Source: Centroscyllium fabricii (lineage: Eukaryota). Taken from it: DNA of 64,000 nucleotides. Positions 1-64,000 of this stretch are shown here, piece by piece; the first letter of the stretch is position 1, and the number at the start of each line of letters is the position of its first letter. The notes beneath the pieces were generated by a model. That model was not told the DNA's origin and made no database searches. It saw only the letters and a list, made by a program, of their open reading frames with translations. The DNA lies in NCBI GenBank assembly GCA_051313645.2, contig JBNRSN020000008.1, positions 121,706,001-121,770,000 of the forward strand, in the 5' to 3' direction. A program made the translations under genes and the position numbers.

Positions 1-111
1 ATTTGAGTTTATTTAAGCAGACCTGATACAGAATGTCACCAATGGCTCCAAATGATACAAATATTGTTGATCTCTGAAATACAATAAAAAGCAAACATTG
101 CAGTTTACTGT

Positions 112-201
112 ACACAAGGCAACATACTGCGAATACTGGAAACCTGAAATATCACAGATGCTGCCTGACCTGCTGAGCATTTCCAGCATTTTCTGTTTAT
201 G
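112..201. mobile_element. Short chondrichthyan repeat fragment (Penelope-like/SINE-type end), internally deleted, with 14-bp target-site duplication
   Basis: CACAGATGCTGCCTGACCTGCTGAGCATTTCCAGCATTTTCTG and CATACTGCGAATACTGGAAACCTGAAATA resemble an abundant shark repeat (recalled). Flanked by the direct repeat TTGCAGTTTACTGT at 98-111 and 202-215. Confidence 0.7.
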
Positions 202-1007
202 TTGCAGTTTACTGTCCCCGGCTCGTGTACTGTGCGTCTGCACGACTAGCCATTTAAGAAATAGTTCCTAGTGTACTAAAATACAAAAATGAACGCACCG
301 AAATGAATGTTTCTGTTTAAAAGGAAAAGCTGAATGTTGGCCTGATGTTTTGCCGATAAACATGATAGCTGATTGCAATTTGCTTTTTCCATATTTCAAT
401 TAAATATAATTATATCTGGAAATTAATTGATGAATCTATTTCGATTGTACGGTAAGAATAAAACAAAACCCAGCGTATATTCAAAAATAAACTGAACACC
501 GGCAGCAGAGGAGCACTTATTTATAAATAAAATATGACAAATTGAAGCTCACCTCGGTATCTCTGTAACACAGCTTCTCAAAACGCTTACGTTTTTTTTC
601 GAAAAAGAATTGCCACATTTCCGTCCCGCATGACATAGCATTGCTGTTTACAAAACCTTGAACTGTCTAGACAACATCGTAAAGTTCACTGCTCTAAACA
701 GCTTAATGGCGACTTATTACACCTTCCAGTCACTAAGAAAGGCTTCCGCACTATACACCAAACAAAAGGATCGAGGGAAATCAAAGTAAATAGGACTGAC
801 TAGAAGATTTTAAAAAGGAAGAAAAACACAAAGTCAATTAAATTTATAACGTCCAACATTTGAAAAAGTAAAATAAAATCTGGATCTCACATACATTACA
901 TCAAACAAATCTGTTTAAATTAAGGAAGACCAGGGTGATACTGAAAATGTAGCATCGCCTCGTGAGCATACTAAAGTATATTTTGTAAGGAGAATTCTTA
1001 TAATGTT

Positions 1008-1049
1008 GCCTTTGAACTTCTATAATGTCAAGGTCGTCACCTTTAACCT
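1008..1049. promoter_or_regulatory. Nuclear-receptor half-site cluster, probable orthologue of Hoxd11/d10 'region IX'
   Basis: TCAAGGTCG (NR5A-like) overlaps AGGTCG-TCACCT (IR0) and TCACCT-T-TAACCT (minus-strand DR1) at 1028-1049. Position upstream of HoxD10 fits. Confidence 0.55.
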
Positions 1050-4000
1050 TTTTGAAGACATAGGCGCCTGGTGGCTGTTGGGTTGTGCATGCAGCTTCCC
1101 TCCTAAAGTAAAACAGACACTTCAACATCTAGAGCATGTTACCAAAGTGCGCATGCTTAAGGACACATTCAGTCAAATGTGAGAAATGGCCCTGCCTTAT
1201 AATGTCTCTATTTTAACTGAGTATTTGTGCTTTTCACAAGTTTCATTCAGCAACACTTTTCAAAGGCATTTTGCACAACATAAATAATTACGAACACTCC
1301 TTTGTTATTCTATGCTTAATTTATAGGAAACATATCTTTCCATACAGGTTATTTACATACGAGCTGTACTAGTCAAAAATGTTCATCAAATGTTTATACA
1401 CTGTACCAATCACCCACGAGTGTCTCGGTTACCATGGAAATGGGGGAAATGTAATTTACGACTCAATAGTTGAAATTTCCAATGCAAGTCTGACCGTTCG
1501 ATTTTCTCTGTATCCTTGTAACGCACAATACTGATCCAAGTACGATTTTACTGCATATCTTACTTTAATTACCCATAACATCTATAATTTGATTAGGCTC
1601 GTTAAAAAGTGACAAAACAGCAAAGAGCGTTTACAGTGACACCCTTAACATTGCCAGCGATGGTTGGTTCTGCAAATAGCCACACGGCGGCGCACTGCCG
1701 CTCCGCGGCCCAGCCCAGCAATCGAGGTCTGTGGTAATGGCTTTCAGGAATGAACATGAAATTAACTGAAATAATGTAAGTATTACGAACGATAAAGTTC
1801 TCCTTGTTGCGGTCATATATCTGAAACATTATGTCGAAGTAAGGAATTAAATAAGATACAAGTGACTTAAATACAAAACAGCTCGTTGCACTCGTAAATT
1901 AATTTGGATTATTGCTCGCTTCAAAGATTAAGGGGTCACGTTCTTGTCGTAATAAGTCCAAGATAAATAAAAATCACTTTCCAATGACGTTATTTGGAGA
2001 GATTTGTTAGACGTTACTCAGTATATTCGCTTAAACTTGTTGATCGGATGTGTTGGGTGCAGAATACACGAAGTTACAAAGTAATGGGGTCGAAACAAAG
2101 GTTTTGTAACGTACAACGCAGAAACCAATCAGACTTGGTGTATTATTTCTTCAACAACCCAAATAACATTGTGAATGTGTAGAGTAAACGAAGGGCTATA
2201 TATTGCAGCTAATTTGAAAAACGATGTTAAACAATTTAACAATAGGTGGAAATTGTTAAATCAAACAGCCAACGTTGAGAAAAATGCTAAATAGCTATAT
2301 TCACAACCTGGCGATATGGTCTGCTTAAATGGCAGCTCAGTATCTAAAACAGCCCTTTCTAAGCACTGCTTCCTCCTTACAGCTTCTCCGAATCCAGACA
2401 GATTTAACAAGATTGTGAAATGACGTATTAAACAATCAAATAATATTTCAGGCTCTACATTTCACCTCGATAATGATATTATGTTTAACCACTGTATTGG
2501 TTGTTTTAACACATTGACATGGAACGCCGTTTACATCGTTTTTGCCTGTTAAATTCCTACATTATTTTGTAGAAGTAAAAAATATTTACTTTGGCGAGAA
2601 AAATCAATAACTAACGCATTTTGTCAAAGAAAATGGAAACAAGGGATATTTGACGGCAATATTCTGTGAACCATTCAACGAAACAACCCGCTGAATATAC
2701 GTAATGTGTGGAATTTTCATTTCTTTTACGAGAAATTGTTTCAGAAATTTGTAACGTTATTGTAAAACAGAATTAGCACATATTGTCAACATATTTCTAA
2801 ATAGTCGAAAGCGACTGATCATAGTAAATAGCATTAATATCCGCTCCAACATCACGGAGGTTGGGTATTAATTGGGCCGTTTTGCTTTTAATTTCCTATT
2901 TCCCCACAAAAGATTTAAGAACATAATAAGCTGATTGGCTGGATGTGTTTCACTTTCTGGTGACAAGGCTGGCGTGTTTATTCTTGTCAGCTATCCGCCC
3001 TCCAGTTCCGTACATTTATGTCTATAAACTGTGTTGGGAACTTTTGTTTTTTTGTGTTTGTACAATATTAGGTTTTGTTTTATTTTTAAATGACGAAAAA
3101 CTGTTTTGAAAGAGTTCATTATTCCTGCCTATTTATTTTATAAGATGATAATATTGCATTAATTTTACTCAGACGTAGCCACAAATGCACGGACGCATCT
3201 AATTTAAAACATAGGAAGGCTAATATTCCGTTCCGTGTAATTGCTAACTGATACCTGTGATCGTTTACTGATAGCAAAGATCAGAACAGTTTATTTAATG
3301 TGACAAGGGGTGAAGTGATTTAAATATGTTGGGCTCTGTTGCTAGTAAATTGCAATTTGTAGTAAGGCATAATGAAAGCGGCGGTCGTGTACACTATAAT
3401 TTGGCCTTCACTCACAATTTAACTGAAAACGACCAGTGACCAAAAATATTTCCGAAGTATCTGCAGGTGGCAACATTAAAGCAAAGTTTTCCTATAGACA
3501 ACTGTGGTGGCAAACACAGTTAGGCTGACGGGACTTTTGCGTGCATTTTAACCGGATGTTTATTGAATATTCAGACAGGAAGGGATGTTTCATTCAACCT
3601 TTTTCTACATTTATTTGATAAACTATAAACAAAAGCGCGGGCCGAAACTGATGACGCCCATTCTTTGTTTAATTTTGAGATCTAAACGCTCAAAAACATT
3701 CAAGGTGAAAGTGAAGGATACAAGTGGCTGGCGGTTTCAGGATCACAAGACCATACCAGTTTCGGCTAGTGGGAAATTTAAAAGGAAAATGTTGAGCCTC
3801 CAGCATAGTATAGGGACAACATCCTGGTTAATATTACAAGGAAAACAAGCAAAGAAACATTTTTTCCTGTCTAAAAACTTGCTGTGACATTACAGTGATT
3901 TAAAATTGTTCCACCAAAATGTTTTAAGGACTTGCCAAATGTCCTTTCCATTATTTTATCTCAATTTGAGAGTTGTTGTTGTTGTTGGTGTGTATACGTG

Positions 4001-7000
4001 GAGAGGGGGAATGTTGCCTCATGTTATATTGTAAATCGCTGCAAATGTAACACTACTGACTTCATGTTCCTGTTTAAATCTAATATACATGAAGCTTCCC
4101 TTATATAAAATCCTTCCAGCAAATCACATTCCGCATGTGTGCTTTAAAGTATTACGAGGTTTTAATTAAGCTCCATCATTAGAACTAATTTAAGGAGGAT
4201 TGTATGTAACACTTCTCCCATAAACAGCTTATAACTGCGTTATTAAACATTAAAGTGTCGTTCGGAGACTAATCAGTCAGCCCACTTTCCTTTGCTAAAA
4301 CTTGGCTCTGCGTGAGTTGAGTGTACCCTGATGATAACTGTGTTTGATATTGTAATCTTCTCCTCTGCATACCAGGACACTTTATAGTTCAAAGATTTCA
4401 TAGCCGTTAATTCTAGTGTGTCTGCAGTCGTAATATTTTATGAGTTTTTTGTCATACCAGGGATCTTATGCTACAGGTTTACAGACTTCTAATTTTATTT
4501 GAGCACATTGAAATTAACAATTATAGTATATCATACAGAACCTCTTGATACAATTAAGTTATTTTGTTTACTTGACATGCAATTTTTAGAGATTGGTGCA
4601 GTGAAATCTTAAGGGTGGTTAATACGTTAACCGCTATCATTGGTTTTAATAAACATATTGATACAATCAACGTCAAGCTCGTGTGTAAATAAGCAATAAA
4701 TGTAGACGAGCATGTTGAAGTGGCGTTGTAAATTTAACAAGTTTCCTGCATAGCAATTTACAATTGATAAATATAAACATAAATACAAATGTACTGCGGT
4801 TATACCTCCCAAGTAATATTAGGATAACTAATGTTGCTTGCCTTCAACCTAGCCGGGACAATGTGAGGGCAAATAACTGGTACTAATACATGACCGGCAC
4901 AAGTCACGGCTACTGAGCAGCGAAATGCCTCGTATTGAATGAAAAAGAAAGACTTCATGGTGCAAACACGTTTGAGCTATGCGTTGCCTATTCTAAAATC
5001 AAGATATCTCGTCTTTGGAAGGTTATGTAGATTTGAGATCGCAATTTGTATATAAATACCAGTTTATTATTGTGCAGGCCACACGCCGCGGAGACTTCTC
5101 TGGTTCAAGGCTGCAAGAAGGATCTGCTGTCTGAGATAGTGCAGCATCGATTCTTGTCTGTAATACGTCCAAAATCACCACGGCTTGATTATTTGCTTCT
5201 GGTCGCTTACACGCAAAGTCACCGCCGGTTTGATTTTGTTCACCATGATTCTGAATATTTTTTATAATATGAGGAGGAGGCGTTGTGCAATAAAAACACA
5301 CGACTGGCTCTCGTTCAACAATTCATTGCTTATACACGCAAACCAGAGCGATTAGCCAATTATAAGTTATTTAAGTGGCATATTATTCCAGGTCTAGTCG
5401 TGCTATCTCCATGTGTTTATTGAATGGTATCCATTATTAATAGTAAAACAGTATTGGTGGGGGGTGGCTTGTATTTTATTTTACTGGGATATAAACTACA
5501 TTCATGTTTAGGTTGAGTAGACTTTAGGGTTTACGGCTGTTGTGGATTGTCGACAGAGGAAATAATAAAGAAGAAGACATGAATAGAACGTTGCGTCGAT
5601 CAGTGTTTCTGTATTTGACATGTATTCACTCATGTTACACATACATGCGTCCAGGGTTCCAAAATCCCTAGAAAAGCAACCTTTCCCCCTTTTGTACTGT
5701 TCTTGCCATTGCCTGGAAGACTGGTTTTACATCAGAGCATGTTTACTCTCATTTGTAGTCAAGACAAGATGTTGAATAAATTAATATGAATTTTATCAAT
5801 AATGTATGACGGTCTCAGTTGGATACATTACTTGCTCCGTTATATCGCTCGTCTTTTGAGGTCATTTTAAAGAATTAGTAAACTCATTTTGCACGGACGG
5901 AAAAGTAGTTTAAGAAATTCACAGCCAATTCGAGTGCCTTTTGGAGCCCTTTGCTAAAATAGGTTTGGCTGTTAGGAACAGGATTGTGATATTTTTTGGA
6001 GAAATATAAGCATTCTAGGATCCAAATGATTGCATTTCTCTGCAAATACTTATTGGAAGCAACATTTTGTATGGGTGAGATATGCTACATAACAGCAAGA
6101 CGTTGTGAACGGAGTTAAGTTCTGGCTCAGAATAACTGCTAACAAAGATCAACCATAAAACTTAAAATGCAGGGGCGCTGCAGAGCTGATTGTAAAGATT
6201 TAGACTGCAAAATCTTATCAAATCATAAATAACGATTTGCAAATAAACAGCGGCAAATTATCTACTAAAAGGATTACATCCATTTAAGTCTAACTTACAC
6301 GGCCCACAAATACTTATACTTTTGCTAATGTTCTGTTTATTTTCAATAGTTGCAGAATTTTAAACGTTTCGTGCAAAACTAAAATTTACATTATTCTGAA
6401 ACAATTTCCGAAGATTTACATTGCAAAAAAATTAAAGAAATGCGGCCACCGTGGCAGCCTTGACCCTGACACTGTCGCCTTCTCATTTCTTCGTGTTAGT
6501 TTTGTGTGGATGTCAAATTGCTCCTCCATAGCTGATGCTTGTCGTTATTTGTATTTTCTTAAACCCTAGCGGGTTCTCCCAATGGCCGGGCGGGAACATG
6601 TGCTGTTAAATGGCAAATTGCCTGCAGATACTCAGTAAGTTCGGAAAACCACTTGGATATGTTTGAAGCACAAGAAGTCAACTCCATCAGCCAAGCTGAA
6701 TCCTGAAAACAACAAGTACCACCACTGCTAGCGTTGGGAAGCCGGCGAACATGCTGAGCCTTTCCGCTGTTTTTCACCATGTTTTGACCATCGAGGGCAG
6801 AAACATTTCCGGCCTATTTTGGACAATGTATCTATTGATTATCAACAACAAAAACACCCAACTGCAGCAGGAGCCCAACGTTAAGCTGGGTTTTTAGGAC
6901 AAGGTAATAAACTGTCAACGCCAGTAGTCCTTATTAAAGGTCAACCCCCCCGAATTAATAGCAAGAATCGGAAATGCGGCTCTTTCTCGGCCAGTCTTAA

Positions 7001-7863
7001 ATCTGGGAAGATGTCTGTGCAAATGTTCCAACGCAGCAACAGTACAGAAGTGTGTAATATGTAAATCAGTGTGTCTGCTGTCGATATTTTGTAATGGAAA
7101 GAATATGCGTCCAAGGCGCGAAGTAGCTTACAATAATTCAACATGCGAACTCTGTTGTGGGCACTCGTAACGATCATTTTTACTCATGCAGATTGGGTTT
7201 ATTCTACAATAAAATACTCTTACGCATTTGCAGCCGCAACACGGAGTATAATGTAATTATATAAGAGCAAGACATCTACCCGTGAATACCGGGAAGTCTG
7301 CAAGATTTTGATTCCATTCATTTATTTCACAAAACGTTTGTTTTATATCAAAAGAAAGCCCGGCTGGTTATACATGTAAATGACGTAATGTGCAGAATGC
7401 ACACAATGGATTGCCCCCTCGCAGCGCCGGGTTCCCGAAACTACAAAGATATCCCACATCAGAAACCTCCTCTTCATTCGTTTCTTTTCACCGACGTTTT
7501 CTACAATATCAGTAACTACCGTTACAATCCCCGATGGTCAGAAGCTGCTGCAATTTGTGTTTTTTTTCGATGGATTTCCTTTTTGTTTTATAAAAAAAGC
7601 TTGCGGCATTTTAGCAAACAGAATAAAACCCGAGCGCTAATTATTTTCCTGTTGATGGCTGGGATGAGATTAAACAGCATAAAGTGTGAATGTGTTGATG
7701 GGTTTGAGTCGGGGTCTGTTTGGGGATTGCACTGAACTGGAGCGGACGCCACTTTGGAATGGGTGGTGTAGGTGTCGCTGTTGCCCACAGTTAAGATCAA
7801 ATTCAACTGACTGCGGATCATGTGATGTGCGGGGAGGTAGTGCTTCAAGGCCATTTTCAAATT

Positions 7864-7886
7864 CCATTGGCCCAGTAGTCATGTGG
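7864..7886 (+). promoter_or_regulatory. HoxD10 proximal promoter (reverse CCAAT + E-box)
   Basis: CCATTGGC followed by GTCATGTG about 100 bp before the ATG, the usual NF-Y/USF Hox promoter pairing. Confidence 0.6.
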
Positions 7887-7981
7887 TTGTACAGAGGCAT
7901 CCACAATTACACAGGGAATGTTTTGTTAGAGATGTCAGCTTACAAAGGACATCATCTGCCTTCTTCAAAATACTCTCCAAA

Positions 7982-8720
7982 ATGTCCTGTCCCAACAGCT
8001 CTCCTGCTACTAACTCGTTTTTAGTCGATTCCCTGATTAGTGCGTGTAGGGGTGACAGCTTCTATTCAAACAGCCCCATGTACATGCCGTCGAGCACGGA
8101 TATGGGAACTTACGGAATGCAGACCTGTGGACTGCTCCCGACCATGACTAAACGAGGAGAGGTTAGCCATCAAAATATGAGTATGAGCGTTCACCCGTAT
8201 TTATCTCAGGTAGATGGCTGGGCTGACCCTTCAAGACCATGCCGAATTGAACAACCTGTTACTCCACAGATGCCCACGTGCTCCTTTCCTGCTAGCATAA
8301 AGGAAGAGAGCACTTGCTGTATGTACAATTCCGATAAACGGGCCAAACTCAACCCTGCAGCAATTCCCACCTATCCCAGGCTGGCCTCCGAAATCTGTTC
8401 CAGTGAGAATCCTGAGATTCCCATCCCGGGATATTTCAGACTCTGTCAGGCTTACCCATTGGAGAAAAGCCTGGATTACAATCACGCCGGGGAGATCGGT
8501 TCAAATGTAATGCCGCAGTCAAACCTAGGGTTTATCAGTAAACTCCAGGTAGCCAGCCAGTCTCCAGTGGAAAGGAAAATGAACGAGAAGCCAAGCGTAC
8601 AGGAATCCACTGAGGGAATATATGTGGAAAGTCGTGAACCAAAGCCGAGTTTACTGGAGGCCAGTGCAACCGCTGAGGAAGCCGAGTCTAGCTCGGAACT
8701 ATCGGACAAAGAGGCTAAAG
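7982..8720 (+). CDS. hoxd10: Homeobox protein Hox-D10, exon 1
   Basis: [23 protein letters not shown]...MQTCGLLP...PGYFRL matches vertebrate HOXD10. Donor AAG|GTGAG at 8721, phase 1. Confidence 0.97.
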
Positions 8721-9924
8721 GTGAGCTTTTCAAAGATTTAATGTGAACATGTCAGCATCGTAAAGCTGATACAAAGGTTGCACAGCCACTACAATAGGTA
8801 ACTTTATTGTGGCAATATATTGGGCAAGTTATGTGTTCTTCTGGTCACTTAAATTTACAAAAAAGGGCAAGGAAAGTCTGAATAACATTGCATAAAATGA
8901 CAGTTTTCTTTTATTACAATGAGTTGTTGGAAAATTTGCTCAGTAATGCCATGACATTGTTAATGACATAGTAAAGGTTAGTAAACCATTTACAGATGTC
9001 AGTGTAACATTGATAGTTTCATCTTAGCGTTGGCATGTGTCATATAATACGAGACCTATAGTATTGTATGAGGCTTTTAGTACCATACACGACATATATT
9101 AAGGCCAACTATTTATATATTTAGCACAACGTCCAAGCTCAGCCCTGCTCGCTCTATTGTGGGAAGTAAGTTACTTGCATCATTTGCTGACTTGGAAGTA
9201 TTGAGCGGGAGAGTGCTGATCGCAGTTAAAATGATGGCTTCCCCTGGAATAGTTTATGTTGGATATGTAACATATTGCTATAATCTGTGATAAAAGTTCC
9301 ATTCGAATACTGTGAAATATTGCTACCCACGTATAATCGTAAATTCCAATTAAGCTGCGCTATAAGAGGCAGCGATAGTACGTTTAATACTCGGAGATTT
9401 ACCTTCAGAATTATTGTCATGACCACATACGTTTGTACTGTCAGGATTATACAATCATTAAATTTAGTTATGAAGTTGAAAAACGACCTATTGGTGAAAA
9501 ACCTATTGGTCCATTGCAACCCACAGCTTTATATTCAGTTCACAAGTAATAACATTACCTAATCATCCATCAAAAAATATCAAATGTTATGCTCATCGTA
9601 TCCGCATCTTACTTTGACATTTATTTGACAATTCACAAACAAACCTGTCTCCAGTTGTTCAAAATAATAAACAATACTATTTGCTAACCTCCAAATGCAT
9701 TTTTTTGGTTTCCTTAACCGATTACGAGGTTTTCTCTTTGAATTGCGCCAATTTGTGTGTATATTTGTTTTGACTGCATGCCAACAAGTAAAGAACATGT
9801 AAGTTGTTGCAGTCGGTGTGCAGCGTAATGTGTCAGTTTTGTGTTTAACAGCACTAGCTGAGGTTGCTATGAAGTTAGAGACATGTTTGCTGAATCGCAT
9901 TTCTTGTTTTTTTACTTCTGATAG

Positions 9925-10196
9925 AAGAAATCAAAACTCCGATAAGCAACTGGCTAACAGCAAAGAGTGGAAGGAAGAAGAGATGCCCTTATACAAAATA
10001 TCAAACACTGGAATTAGAAAAAGAATTTTTATTTAATATGTATCTGACTCGTGAGCGCCGTCTAGAGATAAGTAAGAGCGTGAATCTGACCGACAGACAA
10101 GTCAAGATCTGGTTTCAAAATCGTAGAATGAAGCTGAAGAAAATGAGCAGAGAAAACCGAATTCGAGAACTGACCACTAATCTGACCTTCTCGTGA
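9925..10196 (+). CDS. hoxd10: Homeobox protein Hox-D10, exon 2 (homeodomain)
   Basis: Acceptor TTCTGATAG, then [90 protein letters not shown]. Spliced product 336 aa. Confidence 0.97.
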
Positions 10197-10790
10197 GCAT
10201 GGAACACTGATTCGAACGTGATCCAACACATTTGATATTGTAGTGATTTACTGGGGACTGTGGAATCGTTCTGTTTATCCACTCTGGGATATTGTCGATT
10301 ATTCTGATTTGACCATGTTAGTGTTATGGTTGTCTGAAAGTACAATAGCACGTTTACCTTAGCCAGAATATTTTCTAAAATATTGTTCTATTTAACACGG
10401 GGCTAATTATTTACTTCGTTTAGTAAGTAGGTCTTAAGTTATTTGACATGCTATGGATATTCTTGCAATTTGGGAGTTTACTGTACATCAGAACATCAAA
10501 TTTTGCAACATTACAGTATGCAGAAAAAGGACATTTATTTAGTAATTGCAAATCAGATAGGACACTACAATGAAGAATCTTATTAGAAGCACACGATTTG
10601 AATTGTTAATTACAGAGTTACACTTAAACAACAGTCCCATAACGTACAGTGTTCAAATAATTAGGTCTGTAGAAGAAACTCTTTAGGTCCATTTCTGGAG
10701 TGTGTGATGGAGTCGTAATGCAAATTTTCATGTGTATTTATATGCATGTGTCTGTTGCACGTATATATATATATAAATATAAATATAAAT

Positions 10791-10796
10791 AATAAA
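10791..10796 (+). terminator. Candidate HoxD10 polyadenylation signal
   Basis: AATAAA about 600 nt after the stop, at the end of an AT microsatellite-like tract. Confidence 0.45.
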
Positions 10797-13700
10797 TCCT
10801 AAATTAGATTTCAATTTCTTCAATCCGTTTTGCAACTTGGGGAGTCTTCGCCAATGGCCATAGGCGAAATTGCTAAATGACTCATGGGTACTTCAATCAA
10901 AATGATTTAACAACCGCAAACATAATGCTTTTCACAATATTTTAATGGCTTAATAAATTAAATGTAATAATGTAATTATAGATATTAATTCGAATTCCTT
11001 TTCTAATACTTCAGAACAGTACTTTGCGCCGTTGTGAGTATCAAGTGGCCAACACTAAATCGGCAAGGTAGTTCTCTCTAAATGAGTTCGATTCTAAATG
11101 AAACCAAACGGCACAATTAGACCGGACAGTGCATCCAGTTTGATACAGGGCACAGCATTTGTAAATGTACGCATTTATTTATCAAATTATTATTTATTGC
11201 GTTGATAGGATTCTATTTTTGTAAAAAGGTATGCATAACATACTGGCCCAAGAAACACGCCCAAATAGAAACATATTTATTTATGCTTTGTCTTCTCAGT
11301 GCAGAAGTCTCTATCAATGCAAATTTATGCGTTTTCTTCATGTGTATTAGTATAAACCCTCTATTGGGATATAAACTGGTAATATCTAAAGTAACGATCT
11401 GAATTTGCAATGTTAAAAGTTAAAGTTTGCTATAGAAATATATACGGAAAGTAATAATCCGCTTTATTAACTGAAAGACGTTCACGGTTAGGTACTTAGA
11501 TTATTTATCTATTTTAGTTTGACTTTAACCACGATATCACGAAATCAAAACCACTTTATTAGTGCGGCCTTGGTGTGAATACACATACGTGACACCTCTC
11601 GGGCTAGTCATTCCGACGTGTTCAATCCAAATGATAATTGCTATGCTCACGTGTTATTATCCGGCTCGAAACACTGTAAGAATATTTGGCTGCAAGTCAG
11701 GGTCAAACATAAAATGAATTCAATATTCCTTTCTTTTAAGGATGCCCAGCTGTATCATGTAAATGTCGCCCGCGGCAATAAAAAAAGGAATAATTTTAGT
11801 AACATGATTAGGTCTTTGATATTTTTAGCACACAAGGTGACGAATTTCGCATAGTTTCGTGATATATCTAAAGGGCGTTAATAGTGTAAAATTCCTCTGT
11901 CTAAGTTTCATAGATGCAAAACAAATCGAAGCACTGTAAATATAGATCGGACAGAGAGGAACTGTCGGATAATGGATGCTCGGTGCATTCTCTTTGCTGG
12001 AGAAGGTTCAAACCAATTAATAAACTGCTTCAAGAGTCAAGTTAACCTTTGTATTTACAGATGCGCGCCATTTCAAAGTCTACCAAAATCATAGTCTTTA
12101 CCGAGCAGCCTAAATAAAAGCAAAGAGGCAGGTATCTAATACAATTGTAACAAAGTACTGGACATTTACATCATTATTGCTCAAATTCTTCGATAACAGT
12201 TTAGTGCCACAAACATTATAATGTTGTTAAACTAAACTAAACAACTTTGCCGCACATTTGTTGCATTTACAGGACTTAAAAACAGAAAGGAGATGTGAAA
12301 CGCTTAAAATGACAGAATATACCAGGGCATTAAGAAAACAGATATAATAAATGAAACCAAATCAAACCAGCTCAACCAAGTCCAAGTTTGAAATAAAGAC
12401 TTCTTTTACACAGTGCGAAACACAAACCGAAAGCTGGCCGTGACTGCTTCACATAATATTTGTTTGGCCTTCCACTTCCACTAATACTAAATAGAATTCA
12501 TTCTCGCTCAGATTACTCTGCACCAGAGAACAGGGAGAAAATAGTCTCCCGATTTGTTTTTAGCAGCTGACTTTCTATATACAAATAAGAAAATAAATAA
12601 AGTTAGCTTCAATTAGTAGGTTTAAACTTATTAACGTGTGAAATTAGTTACTTTTCCTTCATAACAATTATATTTATAATACTGATTCACTTAACTGAGT
12701 TTTATAGAACTCTGATCAATGTAAATGTTTAAACTATTTAAAAGTACTGTTTTTATCCTCTATTTCATAACAGGACACTTATAAGGAACATGATGCGTTA
12801 TCGCTAATGCACTATTCATCGGCTATTTAAGTAGCAACGTATTTTCTTGGTTAAGTTAGGGATATTGACAGTCAATCTTAACTATTTTATCTCTTTAGAA
12901 AATTAAGTTTTACTTGAAGTGCTGCAAAATGGCAGCCAACGAAAGAATGCGCTTTCCGACGATATTTCTTATACGACATGCAGTAAACTTCTAAAAAATG
13001 AATGTTGTAGAAATTTTATTTTATTTTCGTTTTATTTTAAATATCCTTAAACGGGAAAATGCACTCCACGCGTTTGTTCAGATATAGCAGCATCTAACTG
13101 CAGCGTATGTTCCATTCATTATTCTTAAAGCACTTAACAGCCAGGAAAGGAACAAGCCGTACTTTTCTTTTGCAAATGACATGAAACAACAAGATTGAAC
13201 GTATTTCAATTCCTTCAACATCGCAAAAATTGGCATCTTGCGAGAAACGTCTGGGCAAAAAGTCGCCTCAACGTGTGTCTAAATTCGGCAAGATTATTAT
13301 TTGCACAATCTTGAATGAGGGATAACGTATAAATTGGTGAAATAGAAATCAAAATTGGGTCTTTAATGGTTACAAGTTGCTTAAATAAAGTGTCTTAAGT
13401 GCACTGAGGTATAGCCATGTGAGGTAATAATACATAACGGTTCATACTGAGTAAAATTGAATCGAATGGTTATTGACCTGCCTTTTCCTTCAGCTTTGCA
13501 AATTTTTAGATTCTGGCCTTCCGCCATGATCCATGAAGCAGTATTTTCTTCTCGTTTATAATGAACAAATTATAAATAATAACGCCTTTGCCCATAAACA
13601 CGAAAAATGGAGCAGATAAGAATACTACGCTTTTTTTTTTTAGCGAAATGTGATTTCTTTTCTGAAACCTCCGTGAGCTGGGCTCAGTTACTGCCTGTAA

Positions 13701-14277
13701 ACTAGTCATGGTGAATGCCAAGATTACAGCGCCGTTTCTGACCATGCAAATGAAAGAAAGAAACAAACAAAGTTCAATGTGAAAAGTAAAGAGAAATTAA
13801 CCTAGAAAGGCGAGAATGTTTTCATGTAAAACGAAACTTATTCCTTTTATCACAAATGAAGTTTGCCTGATTCGTGTCATGGTGGACGGTCACTGAACGT
13901 GTTATCTGAAGAAACACGTAGTCTCCCTGCAGCTGTTTAATGGCTATCATCTTTAAAAACTCGGAACCAACTCAATCTTCTGGAACTTTACTCGTAGACT
14001 GGCTGCAATTCCTCCATTGTATCGGCCAGCGAGAGCAGTGAAACATGGCACTGGAGCTGGGGATGCGTTTCTGTTGGAAACAGCGGGTGCATTCTCCTCC
14101 TTTGTACACGATGGTACACTGACTGCCATTAATAGGCCATGTACTCGAGCCATATTTATAGGCGGGAATACTTGTAGCTTTGTGGGATATTAAGCGCTCA
14201 GTGTTAGTTAAACATACTTTACTGGGCCAAAAGAGGCCTGTTTTATTAAAGACACATTAATGTATAATCAAAGGCAC

Positions 14278-14318
14278 CTCATAAAATTTTTATTGATAGG
14301 CATAAAAGCCTTTATGGT
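14278..14318. promoter_or_regulatory. Cdx/posterior-Hox site cluster upstream of HoxD9
   Basis: CATAAAA, TTTTATTG, CATAAAA and TTTATGG within 40 bp. Confidence 0.5.
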
Positions 14319-14883
14319 GGCTTCTGAGTATAGACTATAAAGCGGGCGAGGAACCGTTTACCTCAAAATGTGGTAATATTTAAAACAAATTGCAATATTA
14401 GACGAAGATTCGAAGAGGGGAAAATAAAATCAGCACGTTCGTGTACTCAAGATCTTTTTTTAAAAGGCTCAAATCCTTCATTTTACAACTTGCCGATTAC
14501 TGCTTTTATGGGAGTCGCTAGTCAATGGCCTGTAAAACTCTTCTCTAGACAGGGTATACAGTACAGAAACACCAACGTACCTCGAAGGTGTTTTCTTGCC
14601 GCTTTATTGCACTAAAGTAACAGATATTTGCTCTTGACATAGATCATGGACTACTCACTGCTGATTATGAAATGAGTGACATACATTAATTAGCTTGCGG
14701 GGGGAAAATAGTCCCCCGATTCTCCAGAAGCAGTTTTTACTGCACTTGGAGAGCTTGTCCCTTTGGCTCCAGCAGAATGTTTCCAACGGTCTTGATCAAG
14801 TGATTTTGTTTTGCCCATTGATAATGTATTTTTAAAACATTCTTGTAAAGCTGGGCTAGGCCCATTTGTGGTCAGACCGCTGA

Positions 14884-14942
14884 GCGGATTGATTTACTCG
14901 CTGTATTGGTAAATACAATCACGTGAGCCGCGCAACCAATAG
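14884..14942 (+). promoter_or_regulatory. HoxD9 proximal promoter
   Basis: TGATTTAC (Pbx-Hox), ATTGG, TCACGTG E-box and CCAAT in the order typical of Hox9 promoters, 100-150 bp before the ATG. Confidence 0.7.
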
Positions 14943-15040
14943 CTGCAGCTGTAGTCGGCAAAATACTATGATTGTTCTGAGTGAAGGTATCAGATACACT
15001 TTCCAGTGTAACCTTTTCTATGAAAGCGAGAGAGCCTAAA

Positions 15041-15596
15041 ATGTCGACCGGTGGCACTATACACAATTATTATGTTGACTCTTTGATAGGACAGGAGACA
15101 GAGGACTTATACGCGACTAGATATGCCCAAGGATCTCACGGCGCAGCTTCAAGGCCGCCAGGTGTAGCAGACAGTTCAGATTTCTCTTCCTGCAGCTTTG
15201 CCCCCAAGTCAACCGTATTTTCTAATCCCTGGTCTCCCGTTCATCCTCAAGCCTCTGCCGCCGTTGCAGGGATCTACCATCCTTACATGCATCAATCGCA
15301 TCTTGCAGCTGGAGACACCAGATACGTGCGCTCATGGTTAGAACCACTTTCCACTTCAGTCGCTTTCCCCGGATTCCATACCAGCGGCCGGCATTACGGG
15401 ATCAAGCCGGAAACTTTATCAACCAAGAGAACTGAGTGCTCTTCCTATGAGCTGCAAACCCTCAGCCTGCCAGAATTCACTTGCGGCACCTACCCACAGA
15501 GCAGGGAGAAGCTTCCCAATGAGCTTGGCTGCACCAGCTCCGAGACTGCGAGCAACAGTGAGCGCAAGGAGGAGAAACAACAGCAACTTGACCCAA
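15041..15596 (+). CDS. hoxd9: Homeobox protein Hox-D9, exon 1
   Basis: MSTGGTIHNYYVDSLIG...DFSSCSFAPKS...RYVRSWLEP...YGIKPE (Hox9 activation domain). Donor CAA|GTAAGT at 15597. An in-frame upstream ATG lies at 15020. Confidence 0.96.
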
Positions 15597-16127
15597 GTAA
15601 GTGCAAAAATTGCAGCTTGATTTACAACCCGAACCTGTAGACCCGAGTGTGCAAAGCTGATGGTTTTACAAACCTATAAAAACGTCTAGACGCCTACCCA
15701 AGCCTGAAAAGCTACAGCCAGCAGTAAATAGTTTATATTGTTTACAGATCATTTTTACGCACACATTTGCGTCTGACAAGACTGTGAAAGGTTGTTTTAA
15801 AGTTGGTGCATTCTTTCTCACTGAATTTTACAGGACTATCTGAAAGTCGAAGGCAAAATACATGTTTCTAGTTTACACATTTGTAACTACTTTTCCATTC
15901 TTTCTATCAAAGATTCTTTTCTATTTGTTAACAGCCCACTTCAAAACAGGCCCAAACGGATCAATCGCTGCCTCCATATATTGAATCGCCCTGAACTTGT
16001 CAAGTAACCAGTGGGGAAAGGGCACCGCTGCTTTGAGACATATTATTGCGTTTGTGTGTCTGAAATTCCATGGAAAATATCCAGGAGATGTTCAGATTGT
16101 AATTATACTTTTTTCCTTTCCTTCCAG

Positions 16128-16372
16128 ATCACCCTGCAATAAATTGGATCCACGCTCGTTCCACCAGAAAGAAACGTTGCCCTTACACCAAATACCAGAC
16201 GCTTGAGTTAGAAAAGGAGTTTTTATTTAATATGTATCTTACCAGAGACCGGCGATATGAAGTTGCTAGAATTTTAAATCTTACCGAGCGGCAGGTAAAG
16301 ATTTGGTTTCAAAACAGAAGAATGAAAATGAAAAAGATGAACAAGGTGAAAAATAATGAAGAGCGTAATTGA
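16128..16372 (+). CDS. hoxd9: Homeobox protein Hox-D9, exon 2 (homeodomain)
   Basis: Acceptor CCTTCCAG, then [81 protein letters not shown]. Spliced product 266 aa. Confidence 0.97.
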
Positions 16373-18321
16373 TCTTAGCGATAGATTTGAAAATCCTACA
16401 GACTGTGTAAAAAGTGTTTGTCTATCTAGTGGTGCCTGGTCTATTCGAAGCACGGTCTATGTTTCCCAGTGTTGTACTGTTTCAGAGCAATCCTGTGTTT
16501 AAACAACTGCCTTTTATCTATAGACTGTCCCTGATTTGCTGCTATTGGCTTACATTAAACAGATTTTAAACTGATGTCAGCACGTTAGTTGTATTACGTT
16601 AAAACATTATTAAAATATACTTGTTTTATATAGAAATAAAACACGCATATTTGAACATTTGTTTAGTTGTGCAACGTGTAAAATGCTGTATTTCTGCTGT
16701 ACTGTTAGTGTATTATTTAGATATAAATATAGAGAAATGCAACCCCTTTTCCGTTTTATTCAGTTTTTATGCCGGTTACTCTGTGGAATGTAATACGAAA
16801 GCCACTGGCTGTGCATCAACCAGTTATTTTCCAGTGGTAAGACACTATCACTTGCTGATAAAGGGTGTCAAGCCAATGTAATATTTATTTAAAATATGTC
16901 AAGTTACATTAGCAGAGCGTCACGGTCAATATGGGAAGGTATCTTTCTCGAATAACCTAAACGTGTCCTTAAACTATAGGCATCTTTTAAGGAACCCAAA
17001 TACATAGAAAGGTGTTTAAATTCTGTTACTTTTCCAATGGCCGTGGGCATCTTTTTTGTGCGTTTGGGACAATCTGAAGCAAGTTTATTTTAGTGACTAG
17101 TGAATATGACCTGCTTTAATGCGGTGCCTATTGCGTCGATTTGAATACTGTTATAACGAGGCGTTACTTGGACCATTACATAAGGCAAATCCAATGTAAT
17201 TAATGAAATTTGAAGATGTAAGAAAATATAATGTCACGGTAGTTTTTGACTTACTCCTAGATCCTCCACAGTATTTAATAGCTACCACAGATGTGACAAT
17301 AAAAATTATACTGTGCAGCAAAAGTCAAAAGACTATAATTAAAAGCAGAAAGTTCCACTCATGTTCACTGTTTTGTACCTTTGCTCGTTATGATAACAAT
17401 AAAAAGTTTATAAACATTTCAGATTTGCTGTTAGTGTAAAAGTCATTTATGATTCGATAAACGCTGTTCCGATGTAAACAATTAGACATTTCAAGAGGGA
17501 CTGCAAAGCTATATATTCCATTAGAAGGCCATTGTTACATTGTCTCTGCTTTATGTTTGAAACAGTCAGTATTGTTAAATTGATGCTAATATTAAGATGA
17601 CCCAATGGGGATTTCGTTCAAATTAGCTGATCAGCACTCTAATATTGATATCATGGTGGAAAAGGACCATTGGCTGGTATATTTTATGAAAACAATTCAG
17701 AAATCTTGGACTTTCTGGATTGTAGTAATTAACAACTATCCACCAAACTCTTGGGGTTTATAGATAACGTTGGCCAAAGTATTTTGTAAAACAAAAACGT
17801 TTTTTAATCAATGTATTTTGTATATTCCCTTAGCATATGAGTTGCTATCTGCTTGAAGGAAGCTGTGTCCATCTCTTAAGCAGCCCTCTTTAGACTGTTG
17901 TAAGGTGTGTTATAGTTTCCCCCTTATTGTTGGAGCAATGTGTTATTCATATTGTTCACCCGGGTCCGACGAGTGGCAGATTGGAATGATTCATAATTAC
18001 AAATACACTTGCTACATGAGTTAAAGGTCTAAAAATAAACAGCAACAAAGTATATATACATTGTTGGTAAAGCATTGGGTGCGGACTAACTATAACTGTA
18101 CACACAAATAGCCACAGAGCACAGACAGCTTCATTTTATTTCACGTCACTCTCATTATCGGTTCGGACTGGAAACAATTGCGTGCAGTCGTAAAACTAGA
18201 ACTTCATTCTTTTTGGAGAAGTTCTCTAAAACCTTTAGTGTTCAGAAGGTGTTGAATTGCCACCATTCTACATACAGTATTTTAGAACAGGAAGAAACGG
18301 GGTTCAATAAACCCCCACAAC

Positions 18322-18410
18322 TGGCTAGACGTCTGACCTTAATGGCTTTATGGTTTTCTTCATGTAATTACGGACTTCTTTGAAATCAACCAATTCAGAT
18401 GTTTTTGTCT
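18322..18410. promoter_or_regulatory. Paralogue of the Hoxc8 early enhancer upstream of HoxD8
   Basis: TGGCTAGACGTCTG, TTAAT, TTTATGG (Cdx, 18347), CTTTGAAATC (Tcf/Lef, 18378) and TGTTTTTGTCT appear in the same order as the recalled Hoxc8 early enhancer. Confidence 0.75.
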
Positions 18411-19453
18411 GCTGGTGACAAACAAAAATGCAGACACTAGTTAAAGGGGCGAAGACAATTAATTCCGCCTTGTCACTTGAGTCTGGACAAACTGTTATCT
18501 ATTCCCAAACATATATGTAGGGAGGACAATGAAGTATTTTTCGCTACAATGAAGATTTACGCAAAATATTAGTCAGCATGTCCAGTCAAAAAGTAATAAC
18601 GCGGGAATCTGTGCGATTACTAAATTAACTGAAAAGACACGCGGCAGGAAACAACAGAGACGTTCAAAACTATAATACTTAAGTGCAACATATTTTGTTA
18701 TGCACGATGCAAATGATTTATACGCGAATATGTGTAACAGATTGTTTAAAAGACGAGTCGAAACTAAGTTGAACACAGCTAGAAAACGAGCTTTATTTTG
18801 CATTTGTGTTTTACGAATTTATTTAATTTTGCATCTCCATATAAATATTTCTTATCTCGCACACATACGCAGTACAAACGTATTCATAAATGCAAAACAG
18901 ATTCTAACAACAACAAATGGAGCACATCCAGCAATACTTCTCGCCCTATAGAAAGACATAGTTAGATCTTTCCAGATATTTAGTAGTCGCTAATAAGGTT
19001 CCCTCTGTGCATCTGTGTTTCTTCCTTTGTCTCTGTATACACGTGCAGTTACACATCCCCCCTCCCTTATTCAGATTATTCGATCACCGTAGAAATGAGC
19101 ATATATAGGCAACCAGCCGATTTGACTTACATATGTTTTGGAGAGTCATATCAGGAGTATAATATATATAATTAGTTGACTGCTTTCTGCCCAATACCAA
19201 GTGTATAAAGTTTCAAATTATCATCTAACGTTTTGAACCTCTGCAGTTTCGTTGGAGAGTGCTGAATGCCCTCTTAGTGCATAGGGTATATGACGCAAGT
19301 TGTAGTGACAATTCTGAAACATTTTTACATAAAACCATTTCTATCATTTATTGAGATCTAATGGAGCTCCTTTTATGTTTCGTTTCTTCTCAAGCATGTT
19401 AACTGGTTCTTGAATGATACTGCACAAAAGTGAACCAAAGTATCCCCAGTTCC

Positions 19454-19470
19454 GGTTCAGTCGTAGTTCA
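19454..19470 (+). promoter_or_regulatory. DR5 retinoic acid response element (candidate)
   Basis: GGTTCA-gtcgt-AGTTCA, a perfect RGKTCA-n5-RGKTCA. Confidence 0.5.
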
Positions 19471-22400
19471 TATCATTATCCACTGGGTGGTGCTGTCGCT
19501 CCACTATACCCAATTGGAAACCAGCAAGTGGCAACAGAAACATAGTAAAACGCTTAAAAGGAAAGTAGTAACTTTTCGTCGCGTTTTTTAATTTACAAAA
19601 CATGAAAAACAGTAATAGTAGAAGTCTGATTCTTCGGAAGAATTTCAAACTACAAGTTTAATATTACAATTGTAGACTCACCCAAAACGTTCAAAATCAA
19701 ACACGTGTGAACGTAAAAAGTTCCATATAACTTTGTGGAAATGTATTATTAAATGGTTACACTGAACAGGCTTTCGATATTTAAAAAATTGTAAGAACAA
19801 ATTGACGGATTTTTCATAACAATTGACAACTGTTGTAGACAGTTGTAATTCCAATTTTCACCCAAAAATCTCCATATTTGTGCTTGTATTGATGATGTTC
19901 ATTCACTGAAACTCTAAAATATGATGTTTCCACGATGGATGAAGTCATGCACTCCGGTCACAGTCGGCGTGGTACATGTCAAATAATGCAGAGTTGGATT
20001 CGAGAATAAGGATGTCATTTTTTTAATTTCTCAATTTTAATAAATGATGTTATTCAGAAACGAAAACTGAAATGTGTAAACTGGTGGAGCATTATCACAA
20101 CAAAACTGGTGCAGCATTATCAGAACAAACAGTGAGCATTCCGAGCTAATCTTAATAAAATGCATCATTCTCAACTTTAACTGGAGTAAACATTTCTTTA
20201 TGTTAACGTGCGTTTCAGTCTTTAAAACAAGAATCAAAAATATAGAGCCCGGTCTACCATTTGTATAAAATTCCGCTTGGCGTTCAATTTTACAATCTTC
20301 CCTTTAAAATATTTCTTCCAAAATATGTTGTGATAATATTCAACGATTTCTGAAACATTTTCAAGCGTTCGAATACAGTTACAGATTTAAAAGTAAAACA
20401 ACATTAATGCCACTGTGCACTTTGGTGTAACTGTTCGTAAACTCGCTGCGTTGACATGTCCCGGAATAAATCGACTACAAATATAGAATTTTTTTAGTGC
20501 GAAAAAAAATGAAGTTTAGAGTTAACATTTTAATTATAATCTACACGATGTGATTCGAGATGTCTTTTCAACAAAGAAAACCTTTTCTCAGGATTTCGGA
20601 TGGAACGCTTGCAGCCGGTTTAAACTATATATACATTGTTTTGTATTATGCACCTACCCGCCAACAGTCCACGATTACAGATACATACGAGATATGTGTG
20701 TTTGTCGTTGAACACTGGGGTTTCTTCAATAAACCCGATCAGTGTTCATTCGTGCTTTTCGGATTTCTGGCCTAGCTCCCTCCGATTAGAAGCGGCTCTG
20801 TAATCATTTCAGACAGTAAAACAAATAGAAAAGTAAAACAGAGCTAAGATGTACATTTAAATGAACAACGAGCTGTATATATACACTCTCGCCTTACGGG
20901 TCAGATGTTTAAAATAAGAAAATGACTTGAATGGCTTGTACAGAAAGGGCACGGGGCAATCCTCGTCATGCCATTTGTCCTTTCGTATAAACTTGCTTAA
21001 ATGGAGCAAACATTTATGTAAAATAGATATTTTGCCAAAAAGTAAATGACAAAATTAATATGCAGCATTACAAATTAATGGAAATGTTCATCATACTGTA
21101 GTTTGCCGGAGGTTTTAACCGAGGCCGTGATCAGTGTTCCTGCTCCAGAATGCAGCTAAAACTGGGAAAATGGCAGCTTTTATTTCCATCTCAATGTGCA
21201 ACTTCGTGAACATTATGTTATAATTACACAATGATAACGCGTTTGAAATTGCGAATTTTCAGCTGACTTTTGTTTTACGCAAATAAATGAGAAATTACTG
21301 AAAAAGAATGTGGTTGCAGCAAAGCCCAGCGCATATTGGAGGCAAAACTCATGTTGGTCCATTTAGAATGAACCGACGCTGCACACATTGAAGTCGAAGC
21401 AGAATTCTCCTGGTTAACAGTCAGTGAACATTGCTGACTCTATTTCCCTGGAGCTTTCTGTGGGATTGAGACAACCACCGGAGCGTGAGGAACAAAGTTC
21501 ACTGGTGAATACAAGTTTAACCAGATCAAGCAGTCTTTTCGATTAAACTTTAAACGCAGTCGCTTGAAGGAAAAAAACATGGGATTCAGTTTATTCATGA
21601 GCGATTCAGCTCTCAGGAACTAAAGCTAGCCAACTCGGGAACTGCACGCCTCTCAGCTCAAGCTTGCTGTTTCTCCCGATGCCGGAGTTCTTGTTGAAAT
21701 TTCAACCTGAAACTGCAAATTTTGAGTTTGCCTGCAGACCCGAGCTGCTTTTCTGGGCAATGACGTCTGCCAGGGGTGAAATGATGGAAATTGTATTCAC
21801 AGGCATGATTTTCATTAGGTAGCTATTAACCTCCAAGTTTCAGTCAAGCGAGCCTATTTTTTATCTGAGGCAAGGGTAACCGTTGCTTCCCGTTCTTTGT
21901 AGAAGGGATGTTTCATGCAGTATATTAAGGCTGTTTGATACTTTTTTTGTAAACAGGGATCTATTTCTGTTCATCTGTTTCCTACTTAACCCCAGTAACA
22001 GCATTAACGATTGCTGATTGACAACCGTTTATAGGTAAACAACAAAAGTATCCATGCGCCAAATATAGTTATGTATGCACATATAAATAAATATATAAAT
22101 ATATATAAAATATATATATATAAGCTGGATAGGCAGAGTGACAGTCGCACGCAGATTCTGCAAGATTTTCAGAAACAGCCCGCAACAAAATAATCCCTAC
22201 TCTTAATTTTAACTTTAGCCTTTTATCCCTCTGGCCTTTCCCCCCATTTTTGACCATGTCTTGACCTTGAGACCAGTCTCACCTTGTTGTGCTCTAAAAT
22301 CTAATTGCTGTGCTGTAACCGGGCCAGCTTCATCTCTCTTCAGCTGAGTGGCGCACGTATTTCATGTTTTCTGTGATGCGGCCCGCCTAATTGTAATGAG

Positions 22401-22763
22401 AGTGTGCTGAATATATTAATCCGCATGTTATCTTTTTTTCCCGATCTGTGTGCCCTCTACTTAAAAAATATATCATTTCCCAGTGCAGACGTGTTGCCCG
22501 CGAAAGCGGTAACTGTAAACGGCAGTCAAAGCTCTTCTCAGCTGGCTTCGGACTGAGCTGCGGTTTCAAAGTGAAGCAGCCCAAGCAGTGAGGCAGTTGT
22601 GTACCTAGAGTATTAGCGAGTATGTTCCACGGGGCATCACTGCACACTGGACCTGCATTGCCATCATGAGCACTGTGTAGACCGGGGAACCCAATAACAT
22701 CACTCCAGTATTGTTTAACATTTATTTTGCTGATATTCATTGGCCATTCTAGAGTCTGCACAG

Positions 22764-23190
22764 ATGAGTTCATATTTTGTAAATCCATTCTACTCCAAGT
22801 ACAAGCCAGGAGAAGCCCTCAGCCCCACTTACTACGACTGCCGGTTTCCCCAAGACGTGACCAGTAGACACGCTGTGGTCTATGGGCCCAGCAGCGGCGC
22901 CAGCTTCCAGCACCCAGCTCAAGTTCAAGAATTTTACCATCATGGGACATCAGCACTTCCTAATACTGGCTTTCAACATAATCCTTGTGGAATTACGTGT
23001 CATGGTGACCCCTCTAAATTTTACGGATACGATAACTTACAAAGACAGCAAATTTTTACGACACAGCAAGAGGCCGATCTGGTACAATATCCTGACTGTA
23101 AATCGTCTAGCAGTAATATTGGCGAGGAACCAGAGCACTTAAATCAGAACTCGTCTCCTACTCAAATGTTTCCCTGGATGAGACCTCAAG
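22764..23190 (+). CDS. hoxd8: Homeobox protein Hox-D8, exon 1
   Basis: [18 protein letters not shown]...[38 protein letters not shown]...QMFPWMRPQ. Donor AAG|GTTGG at 23191. Confidence 0.96.
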
Positions 23191-23413
23191 GTTGGATATA
23201 TTAAAATTAGCTTCCATCTCACGTTTTACTGTTCAGTTACACCGCCAAGGTGTTTAACGCTATCTGTAATAGTCGGCTTTTATAGGAACACGTTCTTTGT
23301 AAAGCAGTGCCGAGAAAAGCAAAGATTGTTGCCGTTGTTGCTAGTCTGTGGTTCTTTGATTGTGTGCATTGTATCCGCTGTTGATTGTTTCTTGTCTTTC
23401 TGCTGTTCTTTAG

Positions 23414-23709
23414 CAGCGCCCGGCAGACGCCGAGGGAGACAAACTTACAGCCGGTTCCAGACGCTGGAGCTCGAAAAGGAATTCCTGTTCAACCCGTATC
23501 TGACTCGAAAGCGAAGGATCGAGGTTTCACATGCTCTGGGACTGACTGAGAGACAGGTGAAGATTTGGTTTCAAAATAGGAGAATGAAATGGAAAAAAGA
23601 AAACAACAAAGACAAATTTCCAACCTCTCGGAACGAGGAGGAGGAGGAAGAGGTCAAGAAAGAACAGGAAGAGCCTGAGCAGGGGACAACAGAAACTGAG
23701 ACCAAGTAA
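23414..23709 (+). CDS. hoxd8: Homeobox protein Hox-D8, exon 2 (homeodomain)
   Basis: Acceptor TTTAG (alternative CAG, exon start 23417), then [70 protein letters not shown] and an acidic tail. Spliced product 240 aa. Confidence 0.97.
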
Positions 23710-24101
23710 CTGTACCCCCTTTGGCCTCAAAGCAAAAACCTCATTCAGTTTGTGCCAATTCCACTGTTAAACGTGTTGATCAGAACAAATCCTCCAGCAC
23801 ATTGATGGCTAGTTTTGTGTAAACAGTCCACCTGTTTTTGAAGTTCTTTAGAGCCTTAATTCGACATTATTTCTAATGAGGTCTGTGTGCATCATTTTAA
23901 CCTTTTCAATCACACTCCGACAGATAGAGTATCAACCGTCCTATAGAATTTTCCAATTCCCTTTAAAAGTGGAAAGCGGCAAATCGCAGAAGAAATAGCC
24001 ATTTTGAATAAAGATTATATTGCTTTTTAATAGGACGAAAATATGAAATGATATCGTGATTGATTTAGTTTGTTGATTTTATTTAGCATTTTGTGATTAT
24101 A

Positions 24102-24122
24102 CCCAACAACATGAACTGCCTA
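24102..24122 (+). promoter_or_regulatory. miR-196 target site in HoxD8 3'UTR
   Basis: CCCAACAACATGAACTGCCTA versus the reverse complement of miR-196a CCCAACAACATGAAACTACCTA: one G:U and one bulged nt. Confidence 0.9.
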
Positions 24123-24354
24123 ATAGAACGGATTATTTGGAATGTAATGCGAACACACTTAATTAATGATAGAAAAAAAGGTGCACTTGCGATGTGTCTT
24201 AATTACTGTGCGTGTAAACTAATTGGTGTATTGCGGCTGGAAATTCTCAACCATTAACTATTCTCCGATACGCATATTATAAACACAAGCAAAAAAAATA
24301 CAAGGTATTCCGCAGCAATAGTCACTTTTTATGATGGTCGAATGTGATTAAATT

Positions 24355-24360
24355 AATAAA
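24355..24360 (+). terminator. Candidate HoxD8 polyadenylation signal
   Basis: AATAAA followed by a GT/T-rich tract, downstream of the miR-196 site. Confidence 0.5.
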
Positions 24361-24732
24361 TGTTGATTCAATTTAACTGTGTACTTGTTTCATTTTACGA
24401 CCAGTATCACAAAGAAAATAAAAGTAATTCATTTGATATAAAATCACTGTGCTCTTATTGAAATAGCTGAGATCGCGGATCACTATTTTGCCAGCGATTT
24501 GTGGCTGTTTCGAGTATTTTCTGTAAGGTTAAATCAGATGTATTTTAATATTGTTTGTCTATCCCTGTGGCCAGAAGGTGTACGTCTGCCATACAGCACC
24601 GCAACTCTGTTCGTTCGATGCAAAAGCCCGAAGATGGCGTAATTCTTTATATGTAGTTATAAAAGTTAATGATATGGCTGATGATTAGAATATTAGTTTA
24701 TCTATGCCCCAAGTTAAATGTCTTTCGAGTGA

Positions 24733-24930
24733 CCATTGGCTAGTCAGATCACATGCCTGGTTCATGTGTGGCTAAAACGACGCTGTAAAAGCTAGTGGTT
24801 GGTGTTAAACTGCGGTCTACTGTACACGTATATCAACAAATCTCGTAAAACCGACAATAAAAGTTCTAGTACTACAAATCACTCGGCAAACTGTGGACTT
24901 CTGGGTTCCAATTTATTCTTTTCTGGTTTA
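24733..24930 (+). pseudogene. HoxD7 remnant: promoter, 5'UTR and decayed start of exon 1
   Basis: CCATTGGC + CACATG promoter pair, then TATATCAAcaAATCTCGTAAAACCGACAaTAAAA...CTACAAATCActCGGCAAAcT, matching the recalled HOXB7 5'UTR. GTG at 24893 stands where the ATG should be. Confidence 0.75.
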
Positions 24931-27429
24931 AAGGCTGAGGAGGGAAGCAGAATCTTCAGTGGTCGAAGTAACCGTCTGCCTTCCATTAAACTTTACTTAA
25001 GCAGCGATCAAGCCACATCTAAACTTCAACAGGATCAGTGGGCAGATAAACCCTAACCATCGGAACTGGCAATGTTCTATCTCCGCCTTTCCTTTGCGCA
25101 CGATGATAAGCATAAATAAATAAAAAATATTGATAAGAACAAACAGGAAACAATTAGAAAAAAAAGCAAACATGTACTTCAAATGTTGTGCAAACAATCA
25201 AAAACGCGCGATTATTTGAAGAACTAAAGATAACAGTATACATTTTACCAGCGGACTCCAGAATCCACTCTGATAACACAGCCATGATATTAAGATCTCT
25301 GATTTACGAAACAATTTCAGACTTGTAGTCGAATATAATAGTATATTACATAACTAGGCGTCATATTCTGACAATGTCCTCATTCCATCAGGTATAGTTT
25401 CCCATTTGAAGTGCCAATCGACTAACTCAGACGAACAACAGCGAAGTTTGAAAACTCCAGTTTTGTCAGACTTTAAAGTGTCTAATTTATGTATCCTAAT
25501 TCGATGGCATCATACTTTATTTTAATACAAATACATTCTGCGAAATGTATTGTAAATCACAAGGGCGCCCAACTATAACGTAGATTAATACTTTCAGAGA
25601 ATAAATCAACTATAAGTAAAGTAATATCAGGGTTTTATTTTTGAAATTGCATTCTCGTGCCGGGGAGTGGTCTTTTCACTAACTTTTAATCGTTTTTCAC
25701 AAGCCTCCCTTGCTTTTTAACCAGATGGGCTTTTTTTCCAATGTGATACGTAATCTGTGCTCCTTTTTGGAAAGAACACTTATTTCTAAATTTCATCAAA
25801 TCTGTTACACAAAGTTCTAAACCAAAGAATGAAATAGATTAAAATTTGTTTTTGCATCCACTGCCATTTACAAATTCGACTATCAATTATGGGTCTTTGC
25901 CGCAGTCGCGGTCACCAAGGTGCTGCACAATTATGGCCGAGCCTTATCGATGGTCTTATTAGATTATAGGAATGGCAAGCCCCTCCGTGCTTTCACCGAA
26001 GGAATGGTGGACACAATGAAGAGGCTTTTTGGTGGAATCAGTCCTTTGACGTGGGCATTAAGCGTCATACTTGCATAGATTTTAGCAGACAATGTAGATC
26101 ATAACTTGCCAGAAATGCTGCGACATGCATTAAAAAATGCTCCTTATGAATCCTGGTAAAAGATTTCTCTGGGTTTTTGAAGCCCGTTCGTTTTTTTTTC
26201 TCTAATCAAACCTCTGCCGAAATCCCTCCACCCTCACCCCAGAAAAACATCTTTCGGAACCAGAGTATGGATAACTTATAAGGTTTAACGTTTTATTCAT
26301 ATTGTATTTTATTTTTGGTCTAACGTTTCCAGAAGTTTATCGTTATCATAAAGGAAGTTTGAGAAATCGGCGCTTAGACATGTATATTTCAAGCAGGCGG
26401 TTCTGCATTTTCCCCGTAAGATCACTTCAAAGCATTGGACCAGAGACAGACAACTGTTATGCTTTCTCCAGAGTTAAATCCGCGGGAAATATGGGGTTAA
26501 GTAGAAAGTTCGAATATCAAATATCTACCAGCCATCATCGTTTTTTCCTAATGAATGAGGTTCCTGTGAATTTAACATTAGTGGCCGAGCCCGCTCGCTG
26601 CTGGTAAAGGGAATCACCAAAAAACCGATTCTAACCATTTACACTTTCATTCATGCTGAATATATTTACCCACCGTCGAAGCTATTTTATCCATTTAACC
26701 CAATTCTTATTGACTACTGAGATGTGTTGTTATTTTACTTTATAGGGTAATTTTCTCCCCATCACTGGAAACACGAGGAGTATAATGCAACGTTCCATTG
26801 TGATTAGAAATTGAGGTACAATGTGTAACCAGATAGCTAGATTTGCTGATCGTTAACTTCCAGTTTCTCACCTGTGTAGAATGCACCACGGAACATTTAT
26901 AATAAGCTGACACATTGCTTTTATTATTGATTGTTACTTGAAGGAAGGCAACCGCCGTTGTTTTGATATTTCTTCAGTAGCCAAACACGCTTCAGGTTCG
27001 TTTGTTTCGATTCTTAACTCGGCTATGTCGGATGGTCTCAGAACATCACGTCAAAACAAAACGAATAGGCTGCCTGATTCATAATTGGCAACATTAGATA
27101 TTGTGATCGTTGCACGTTTAATTATTTGTAGAACTAGTTTTTAAACGTACTTGACGTATTTAAAACATGAACTAAAAAAGTATAGATTTTGAAACACAGT
27201 GTAGGGGTTTGATTGGTGCACTGTGAAATGTCCACTGCAGTGGAAAGATTTCCCTTTATGTTTATGCTGTTGCTGCACTTCCGCCTGTATAGTTGGTTAA
27301 GGCGTTCGTTACAATACACATTACAGCAAATCGCTGCAGCAAAGAACTCGTTAAAGGAAACATGGCGCTTGCGAGCTGCACTTGCGAAATCCGCAAGGAA
27401 TTGCTGCGAATTCCTTTTTGTTTGAAGAA

Positions 27430-27565
27430 AATTTACAACTTTGTAATGGACCTTTTACGACGGAGACGACGCTCCTACTGGTTGGCTTTGGTCATGTGAC
27501 TCTAGTAACTGCGTTCATGGCCTTTTCATGATTTCCCTTGTGAATATTTCACTGCATTCCGCTGC
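27430..27565 (+). promoter_or_regulatory. Conserved Hox8/7-6 intergenic element / orphan promoter
   Basis: AATTTACAACTTTGTAATGGACCTTTTACGAC (Hox/Cdx sites), GGTTGGC and the GGTCATGTG E-box, with no adjacent coding gene. Position matches the four-cluster sequence described between groups 8/7 and 6. Confidence 0.6.
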
Positions 27566-30110
27566 TAACTCCTCTCAAACCGTCTTTTCTGTCAGTATCT
27601 CCCCTAGCCTGCTTTTGTCGTTGGTATTTGGCGCCAGCTGCTTGCAAAAAAGGACACTTTCCGCTGTATTCGCGGTGTTCAGTCCTTTTCTGTCCAACTA
27701 TGAGGAAGTCATTCGACTCATGCTGGGATTTAGCAACCTGATCACCCTCACAGACCTCTGCCGTCTGCTAACAGTCTTTCATTTACCCTTCAATTCGCTT
27801 TACCTTTTTTAAGTTATTTTATAAATCAATCGATTACAAATGGAATACAACATCCACCTGGTTGCTATTCTGGGGAAGCGCCCTGAGAGCGGTAAGTGCT
27901 GTCCTTTCCCCCGCTCTGTTGTTGCAGATAGCACTGTTGTACATAGGAGGGGACGGCGTTGGATTCGTTGGTTGGGGGTCTCGGCAGCTGTTTTGGAGGT
28001 CGAGGAGTGTTCGACATAAGTGAACAAACAACAAGATTGATTTTAAAACGGCACATTCTACCGAGTGAATTCAAATGGTGGCTCTGGTGCAGATTAATTA
28101 AATATTTGTTTTCCGCAATAAGACGGGGAGTTGCGATTCGTGTCTATTTTTGATATGAAAGCTTCGCCACAAGGCAGCTGACATTTGTGCCTGTGACTCG
28201 CAGTGGAGAGCAATCGGATTGCGCAATTTACTGGTGGGACGATTATAATAATAATAATTACAAGTAGCGCTACTGTTGCTGTTATTTTGCGGGAGTGATG
28301 CCCGGTGATTGCCGCTTTTACTCTGTTTTCGCAGATGTGTGGTTTTCCACGTTATTTGGCATATTACAGATGCGGACATTAGTTGAACTCTTTTGCGCAG
28401 TCCAAGGAAATGCTGTAGTGACGAATGATACCCGTTGTGCTAATGATCCTAATAATTCCATGCAGTAATCGTTAGCTTTAGAAACCCCACGAAATTATCA
28501 GACTTTTAGGGAAATGTTTGGCGAACATCTTAATGATATTTCACCACGTGACAGCACTTTGCACAAATGAGAGGCGCCCTTACAGTAATTATCCTGCAGT
28601 CGATATCAGACTTGTGGTTTCAATATGATGGCAATGAGTGGGGATTCAGTAGATGTTTGTAACACTGCGCTCTTTGTCATAGCTGTAAATAGAATCAGTT
28701 CGTCCATCTGATGATTTATTTCCTGCAACAAGTTGTAACCAATTTGGATTGGATAGTTTATAAAAACCATAAGGTCTGCATCCTGGGAAATGTCTTTAAT
28801 TTGGTACAAGCAGCCCCCCAACCCCACCTTAGTGCTTTCACAATGTAAAGCAGAGCAATCACTAGAAAAAACACCGCGCTCCTGTATTTCCCCTGTCACT
28901 TATTCTCAATATTAACTATTTAATTGCAACAGCTTGCTGCGGAAATATGCGCAGAACAATGACATGCGAGTTAGCAAGAGATGAATTTATCAATAAATAT
29001 GTCTATCATTGTTATATTTTTTTTCAAGGCAGTTGCTTGTATTTCCGGGGATTAAGTACTCGGAGAGGATTGTTCATGATTTGTCTCACTTAACATCAGA
29101 GTTGAATAAGGGAGTTTCTAATTGCATCCACTTGAAATGAATTGTCATGTTTGGCATTTGACTATAAACTGGTTCGTCCTTCGGTCTCCAGATTATTTAC
29201 TGGAAGCAGATAAAATGACAATGCATTAGTTTGATAATCCGTATGGCGTATAATTATAGTGATGTTAATTCGCTATTAGCATCTGGTATATATTTGCAAA
29301 TGAAGACTGATTTGAAAACCGTCGATCTGCATGTACCTGTATCTATCGCGCAGACCAACAGGTACCTTGTCGAAATGAAACTCGGGCTGCAAAAAGTAAG
29401 GTCACAAAGTGTTCCTGGAACCAAATAAATGTTTAATGATATCGTAACATGTGTAACCAAGTCATAATTATTCTTTATCATATCGTAAATATTTCGATAT
29501 CAGCTGTCTATTTTAGACAAGGTCTACAAACAGAAATGTATCGATACTCTATTTATATCAGATTGAAGAATCTGAAGTCCATAGTGCTATTTTCTCTATT
29601 GAGAAAGCAGTTGAATTTTCACCTCAGTTTTCACGCAGCAATTGTCATTAATTGGGTAACAGTGTGTTTTCATATAATCTTCAATGCATCGTCTGGGTTC
29701 ACTACAATAATTCTTATGCAGATATTATTAATTAAACTCTTTTCGTCTCAGTTAAAACAACAAACGAGATAAATATTTATTTTCGATATATTTTTAGATA
29801 AACTAAAGCTGGTTAGCGGGAGTTCTGCGATAGCTACACTGCGCTTTTTAGAATACAATAAAAAGCTGACTTGTGATTTCCTAGATGTTTTCTTCTTGAC
29901 AAGACATAATTTAATATAAACACATTCAAAATAAAACTGAATCGAAAAAACAAATTACAAATATAATAATCAGAAAACGCATATTTGTAAATCTCAATGC
30001 CAGTGACAATCTTTAAGGTCGAACTATCTCATTTATGTTCTTCAAGATCACGTAGTCCGTATTTTTGCTAAAAGTACTAAAATGCTTAACAGGGACACGA
30101 CTGTATGTTT

Positions 30111-30390
30111 NNNNNNNNNNNNNNNNNNNNNNNNNNNNNNNNNNNNNNNNNNNNNNNNNNNNNNNNNNNNNNNNNNNNNNNNNNNNNNNNNNNNNNNNNN
30201 NNNNNNNNNNNNNNNNNNNNNNNNNNNNNNNNNNNNNNNNNNNNNNNNNNNNNNNNNNNNNNNNNNNNNNNNNNNNNNNNNNNNNNNNNNNNNNNNNNNN
30301 NNNNNNNNNNNNNNNNNNNNNNNNNNNNNNNNNNNNNNNNNNNNNNNNNNNNNNNNNNNNNNNNNNNNNNNNNNNNNNNNNNNNNNNNNN
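30111..30390. other. Assembly gap (280 N)
   Basis: Run of N. Confidence 1.
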
Positions 30391-30570
30391 TGGGTGTGAG
30401 TGTGTGAGTATGTTTGTGTGTGGGTGTGTTTGTGTGTGGGTGTGTGTGTGGGTGTGTTTGTGTGTGGGTGTGTGTGTGTGAGTGTGTGAGTATGTTTATG
30501 TGTGGGTGTGTGAGTGTGTTTGTGTGTGGGTGTGTGTGTGTGAGTGTGTTTGTGTGTGGGTGTGTGTGTG
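30391..30570. repeat. Compound (GT)n microsatellite/minisatellite
   Basis: GT repeats interrupted periodically by GGGT, GAGT and GTTT, abutting the gap. Confidence 0.95.
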
Positions 30571-33500
30571 CTGATCTACAGCCAATATCCAGCGGTCTAT
30601 TTGGAAGCTTAACTCTGGCGTTACTGACAATACACATTCTACACCGACAATACGCATTTTTCATTTCCAAAGTATTTCACTATAACAATAGCAAAATATT
30701 ATAATTAACCATTTAATGGAAACATCTTTTCAATTAACATCTGTCAAAAGTTAATCTGATCGCCAACAACGTTTAGCACTTCTGAATTAATAACGCTGCT
30801 TCTCGCATCTTTTTAACATAAATTTGTAAATATAAACAATTCATAATCCAGCACTCCCCATCAGATTGAATCTGGAGTTTAACGGGAATAATCCATTGCG
30901 ATTCCAGAGGCGGCTCACTCCTCACAGGGTTGACAAACAAACGTATTTCCAGACCGCGATCTTCTCCTGAATTTATTACAAGGGCGAGCACACTGTAAGG
31001 TGAAAATCAACAAAACATGAATTGGTATGTGCTGCACGCAATGATCTGCTCATTTCACAGTGTGGACATGATCCACAATCGCGTCCAGTGTAAGAGTAAA
31101 ATGTTTAATTACTGGCCGTTCTGTTTCAAAAGTTTCAGGGTTACAAAGGGGCAGTAGCCTGGAAAATATATATTTTTTATATTCGCTCCACTCAGCACTA
31201 GAAACCATACTATTCAATCGGGTGCTCTATAAGAGCGGCCTGATTTGTTAGTACAAGACAAAGACAATATTTCTTCCACCGACTGTCAGGCGGCTGCGGC
31301 AAGGTTAGATTTACGAGCGTTAGACAGAATCAGTTGGACTGTGTAGCGACTACGTTCTTAGCTCAAAATTACAAGGGAGGCACACAAATCAAAGTTCACA
31401 AAGGACAACTAAAACCAAACCCTATATTATGGCATTTTATCTCAAATATACTTGCTAAAATATTACATTTTCTTGTACTTAAGATTAACGAATCGCACGC
31501 TATAAGTTGTAGTACATGATGTGGTATCTCGAATCACTACACTTTCAATCGAGGCCTACACTGAAACTGTCATCCCGAAACCATCCCAATAACTCGGAAC
31601 TATGCAGTTTTACGGTTGCCGTTCTAACTCTCGCGCGGAAAACGGTGGACGTTGGGCCCTGGTTATACAGTTCCTGACTGAATGCTATTTTCTTTGGAAT
31701 ATGCTTGGGCTTGAATTATTTTGCAATACTTTAGCGCTCCTGTTCTTAAATAATCCGGTGATAAGCACCAGGCAAAGGAACACACATGCCTCGACTGTAC
31801 AACGCTACGAGACGACGCAGTAAACACTGTAAAAATATTTCTGCCATATTGTATAAATCAAATATTGTTTCGTATGAAAAACCAAGTGTGTGGGGGGTGG
31901 GGCAGCCAAATAACCGAAGAATCCTATTTTATTGCTTAATAATTCACTTACACAAGTAGTTATGGGAACATCCATTTGTATTTCCATAAAAAGAAACAGC
32001 AACATATAAATGTAATCCACATGTGTTAAATATTACTGCCATTACAGGTGGACTTTTGTAAAGTTCTTCAGGCCCGAATTGCTGCAGTGGCTTTTTGACA
32101 TCATCACCCCTCTCTGAATTGCGCCATTCCGGAGCAGTTTCTAGGATTTATAATCTGCCTATTAATCAAAACGGAAAAGACAAATGCTTTTTTCAAATAT
32201 TACATTTATTGCCCTCACAGTTTTCCTGCATTTCTAGCCAGATCGAACTGGTTCGATTTGTTTAAAGTAGAATACAGCACCGCGAAACTATCCCTGCACA
32301 GAAAGACACCGGACCAAAGGTGCAGTCTCTGCAATCTGCACCGTTCGTTTTCGAAAATTGTATATATTTGACGAAGACTCCCTTTCGGTACGGATTAATT
32401 CAATGGTCTCAGCTTGTATATTGGAGTCTACATCAGACCTCAGAGGCTTATGAAAATACCACCACCCGCCATAATGTAAAATGTAGATTGTACAAGGGAA
32501 AATGCAATAAAGGTCACAAAGAATTGCATAATGAAAATAAAAGTAAGTGTATAACACACGTCTGCTTAGCGTTTCTGTATGTTGTTCTGTCGCGACTGGT
32601 GTCGGCGTCAATTTAACCAGTCACGAAGTAACATATAGTGTTAATCCTTTCTTAAACCAGTACCTGATGACAACAGAAAACAAGTACTTTATGTAGAGTC
32701 CTAACTTTAGTGGGCAAGGGACACTAAAAGACGGGCCACGTATTTGCAAATAAAAGTTAATGGGAAACTTTGTAAAGCCGGTTTTTAATGCACAATCTGT
32801 AAAGATATCTAACTAATGCGCAGTGTTCTACGAAAACAACACATTCCAATCACTCTAGTGCCACGGGCAGTGTGTGTAAGTGCGGAGAGGGTTGCCTGTG
32901 AACCGCATATTTCAGTTTTTCGATCAAAATAATTTTCACGGCGTCGTTTCCCACAAGAAAAAAATCTCAAAATCCCAACCCGCTTGAGCAAAAATCGCAA
33001 TCTGATTTTTTCAGTAGTAATAATTACTGCAAATATTTATAATTTATTTCCATCAAGCAATTCGCCAAGAACCAAATTATTTATTTGCAGTAAACATCAA
33101 ACTACGGGGTCAAGTATACAGGTCATACGAAAGAAAGGTGTTCTAATTCAACTGATTAAGAAAAGAGATGTTAATTGTCCTACAAAATATGTTGAATTAT
33201 TGTGCTACAATTTTACATAATGAAAGCATCGCATAAAACTTAAAGGCTCTATGTAGTTGTATAGAACACGTCAACATATAATTCTGCCAAGCACTTTACA
33301 CCTGTACTGTACACGAGCCAATACACTAATAAAATCACTAAACAGGATTTTTGTATTTACAGAAACATTTTGCGTGTGTTCTCCAATACATGTCGACAGA
33401 TACATAATGCATAATTTCGGATAACAGCAAGCAGTTTTCATAACTAACAATTCTCTTAACTTAAAGCTTGAACCATTAAAAAAATGAACACATTCCGAAG

Positions 33501-33578
33501 AAACCGTAGCAAACCGTGTATACGTCAAAGCCTCTGTCGATTTTGCTATGTTGATTATGGGCTTGGTTTTCTCCATGG

Positions 33579-33597
33579 TTGCCAGCAGGAGGCGCTG
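33579..33597 (+). promoter_or_regulatory. CTCF binding site (group 5|6 boundary position)
   Basis: TTGCCAGCAGGAGGCGCTG fits CCASYAGRKGGCRS with one mismatch, about 250 bp upstream of the HoxD5 ATG. Confidence 0.7.
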
Positions 33598-33666
33598 TAG
33601 GACAAGGCTCGCTAAATCACAGCAAGTGTTCTCGCTGCATGAATTACCCCCAGGGTCAGGCATAAG

Positions 33667-33720
33667 AATTTACGACTGGTCAACAAAAGCACGTGATCTA
33701 AACTTGTGTCCCATATTTGG
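33667..33720 (+). promoter_or_regulatory. HoxD5 proximal promoter
   Basis: AATTTACGACTGGTCAACAAAAGCACGTGAT...CCATATTTGG, the typical Hox5 promoter block (E-box, CArG-like box at 33711-33720). Confidence 0.75.
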
Positions 33721-33840
33721 TTGCATACGTAGGAGGCAGAGAAATGACATGTGCCTTTTATTTCCATATTTCATTATATATCGCGCGGTCTAGTGGCGAA
33801 TAAACGTCTAAGAACCACAAATCAAACCCCTAAAAGGCAG

Positions 33841-34348
33841 ATGAGTTCCTACTTTTTAAACTCCTTCTCAGGTCGCTACCAAAATGGCCACGATTATCAG
33901 TTGCAGAGTTATGGAAATACTGCGTCTGTGGGCGAGCATTTCAGGGAGTCGACGATGCTCTCCGCCAGGTATGGCTATGATTACACCGGGATAGACCTCA
34001 GCATGACTCGCCCTAACTCAAATCTGTGTGGAGACAGTGAAAGGTCTACTAACTACCTGCAAACAGCAAGTAACACCTTTCATAGCTCATCTGGTGTGAG
34101 AACTAAGTCTCCTGATCCTGCCTTCTGCTCGGGATCTTTAATAAGCCCATCAGACAGTGCGATTAAGACGGGGGCTACTATCACAGAGCCCAGTCACTCA
34201 TACAGCGGTAGCCAGGACCCATCGCCGGTTACCGATGAGCATCAAACGGGGACGAACAGCCCCAAACCAGAAGGTGGACAACTAGACAAGGATCCAGCAC
34301 AGCAGATGCAGATATACCCTTGGATGAAAAAGCTCCACCTTAACCAAG
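33841..34348 (+). CDS. hoxd5: Homeobox protein Hox-D5, exon 1
   Basis: [21 protein letters not shown]...[12 protein letters not shown]...[11 protein letters not shown] (paralogue group 5). Donor AAG|GTACG at 34349. Confidence 0.95.
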
Positions 34349-34737
34349 GTACGCTCACAGCCGTCATTCTGCCTTTTGACATACATTTTAATCCTGATCG
34401 AATTAATTTTTAGATAAAGAAACAAAATAACTGAGTAAGCATGATCTAAGTATATAACGACTATTTGTAAAAAGTACAGCAGTTTGAATCCTATCGGAAT
34501 ATAGGGCTGTTGCTTTAAATTATTATAGCAATTATGCCAGGAGCTGTACCATGTTATGCATCTTAACTCTTTCCGTTGAAGTTTAAAATATGTTTAAAAT
34601 ATTTTAACATATGTATCTGAATAAGTAAACATTTTGTTCTAGATATAGACATTATGGCGTATTTGTCTGAAACTGTATGATTTCATACTTTCGTTTGTAT
34701 TGATGCGTGTAGTAATGCATCTTTAACTTTTTCTTAA

Positions 34738-34989
<252 letters not shown>

Positions 34990-35613
34990 CTGGTTTCACC
35001 TAACTGGCTCTAATATTACTATCCAGATGATCTTTTAAGTTGCAATAGGAAAGCTCGCTTGGCCACCTTAAATGCTCCTGTAAGAGACACGTTAAATGCA
35101 AGAGTTGTTCTCGTGTGGGTTCAACGTCTTGTCATCAATTTATAAAGAAAAGAATACAATTTATCAGTTGTCATCAACAGATGTTAAAATCATGTTTTTA
35201 TATATTGATGATAACATCCATGCCTAAATTTAGATCGTAAGAGAAAAAGAGGTCAGCCGACGTAATGTAGCCAAGCAAGCCATTTGTCTCTGAGAACAGA
35301 ATTAAGTTGTGCTGTATATCTGGTTGCTGAACAAACAAATCCTGTGCCGGATTATAGCTTCACTAAGGCTCTAATTTAATAAGATTTTATAAACTTAGAT
35401 AAATATTATTTCTTTCATTCCTTTTTACATCAAAGGTGATTTTTTGTTTGATTATTGCTTGGAATGTTTCTGGCACGAGTGTTGCTGTGGTCCCAGGTGT
35501 ATCTTGTCATGTATATTCTGTACATATATAATGTTTAAATGTCTGCCTTTGTCCCATGTAAATGAAAGAAGTGATGTTTTTGTCTACAACATTGAAATAA
35601 ACCCAGTTTTACC

Positions 35614-35619
35614 AATAAA
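35614..35619 (+). terminator. Candidate HoxD5 polyadenylation signal
   Basis: AATAAA (a second copy at 35595-35600) about 620 nt after the stop. Confidence 0.5.
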
Positions 35620-36571
35620 GATTTCACCTGGTGTTTCAGCTGCAATGGGTGTATAAAGGCCCGAACAATTGGTCACTTGTGAAAGAACCAAATGCCATCT
35701 CACTTTCGCACTTGCCCTCTATTCGTTTGACACCAGAGTTCTCCAAATACTGGTCCCAATGTTTCAGAACTCATAAAAGTTCCTTAGACTGAACCCCCTT
35801 TGAAGGCTTTCTGAATTAAAAAATACTTTTATTATTTTTGGCAAGAACTGTTGGCCGAGCTGATACTTATTCCAATAACTTTTTTAAGAAGAACATGAGT
35901 CATATGTCAGAACCCTCAGCACCTATACTACAGACACTTCATTTTCAAAAGACATTATTTTGATAAACTGTTGTCTAATGGAAGAATAATGCGAGTTTGT
36001 GTTTTTATTAATGGCTATTATCATTATAAATATTCGGGAAAATATATAAATCCATTAGTTAGACTTGATTGGCAGAACTATGGAGCTTATGAACAACTTG
36101 GTATTAGTTTCCATTGCATGGAATAATTTAGCAGGAATAACCGCACGGAGAATGTTTTTGGACCCAGCATTTATGACGAAAGCAGCAGGAAATAAAACTG
36201 TTGAAGCGACAGAAATAGCGAAACAAAATCATAGGAAGCTGTAACTGTTAAAATGAATCCGTGCTTGTATTCTCAATCGAACCATTTCTATTTCACTGTC
36301 GCTCACAAGCTATCGGTCACGTATACATGTCGTGTATTTACACTTACCAAATCTAATAGATCCCCGTGGTTGCATAAGAAATGCCCAGACTGCGTTTTAA
36401 AGTAAAGATAACTTATTCTCCAAGGCACGCGTCCTCTGCGTACTCAGTTGTTTAGCTTTATATTACTGAGAGCACATTTCGATGAACATGGCTGTCTTTA
36501 GTGAATAAAAGTTTTAAAGTTTAAGGGTTATTTATATGGACGCCACAGAGCCAGGTCCTGACTGGCTGTAG

Positions 36572-36792
36572 AGGGGCACGTGATGCCATTAAACTTTGTT
36601 TTATGGTTAGGGGAGTTGACAAGCCAAAATATAATTCACATCATATATTAGGTTAAGAGCAGACAAGTGCAGATGGTTAGTGTTTTCGAGAGGGTCTGTG
36701 GAAAGTGACACCAAGAAGCAAGCTGTCCTGTTCCACCGCTATGGACTGGCAGTGTCCCAGTGACTTCTACCTTTGCGCTGGAAAAGCAGCAA
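36572..36792 (+). promoter_or_regulatory. Distal promoter and putative non-coding first exon between HoxD5 and miR-10b
   Basis: GGCACGTGATGCCATTAAACTTTGTTTTATGG...AGTTGACAAG...AAATATAA (E-box, Cdx, TATA-like), then donor CAA|GTAAGT at 36793. Confidence 0.6.
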
Positions 36793-38902
36793 GTAAGTTC
36801 TTTCTAATCGGTAACAGGGCTGGTGAACGCGTGACACCTGATGTCATTCGGGGCTCTTGGGCGCATGTACTGTTTCTTGGCCAGCCAAAAAAAAAGAAAT
36901 GATAGTACAACGTGAGTTCAATTTCAACAACTAGCTGTTATGATGAATGTGAACAAATGTTCAGTTATGAAAATAACATTGCAATATTATAAACAAATTA
37001 TATTTTAAGTATGTTACTAAATTTGTAACTACAATTACAAATGCTGAATCATGAAGAATGCTGTGCTTCATAATTGTGTTTAACTGTTAGATTAAAGAAA
37101 ATGAAGAAATAAAGAATAGATTGTATCTGATATTTTAAGCAACTGCAAATAGGGTTCTTTACAAAAACAAGTAGCTCCCATGCTGCTTAATCACATGTAT
37201 TAGAAATAATATTGTATTAAACCAGCTCTGAAAAATATAAACGACACAGCCTTTCCTAATATGTAACAATTTTATACGTTGAAAGTCGAATTGTTTTCAA
37301 ACGGAGCTCGGTGGAGCAAAGCTGTGTACAGAATACAAATTGCTTCTGTATAATCTGCGAGACTGGCTGAAAGAATACCTGGAAGATATGAAATAATTTA
37401 AGAAACGATTCTGCACGTTTATAGAAGAATAAAATATTCTGCTTATCTTTTGTTGAACCTGCTCTATATTAATTTGCTGAGGTTGTATAACATTTTAAAT
37501 AATCTGTTCCGTTATAGATGTCACGGTTCTGTTCAGAGTCCCAAGGGTTTTCTAATCGATCACATTCGTAACAATTTGGACTAGAATTATAGAACAATGA
37601 CTAACAAGGTGCTGCTTAATGTATAAAATGGCGAGCTTTCATTTTCTCCAAATATCTGCTGAAAGAAAACATCTTTCATGTTAGAGGTGCAGTAAGAGCA
37701 TTCACTGCAGCTGGTGAGATCTAGTTTGGAATATTCAATGAACTATTTTTGTGTCTAGTGATGCAATATCAAATAAACTAGCTGTATTGTTTCTGTTACA
37801 CATTGAATTTACTTATGGCCAACACAAATGTTACATGAAACGTAGAATGTCATGGTAAGGTTTAAAGAGAGAGAGCGAGAAGACTGTGAAATCATAAACA
37901 GTGCAAGATAGGATCCCAAATCCCCAGATTCACAGCAATAAAGATTGAATAAATATCAAACAAGACACGGGGCAGGCTCACCCCAAAAAGCTCAGATGAA
38001 GAATGTTTACACTGAAGACTGAAAATAAGAGCTATACACCTATAAATAATCGGAGTTTCTTTAAAAAGAAAAAAACCTGGCGCGTTATAACCTTTTCCAC
38101 CAACTTCAGTTTAATGGATAATTTTAAAACTATTTTTTAATAAGAGAAAAATATAAAGATTTGTAAATTCTTCGAAGTTAACGAGGTAGAGCATCACCGC
38201 GAGTGCAAGCTTTTTCGGCTATACATTTTCAATAAAATCTGCAACTGACAAGAATAACAAACAGAACACCTCGAAAAACACGCGCCAAGTGGTACGAGAA
38301 ACTGTTTGGGAATGGATTACGGCCGACAGAGGACTTTTTATTAATGTCGCTTCTCATTACAAATCGACATTCTATTCATATAGAATTATTTTACAAGTTC
38401 AATCAGTGGTCACATTAACTCATGACAGAAGATTAAAATGTACATCGTCAGACACTGTTAACGGCTAGGACAGTCTAAAACCAGTGTTGAAATAACAGTT
38501 TACATAGAATATATCATTACTTGGGGTTTCCTATTCTTAAACAACGTAAAGAGGAGCTGGTAGTGCCACGTCAATTAGTGGGGCAAAAATAAACTTCGCA
38601 GTATATAAATGATCGGTTTTTGCTTAAAATGCTGCACTATAAAAATACAGACCCGCAGTTCTAGTGGTAGCATCAGTTACGTTGTGGAGCACAGTGAAAA
38701 TCTTTGACTTTGAAAATAAAATTATGACGACCACGTACCTGAACTCTTAAAGATGAAGTTAACAATATTTCAGGTACATTAATATTAGTTTGGATCAGAA
38801 AGTGCACACATGTGTACATTTTGTACTGAATGCTATCTTTATTCTATAATTCACTTAGCCTAAACTGTTTAATCTAACTTTGTTTTCTAAATTTTATTGC
38901 AG

Positions 38903-38929
38903 ATCTGGCAGAATGGAGGAGGCGCTTCA
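38903..38929 (+). other. Candidate 27-nt non-coding micro-exon
   Basis: TCTAAC branch-like motif, T-rich tract, TTGCAG acceptor and a GTAAGT donor at 38930. Confidence 0.45.
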
Positions 38930-40698
38930 GTAAGTAGCTATGTGTTATTTCTTAACAGTATGGACAATAGTTGGAAACGGTTGGTTGTTTCGAATGTGGT
39001 TTATATGGAAAATGAGATTGTCAGATTGTGGGTCTAAAGAGAGCAGTAGCTTGGATTCTGAAATGATTCTAGTAGTAATTGTTGTGTGCAGCTTGCATTC
39101 TTTGTGATGCTCTTGTTTAATTTGTATAATGATGTGGGAGAAATGATGTTGTTACATTAAATTTCCCTGAAAGGAATAGGATCCTTATAGGTACAGAGTA
39201 AAATCAGTTAAAATATAATTGTGCTTAACTCTAATTAACTGTGACAGTGTAGATCCAGGGTCAGATTTAGCTGGCTTGTTATTTTGAACTGCCAATGCAC
39301 AACACAGCGCCTCCCAGTGCAAGGCTGTATCTCTAAAAGGTCATTTGGAGGAAAGTTATTGTTCCGGTTTCAACAACATCTGTAAAAACGCTTTGGCGAA
39401 TGACGTGGCAATAATTATAGACGATATTTAAAGTGTACTCTTAATGAGTCAATAGAGACATGCTGGATAACGCAAATATTTAAGCTCTCCAGATATTACA
39501 GCCACTGTAAACATGTAGGCCAAAAATCAAGCCTTGTGGCTGCCACAGCATCAAATGAACTATTCGTTTAACTAAAGCACAGTGTTTCTTTTCTTGTATT
39601 CTCTATTGGCTAGGCGTGCCTTTTATGATTTCATAGTGATTTTTGTAAAGGTTTCCAGGTCGTTGGTAGAATAATTATTCATTAAAAGCATATATTACTT
39701 ATTGTAAAGTTTTGTTACTTTTTACATGGGAGCATGTTTCAGTAGTTTCTTGTCGTTTGTTAACTATGAAAGATACAATAAATGAAATGTTTTATTAATA
39801 GGTTCACGAGGATAATTTGACGCTATTATTTTAAAATTGTACATTTAAGGAAAGCTAGCAATATCAAAGTAACCAAAACTGAGAGTGTCACACGTCAAAT
39901 TAGAAAGGTTCAACCCTTACCATTTCAAAGGGACTGTAAAACATCGATTTGGATTACTATTTGGCTATCACAAGCCAATAATACAAATGCTCAGATTCTG
40001 TCTTCTCTACACCAGGAACTGTACATGTTTCTTTCACCTTAGGTCCACTATTGCTCCTTCACTTCAGATAATTAGAATCACTGCTAGGTTATCAAATGCA
40101 AACATTCACAGATACTAGTCTATCTTTATACACAATATCCGACACTATTGTCCTCCAAGTAATAGCATACTATGTCACGAGATAAATGTCAAACAATAAC
40201 TCACTTTAAATAGATCCAGATAATGTTTAACCGGTATTCGCAAAGCAATGGACCAGCGCCATGGATCCTTCGTTTCAGCACTATGTTTTACAATGTGAAT
40301 CTTTAGGCGTTGATAAATAATCAAGGGCAATTGCTACTGAAAAGCAAAACAGTCCTGTTTATACTGAGCGGACTTCTGCAAGAAAATGGCTTTCTGGGTC
40401 ACTAGAAAGGTGAACTTTTTAAAAATTCAATTTTGTTTTTAAAATCGTTGTTTTTATACGTAGGAAGGCCCTTAGCAGACTGATGACAATAATAGCTTTC
40501 ATTGAACCACTGAATCTATGAATAAATATAGGGTTCACTTCCCAAACACTTACTTTGCATTGACATTCTCTAGGTCAAAATCTGCTAGATCAAAAGTCGC
40601 AGCACTTGTGTGGGCAGTTAAAAAAAGAGGTGAATTTTAATCGGGTTTGTTCATCAATAACTCTTTGGCATTGACCTGTCTGAACGAGTCGAGCAGTA

Positions 40699-40715
40699 AG
40701 GTGAAATGCAGGTCA
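40699..40715 (+). promoter_or_regulatory. Hoxd4 5' RARE (DR5)
   Basis: AGGTGA-aatgc-AGGTCA, the same as the recalled mouse/human Hoxd4 upstream RARE, about 3.1 kb before the ATG. Confidence 0.88.
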
Positions 40716-42346
40716 CAGCGTCTAACAAATATTAAAATGTGTAGCGCCAATCAGCTTCACAATGTGCGATAATTTGAACTGTAAAGGGATTTGGCTTTCG
40801 AATTATCGGATGATGTAACGATATCTGGTATTTTCTTTGCGAAAAGGCTTTTAAAAGCAGAATTCGCTGCTGGTGCTTTCGTTGGCGTCATTGGTTGTCG
40901 AAAACTGTTTAGCTCCTTTCTTTCCTAATGCACTGGGGTAAACGGAAAAAAAATCACAGGTAAATCAGATCAAACTTTTAGCGACGTTATGGATGGTTTA
41001 CAAAAGTAAAATAATCAAAACATCAACTTACTGAGATATTAAATATGAGATTAAACATTTGTAGAGGATTAGTTTGGCTGCTCTGAAATAAAACGTAGAT
41101 AACCCGAAACCTTTGTCTGGCGTACTCGACAGAAACAGCAGAGAAATAAACAAGTGAAGATACCGTTTATTGTCAAAAAGTCCAGCTTCAGTGTTGCATT
41201 GTTAATCAATGCATCTCACAACATTGAAGTGTAATCTTTGTACTGTCGAACAAACTTACTCATTTTCGTTGGCGTACGTTTATAATTGTTCTCAGCCTGC
41301 CTCTCGTGTGTCTGTTTTTTTTAACTAGAGAGATAAGTATATAATTACTGTAAGTTTAGCTGAACAGTTAATTCGGAAAGGTTCACACGCTTAGAAAAGG
41401 TTCAGCGTGTGGCGGTCGCTAAAGTGAAAATTATAATGCAACTTTCCGAGGTGTTTGTAAATGATTTCAGCCTGACCCCGTGCCCTTCAGCCTTTAACAT
41501 ACAACGCAGTGGCACTGCAGGGACAGTGAGGACAGCAAAGTAAGGGACCTGCAAAGCACTAGCGTTTAGAAACCACCTTAGACATGTTCCAGGCAAAGGG
41601 AATCCTGATTAGCTGGCAGATTAAATTGTATATTTCTGTCCCTGCATATGGCAATCCAATTGACTGGTGGTATAATGAGATTTTGAAGTATTCTGCCGAC
41701 AGTATTATTTGATCCAGCTCCTAGGAAATGGGAGAGATTAGAATAGAACAAACACTCGTTATTTTCCTAGGCTGCTATCATTTTATGAAAATAATAATGA
41801 GTGGAAAACGCTTTGGAATAAACCAATATTTGAGCTATCGTGTATACATTTTATTTGATTAGATTTAGGAATTGTTTAGGCCGGGTGATATTTGTTATAA
41901 CATCCTGCGGTTTGTTAGTGGTGAGTTCAAATTATTAGCATCTGGAGCAATTATTGATTCACGCTGGGGCACTTAGTAATGTTAGCTGGAGCGGATCGGT
42001 ACAAACTGTTTCCTATAAAATCTCTGTGAAATACGAAGGGTTCATAAATACAGTAACAAATAGTAACTTCTGCTTTGTAGACTGTATGCACAAACCAGCC
42101 CTGCACGCTGATCCATGTTGCTCCCACTGCCGAACAACGTTTGCTACCACCTACCAGCTATAAGGAAACGATTTCTATTATTTGTCAATGGCCAAACAAT
42201 TACATTACTTAACAAACGCTTTGCCTGGATTTTATTTTCTTATTTATTAATATAACACGTCATTAACTCTTTGGGGCTGGCTTGGAACTGCAGCTTTTTA
42301 AACTACTTTTCCATTTTGGAATTAGTCGCCGAATTGGTTTGTAACC

Positions 42347-42429
42347 CGTCGTCTATATATACCCTGTAGAACCGAATTTGTGTGATGATTCGGTCACAGA
42401 TTCGTTTCTAGGGGAGTATATGGTCGATG
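42347..42429 (+). ncRNA. mir10b: microRNA miR-10b precursor
   Basis: Mature TACCCTGTAGAACCGAATTTGTG at 42360-42382 pairs with the 3p arm ACAGATTCGTTTCTAGGGGAGT at 42396-42417. Canonical position upstream of Hox4. Confidence 0.98.
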
Positions 42430-43685
42430 CCAACACTACGAAAATCAGCAATGTGCTCTTCGTGGCTTTTACTGCTTAGACTGATTTAGTTCTAAGTAAT
42501 ACTCAATGATTTGCTGAGAAATGGCCTGTTTTTATTTTGAATCCTGTCTTCAATATTGAGCAGAAGACTTTTAAATCCCGCCGCTCAGAATTGAATGGCT
42601 TATTTCAGCTATCCTTCGCAATCTAAATATGGTGCTTAACGTGTTGATTTACTGATCAGTAGTCAGAATGTAGTCGTTTCGAAACTTCTGGATTTACTCT
42701 CCGGAAATATAAGATTACTGAAACTTAACTATTTCTTGCTGAATGCTGCCTGTTTCCATGGCGATGACGATGAATTATCTGCAAAGATTGGCTTACGGTT
42801 TTGTACCGCGTTTGACCAACTTACGTTGCTTCCGAATTAAATCGAACTAGATAACGTCTTTGCTCAAAACTTACAAACCGAATTGTACACGTTACAAATA
42901 AAAGAGTTAGAAATGCGTTATTGCGTTAGTTTAAATAGATAATAGGTGGTAAGATGTGAGGAGATGAAAACCAATTGTGAAGAGATTGGAGCACAAACGT
43001 TTGCAAGTGTGAGGCAAGGCCAACAGATATAAAACTTATATCCTACTCTTCCAAATTATTGAACTTTCAGAGCAAAGTATTTTTGACCTTACAATGTCCT
43101 TAAGCAACACGTGTAAAGTGCTCTGTGTGACCCTGAATGCCTTGTTATGACTTTATCGGGAGTAGACCATGTTTGCCTTTGAATAACTTTGTCCAAAAGA
43201 CCTTCCTGCATCTGTAATGGCTGTAATTATTTTCCTCAGCTCCGTTATTCCTTTTTGTGGCTAACGGGATGCTTCCTTTGTCACCCTGCGTACGTTGGAT
43301 TGCCAGCCGTCTCTCCAAGTACCCTCGCTATTGTCATCCTGCTCTCGGGCGAAAACAACAACAAAAACATACAAACAGGCCGAATGCCTTCTCTATCCTT
43401 GATTTATGTGAAAAGCGGCAAGGAATGGTGGAAAATTCTCTTTGGACAAAAGAGCAAATTACCTGGGCAATATTCGAGCGCTCAGTGAGTGATCTTTATT
43501 CTCTCCAAATGGAAACCGCTATTACACGCATTTTCCGGAAACTAATTCGAATATTTAGTGACCTCTGGAAAAAATTAAAGACGTTGCCGTTTTTATTTTA
43601 TTTTTTAAATCATGGTTTTCTGGACGAAGTTTTGTAAAAAATTGTCATTAGCTGTTTCCTTATCCGGGAATCGGGCCCGACCCTG

Positions 43686-43808
43686 CCATTGGCTCGTACA
43701 GTCACATGGGTGACTAACTTTATTCAGTTGACAGCAAGTAGGAGGGCTTTATGGAACGGGAAAAAAGACAACTCGAGAAAAATTAGTATTTTCCACCTTC
43801 AGAAATTA
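43686..43808 (+). promoter_or_regulatory. HoxD4 proximal promoter/5'UTR with splice acceptor just before the ATG
   Basis: CCATTGGC, GTCACATGG and the conserved Hox4 leader AACTTTATTCAGTTGACAGCAAGTAGGAGGGC. Acceptor TTCCACCTTCAG ends at 43802. Confidence 0.75.
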
Positions 43809-44220
43809 ATGACCATGAGTTCGTATTTGATGAACTCTAAATATGTGGATCCCAAATTTCCTCCTTGCGAGGAATACTCGCAAAATAACTACATACCTGA
43901 CCAATGTTCAGAGTATTACAGCCAGTCGCAGGACTCTGATTTCCAGCATCAAGGAGTCTATCCACGGTCAAACTACAGCGGCCAGTCGTACAGCTGCAGC
44001 AACGCTCGGGGCTCGCCAGTGCAGCAGAGGGGTCATGTGCAGGCACAACCCGCTCCTCAGAACCACCTCACAGGGCAGGGGGAGCCCGTTGCACCGCTCC
44101 AAGTGTCCATAGCCCGGCCTTGCAGCCAGCAGCAACATAATGCAAAGAACCAAAACGGCACAGCAACCAAACAGCCAGCAGTGGTTTATCCTTGGATGAA
44201 GAAAATCCACGTTAACACGG
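43809..44220 (+). CDS. hoxd4: Homeobox protein Hox-D4, exon 1
   Basis: [23 protein letters not shown]...[17 protein letters not shown]. Donor CGG|GTAAGG at 44221. Confidence 0.97.
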
Positions 44221-44243
44221 GTAAGGTCCACTTTTTGGTGTGT

Positions 44244-44265
44244 CCCCCCCCCCCCCCCCCCCCCC
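44244..44265. repeat. Poly-C tract (22 nt)
   Basis: Homopolymer 24 nt into the HoxD4 intron. Confidence 0.95.
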
Positions 44266-44344
44266 ACCCCCCTGCATCGCCACCCCTGGCAAATATTTGT
44301 GACCATTGGTATCGGTCTACCGTAAATAACTCCTTCAAAGGAGG

Positions 44345-44400
44345 ATTTATGAGCGGTTTATAAAAAGACCGGCAATTACACCCATCATAAATTTTTATTG
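44345..44400. promoter_or_regulatory. Conserved Hox4 intronic homeodomain-binding element (HB1-like)
   Basis: TTTATG, TTTATA and CAATTACACCCATCATAAATTTTTATTG, as recalled from Hoxa4/b4/d4 introns. Confidence 0.7.
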
Positions 44401-44657
44401 CTGAGGAAATAGGCCGCTGGCCATGTGGCTGACTCCATGTGAAAACTCGAGCCTGAGAGTAACAGGGACATGTTATATCTCCGATTCGGAAATAACTTTA
44501 AAGTGGTCCTTAGTAATAATATATATTTGAACTTCTTACCACGGGTACTGTTACAGTGCAGTGTAACAGCAGACGTTGCTTTTAGGATTGCATAGTGGAA
44601 GCGGCTGACAAACTTTAGGTTCAGATTTGAATGGTTTTGAATTGTTTTGTTTTTCAG

Positions 44658-44965
44658 TGAATCCTAATTACACTGGAGGGGAACCAAAACGTTCACGAAC
44701 TGCCTACACAAGGCAGCAGGTTTTAGAACTGGAAAAGGAATTCCATTTTAACAGGTATCTGACAAGACGACGTCGTATTGAAATAGCCCACACTTTATGT
44801 CTTTCCGAACGCCAGATCAAAATTTGGTTTCAGAATAGAAGAATGAAGTGGAAAAAAGATCACAAACTGCCCAACACTAAGACCAGATCGTCTAGTTCTT
44901 CTGCTTCCAATCAACAGTCACAAACTGTTTCCAAGGACCAACAAACAGACCTCACAAGTTTATAG
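44658..44965 (+). CDS. hoxd4: Homeobox protein Hox-D4, exon 2 (homeodomain)
   Basis: Acceptor TTTTCAG, then [75 protein letters not shown]...TDLTSL*. Spliced product 239 aa. Confidence 0.97.
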
Positions 44966-45629
44966 AAGGAAATCTTATAAGTGGCTCTTTAAGTGTATAT
45001 AATGAGACATTTCCAGGCAGAAATTGCATGTACCGATAACATGGCTTGTAGGTGCTTTCCTGCTGATTTTTATGGCATTGAAGGGACCTTATCTTATGCC
45101 GTCACCTTGTTCTTAAATGTAGGAAATGAAACAAAAAGGAGTAAGTCACCTTAGCTGCAGCTGAAACGATTGCAAATCTAGTCAGTGGCTATTCTTACCA
45201 TACAGCACACCTTAGTAACCTTAACAAGTGCGAGGCACTAAGTGGTGAAGACATGGTGAGGTGTACACTCCAGGTACATGTGTAGTCTGCTAGCATGAAA
45301 ATGAAAGGCTGCGACGCTTGTTCACGGTCTTTTTATTTTATAATGAAGGCTGGATGATTTGTTGTGGGAATTTCTTATTTTCACAACTATTTTTGCTTGT
45401 AATGTGTATTTTTGCGATTCCATCTCTTTGTGTATATTGTGTTGATATTCGAGATTTATAGTGATCAGGAATTAGACAGTGTTTTGTGGTTTCTTTATTT
45501 AAAATGAGAAAATGGTATTTGTAATTGTGCTGCTGGATGGATTATTGTTACAAGTCTACAATGCAAGATTGCATACATTTTTATGTTCAAGAACGATACC
45601 AAAATTCGTGCGCACTACTAAAGTTCAAA

Positions 45630-45635
45630 AATAAA
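45630..45635 (+). terminator. Candidate HoxD4 polyadenylation signal
   Basis: AATAAA about 665 nt after the stop. Confidence 0.45.
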
Positions 45636-47447
45636 TTTAGTAGTAACAAGCTGAACAGCGTGAGTAGTTTTCCTTTTTGGTATCTGGCTATGTATTCTTA
45701 TATATGACTACAGCTCATGTTGCGATGCTGTCGTGAACACATGCCATGAAAAGAGACCCTACATATCATCGTTTTCTGTAAGAATGCAAATTGCCAAAAA
45801 TCCAGTGATCTGCTGTTCAATATCAAATATCCGAAGACAACAACCGACGTTATCTAAAACAAGATTTCTGAAAGAGAAATGTGCTTAGTGGAATATTGCA
45901 AACGTACTTTGTGTTCAGGGCGCTTGTTAAACTCTGTTTCTCGGTTTGTTGGTTGATAAATGAGTAAGCTGGTTACACCAATCTGTGAACGTTTAGTATT
46001 ACAAGTGGGAATGTGTTTCCTTTCGATTTTTTCCAGAACGGATGAGCGAACAACAATACGACACGGTACACAGTTTAGAAACAGAAAACGGTCTACACAG
46101 TGTATATTTTGTTTTGTGAAGAGCCCTTTTCGTTTTTCTAACCTATTAATCTGTAAAGACACACTGGTGGTTGATTTAGAGGGGCAAGGACAATAGCCGA
46201 GAGTCTCTTCAATTCGGTAATTTACACCTAAACACAAATTGCTGAAGATTCTTGTTTCTGGCAGTTTTAAAGAAGCCAATGTTATGTTACAACCAGACAA
46301 AACGAGTCAGAACTTCCTGAAATACAAGATTGTGTGTGCTGTGCCAACATTCTCACGATATCAATCAGTGGCACATTGGTATGTAATGGAGATTTCGCAC
46401 TCAGTTCCTTTATGCAAAGCTTTAAAACGGTCATTCATTGCAGGATATCCAGATGTTTTAAACGGAATAAAGTCCCCGTTGTGTTACAAAGGGTTAGCTA
46501 AATAGATATTGCAACATACCTACTTACTGTTTCCATGATACTGTTAACCCCATAAACTAAATATATAATTATAAATTTAATTCTCACAAAGCCCATCTGG
46601 GTTCATTTAATGTACGTTTTTTGAGGACATGTCCAATCTTTGGAAGTACAGCCTCCTCACCATGAAGCGCTTTCCCCTAATTTATGATAGACATGAAAGC
46701 AAAGATTGGGGAACGATGTTGTGTGATTGCAATTGACGGTTATCGGCCCACGCATTTTTAAAACCACGAACTAAATAGGAGTATTAAATTTAGGCCGTTT
46801 TATTTATTTTACCTGCAAAATTAGAGTTTTATAAAAAAAAGATGACGTATATCCACAATATTGCTTCAAAATAATTAAAGCTATTGGTAGAAAATGAATG
46901 GAAAGAGCAAAAGTCCGGAGGGCTTCGTGTTAATGTTCTATCTAATCCACTGAAAGGAAACCGAGCCAAACTAACACTCAGGAAATCATTATTTGCAATC
47001 ACACAGTAATTTAGATGGCAATGCCAAAATTCCGTCAAGATACAAGAAGTTAAGACAATGTATTTTCCAGGAATTTCGATGTTCAACCAGTTTTTGCAGC
47101 ATTCGGTAACAAAAGTAAGTTGGCGGTGCAGCTCTTTTTCCTTTCCCTTCCCCGCCCTGCAAGCTTGCAGCTGGCTTAGCTGGACATGGTCTGTTTGAAA
47201 AGGCAAATTCCACGATTCTTTGTTCTTTATAGGGTAAGCCGTGTAGTTCTCAGACTTGCACATGACATTACTATAATATATCCACGTCTTGATATTATAA
47301 ATGAGTGATATTCTCTATACCATTTAAATCATTGTCTCCAGTACAAAACGCTAAGGTTCACGCGTAGCAAAGATGTCCTTTTCTGACGCCTTCATGTTGA
47401 GAAGCTGAAAAGGTATTTTACTGAAGTTCGGCTAAACTGTAGAAACA

Positions 47448-47524
47448 GGTTCACCAAGAGGACAAATTTTCTATTCGATTAGCTGTATTTCAGCCTGGAG
47501 GACTGACCTCTAAACCCTTGACCT
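47448..47524. promoter_or_regulatory. Hoxd4 3' neural enhancer core with DR5 RARE
   Basis: GGTTCA-ccaag-AGGACA at 47448-47464 (recalled mammalian GGTTCAcccagAGGACA), plus TGACCT-c-TAAACC-ct-TGACCT at 47504-47524. Confidence 0.85.
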
Positions 47525-49043
47525 TTTGGACTAAATCCTACCCTTCGCCTTTTCTATGTGTTTTAACACAGACACCATCTAGTTAAAGCCAGTTGAAATA
47601 GGTTCTCACGTATGAACTACTCCAATTTCTGCATGTGGCAACTTCTGCATCTATTTGCAAGAGTTGCGGATTTTAGTAGAATGTGTGTCGCCACCAAACT
47701 CCCCTTTTCTCCGCTCCCCGCACTTTTACACTTTATCTCTGATGACAGAACATAGGAGTTGTTGATTTACTCGGCTTCAAACTTTGCTCTTTTTCAACTC
47801 AATGTGGTCCCGCTCTCCTTTCTTTGCTGCTCGAATAAAGAAAACGTTCAGAAACACTCCCAGGCATTCATCTTCCAGCAATTGCATTAAGATTCCCACT
47901 AAATGCTTTCTGCACAAATTGGCCATAAAATACAGTTTTGCCACATTTATTTTTATGCTTAAAATACTCGAAATCACGTTACAACGGTTGACGCTTTGTA
48001 TAGAAGAATAATACACGTTGTTTATCAATCCAGAATTGAAATCTATTCATGCCACCTAAATTCTATGGTAAAATACCCAACAAAACAATGAATATTCCAA
48101 AATAAAAGATTTCGAGTTTAGCAGTTGTAAATAATTCTATTCTCAAGCACCGTTGCATCCATATTATGGATAAAGTCCGCATAATTTCGTCATTATTCAT
48201 TTTTTAATTAAAGAAGACACATTTCGACACCGAGTGGACACAGCACCCTATTGTGTAGGTGTTTCGGTCTGGCCCGTGTTAATGCTAAGCTATAACTCAT
48301 AACCGCCCCACCCCCCCAAAAAAATCTGCATCGTCGTCTATGAAGGTTGAGTACAATGGAACCCCCTTTTTGTGTTATGACGACCCAGAAAAAGTGAAAC
48401 TAAACGAACTTTTAAAATATTTTCGTCAAGCAATCTAATCGCTGAAACTGCGACCCAATGTACGCAAACAACTAGAATAAGTAATAATGAATCAGCAGCA
48501 TGTGCTGTCTTTCCTCAAATACAATCTAAATTGCGAGAACATATATATGTTAAAAGAGGCTGCAAGCAGTATCTGACTTTGACTTTTGTGCAACACCTAT
48601 CTCCTTGAAAAGCAGCCTACTTTTAACCGCAGTTACCACCAAGGTCAATTGATAACGTCTCACATTCATTTAGCCATGTAATTTATCAATATTTAACCTA
48701 TCCAGCCACACGTATTAGTGTAGGCACTGGTTACAATTTATAATTCAAATGTTTTAAATTTAGAAGCTTAATTATTTTCAGGTTCTTTCACTGTATCATT
48801 TGTCATATAAATATCGAATACACAAACATGAGAACTATAGAACATAAAAGTCAACAACATCATGATTTCTGAACTGTTATATCATTCAAAATTCATAACG
48901 TCACATATGATCTCAATCACAATCAATCAACTTGCATATTTATATCTATGGCCGCATAGCACAGTTCCCACAACCACACATCACCTATATCTAGCTGTGT
49001 GCTGTTTGTATGCATAGAAGTATTTTTTCTATACCTGCATGTT

Positions 49044-49196
49044 TTTATATGTATGCATATATGTACATATGTGTGTATGCATGTGCATATGTATGGATGT
49101 GCCCGTATATATGTATAGATGTATCTGTGTATGAATGTTTATATATACATGTGTGTATGCGATAATGTATATGTGTACTTACTGTACACGCGTGTA
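49044..49196. repeat. Degenerate (TA/TG/CA)n low-complexity tract
   Basis: Long alternating pyrimidine-purine run TATATGTATGCATATATGTACATATGTGTGTATGC... Confidence 0.8.
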
Positions 49197-52100
49197 ATTA
49201 TGCCTAGGCGCATCCAAGGGGTTAATGCATAAAATGTCCCACCTTTAATTATTTGACCTTCTTAAATATGAAACAATCTTAATATTTAGTTTAATTAAAT
49301 GGGTCTTAACAAACTTAAACGAGTAATGTTCACTGTCTTTTTATTCTTGTATATACATCGCCCCGTTACTTCGCTTCTAGTCTGGAAAGAGAAACAGCTG
49401 AAAGGAAGGCAAAGAGTCAATGCGACCATGCCATAGGCTGGCCATTCAAAGTGGGACAAAAGCTGATGCAGCCCAACGCTTCTAAACAGCCATATTTGTT
49501 AGTCTTTCCCCTTTAGAATTTTAAAACATATTTAGCAACCTAATATTTCTCAAATGATAAAGACTTTTACATTTTATGATTATGTCCAGAAGAGGTGGTA
49601 AGATTCTATGTATCCTTTTATATTTGATTCGGCCACGTGATTTACTAAATAATTAATGCAGTACGTCCCGAAAGAAACACGGCGTCGTCATTAATCGGCC
49701 AAGCAAAGGACTCTATCACACTTGAAAAGTGAACAGATCCCAAGAATATTATATACAAATGGTCCGCTATCACACTTTGCTGTTGTAGTTCGTTGCCAGA
49801 AACTGAAAAATGGAAGCTTGGTAGGTAAACAATTTTAGTTTTGTTTCTGGTAAGATAGCAAATGAATGTAACTGTCATATATATTTGATGAATAGCGCCC
49901 TTCGCTTCTTACTATGTGCTACCAGGCGACAGTCATAAGTTGCAGTAGGCAGATATACTGACCTTCTATTCGGATTAGCTTTAACATTTTGGAGCAACTA
50001 TGATAAACTTCAGCTGCAAAAAAATTGTACCGGCTGCATTTTGGAGGTGGGGGGTAAACGTTAGTAAGACTGCGATGAGATTATTATTAAGGCGTAGTTG
50101 TGTGTCATGAAATGGCGTAGATTTTACGGTTTAGTTGTGCTTTATTGCAAACAATGCCGGCTGTCATGGCATCTGCTGCCTATTTGTACACAGCGAAATA
50201 GAGGCCTGAGCTTATGTTGAATACGACGAGTCATATATTTTGTTTTCTTTGAAACGTAATGGAAAGTCTGTAAATGAGATTCAAGCAGAACAATTTCAGG
50301 TACTTACGTATACAGAAAATATATTCATGGGCGTTTGGTGCTTTTTTTTAAATCGATGTTTTGCTTTAAAAGATGGAAGAAATGACTCCTTTGAACCTAC
50401 GGATTTTTTTTTTACAGTAAATGAGTATTTATTTCCTGCAATAGTCGGTTAAATGAGTATCCACATCACTGGAAGTGTGTGTTTGACTCATTCAGAGAAT
50501 GCATGCTAGAGATTAATGCCCAGAACAAGAACACGCTGTATTTTCACTATTGGTACATTTTATAAGGTAATAAACAGACACAATTCTAATTTGCTGAATC
50601 TATGTTAATACAACAGTACTAGGGAACCTTATTAAAGTATGCCTCACATATACATTATAGACAATACAATGCAGTGAAGTGCAAGCATGATATGGCTTTT
50701 TATTATTGACATTTTTACAGTTACGTGCAAAAGTTTTATGGGGTAAAAATGAAAAGCAAATGGTCAGTAAACATTTTCATTTGTAACATTGAACAGGAAT
50801 GTAAAACCTTACTGTAAAGAAAAGGGTGAGCATCCTGCATTCCAAAAGTATCATAATTGAAGCAGCCAAGAGTGCACTAGCATTGTAAACCAAGACAGAT
50901 TCTTCAATAACTGTAAATTACAGTGTAGGGTTTTAGTGGCATATCTTGACAGCTCTGTTCCTAAACCTCTCTCTAAAGGTGTAATTAAACTGTATAAATT
51001 ACTGTGGTAAATACAGATGTCTTTGAAAAAGGATTTTATTAAGTTGGTTGGAGATATTTTACAATATGAACTTCGGCGTTTATTGCTTCCGTTGCTTTTG
51101 TCACAGAACACTTCTGGAAATTGAATATGTGCTGTCGTCACGTGTGTAAAGTCGACGTTCGTTTCCTTTTTTAATAAATTATGCATTAAAACAATAACCT
51201 ATTAATTCAGTTATTCGCCGATGACAAATGCAGCGCTGTTTTACTGATGACAAAGCTGCGGTTGTGGCGCCAAGTTGCTATTTTTCCGACTCTCACTTCA
51301 ACTCAGTATCATCTACCGTTAAATTCTAATCCAGCAAAGAACCAGGCAGACAAGAATCAATGAAAACGCTTTAATTACAACTTTTTCATTAAATCGAAAT
51401 AAAGTATTATGGTGTGGGGGGTCAACAATTTCCAACCCTGCTATAAATCACTACTAGTAATTCCTGAAAGGGTGCAAGGCTGCCGAGGCCAGGCGAAGAT
51501 TGTAAATCTCTCCCTTGTATTGCTCGATGAACATATGCTGTGGTCGAAGACGTCTTCGGATCCCTATTTGATTATATTCCTCATAAAGCCGAGTTCCCAC
51601 AGTGGCAAGCATTAGCACTTAGTCGCTTCATCTTACTCTCCCCATAAAACTAGCAGCGAAGGTATTACTTGCCGTTATAAAATGGGCTGTTTACACTTTT
51701 GGCCTGAACAATATTATAACAGGAACTACTTCAAAGTCACAAACATGGATACATTAAACAACACAAAAGATTTATTGTCTTTACAAAATCCCATAACACA
51801 ATCGTCAGACGACAGAGATTCGAACTTACTCAACATAGTTTTTGAACGAACGTAATGCTTCAGCTAAACAATGAGATGTAACTGTTTCTTAAAATATAAT
51901 TTATAATGCAGTAATTGCAAAGCAATATTTCTATAACGACCATACAGAGCCACAGAGGGTAAAGTAATTTAGATAAATGTTGCATTAAGCCAGCACTAGG
52001 TGCAATAAGGTCATGCATTACTGTCAATAGAAATGTTTTTTATTGCTATTAAATTACAGACAAATGTTTCAGATATTAAAAACAGTTTGAAGTAGCATTT

Positions 52101-53062
52101 AACAGAAATATTAAGCAATTCGATAGGATGCAACTGAAAATTAATTTTCCATAACTAGAAACGTTGAATTTCAGCAAAGCAATTGCAGGAAAAAACAACA
52201 TAAGAACGGAGACAGAATGAACCAATATCCAACGCCCCGGTTTTGTGATACATTTGTATAACTAGAAGTTGCCACTGGTTCCTGTGATTTAAATTACTTC
52301 ACCTGAAAGAGAAAGGGAAAATCCCGCATTAATTCCTAGCACACAGACATCAATTTCACTACATAAAACTACAGTTACGGACGATGATTAATTTGCCATC
52401 CCAGAAAAGAGGAGAGATTGAGTTTCTCGGAAGCCTTATCTGCTGCAGAATTCTATATTTCTAACGGCGCCTCTCAACCGGTTCAAATTCTAATCAGGAT
52501 AAAGAAAAAGTCCAATTCATTGGCGTATTTTAGTGTGAGCACTCCACAATATTTAACCTAAATATATGCTTGTTGTTGTTCCAATGCAGAATTCGTCGTT
52601 TTATTCGAAGCTTTTGTGTTGGTTTTGAGGTCAATTGACATATCTGGTTTGGAAAATACTAACATATTTTAAACCGAATTAAGTATTTTATATAAATACG
52701 TCGCCTTAGTTATACATATCTACAAATCTGATTCTACAAAAATAATACTTTTTTAGTTTCATTGCATAAATGAGTGCAATAATTAACTCAACACACCGCG
52801 AGGAATGATGATATACAATATACAACTCTAGAAGCTGTGAAATAGCAATAAAATACAAATCTATTGTTCAGATTAGTAAACGTGGTACTGTTCTGAAAGA
52901 CGGTGCCAGTGAAGTCTAACCTCACAATGTTTTTTCAAGTACAGCACAGAATATTTAATTTTCACTCAGCTCCCCATTAGTGTTAATGTAAGAAGTGACT
53001 CAAAGCCCCAAACAATCCATATTAAAGAGATGTTAGTGAGGTAGCGCTGGCTCAACTTACTG

Positions 53063-53489
53063 GCTCAATCAGAGCAATCTGGTAACACAGATCACGTGAA
53101 CAAATATGCCTGTATCTTAAGGCAGCGCCTATATTTTCTGATTATAAAAGGTATCCGTTGCACTATAAAATTCATAAATTGCAACTTTTTAAAGGAATAC
53201 CTACCGGTTTATAAATACCACTTCCTCGTTGGATGTTCGATTATAAAGTCTCGATATAGATTTAAAGCTAAAGCATCTCTGTACGCCGTTTTTATTGGTA
53301 GCTGTCCCTGAGACTGAAGCCATTTCTATCGGGAATAGCGTCTGCATTTGGTATCGAAATGTCTGTAAAACCGCAAGATCTGGTTTAAGACAGCATTGTC
53401 TGCAGACAAACGGCAGAGGATATTATTCGCAGCTGCAGGCTAAGAGATTGAGTTTGAGACGCACAGATTTATGATAAATTGACACACAG
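53063..53489 (+). promoter_or_regulatory. HoxD3 promoter and non-coding first exon
   Basis: TCAATCAG, ATCACGTGAACAAATATGC (E-box, Hox3-promoter-like), TATAAAA boxes near 53143 and 53164, and a strong donor CAG|GTAAGC at 53490. Confidence 0.7.
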
Positions 53490-54593
53490 GTAAGCAATCG
53501 TATGATAAAATGCAACCTTTAGCAGTAGGTTTGCATAATGCCTTCAGCAAGAGAGCATATTTTTCATGCAAAATTGTATGAAATTCTGATACAAACTAGT
53601 GTATTGTTTCCATTTCAGCAGCAGATTAGAAAAATGATTTTGTAGCAAAGAATGGTGATTTATAAAGAACATTTTGCTGTTTCACGAAAGTGCGCAATTT
53701 GAGAAAGGTTAGATCAGACAAACCAGAGCAGTCCCAGATTTGTCTTGTGGCTGTATTTTAGCTGATTCTGCGGTTTTATGTAAAAGGAAAACGAAATAAA
53801 AAGGCATAGAAACCCAGGGAACTTTTCAAACTGTCACTAGCAAACTTAGATCGTAAATCACATTAATTTGTTGTCTCTAGCTTATCGTCAGGCTGCAGTC
53901 TTCTTTGATTTATGCGCTTCAGAAATATATTGCGGGCTAAAGTTATTGCAGCAGCCTGTATAAATTATTTCTCAATTAATGTTATTGTCGTTCAAAGAAA
54001 ACAATTTGTGAATTTCTAGGAACTCAGTATATCCGTATTTTTTAAATATATTAAATATAAAATATCGAATATTATTTTAACTCATAATAATCGTGTCAGA
54101 AGATAGTCTCTATAATAGATTAAATTCAATATTCTTGTAGTTATGCACTTCACTATTAACCAGCTTGTGTGGATGCTCAGAAACAAAATCATCCTGTTTC
54201 AATCGTATTTCCTGGTGTCTAGGCGACGTTCCAGTGGAATTTAAATATTAAATGTTAACTTAGTTATTTCTGTTCCAGTTCCAGAAACGCGTTCACTTAC
54301 TTTTATTAATTGCTATCCCGAATACAACTGTATTTTGTTCCAATTTTAAAACACAAAACGCCTTATAATTCCCACGTTTAGACATAATATCTTAATGTCA
54401 TTACAGTACATAAGATATTGGTCTGATGTAAACAGAATGTAGGATCCGGAGTGTGATTGAAGTTGCTTTCTTTTAATTCAATTTTTAAAGCCAATAGAAC
54501 TATAGTGTTATTCGTTGTAATTTTATTGTTAATAATGGAGGAAGTTTCCTTTTTTCTTAATGAAAATCTGTACTCGTAAATTGTCCAAATCCA

Positions 54594-54612
54594 TGTGTGT
54601 GTGTGTGTGTGT
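54594..54612. repeat. (TG)n microsatellite
   Basis: About 9 TG units. Confidence 0.85.
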
Positions 54613-56991
54613 ATGTGGATTTGGACATTTTCTCAGAATGTCCACAGGTATAAAAGTTGTTTCGCAACGTGCATATGTGCTTTGCTCGGTAAAAACTTTT
54701 GAGTCGAACATTTTTCATTGCTCCATGCCTCGAAGCTGCTGGGCTGCCATGTTAGTCAGCTGAATCCAATTACTGTGAGTAGCATTTCATTTTGCTCGAT
54801 GGGGCCACTCACTTATAACTTCACCTAAAATTTCAATAAACCTCTCTACAGCTCACGTCATGGTAACTCGCAACATTCGCTTGATAGTGTGGCTTTAAAA
54901 CTTTTCATCTCGGAATAAAGTCAAAACTTTTAAGGCACCACGTACAGTAACCGCCTTGGACTTATAGACAGACCCAACTCCATTATGCTCTGGTAGACAG
55001 CAAAAGTAATAAACACGTAATCATTCCCAAGTTTTTCTGCCAACTCAGTTTAGCAATTTAGGAAAGTGACAAAGAAAGTTTTCAAAACTTTTCGACGTAT
55101 TCATTCTGCTAAACGGTTAGTCTGCTTATACGTGTTTAGGGTGGTAAAATGAGAGCTCCCTCACACTGCTGCGAAATTAATAAGCAAGATGTTTCAAAAC
55201 TTACCGTCCAGATCATAGCTGAGCACACTTAAGTTATCAATAACAGCTTGAAAGCAACCAAGTGTTTAAAGATTGTCGACTGTACTCGCTTTCCTTGGAA
55301 CGTAGCGACTTTACCCTGAAATTACTTTACTTACTTCCAGTGATTACAGAGAAATAAAAGCTTTTCAATTGACGTATGGCCACGTGAATACATTACACAC
55401 ATTATGGTGGGAGGCATTGGACCGAGGACCTGATGCCTTGCCGACTGTGATTTGGATCCTCTTCCAACTTCAAATTATATCGACACAAGTTGGTGAGACT
55501 AGTTTGTAAAGTGCTGCGCCTTAGTGGGATTAAAGAAGGACAGAAAAGCCATGGTGAAGTTATGTGCTGGGCTGTATTGTGAGGTAGTGGAGGCGCTTCC
55601 GTTGGTTGTTCATTAAGTGGTGAGTTATTGCTGTACAAGCCAAAGGTCATTTCAAAGGCTTATGACTCTACATATTGTCAGCTAATGACCGCGATTTCTT
55701 TGTGCATTTGATCTGCCACTGTTGCTGTTTTCCTTAAACGTGTTTCCAAATTTTAAGCATGTGTTTTGAATTGATATAAAATTCACTAAAATACAGTTTA
55801 TGCACGACTTCAGCTTGTGTTCGCCTCTTCCACATTGATTTGGAGTTCGGAGCCTGTTTCGAGGCTCCAGCGATGCTGTATTGTTGCATTTTAGTTACTT
55901 TTTGTATAACCAAGCTGCTTATTGCGCGTATTATGATCATGCCTGATCGATATAAAATAATACATGCTGTTTGGTATCCCAATGACAAAGCATAACCAAC
56001 CGCCTGTCAATAGAATGCATTATTCATGAGTTTTATACATGGCGCCAGGCTCTTTCTTGCGAACCTCCATATTTGTATTGTTATGTTGGCTTGTTTTCAA
56101 AATGTTCGACAACAGTGGTAGGTTTTCCTTAAACGCATATAGTTAAACAGCAACGAGAAAAGAAATACTTATTTATTTTTGTAAAGAAGAATGTTGATAG
56201 TGTCAGTTTACAGATAGTGGTTTGGCGCAGGTTCGAGCAGACAAAAAGGCTGCATGATATAAAATTGTGGTTCTTATTTAATGCTCTGTTCAGACCCAGC
56301 TTCCATTAGAAGGCCACCACAGAACCATGTATTTTCATACCAGGTGCAGTAGGCCCCAAAATATCAAGCTCATTGGGTAATAAGTCCACCCTCGAGGCAC
56401 ATTTCTGGCACTTTAAATGGGAGTTTCATATGAAATGCTCGGTGCTATTAATAGATTTATGTTACCGTAATAACAATTTGAATTATGACAATAGCTTGAA
56501 ATAAATGACTTGTTATTGTGTATTCAAATTATCGGGAGGCATCTTTGTCAAATACGTCCCAAAAAAACCAAATTACGTATTCTAATCATTACCAAAATTA
56601 AAGCTATTTGACCCGTTCTTTCGTTGTTTTTTGAATTCACTGACAATGCGGCTCGCGTTCATTAATCACACAACATTGCTATTCAGTAACATCGTGTTTC
56701 TAATTTCTGGAGGAAATAAAGTGATGTCTAGTATTTTGTAAATAAAAGTAATGTCAAATGCCATAGTTATTGGATTAAAGCCCACAAGGAAACATAGTTT
56801 TTTTCCACACATTTTATGTAAATAATAAAGCCAATACATTGTGTAAGAACAAAAGTGAATCTGCACGGCCTTTTTCAAGTTCTTTTCCTTTCTTTGTTTG
56901 ATAGCAGCCAGGAAGATTACCTAAATATATAGGATATAGAGAAATAGTATTAGTAGCTTTGAAAGTATTTAATTACATTTTCTTCTTTCAG

Positions 56992-57062
56992 AACAAAGCC
57001 AGCGGCCTCTGGTCAATCCAGACAGATTCCAAATCCAAGCCAAAGAAAAGCAGACAGATGTG
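56992..57062 (+). other. Candidate internal 5'UTR exon of HoxD3 (71 nt)
   Basis: Acceptor TTTTCTTCTTTCAG ends at 56991 and donor TG|GTAAGT starts at 57063. It lies between the HoxD3 promoter and the coding exon. Confidence 0.65.
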
Positions 57063-59461
57063 GTAAGTTGTTTCACTTTTCTCTCCTTTCCGCTTTCAGC
57101 AACACTGAATTCGGTGTTCCGTTGGACTCTGTGTGTTCAATAAATAACTGAGATTTACCCATGGTGAATTAGTTCAAGGTTTTATATCTTAACCACCAGA
57201 ACACATAGAGCAGAAATGAAACGCATTCTTTGAACACGCAGGGACCTGATCCTGTTTTCTTCATTTGTGGCTATCCTCGAGTTTTCCGCCTGTGAATCTG
57301 CTTCTACTGTGTGCTAGAACCATTACTTTTGTAAAATAATCGGTAATTCTGATAACTTGGTCTGCATCATGTTAACACGTCTGGATTGCAAATCATAAAG
57401 GCCTTCACAAGAACCAACAACATTGAACACGGGATTAAATGACATTTTAGTTGAGCTAATCACTTTATGGCAACTCTTAATGCACATAATAAGGTATGTT
57501 TATAGTCAATATGCTAATCTATGTGCGTGTCGGTAAATCTGCAATCTTTAGAAGGGGAAAGATTTCTGAAGCGTTGAAAGTGATTCGTTCGAAGTGTAAT
57601 ATTCCCACCCGTTACTTTCACTCCAGTTCTACAAGCATTATTGTTTAATCTTCCCCGCTCAGTTTCAACTTGATATATTAGTTTTCATCCCTTTCTTTTG
57701 CAACTCACATCACACTTCGACAAGACGCCGACACATTTGCTCTATCAAATACCTGGCTTATAATGTAATCGTGTTGTACATTGGAGTCATATTTGTGGAC
57801 AAGGACAGATTGTGACTTGGAGATAGGGACTGCACAATTCATGCAACGTTTACAGTCTACCGTGAATGTGTTTATCGCACTTACTGTATATAAAATAAAA
57901 TAAATTTCATTAAAAATAAGTTAAAAGCTGAATGGGGTGAATATCGGTTTTGTGTGCGGATCTTGCCGCTTCGCTTTGCAAACCTGGATTATTGTACTAG
58001 GGACATTGGGAAAATGCAGCAGAAGGCAATTTAAAACAAAGTTCTTCGATGTCCACAGTTAGGAACCAGCCGCAGATCTGGAAGAGATTGCGTGATCCAA
58101 GATGAAATATGATCAGATGTGCATGTCCAACCAGATTCCTTGCCAGAACTGATCCGCAAAGTACAAACATAATCAGCATTGTTAGTTTACAACATTAATC
58201 TGCCTCTTCTGGCGAGTGATAGCTGAAGGCAACAAATATTTGAGCAGGATTTTTAACAAACTATATCGCATGATTAAGTAAGTTCTGAAATGTTGTAGGA
58301 TTAGTTACAATTGAAAATAACTAAGCATACATAACTAATAACATTGCACTGAACACGCCCGCCAGACAGAGTAGAATAAAAAAGCCTTTTTCCCATTTGC
58401 CCCCCTTTTTCTCCCGACTTCATACCTGAAATCAAACCATTGATTTCAAATTTGGCTCCCAGCTGGCGCTTATCAAAGACAATTCCTCCCGCTCGAGCCA
58501 TGCGGTTCTGCTAGCTGCGGAAAGCTTGTGGTCGGAGAGGGATTTTAAATTCCCTGGCAACTTTCAATGGTTTATATATAATCCTGCAAGAGCTGGCGAA
58601 ACGCCTCGTAGATAAGAAACTTGCGGAGTATGGGCATTCTTTTTCTGGTCTTTCCTCCTACGCTCTCGCTGTTTTACACTTCTGAAGATAGCAAGTCTTT
58701 GGAAAGTGTTTTTCTTTTCATTCTGTAGTGAAGCGTTTACGACCAGAGCACTGGCAGTCATAAATTTTGCGTAGCACACATTGACAGGTGCATTGATATG
58801 CACTGTGAGGGCTCTAGCTTCTTAATAACAGCGAACGGCCCACCTTTATAGATGGCTTTTCCATTTTAGGCTACTCTACTAATATTAGACTGAAAATTAA
58901 AAGAAAACGGAAAGCGATTATTTGCTCAGTGTTTAAACGATAGAAACTGCCGTTCAATGGTCTGGCCTCAGATACATAAAACAGTACAAGTGAGATAAAA
59001 TAATGGATCTTAACACACAGTAAATAGATAGGGAAAATGTGACGAATGATGTGGGTTTGATATTGTCTTGTGTCTGTATTAAAGTAGTTTTAACTTTTGA
59101 AACCTCGCACACCATGCTTGAAACGTGCGACAATGGACAATGGAAATTGAGCTGGTTGACTTCAAACCTTTCACGGTGCATGTGGCACCGTTACCTCCTT
59201 CGCTCTTCCAGTTTTCGTCAGTTTTGCAGTAAGACTTGCCATTTATATTGACCAAACGTACTTAATAACTCGCTACTTTAGTTTTCGGCCATGGGCCCCA
59301 CGATTGCAGACAATGTATTCGAAAACGCACCCAAAAAAGTGGTGATGGCCCATACCAAGGTGTTACTTATCAAATCTTTGTATTAGGTGATGCATTTAGA
59401 AAACATGGAAGGTAAGAAAGATCTGAAAGATGAACGCAGAAACAGTTGACCATTGTCCAAA

Positions 59462-59505
59462 TGATTTATGGCCCATGGCTGCGATTGAGGTTCAAGCAGA
59501 GTTCA
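59462..59505 (+). promoter_or_regulatory. Hox3 upstream enhancer: Pbx/Hox site + DR5 RARE
   Basis: TGATTTATGG at 59462 and GGTTCA-agcag-AGTTCA at 59489-59505, like the DR5 conserved upstream of group-3 genes. Confidence 0.8.
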
Positions 59506-60378
59506 CAAGCAGTTGGTGTTTCTAAACCAGATCTGCCGCTTCACCACAGCCTTTTCACAATACCTTAACAGTAATGTTAGTTTTGATATTCTAGAGATAG
59601 CGCCTTCAAATGCACTACAGACGGGAAGGCTGGCTGCAGTGGCGAAGGTTCAGACCCCATGGCAGTAAATAATACTGGGTTACTTTCTTATCGCTTACAC
59701 ATAACGCAGATTAGATGGGGAGAGGGGTGGGGGTGAACAGAAATGTAATTAGATTTCAGATAAATAACCAAGGAAAGGGCAGAAATATAATGCCAAATTT
59801 ATTAAATTAAAATGGCGAGCATGGATAGGAAATGAAAGCTGGATAACAAAAGAAAACAAAATATAAAGAAACACATAGAAACAAACAACATCGAGCAGGA
59901 AAGCAAAACATTGAATGACATTTTTTCTTAAAGGAACAGCTGAGATGTGCACGTGTGCCTGGCTGCAACTTTGGAGGCCGCAGATCATAAACCTCATATT
60001 TCATTATAATGTCAGGTCTTGTATGGCTGAAGGCTTTTTCTAAATGAATAGAAAATCTATTTGTGACGTGATATAGTAGCCAGATAAGTCATACGTCCAA
60101 TGGCTGTGATGGTTTATACAGCAATATGTTTTATTTAAATGATTTTGCAGACTGGGTATTATACTTAAAACTTAAAACCCCAGCCAATCATTTTCGTGTA
60201 ACGTTTCAAGTTTATATATTTCATGGTGATTTGTTTTAATGCGCGTTTTGATCATTTAATTCCAGTCGCAGCAATAACCTCCCAGTTTAACAAATAACTC
60301 AGGGCAACCTAACTCCGAGAACAAGGTACCATGCTTCCATCAAAAAGGTTTGGCTTTATTGCTGAGCAACCCCCGCAA

Positions 60379-60401
60379 CCCCCCCCCCCCCCCCCCCCCC
60401 C
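60379..60401. repeat. Poly-C tract (23 nt)
   Basis: Homopolymer. Confidence 0.95.
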
Positions 60402-62036
60402 GAGTTCATGCAGCCATCGGCTTGTTGGGAGGTCTCCTCACGACATTAGATACATACTTTAAAAAAGTCTCCTGTCCAGAGATTGCGAGAAATAAAATAC
60501 AATTCGTTTACTAATACATTCTCAAAAACCTAAGGATTGTTCAGCAGAGTGGTGTTAGGGTGGGAAAAGATCTAGACAGCATATATATAATATATCAATA
60601 TTTTGTAAAAAGAGGATGTTCAATAGTTGATAAGTAATATAGTGTGTGTAGCGGCTATTGCTACCGTAACAATAGTCTGATCTTTCATTGTCTCAAATCG
60701 ATTCTAATATTATGGAACGTTTATTAACTTAAAGGTTGACGGATAGTAAAGGCTAAGCATAAACATTCATTCGCTGATTTTTTTTGTTTCAATTTAGCTT
60801 CGTATGATGATTTTTTTCGTTATACATGTGCTAAAATGATCATTTTATTCAGTAATATGTGATATTTTGCCGACAACTGCATAAACTAAAGCCGATGTAA
60901 GCAGCAGAGTGCAGATGTAAAATGCTGACTTGCTTATTTCTCTGTTTTAATTAGAACAAAGAGATTGAATAGGTACTAGTTACACTTTAACTACTCGGCC
61001 TGTCCTCTGTCATAACGCAGAAAGATGTAACAGAAAGAAGCACATTCGCTTCACACAAACCTCTCTTACGTTGAAGAAAAAGAAACCAACAATGGCGAGG
61101 GAACACTTCGCTGGTTTTTCAGGTTTTGGAACTGGTCCGATCCATCATGTCCTGTGTAACACTGTCTAGATCACAAATAAAACGGTCTGTACCCACAGCA
61201 AATGCTGCAGGCAAATAAGTCGCCTGTGACTATGGTATTTTCGCTTTTTTAAGAGGGGCCTTTTTTGGTTCTCACCATTATAAAAATGGCCTCAATCAGT
61301 GAAGCCATCTGGAATAGCACTGTGTGTCCCACCGAGGTCCACTTATATCAAGCATGACTGGGACATATTTAGCGTTCTTTCACTTCTATTGCTTTGAGGC
61401 TCTAGAATAATAAAGCCATGGTATAAAATTGCTTGTTTTCCATATGATGTGAAATATTTCACATGATGGAGTTTATTATATTTTATAACAGTCTGTTATA
61501 TTATTGTTTGTTAAAAAATCAAAACAGTGTATTTATAGGAGGATCATTTGTCTGTAATAGATATTAATAGGCGAGTAATGCATCATGTATTGAAATATTA
61601 ATCAATAGCTATCGAAGTGCAATGCAATAGCAATCATTTATACATCATTTAAACTATAAATATTTTCTACAGGTTTTGAAAATAGTTACTTCAAGAGCTG
61701 ATTTTACAAATTGAAACTAATTCCTCAGATCTCAGGAAGGCTTAAACATCTTGTAAAATTATAAAAGGTTCCAGAATTTGCCAAATAATATATTATACAT
61801 TTTAGCAACTTACTAATTGTCTCATAAAATACTCATTCTTAGACTTGCAAAAGAAGAAAAATCTAATTCTGCTAACCGATGTAATATGAGATTTTATTTC
61901 TGGAATGCGGTTTTATGCTTTACACACTGGACTATGAGGTCCTAATGTTTCACCATTATTGTCTATTGCCTCATAACCTCTAGGACTGCTGCAGACTGGC
62001 GATTGGTGTAACAGTGCCACGTGATCGAAGGTGTCA

Positions 62037-62520
62037 ATGCTATTCGATAAGGGTGTCAAGACCCTGTCATTTCGAAATAGCGAGATGCAAAAAACGACTT
62101 ACTATGATAACTCCGGAATATTCGGCGGTTACTCCTACCAAAAGACCAACGCATACAGCTACAGCTCTAGTCACCAGGCCTACCCGCCATCGTCTGTTGA
62201 AAATGATTATCAGAGCTCGACGTGCCCCATTCAGACATCTAGTGTCAGAGCCCCAAACCATAAGCCCGCAGATATAAATGGCAGCTGTATGAGAACAAGT
62301 GGCAGTCAGGGCAATGCCCAGCCCCCAAGCATCAATGAGCCACAGCAGCCACCTCCTTTGCCACCCTCACCCAATGCAAGCAACACCTCAACACAGAAAA
62401 GAACCAAGTCTATTCCAAATTCTTCTGCCAGCCCAGCTGCTACTCTCACCAAGCAGATCTTCCCATGGATGAAAGAGTCGCGTCAAAATGCCAAGCAGAA
62501 AAACAACTGCACAGTTGCAG
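62037..62520 (+). CDS. hoxd3: Homeobox protein Hox-D3, first coding exon (homeobox exon lies beyond the window)
   Basis: [34 protein letters not shown]...INGSCMR...[18 protein letters not shown] matches HOXD3 (MLF...MQK). Probable acceptor CTCTAG ends at 61983; donor CAG|GTATC at 62521. Confidence 0.95.
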
Positions 62521-62829
62521 GTATCCGTCAGCGGTTCACTTTTTTCAACTTTAAGCCGGCTAGTCTCTTAACAATTAGAAATAAAGTTTATCAAAAGAAT
62601 GTCACACGTAGATGGGAGTCATTTCCCTCTATTTTACTTCTAATGACTGGGAGAGTAAAGGGATCGTTACATATTTTCTGGGCATTGCATACAAAATTTT
62701 AGGGGTAGATTGTAAGCCATTGTATCCTTAGTGATCACGACAATAATGTGGACATATTAAAACATTCATGTTGAGTAACTGACATATTCTGGGAGGATTG
62801 ATCAGGAGAAAGGGGACTGGCAGAAATTA

Positions 62830-63002
62830 CTGTCTATTGCTAAGTCCACAGTAATAAGATGCAATTATTTGGGCCATTGCCAAGAATTGCATATATTAGG
62901 ATTTTGATTCTCAAACATCACATGGTGAAATCCTAATATATGCAATTCTTGGAGATGGCCCAAATAATTGCATCTTATTACTGTGGACTTAGCAATAGAC
63001 AG
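62830..63002. repeat. Long near-perfect inverted repeat (75-bp arms, 23-nt loop)
   Basis: 62830-62904 is the reverse complement of 62928-63002 at 73 of 75 positions. Confidence 0.97.
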
Positions 63003-63575
63003 ACCAGAACCTAATACAGTATATTCATATCAAGAATTTGCTTGTATCGCTTTTACATATAAATTAATTTGGTTGTATTTGATCTTATCTTATCCTTTCG
63101 CTCATTCACATTGCCTGTAAATGCAAAAGTTTGAGCACATATGACATAAGTATGGTATATGATAGAAATACTTTTAATGGGAACCATCCTTCATATTCTA
63201 ATTGTGTTCTCGTGGGTATTACCAATAACTGCACATTAAATGAGAATAGCTAAATACTGTTCAACTTTTACAATAAAATAAAATACATATCAAGATGGCT
63301 ACACATTTCATCCTATTATTACATGGTAACAGAATATTAATCAACCTTTTACTTCCAAACTATGCACAAAAAAGAATTAAACTTTTCTACTCCAATGTAA
63401 TATTTTCTTTGGGGTGGATATGCTAATCAACCCAGATTTAAGGTAGTTACCTTCACAGATCAGACTAAATGAAAGCTGGGAAACAATAATAAGCACGTCT
63501 TATGTTACAAAATTAAAGGTAAATACATTTAAGTAAATATTTTCATTAAAATTAATCAATGTAAAATTTATGTTT

Positions 63576-64000
63576 GTTTCCACATGTACACTGACAACAC
63601 CCAGCTCTACCTCACCACCACTTCTCTCGACCCCTCCATTGCCTGTAAACTGTCAGACTGCTTGTCTGATATCCAGTACTGGATGGGCAGAAATTTCCTG
63701 CAACTAAATATTGGGAAGACTGAAGCCATTGTCTTCAGTCCCCACCACAAACTCCGTTCCCTAACTGCCAACTCCATCCCTCACCCTAACATCTGTCTGA
63801 GGCTGAACTACACTGTTCGCAACCTTGGTGTCATTTTTGGCCCTAAAATGAGCTTCCAACCACTGATCTGCAGCTATCTAAGACCACCTATTTCTACTCA
63901 GTAACATTGTCCATCTCTGCACCTGAAACCCACACCCATACCTTTGTTACCTCTAGACTTGACTATTCCAACCCACTCCTGGATGGCCTCCCATGTTCTA
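63576..64000 (+). mobile_element. Degenerate L2/CR1-group LINE reverse transcriptase fragment, 5'-truncated, runs off the window
   Basis: HMYTDNTQLYL (decayed YADDTQLY), CLSDIQYWMGRNFLQLNIGKTE, VRNLGVIF and, after a frameshift, FVTSRLDYSNPLLDGLP. Confidence 0.92.

Follow-up and report, generated by a model that had tools for sequence, protein, structure and literature searches.

Probable remains of a lost HoxD7 promoter and 5′ leader in an elasmobranch HoxD cluster

Between HoxD8 and HoxD5 of an elasmobranch lies a short non-coding element that resembles the DNA in front of Hox7 start codons, in a gap where a homeobox search found no homeobox. Is this element what is left of a HoxD7 gene, and if so, why would it have been kept? 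We know of no HoxD7 in any jawed vertebrate, and the name was carried by none of the best 120 of 138 matches to HoxB7 exon 1, which weakly supports this absence.

The window (the whole stretch of 64,000 nucleotides analyzed here) is the HoxD cluster of an elasmobranch. It contains Hox10, 9, 8, 5, 4, and 3, all in one direction; 5′ of it lie Hox11, 12, and 13 and, in the reverse direction, an Evx-type homeobox. The assignment follows from the presence of Hox12, Hox8, Hox5, and the opposite-strand Evx-type homeobox at the 5′ end and from the location of two further clusters, HoxA and HoxB, on other contigs. The group 7 genes of those clusters are HoxB7 (exon 1 94 to 95% identical to ray/shark HoxB7) and HoxA7 (94% identity to a shark HoxA7). 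Among the 35 homeobox matches examined in the assembly, 30 fall within the three clusters and 5 apart from them, with no fourth Hox cluster; the element is present in A, B, and D. A short frame at 63584–63904, just inside the HoxD3 intron region, looks by eye like a fragment of a LINE reverse transcriptase; repeats are unusual inside Hox clusters.

The element starts ~300 bases 3′ of the last HoxD8 AATAAA. Its parts and neighbors are given below, with negative positions counted from the start codon or, in HoxD, from the GTG that stands in its place.

22764–23709, + strand: coding region of HoxD8, the 5′ neighbor (exon 1, 22764–23190; exon 2, 23417–23709), from the homeobox search and reading frames
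24417–24422, + strand: last AATAAA of the HoxD8 3′ region ahead of the element, likely the main polyadenylation signal
24727–24901, + strand: the whole element, a probable HoxD7 promoter and 5′ leader relic, from local alignment to HoxA7 −171 to +8 and from its group 7 specificity
24735–24739, − strand: CCAAT box (ATTGG on the + strand) at −158; at −164 in HoxA7 and −154 in HoxB7
24749–24755, no strand assigned: E-box 1, TCACATG as in HoxA7, 9 bases 3′ of the CCAAT box in HoxA7, HoxB7, and the HoxD element
24762–24768, no strand assigned: E-box 2, TCATGTG (TCACGTG in HoxA7 and HoxB7), still fitting CANNTG, 6 bases 3′ of E-box 1 at all three loci
24802–24835, + strand: leader motifs GTGTTAA (−91) and TATATCA (−64); both paralogues have GTGTAAA at −92, and TATATCA is at −65 in HoxA7 and −64 in HoxB7
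24842–24856, + strand: 15-base core at −51, identical in HoxA7, HoxB7, and the HoxD element and containing CTCGTAAA
24856–24861, + strand: AATAAA, in the HoxD copy of the leader only, not in HoxA7 or HoxB7
24874–24882, + strand: ACAAATCAC motif at −19; at −20 in HoxA7 and −19 in HoxB7
24893–24895, + strand: GTG in the register of the HoxB7 ATG, opening 12 codons only, with the next ATG not before 25072
27358–27575, + strand: second non-coding block with paralogues, found between Hox7 and Hox6 in HoxA and HoxB, which fixes the gene order around the relic
33841–34989, + strand: coding region of HoxD5, the next gene 3′

As can be seen from this list, TATATCA, the core, ACAAATCAC, and the start codon stand at −64, −51, −19, and 0 in HoxB7, as they do in the HoxD element. 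The run from TATATCA to AATAAAA begins at 24829, and CCATTGGC occupies 24733–24740. Neither E-box of the HoxD element is the palindromic CACGTG. Within the core, CTCGTAAA is a putative posterior Hox/Cdx-type binding site. An earlier note on this DNA had quoted several of these strings, all of which were found in their places. Of the promoter pair that it pointed out, both the CCAAT-side string and CACATG (24750–24755) are present, but the second E-box and the fixed spacing had been overlooked, as had the AATAAA gained in the leader and the second paralogous block 2.5 kb 3′.

To estimate the likeness to Hox7, alignments were compared with those of shuffled sequences. When the 10-kb gap was searched, the 100 bases 5′ of the HoxA7 ATG aligned to 24795–24890 with a score of 80 (shuffle maximum, 36) and those of HoxB7 to 24802–24890 with a score of 66 (shuffle maximum, 35); in neither case did any of 100 shuffles reach the score. 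The upstream-region alignments gave 90 versus a shuffle maximum of 49 for HoxA7 and 73 versus 43 for HoxB7 (0 of 100 shuffles each). The earlier proposal of a Hox7-type leader is thus borne out by HoxA7 and HoxB7 of the same genome, with scores far above shuffles. Specificity was assessed with 16 Hox upstream regions, one of which, that of HoxB4, was offset by 6 bases. HoxA7 scored 88 and HoxB7 scored 68 against the element; the other 14 stayed at 20 to 30, the background level. The alignment named as a check in the earlier note is therefore significant against both group 7 genes, and no equal match to another group exists among these 16 regions.

Searches of the whole genome gave a consistent result. 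In the 7.2-Gb genome, a 14-base version of the core occurs three times: in the leaders of HoxB7 and HoxA7 and at position 24842 of the window. The same 14-mer read backwards has 26 matches. Since a bare 14-mer can turn up by chance in a sequence of this size, the weight rests on the location and extent of the matches. The pattern formed by a CCAAT box, 9 bases, an E-box, 6 bases, and an E-box is also matched three times, in HoxA7, HoxB7, and the HoxD element (control, 0); it was derived from these very loci, and its evidential part is the common spacing and the absence of further matches. The promoter half alone (−250 to −101) gave scores in the whole 10-kb gap that were reached by 92 of 100 and 35 of 100 shuffles. 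It is recognized because it is colinear with the leader, not by its own score.

The position of the element agrees with its sequence. A blastn comparison of the whole window with 50 kb of each other cluster revealed just two non-coding blocks between HoxD8 and HoxD5, each present in both clusters. One is the element, and the other, near 27400–27570, is the second block, which scores 115 and 131 against the HoxA and HoxB gaps, above the element itself. Its counterparts lie ~5.1 to 5.6 kb 5′ of the Hox6 start in HoxA and HoxB. The element is thus located 3′ of Hox8 and 5′ of the second block, on the + strand. Overall, we estimate a probability of roughly 0.93 that 24727–24901 derives from a lost HoxD7 gene and represents its promoter and 5′ leader. 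The ghost of HoxD7 suggested in the earlier note, with promoter and leader kept and the start codon lost, holds in that slot and orientation are right and the GTG stands in the register of the Hox7 ATG. The HOXB7 leader quoted there matches a HoxB7 5′ UTR primer that was used across sarcopterygians and has the sequence of the core (PMC3038165).

Nothing comparable was found for the coding part. Likeness to Hox7 ends after the GTG at 24893, and anchored alignments of Hox7 coding DNA to the sequence 3′ of it were not significant in 10 of 10 tests (p = 0.09 to 0.96). AATTTATTCTTTTCT, which the earlier note had taken for an echo of Hox7 codons, lies 17 bases past the GTG (21 in HoxB7) and reads N-L-F-F-S out of frame with it; with the anchored alignments not significant, this claim could not be upheld. 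When Hox7 exons were compared with the D8–D5 gap by tblastn, the best matches (E = 0.02 to 0.04) lay well away from the element or in the wrong orientation. Searches with the protein, the gene body, and the 3′ UTR, as well as local DNA tests, detected no remnant of Hox7 exons, intron, or 3′ UTR. No Hox7 reading frame, open or broken, and no hexapeptide or homeobox remnant was detected, as a Hox7 gene or a classical pseudogene would show. miR-196–type seed sites, of which there are four after the HoxA7 stop codon and one after that of HoxB7, are found neither in the HoxD8 3′ region nor after the relic.

The start-codon position and the second block are 2515 bases apart in HoxD, versus 4187 in HoxA and 3953 in HoxB. 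This shortfall of 1.4 to 1.7 kb is near the size of the Hox7 gene body (1.6 to 2.1 kb), so the lack of a coding remnant need not mean erosion; the coding part of HoxD7 may have been deleted in one piece. Judging from the absence of a known HoxD7 in jawed vertebrates, the gene was probably lost before sharks and bony fishes diverged.

Why would such a remnant persist? The reading that we place first, tentatively and at somewhat less than even odds, is that the promoter and leader, left in their original slot when the coding region was lost, work as an orphan promoter. CCAAT- and E-box factors would bind it, and the E-boxes would drive transcription, by analogy with mouse Hoxa7, from a start near 24780–24800. 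The promoter would start a non-coding RNA and would help activate neighboring HoxD genes; the use could lie either in chromatin kept open by transcription or in the activation of the neighbors. This reading is ranked first because the whole layout has been kept, as a working promoter would need. The start is carried over from mouse Hoxa7, whose leader is ~112 bases long and whose promoter activity was abolished by mutation of both E-boxes (bioRxiv 10.1101/2022.02.10.479744). It would leave the best-kept motifs just 3′ and the CCAAT box and E-boxes 5′ of it. Long multigene, antisense, and non-coding transcripts are widespread in mammalian Hox clusters (PMC1831499).

The RNA would probably be short, given AATAAA hexamers at 24856 and 25115 and, in a crude scan 3′ of the expected start, no donor-like splice site before 25389. 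The AATAAA ~60 bases past the expected start counts against an orphan promoter: with so early a signal and no donor-like site, a long spliced RNA would have no obvious exit. The non-palindromic E-boxes and the failure of the promoter half to beat shuffles by itself also weigh against this reading.

A shared enhancer is a somewhat unlikely alternative. The Hox7 promoter region would also have served HoxD8, HoxD5, or D4 and would have been kept for that, bound by factors that recognize E-boxes, CCAAT boxes, and Hox/Cdx-type sites, with any RNA incidental. Such a role would not need a transcript, and it fits with the best-kept part being the 15-base core with CTCGTAAA, the presumed posterior Hox/Cdx site. 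It fits as well with the leader RNA, for which no stable fold was found (z = 0.25), and with the lack of any Rfam match above the gathering score in 23700–27300. What speaks against it is that the orientation, order, and spacing of the entire layout from promoter to start codon have been kept, whereas enhancers usually need less than that. The sharing of elements among Hox neighbors is the standard model of cluster maintenance (PMC1831499).

In the leader, the HoxD copy keeps 57 of the 74 columns common to HoxA7 and HoxB7, with no gap. By the same measure, living HoxD genes keep 68 of 74 (D4), 47 of 62 (D5), 30 of 43 (D10), and 26 of 53 (D9) columns, and fourfold-degenerate sites of D4, D5, D9, and D10 keep 21 of 50 (Fisher p = 0.0001 versus the element). 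Modeled neutral retention is 0.52 (bootstrap, 0.37 to 0.70). When neutral change was simulated at 0.76 changes per site, the estimated branch length, the observed count was reached in 0.05% of 2000 runs (p = 0.0005); on shorter branches, p was 0.006 at 0.55 and 0.18 at 0.38 changes per site. At columns where HoxA7 and HoxB7 differ, the HoxD copy equals one of them in 15 of 21 cases, close to the 51 of 74 obtained by arithmetic for fourfold sites, and the excess of conservation is therefore restricted to the constrained columns. All these values come from a comparison of paralogues in one genome, with HoxD7 alive for some share of the branch.

The numbers leave some room for a neutral relic, the promoter decaying slowly in a slow-evolving lineage after a single deletion had removed the coding body. 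The size of the shortfall, close to that of a Hox7 gene body, would suit this, and a retention of 57 of 74 is not significantly above the upper bootstrap bound of 0.70 (p = 0.11). We nevertheless consider it unlikely. The central estimate of 0.52 is rejected (p = 8e-6), and so is 0.60 (p = 0.002); there is not one gap across the 74 shared columns; and fourfold sites in Hox genes are partly constrained themselves, which makes the neutral yardstick conservative. In addition, the Hox6, Hox8, Hox11, and Hox12 upstream regions have left no convincing relic where these genes are missing. Selection on the element after gene loss is thus likely, as judged from paralogues in a single genome, and the retained cis-regulatory shell proposed in the earlier note does look constrained.

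A further possibility, an improbable one, takes the AATAAA gained in the old leader as a distal 3′ end of HoxD8, where read-through transcription from that gene would terminate or its RNA would be alternatively polyadenylated. Polyadenylation sites usually consist of AATAAA followed by CA and then a G/T- or T-rich tract, and CA dinucleotides do occur 20 to 25 bases past the AATAAA at 24856, followed by a G/T- and T-rich tract; the hexamer is also absent from HoxA7 and HoxB7. Yet such a role leaves the retention of the CCAAT box, both E-boxes, and the core 5′ of it unexplained, four AATAAA/ATTAAA signals are nearer to HoxD8, and such hexamers are common (10 between 23700 and 27300). Least probable of all, and by the sequence comparisons already largely refuted, is that the element is no relic of HoxD7 but matches by chance, represents promoter motifs general to Hox genes, or was copied later from HoxA7 or HoxB7: although ACAAATCA and E-boxes also occur 5′ of other Hox genes (bioRxiv 10.1101/2022.02.10.479744), the upstream regions from other groups, 14 of 14, do not rise above background, the element sits in the Hox7 slot in the same orientation, it extends 5′ of the expected transcription start, unlike a retrocopy, and it is more distant from HoxA7 and HoxB7 (88 and 68) than these are from each other (135).

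The search for relics was extended to other missing genes. No HoxD6 promoter relic was found, the scores of 31 and 34 being at the level of unrelated leaders. For HoxA8, A12, B11, and B12, 3 of 12 tests gave scores above those of all 40 shuffles. The two highest scores were due to simple repeats or gappy A/T-rich matches, the third was one point over the shuffle maximum, and all three candidates were rejected. Since D6, A8, A12, B11, and B12 have no convincing relic, retention of the kind seen for HoxD7 is not the rule. A metagenome scan for copies in vertebrate hosts returned at least 118 loci, with a best score of 53 among the matches listed and no Hox locus by alignment score or context; these matches are put down to chance.

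Several other non-coding similarities were observed in these clusters. A 34-base match (85%) connects G000:C1377:121677211-121677244, upstream of a Hox14-like frame in HoxD, with G000:C933:239737014-239737047, ~10 kb 5′ of HoxA13; it may be a trace of a HoxA14 region. A non-coding block 3′ of Hox9 is common to HoxA (G000:C933:239788110-239788187) and HoxB (G000:C778:78307484-78307561), with a clear HoxD counterpart absent; HoxA has no Hox8. HoxD8 and HoxB8 match upstream only at 300 to 440 bases 5′ of the start codon (window 22330–22460) and not in the last 250, which suggests either a long leader or a promoter farther away. Blocks common to HoxA and/or HoxB between Hox5, Hox4, and Hox3 (36557–36655, 40699–40740, 42348–42447, and 47449–47526) are presumably known enhancers and miR-10.

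The HoxD7 relic is well defined and probably functional, as far as its conservation can tell, and of a general kind already known. It provides direct sequence evidence for a former group 7 gene in HoxD, which is otherwise inferred only, and a small, exact element for the idea that the duties of promoters to neighboring genes outlast their own genes and keep Hox clusters intact. Should species with a HoxC cluster carry a twin between HoxC8 and HoxC6, this would add a new character for reconstructing in what order the clusters duplicated and Hox7 was lost. The HoxD7 relic also suggests that, among the anonymous conserved elements and the promoters of long non-coding RNAs found in Hox clusters, some are promoters whose genes have been lost. 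The boldest version, which we regard as doubtful, is that a complete HoxD7 core promoter, whose gene was gone before sharks and bony fishes diverged, still fires and is needed by the cluster; that it has a HoxC twin and a human orthologue, the promoter having been spared when C and D lost Hox7; and that it has gone unrecognized in print.

No description of a HoxD7 relic was found in the literature searched, the main shark Hox footprinting papers lying outside that search. The accessible parts of PMC2080641, PMC2746220, PMC1845163, PMC5676926, and PMC8892498 and of the supplements to PMC4470032 and PMC8892498 contain nothing on the element. In our judgment, the block has quite possibly, on balance probably, been published as an anonymous conserved element; that it has already been named a HoxD7 remnant is rather unlikely.

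Compared with known systems, the element is most like the promoter and 5′ UTR that HoxA7 and HoxB7 have in jawed vertebrates, with which it shares a CCAAT box, two E-boxes, and four leader motifs, their order and spacing, and the place in the cluster. It differs from them in having GTG for ATG, no gene after it, no miR-196 seed sites, CATGTG as E-box 2, and a gained AATAAA. It is also like the paralogous Hox non-coding sequences, blocks common to clusters since the genome duplications. Such conserved sequences of vertebrate Hox clusters were reportedly described by Matsunami et al. in 2010, and Kim et al. in 2000 are said to have described an “H8/7-6 four-cluster sequence.” The latter is presumably the second block at 27358–27575, which fits it better than the HoxD7 relic does. 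Three paralogous conserved non-coding sequences are common to all four Hox clusters (PMC3595034). Unlike anonymous intergenic elements, the HoxD7 relic corresponds elsewhere to a gene-proximal promoter and leader and can be assigned to one named lost gene.

Remnants of other kinds are known as well, among them exonic remnants that act as enhancers after genome duplication. Further examples are Hox14 pseudogenes and the reduction of zebrafish HoxDb to miR-10d (PMC3707753) and a HoxD12 pseudogene (PMC4470032). In all these cases, as in ours, a non-coding part outlives the protein-coding gene; the HoxD7 relic differs in being a core promoter with its leader and zero coding trace. Promoters of intergenic Hox transcripts include those of the HOXC6-5-4 unit and of HOXD4-3 with miR-10b. 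Transcription from sites between Hox genes is reported in PMC1831499, and HOXD-AS2 is placed between D4 and D10 in PMC8293171.

Follow-up and report, generated by a model that had tools for sequence, protein, structure and literature searches.

A near-perfect hairpin of 173 nt lies in what should be the HoxD3 intron of the shark Centroscyllium fabricii. Most probably (we put the probability at about 0.74) it is an inverted duplication, present as a single copy, that replication template switching produced tens of millions of years ago and that is now decaying neutrally. The hairpin lies in a stretch of 64,000 nucleotides that was analysed as a whole and is referred to below as the window.

The two arms of the inverted repeat are 75 nt each, are 97% complementary and are separated by a 23-nt spacer; their positions and those of the surrounding features are collected in Table 1. 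Watson-Crick pairs form at 73 of the 75 arm positions, and the two exceptions are adjacent to each other: a wobble, T62878:G62954, and a mismatch, G62879.A62953. When positions 62800-63030 were folded as RNA, the predicted energy was -133.3 kcal/mol (z -19.2), a stability equalled by none of 200 shuffled sequences; the opposite strand of the hairpin region, folded as RNA, gave a z of -24.4. The near-perfect hairpin of the original prediction is thus confirmed in its arm length, pairing and loop. With its 75-bp arms, 97% identity and GC content of 35%, it also falls under the definition of a long inverted repeat (LIR), i.e., arms >30 bp, identity >85% and GC >20%, given in PMC5414712.

Table 1. 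Features of the HoxD3 region of the window (positions are those of the window)
Feature	Position	Strand	Observation
HoxD3 exon 1, coding, ends in hexapeptide FPWM region	62085..62520	+	145-aa open frame 62085-62519
Intron between donor and hairpin, used as local divergence yardstick	62521..62829	+	X5, X10 and X12 each with 19 substitutions and 2 insertions over 62522-62829 relative to the window
Left arm of inverted duplication	62830..62904		contiguous with the exon on one contig in 4/4 runs
Nested short imperfect inverted repeat, left arm	62859..62892 (mirror 62940-62973, right arm)		11-nt arms, 91%
Adjacent bases with broken pairing in C. fabricii only	62878..62879	+	X5 and X10 letters pair with 62953-62954; X12 unaligned there
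Spacer (loop), 23 nt	62905..62927		no differing letters in X3, X5, X10, X12
Right arm of inverted duplication	62928..63002		coverage to 63002 (X3), 62986 (X5), 62991 (X10, X12)

No comparable inverted repeat is present elsewhere in the window, where the next-longest perfect arms with a spacer of up to 100 nt measure 12 bp. Small perfect inverted repeats with 12-bp arms were noted at 54582-54627 and 33024-33093. A self-search of the 64 kb returned no second copy of the hairpin, no tandem repeat was found at the hairpin, and a plasmid search with it gave no match. An 8-nt motif occurs four times within the hairpin. Each arm also houses a short imperfect inverted repeat of its own. This nested repeat is weak: a single arm folds with a z of -2.2 to -2.6 as DNA and of only -0.9 to -1.7 as RNA.

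The host gene was identified from the open frame of exon 1. Among the best 120 of 294 protein matches, this frame is most similar to HoxD3 of Heterodontus (96%), followed by Cetorhinus (95%) and Callorhinchus (86%), while Hox-A3 and Hox-B3 proteins of cartilaginous fishes reach at most 55% among the same 120. The assignment to HoxD3 made in the original prediction is therefore borne out. A GT donor is present at 62521-62522, so that, on the sense strand, 309 nt of intron precede the hairpin. Judging from this position, with exon 2 lying beyond the window, the hairpin should be intronic and transcribed as part of the HoxD3 pre-mRNA.

The + strand of the window contains five homeobox exons and four hexapeptide exons, and its Hox genes presumably belong to groups 10, 9, 8, 5, 4 and 3. 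The HoxD3 intron also contains an open frame of 106 aa at 63584-63904 (+), continuing towards 64000, which gave no family in Pfam and which we take to resemble the terminal part of a reverse-transcriptase gene from a LINE of the L2/CR1 type, i.e., a retroelement piece in a Hox intron. A run of 23 C residues lies upstream of HoxD3 exon 1 (60379-60401), and an assembly gap of 280 N is located at 30111-30390. Rfam detected a mir-10 precursor at 42353-42424 (+), immediately upstream of the group-4 gene (72.6 bits, cut-off 47.5). The group-5 gene at 34315-34900 (+), between the group-8 and group-4 genes, is at the place expected for HoxD5 of cartilaginous fishes, which is retained in these fishes and missing from mammals and teleosts (PMC1845163).

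For comparison with other species, contigs matching at 80% likeness were taken from four of 19 listed public runs: X3 (species A, C. fabricii itself), X5 (species B), X10 (species C) and X12 (species D). Between 2.0 and 2.7 billion letters were read per run, which is whole-genome-sized. The runs listed for 62400-63500 included no RNA run, which has no bearing on expression. The hairpin is present at the same place in all four runs, that is, in four species from three studies. In each run, one contig joins the exon to the left arm, and a second one covers the inner left arm, the loop and the right arm (in X12, starting from 62880). The contigs of X3 show no differing letters over 62400-63002, and contig cover in the four runs stops at or before 63002.

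Fold-back chimaeras arise in sequencing, and an assembly or library artefact would have some room here, as X3 may share its source project with the window and no contig crosses the right junction at 63002/63003. The probability of such an origin is nevertheless close to negligible. In species B, C and D, three other organisms from two other studies, the hairpin is seen in contigs running from the left arm through the loop to the right arm, and each species has differences of its own; runs X1-X4 contain 0.97 of 104 words sampled across 62400-63500. Since contigs with the hairpin at the same place were obtained from C. fabricii and from three other species, the hairpin is not the assembly error that the original prediction had allowed for. 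A separate 38-nt contig of X5 (62949-62986) has a depth of 7, compared with 17-19 for its neighbours; the locus may have two alleles, the inner part may be inverted, or the contig may come from a fold-back that arose in the library.

The same contigs were used to assess copy number. The search returned 5, 5, 6 and 4 contig records for X3, X5, X10 and X12, of which 3, 3, 3 and 2, respectively, lie on the hairpin, and in every run these are overlapping pieces of a single locus. The remaining records are pieces of 36-63 nt with 3-7 differences on the hexapeptide stretch of the exon, presumably from Hox3 paralogues. Since such short and diverged exon pieces were caught, the contig search was sensitive. 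No contig from another locus matched the hairpin in any of the four runs in this record-filtered search, whose reach is relatives of at least 80% likeness. As far as tested in the contigs of the four runs, the hairpin is single-copy.

Nor is there a target-site duplication at the exact ends of the hairpin (k = 2-10, at most 3 matches). When the ends were allowed to shift, the best direct match was 7/9, with a 2-nt shift. A match as good was obtained at about 25% of 600 random positions, and by this control a decayed 9-bp target duplication was ruled out. As no contig from another locus and no target-site duplication was found, a high-copy MITE is unlikely, and the statement of the original prediction that this is not a simple MITE holds.

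One could still picture a copy of a rare or orphan DNA transposon of the foldback or MITE type that has lost its target-site duplication through decay. MITE and foldback elements are short, A/T-rich and made up mostly of inverted repeat. The shark hairpin resembles them in being 173 nt long, 35% GC and almost fully palindromic, with terminal inverted repeats of 75 bp; the 7/9 match near its ends could be read as a relic, and the nested repeat in each arm could correspond to a subterminal repeat. Against this, neither the target-site duplication nor, in the four runs, the dispersed copies of such elements were found, and the 7/9 match is no better than that at a quarter of random positions. Given the 95-97% likeness of the arms, sister copies from the same burst would be expected well above 80% likeness, and no contig of this kind was recovered. 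We consider a transposon origin quite unlikely.

We next turn to the changes that the arms have undergone. The intron flank of B, C and D differs from that of the window by 6.2% in each case. Within the hairpin, species B differs at 62878, 62879 and 62956, and species C differs at these positions and at 62840, 62933 and 62957; D is the same as C where aligned. At 62878-62879, B and C have letters complementary to the right arm, so the mismatch there is peculiar to the window. Conversely, the window has intact pairs at 62956, 62957, 62933 and 62840, where the changes in the other species disrupt the pairing or make it weaker. The partner of 62840 is 62992, which lies outside contig cover in C, where a fork in the contigs implies that it is unchanged. 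The absence of a collapsed shared-arm contig from X5 points, by similar reasoning, to one or more further arm differences in 62979-62987.

All six listed arm differences are one-sided, and none is compensated. They leave a G:U pair on the sense strand in three cases, on the antisense strand in two and on neither strand in one. For each pair under contig cover, one species or more has the Watson-Crick form, and by parsimony the common ancestor would have had perfect arms. Fast arm-to-arm conversion was considered and ruled out: about five two-sided changes would be expected under it, and none was seen (P 0.005).

The rate at which the hairpin changes was compared with that of its left flank, a single 308-nt yardstick. 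For species B, the counts are 3/157 in the hairpin vs 19/308 in the flank (P 0.06); for species C, 6/162 vs 19/308 (P 0.29); over the whole tree, 6/157 vs 21/308 (P 0.22); and between B and C, 3/157 vs 4/308 (P 0.69). Differences common to B, C and D number 3/157 in the hairpin vs 17/308 in the flank (P 0.09, or P 0.027 with the adjacent pair counted as one event); by this count the hairpin is somewhat less diverged, which speaks against neutral decay. Since the window was chosen for its near-perfect hairpin, its own branch is biased, and the other branches were therefore tested separately. These branches carry four listed changes (five if the difference implied by X5 is included) against 5.9 expected (P 0.30-0.47), in a test that assumes a clock and a direction of change and uses no outgroup. 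C and D are identical at all shared listed sites, so the comparison rests on about three independent sequences and its power is low. The fold thus seems to decay as ordinary intron DNA, rather than being maintained as a working RNA.

The hairpin could also be regulatory DNA of the HoxD cluster under mild constraint: the duplication would have doubled the sites to which proteins bind, and the sequence, but not its pairing, would matter. One-sided changes would be tolerable in such an element, the 8-nt motif is repeated in it, and only 3 of the 20 differences common to the other three species fall in 62783-62986. An equally quiet 204-nt stretch, however, is met in 6.7% of random placements, and in the comparison of X5 with X10 the hairpin is as diverged as the flank. 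A regulatory element of this kind is, in our opinion, very unlikely.

The changes are not spread evenly over the stem. The 73 nt nearest to the loop (62880-62952) contain a single change in the four species, a wobble on the 3′ arm (G:C to G:U), against 5.0 expected (P 0.041; P 0.24 for the unselected branches), and the 25 nt of the 5′ side contain none. Four of the six changes are located 26-30 bp from the loop (P 0.003-0.11, depending on the counting method), and uniform decay does not predict such clustering. They lie within five neighbouring pairs at 62875-62879 / 62953-62957, occur on three branches and fall inside the loop of the nested repeat. Chance may account for the cluster, as may a mutation hotspot or selection favouring an internal loop.

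The fold-back might have given rise to a lineage-restricted intronic miRNA or proto-miRNA, or else to a selected ADAR target, with the 65-70 nt near the loop acting as a precursor and the mismatches 26-30 bp from the loop guiding the cut. We regard this as unlikely. With the mGHG register assumed here, a 65-nt precursor would extend over roughly 62885-62949. A mismatch 26-30 bp from the loop is found in all four species, having arisen through different changes, and on the 3′ strand of the window it forms a G-A-G with an unpaired A, like the mGHG motif named in PMC7174388. The hairpin is intronic and on the sense strand, as are 81 of the 99 intragenic miRNA loci attributed to template switching in PMC10710096, and its 23-nt loop exceeds the minimum of 10 nt used there for miRNA hairpins.

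Other properties of the hairpin speak against a miRNA. The stem is 75 bp long and has no single-stranded junction near 35 bp, the approximate optimum of Microprocessor (PMC7174388), so with a stem of twice that length it is expected to be a poor Microprocessor substrate. According to PMC12553114, long miRNA hairpins are missing from vertebrates, and the Dicer of jawed vertebrates bears a loop that restrains RNAi (10.64898/2026.02.19.706781). At the loop start, UGA is found instead of the apical UGU, and A/U makes up 77% of the 22 nt below the loop. The G-A-G arrangement is unique to the window and is not seen in the other species. Taken together, the helper motifs give a mixed picture, with an mGHG-like triplet in the window and with the positions of the basal UG and CNNC falling within the paired stem. 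No change is compensated, and there is no bias towards wobbles on the sense strand (three sense wobbles and three sense mismatches), albeit in few sequences and with low power.

Rfam assigned no family to 62830-63002 at gathering score, although the same scan recovered the mir-10 precursor of the window. Seventeen weaker matches, all below their cut-offs (the best being MIR2630, with 72 bits vs a cut-off of 144), were rejected as fitting any long stem. The 8-nt arm motif, which represents part of the arms, was not found in either direction in the liver miRNA supplement of the bamboo shark (PMC3789328), a species that may lack the hairpin. The suggestion in the original prediction that the hairpin is a source of miRNA or endo-siRNA has gained no support. 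In its most specific form, a HoxD3-intron miRNA would be in the course of being born: selection would hold the loop-near 73 nt, lineages would separately open the stem 26-30 bp below the loop, at about the site of the Microprocessor lower-stem mismatch, and the over-long stem would give rise to a small RNA co-expressed with HoxD3. We would give this scenario only a slim chance.

The age of the duplication can be estimated from the divergence of the flank. Whale shark and zebra shark differ by a dS of 0.061-0.111 after ~50 million years (PMC13100897); at this pace, an intron divergence of 6.2% corresponds to roughly 30-50 million years, or to more if Hox introns change more slowly. Perfect ancestral arms would date the duplication to no more than ~2% divergence per lineage ahead of the species split. 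The mutation rate of the epaulette shark is 7e-10 per base per generation (PMC10587355). With mutation this slow in sharks, a hairpin can be near-perfect without being recent or under selection; and since species that share the hairpin differ by 6% in the intron, it is not very young. The original prediction of a young fold-back duplication therefore stands as to the fold-back duplication, which is the best origin, while its youth is relative only, as three other species carry it across this 6% divergence.

Taken as a template-switch duplication, the hairpin would have arisen as follows. During replication or repair, the growing strand would have switched template, either by folding back over the 23-nt spacer or by jumping to the sister strand, copied ~75 nt backwards and then returned, so that two perfect arms were made in one step. 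This would have taken place some tens of millions of years ago, not long before the four species diverged. Afterwards, point changes would have accumulated in either arm of each lineage at about the rate of the neighbouring intron, with no repair from the partner arm. A long stem in a pre-mRNA should form and could undergo ADAR editing; in the HoxD3 pre-mRNA, ADAR may edit it in passing, and the stem would leave with the intron. The observed features, i.e., an adjacent reverse-complement copy at a single locus without transposon marks, the arms of which were by parsimony perfect at origin, are those expected of a template switch. Such events are common: in human genic regions, 53,666 have been inferred to postdate the primate ancestor, 6,054 of which gave miRNA-sized hairpins, and 0.9% of the latter are annotated miRNAs (PMC10710096).

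On this reading, nothing sets the hairpin apart from what a known mutation process ordinarily yields. It may be of modest use as a common marker for a shark clade and as an example of the decay of a perfect palindrome under a slow clock. If small RNAs from it were found, a vertebrate Hox cluster would gain a new miRNA that parallels miR-615, and a stem of twice the usual length would be shown to be processed. Our literature search, mostly outside subscription papers, retrieved no report of a hairpin in a shark HoxD3 intron.

miR-615, located in the Hoxc5 intron of eutherians (PMC4597612), is likewise a sense-strand hairpin in a Hox intron with a restricted distribution. Rfam revealed no sequence relation between the two. 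miR-615 is highly conserved across eutherians and has a known mature product, whereas the shark hairpin, with its 75-bp stem, loses pairs in each lineage without compensation.

Two LIRs are reported between HoxD8 and HoxD4 of a caecilian, with arms of 125 and 231 bp that are almost 100% alike and spacers of 8 and 16 bp; in 2015, the authors of that study knew of no LIR >100 bp in Hox clusters from other jawed vertebrates (PMC4470032). Compared with these, the shark hairpin has shorter arms and a 23-nt spacer, is intronic rather than intergenic and has been traced in four species. Shorter inverted repeats are numerous in the posterior HoxD of a caecilian and of the coelacanth, with 30 and 21 counted, respectively (PMC3091776).

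The template-switch hairpins described by Monttinen, Frilander and Loytynoja in 2023 and 2022 (PMC10710096; PMC8794818) have parent states from which the event can be reconstructed, whereas the shark event is inferred. The shark arm is also longer, at 75 nt, than their stem-making example of 28 nt, while a loop-inverting switch of 83 nt is cited as well. The shark hairpin is like them in other respects: it occupies a single locus, has a short spacer, would have been perfect at birth and acquired point changes later, and it lies in an intron in the sense orientation.
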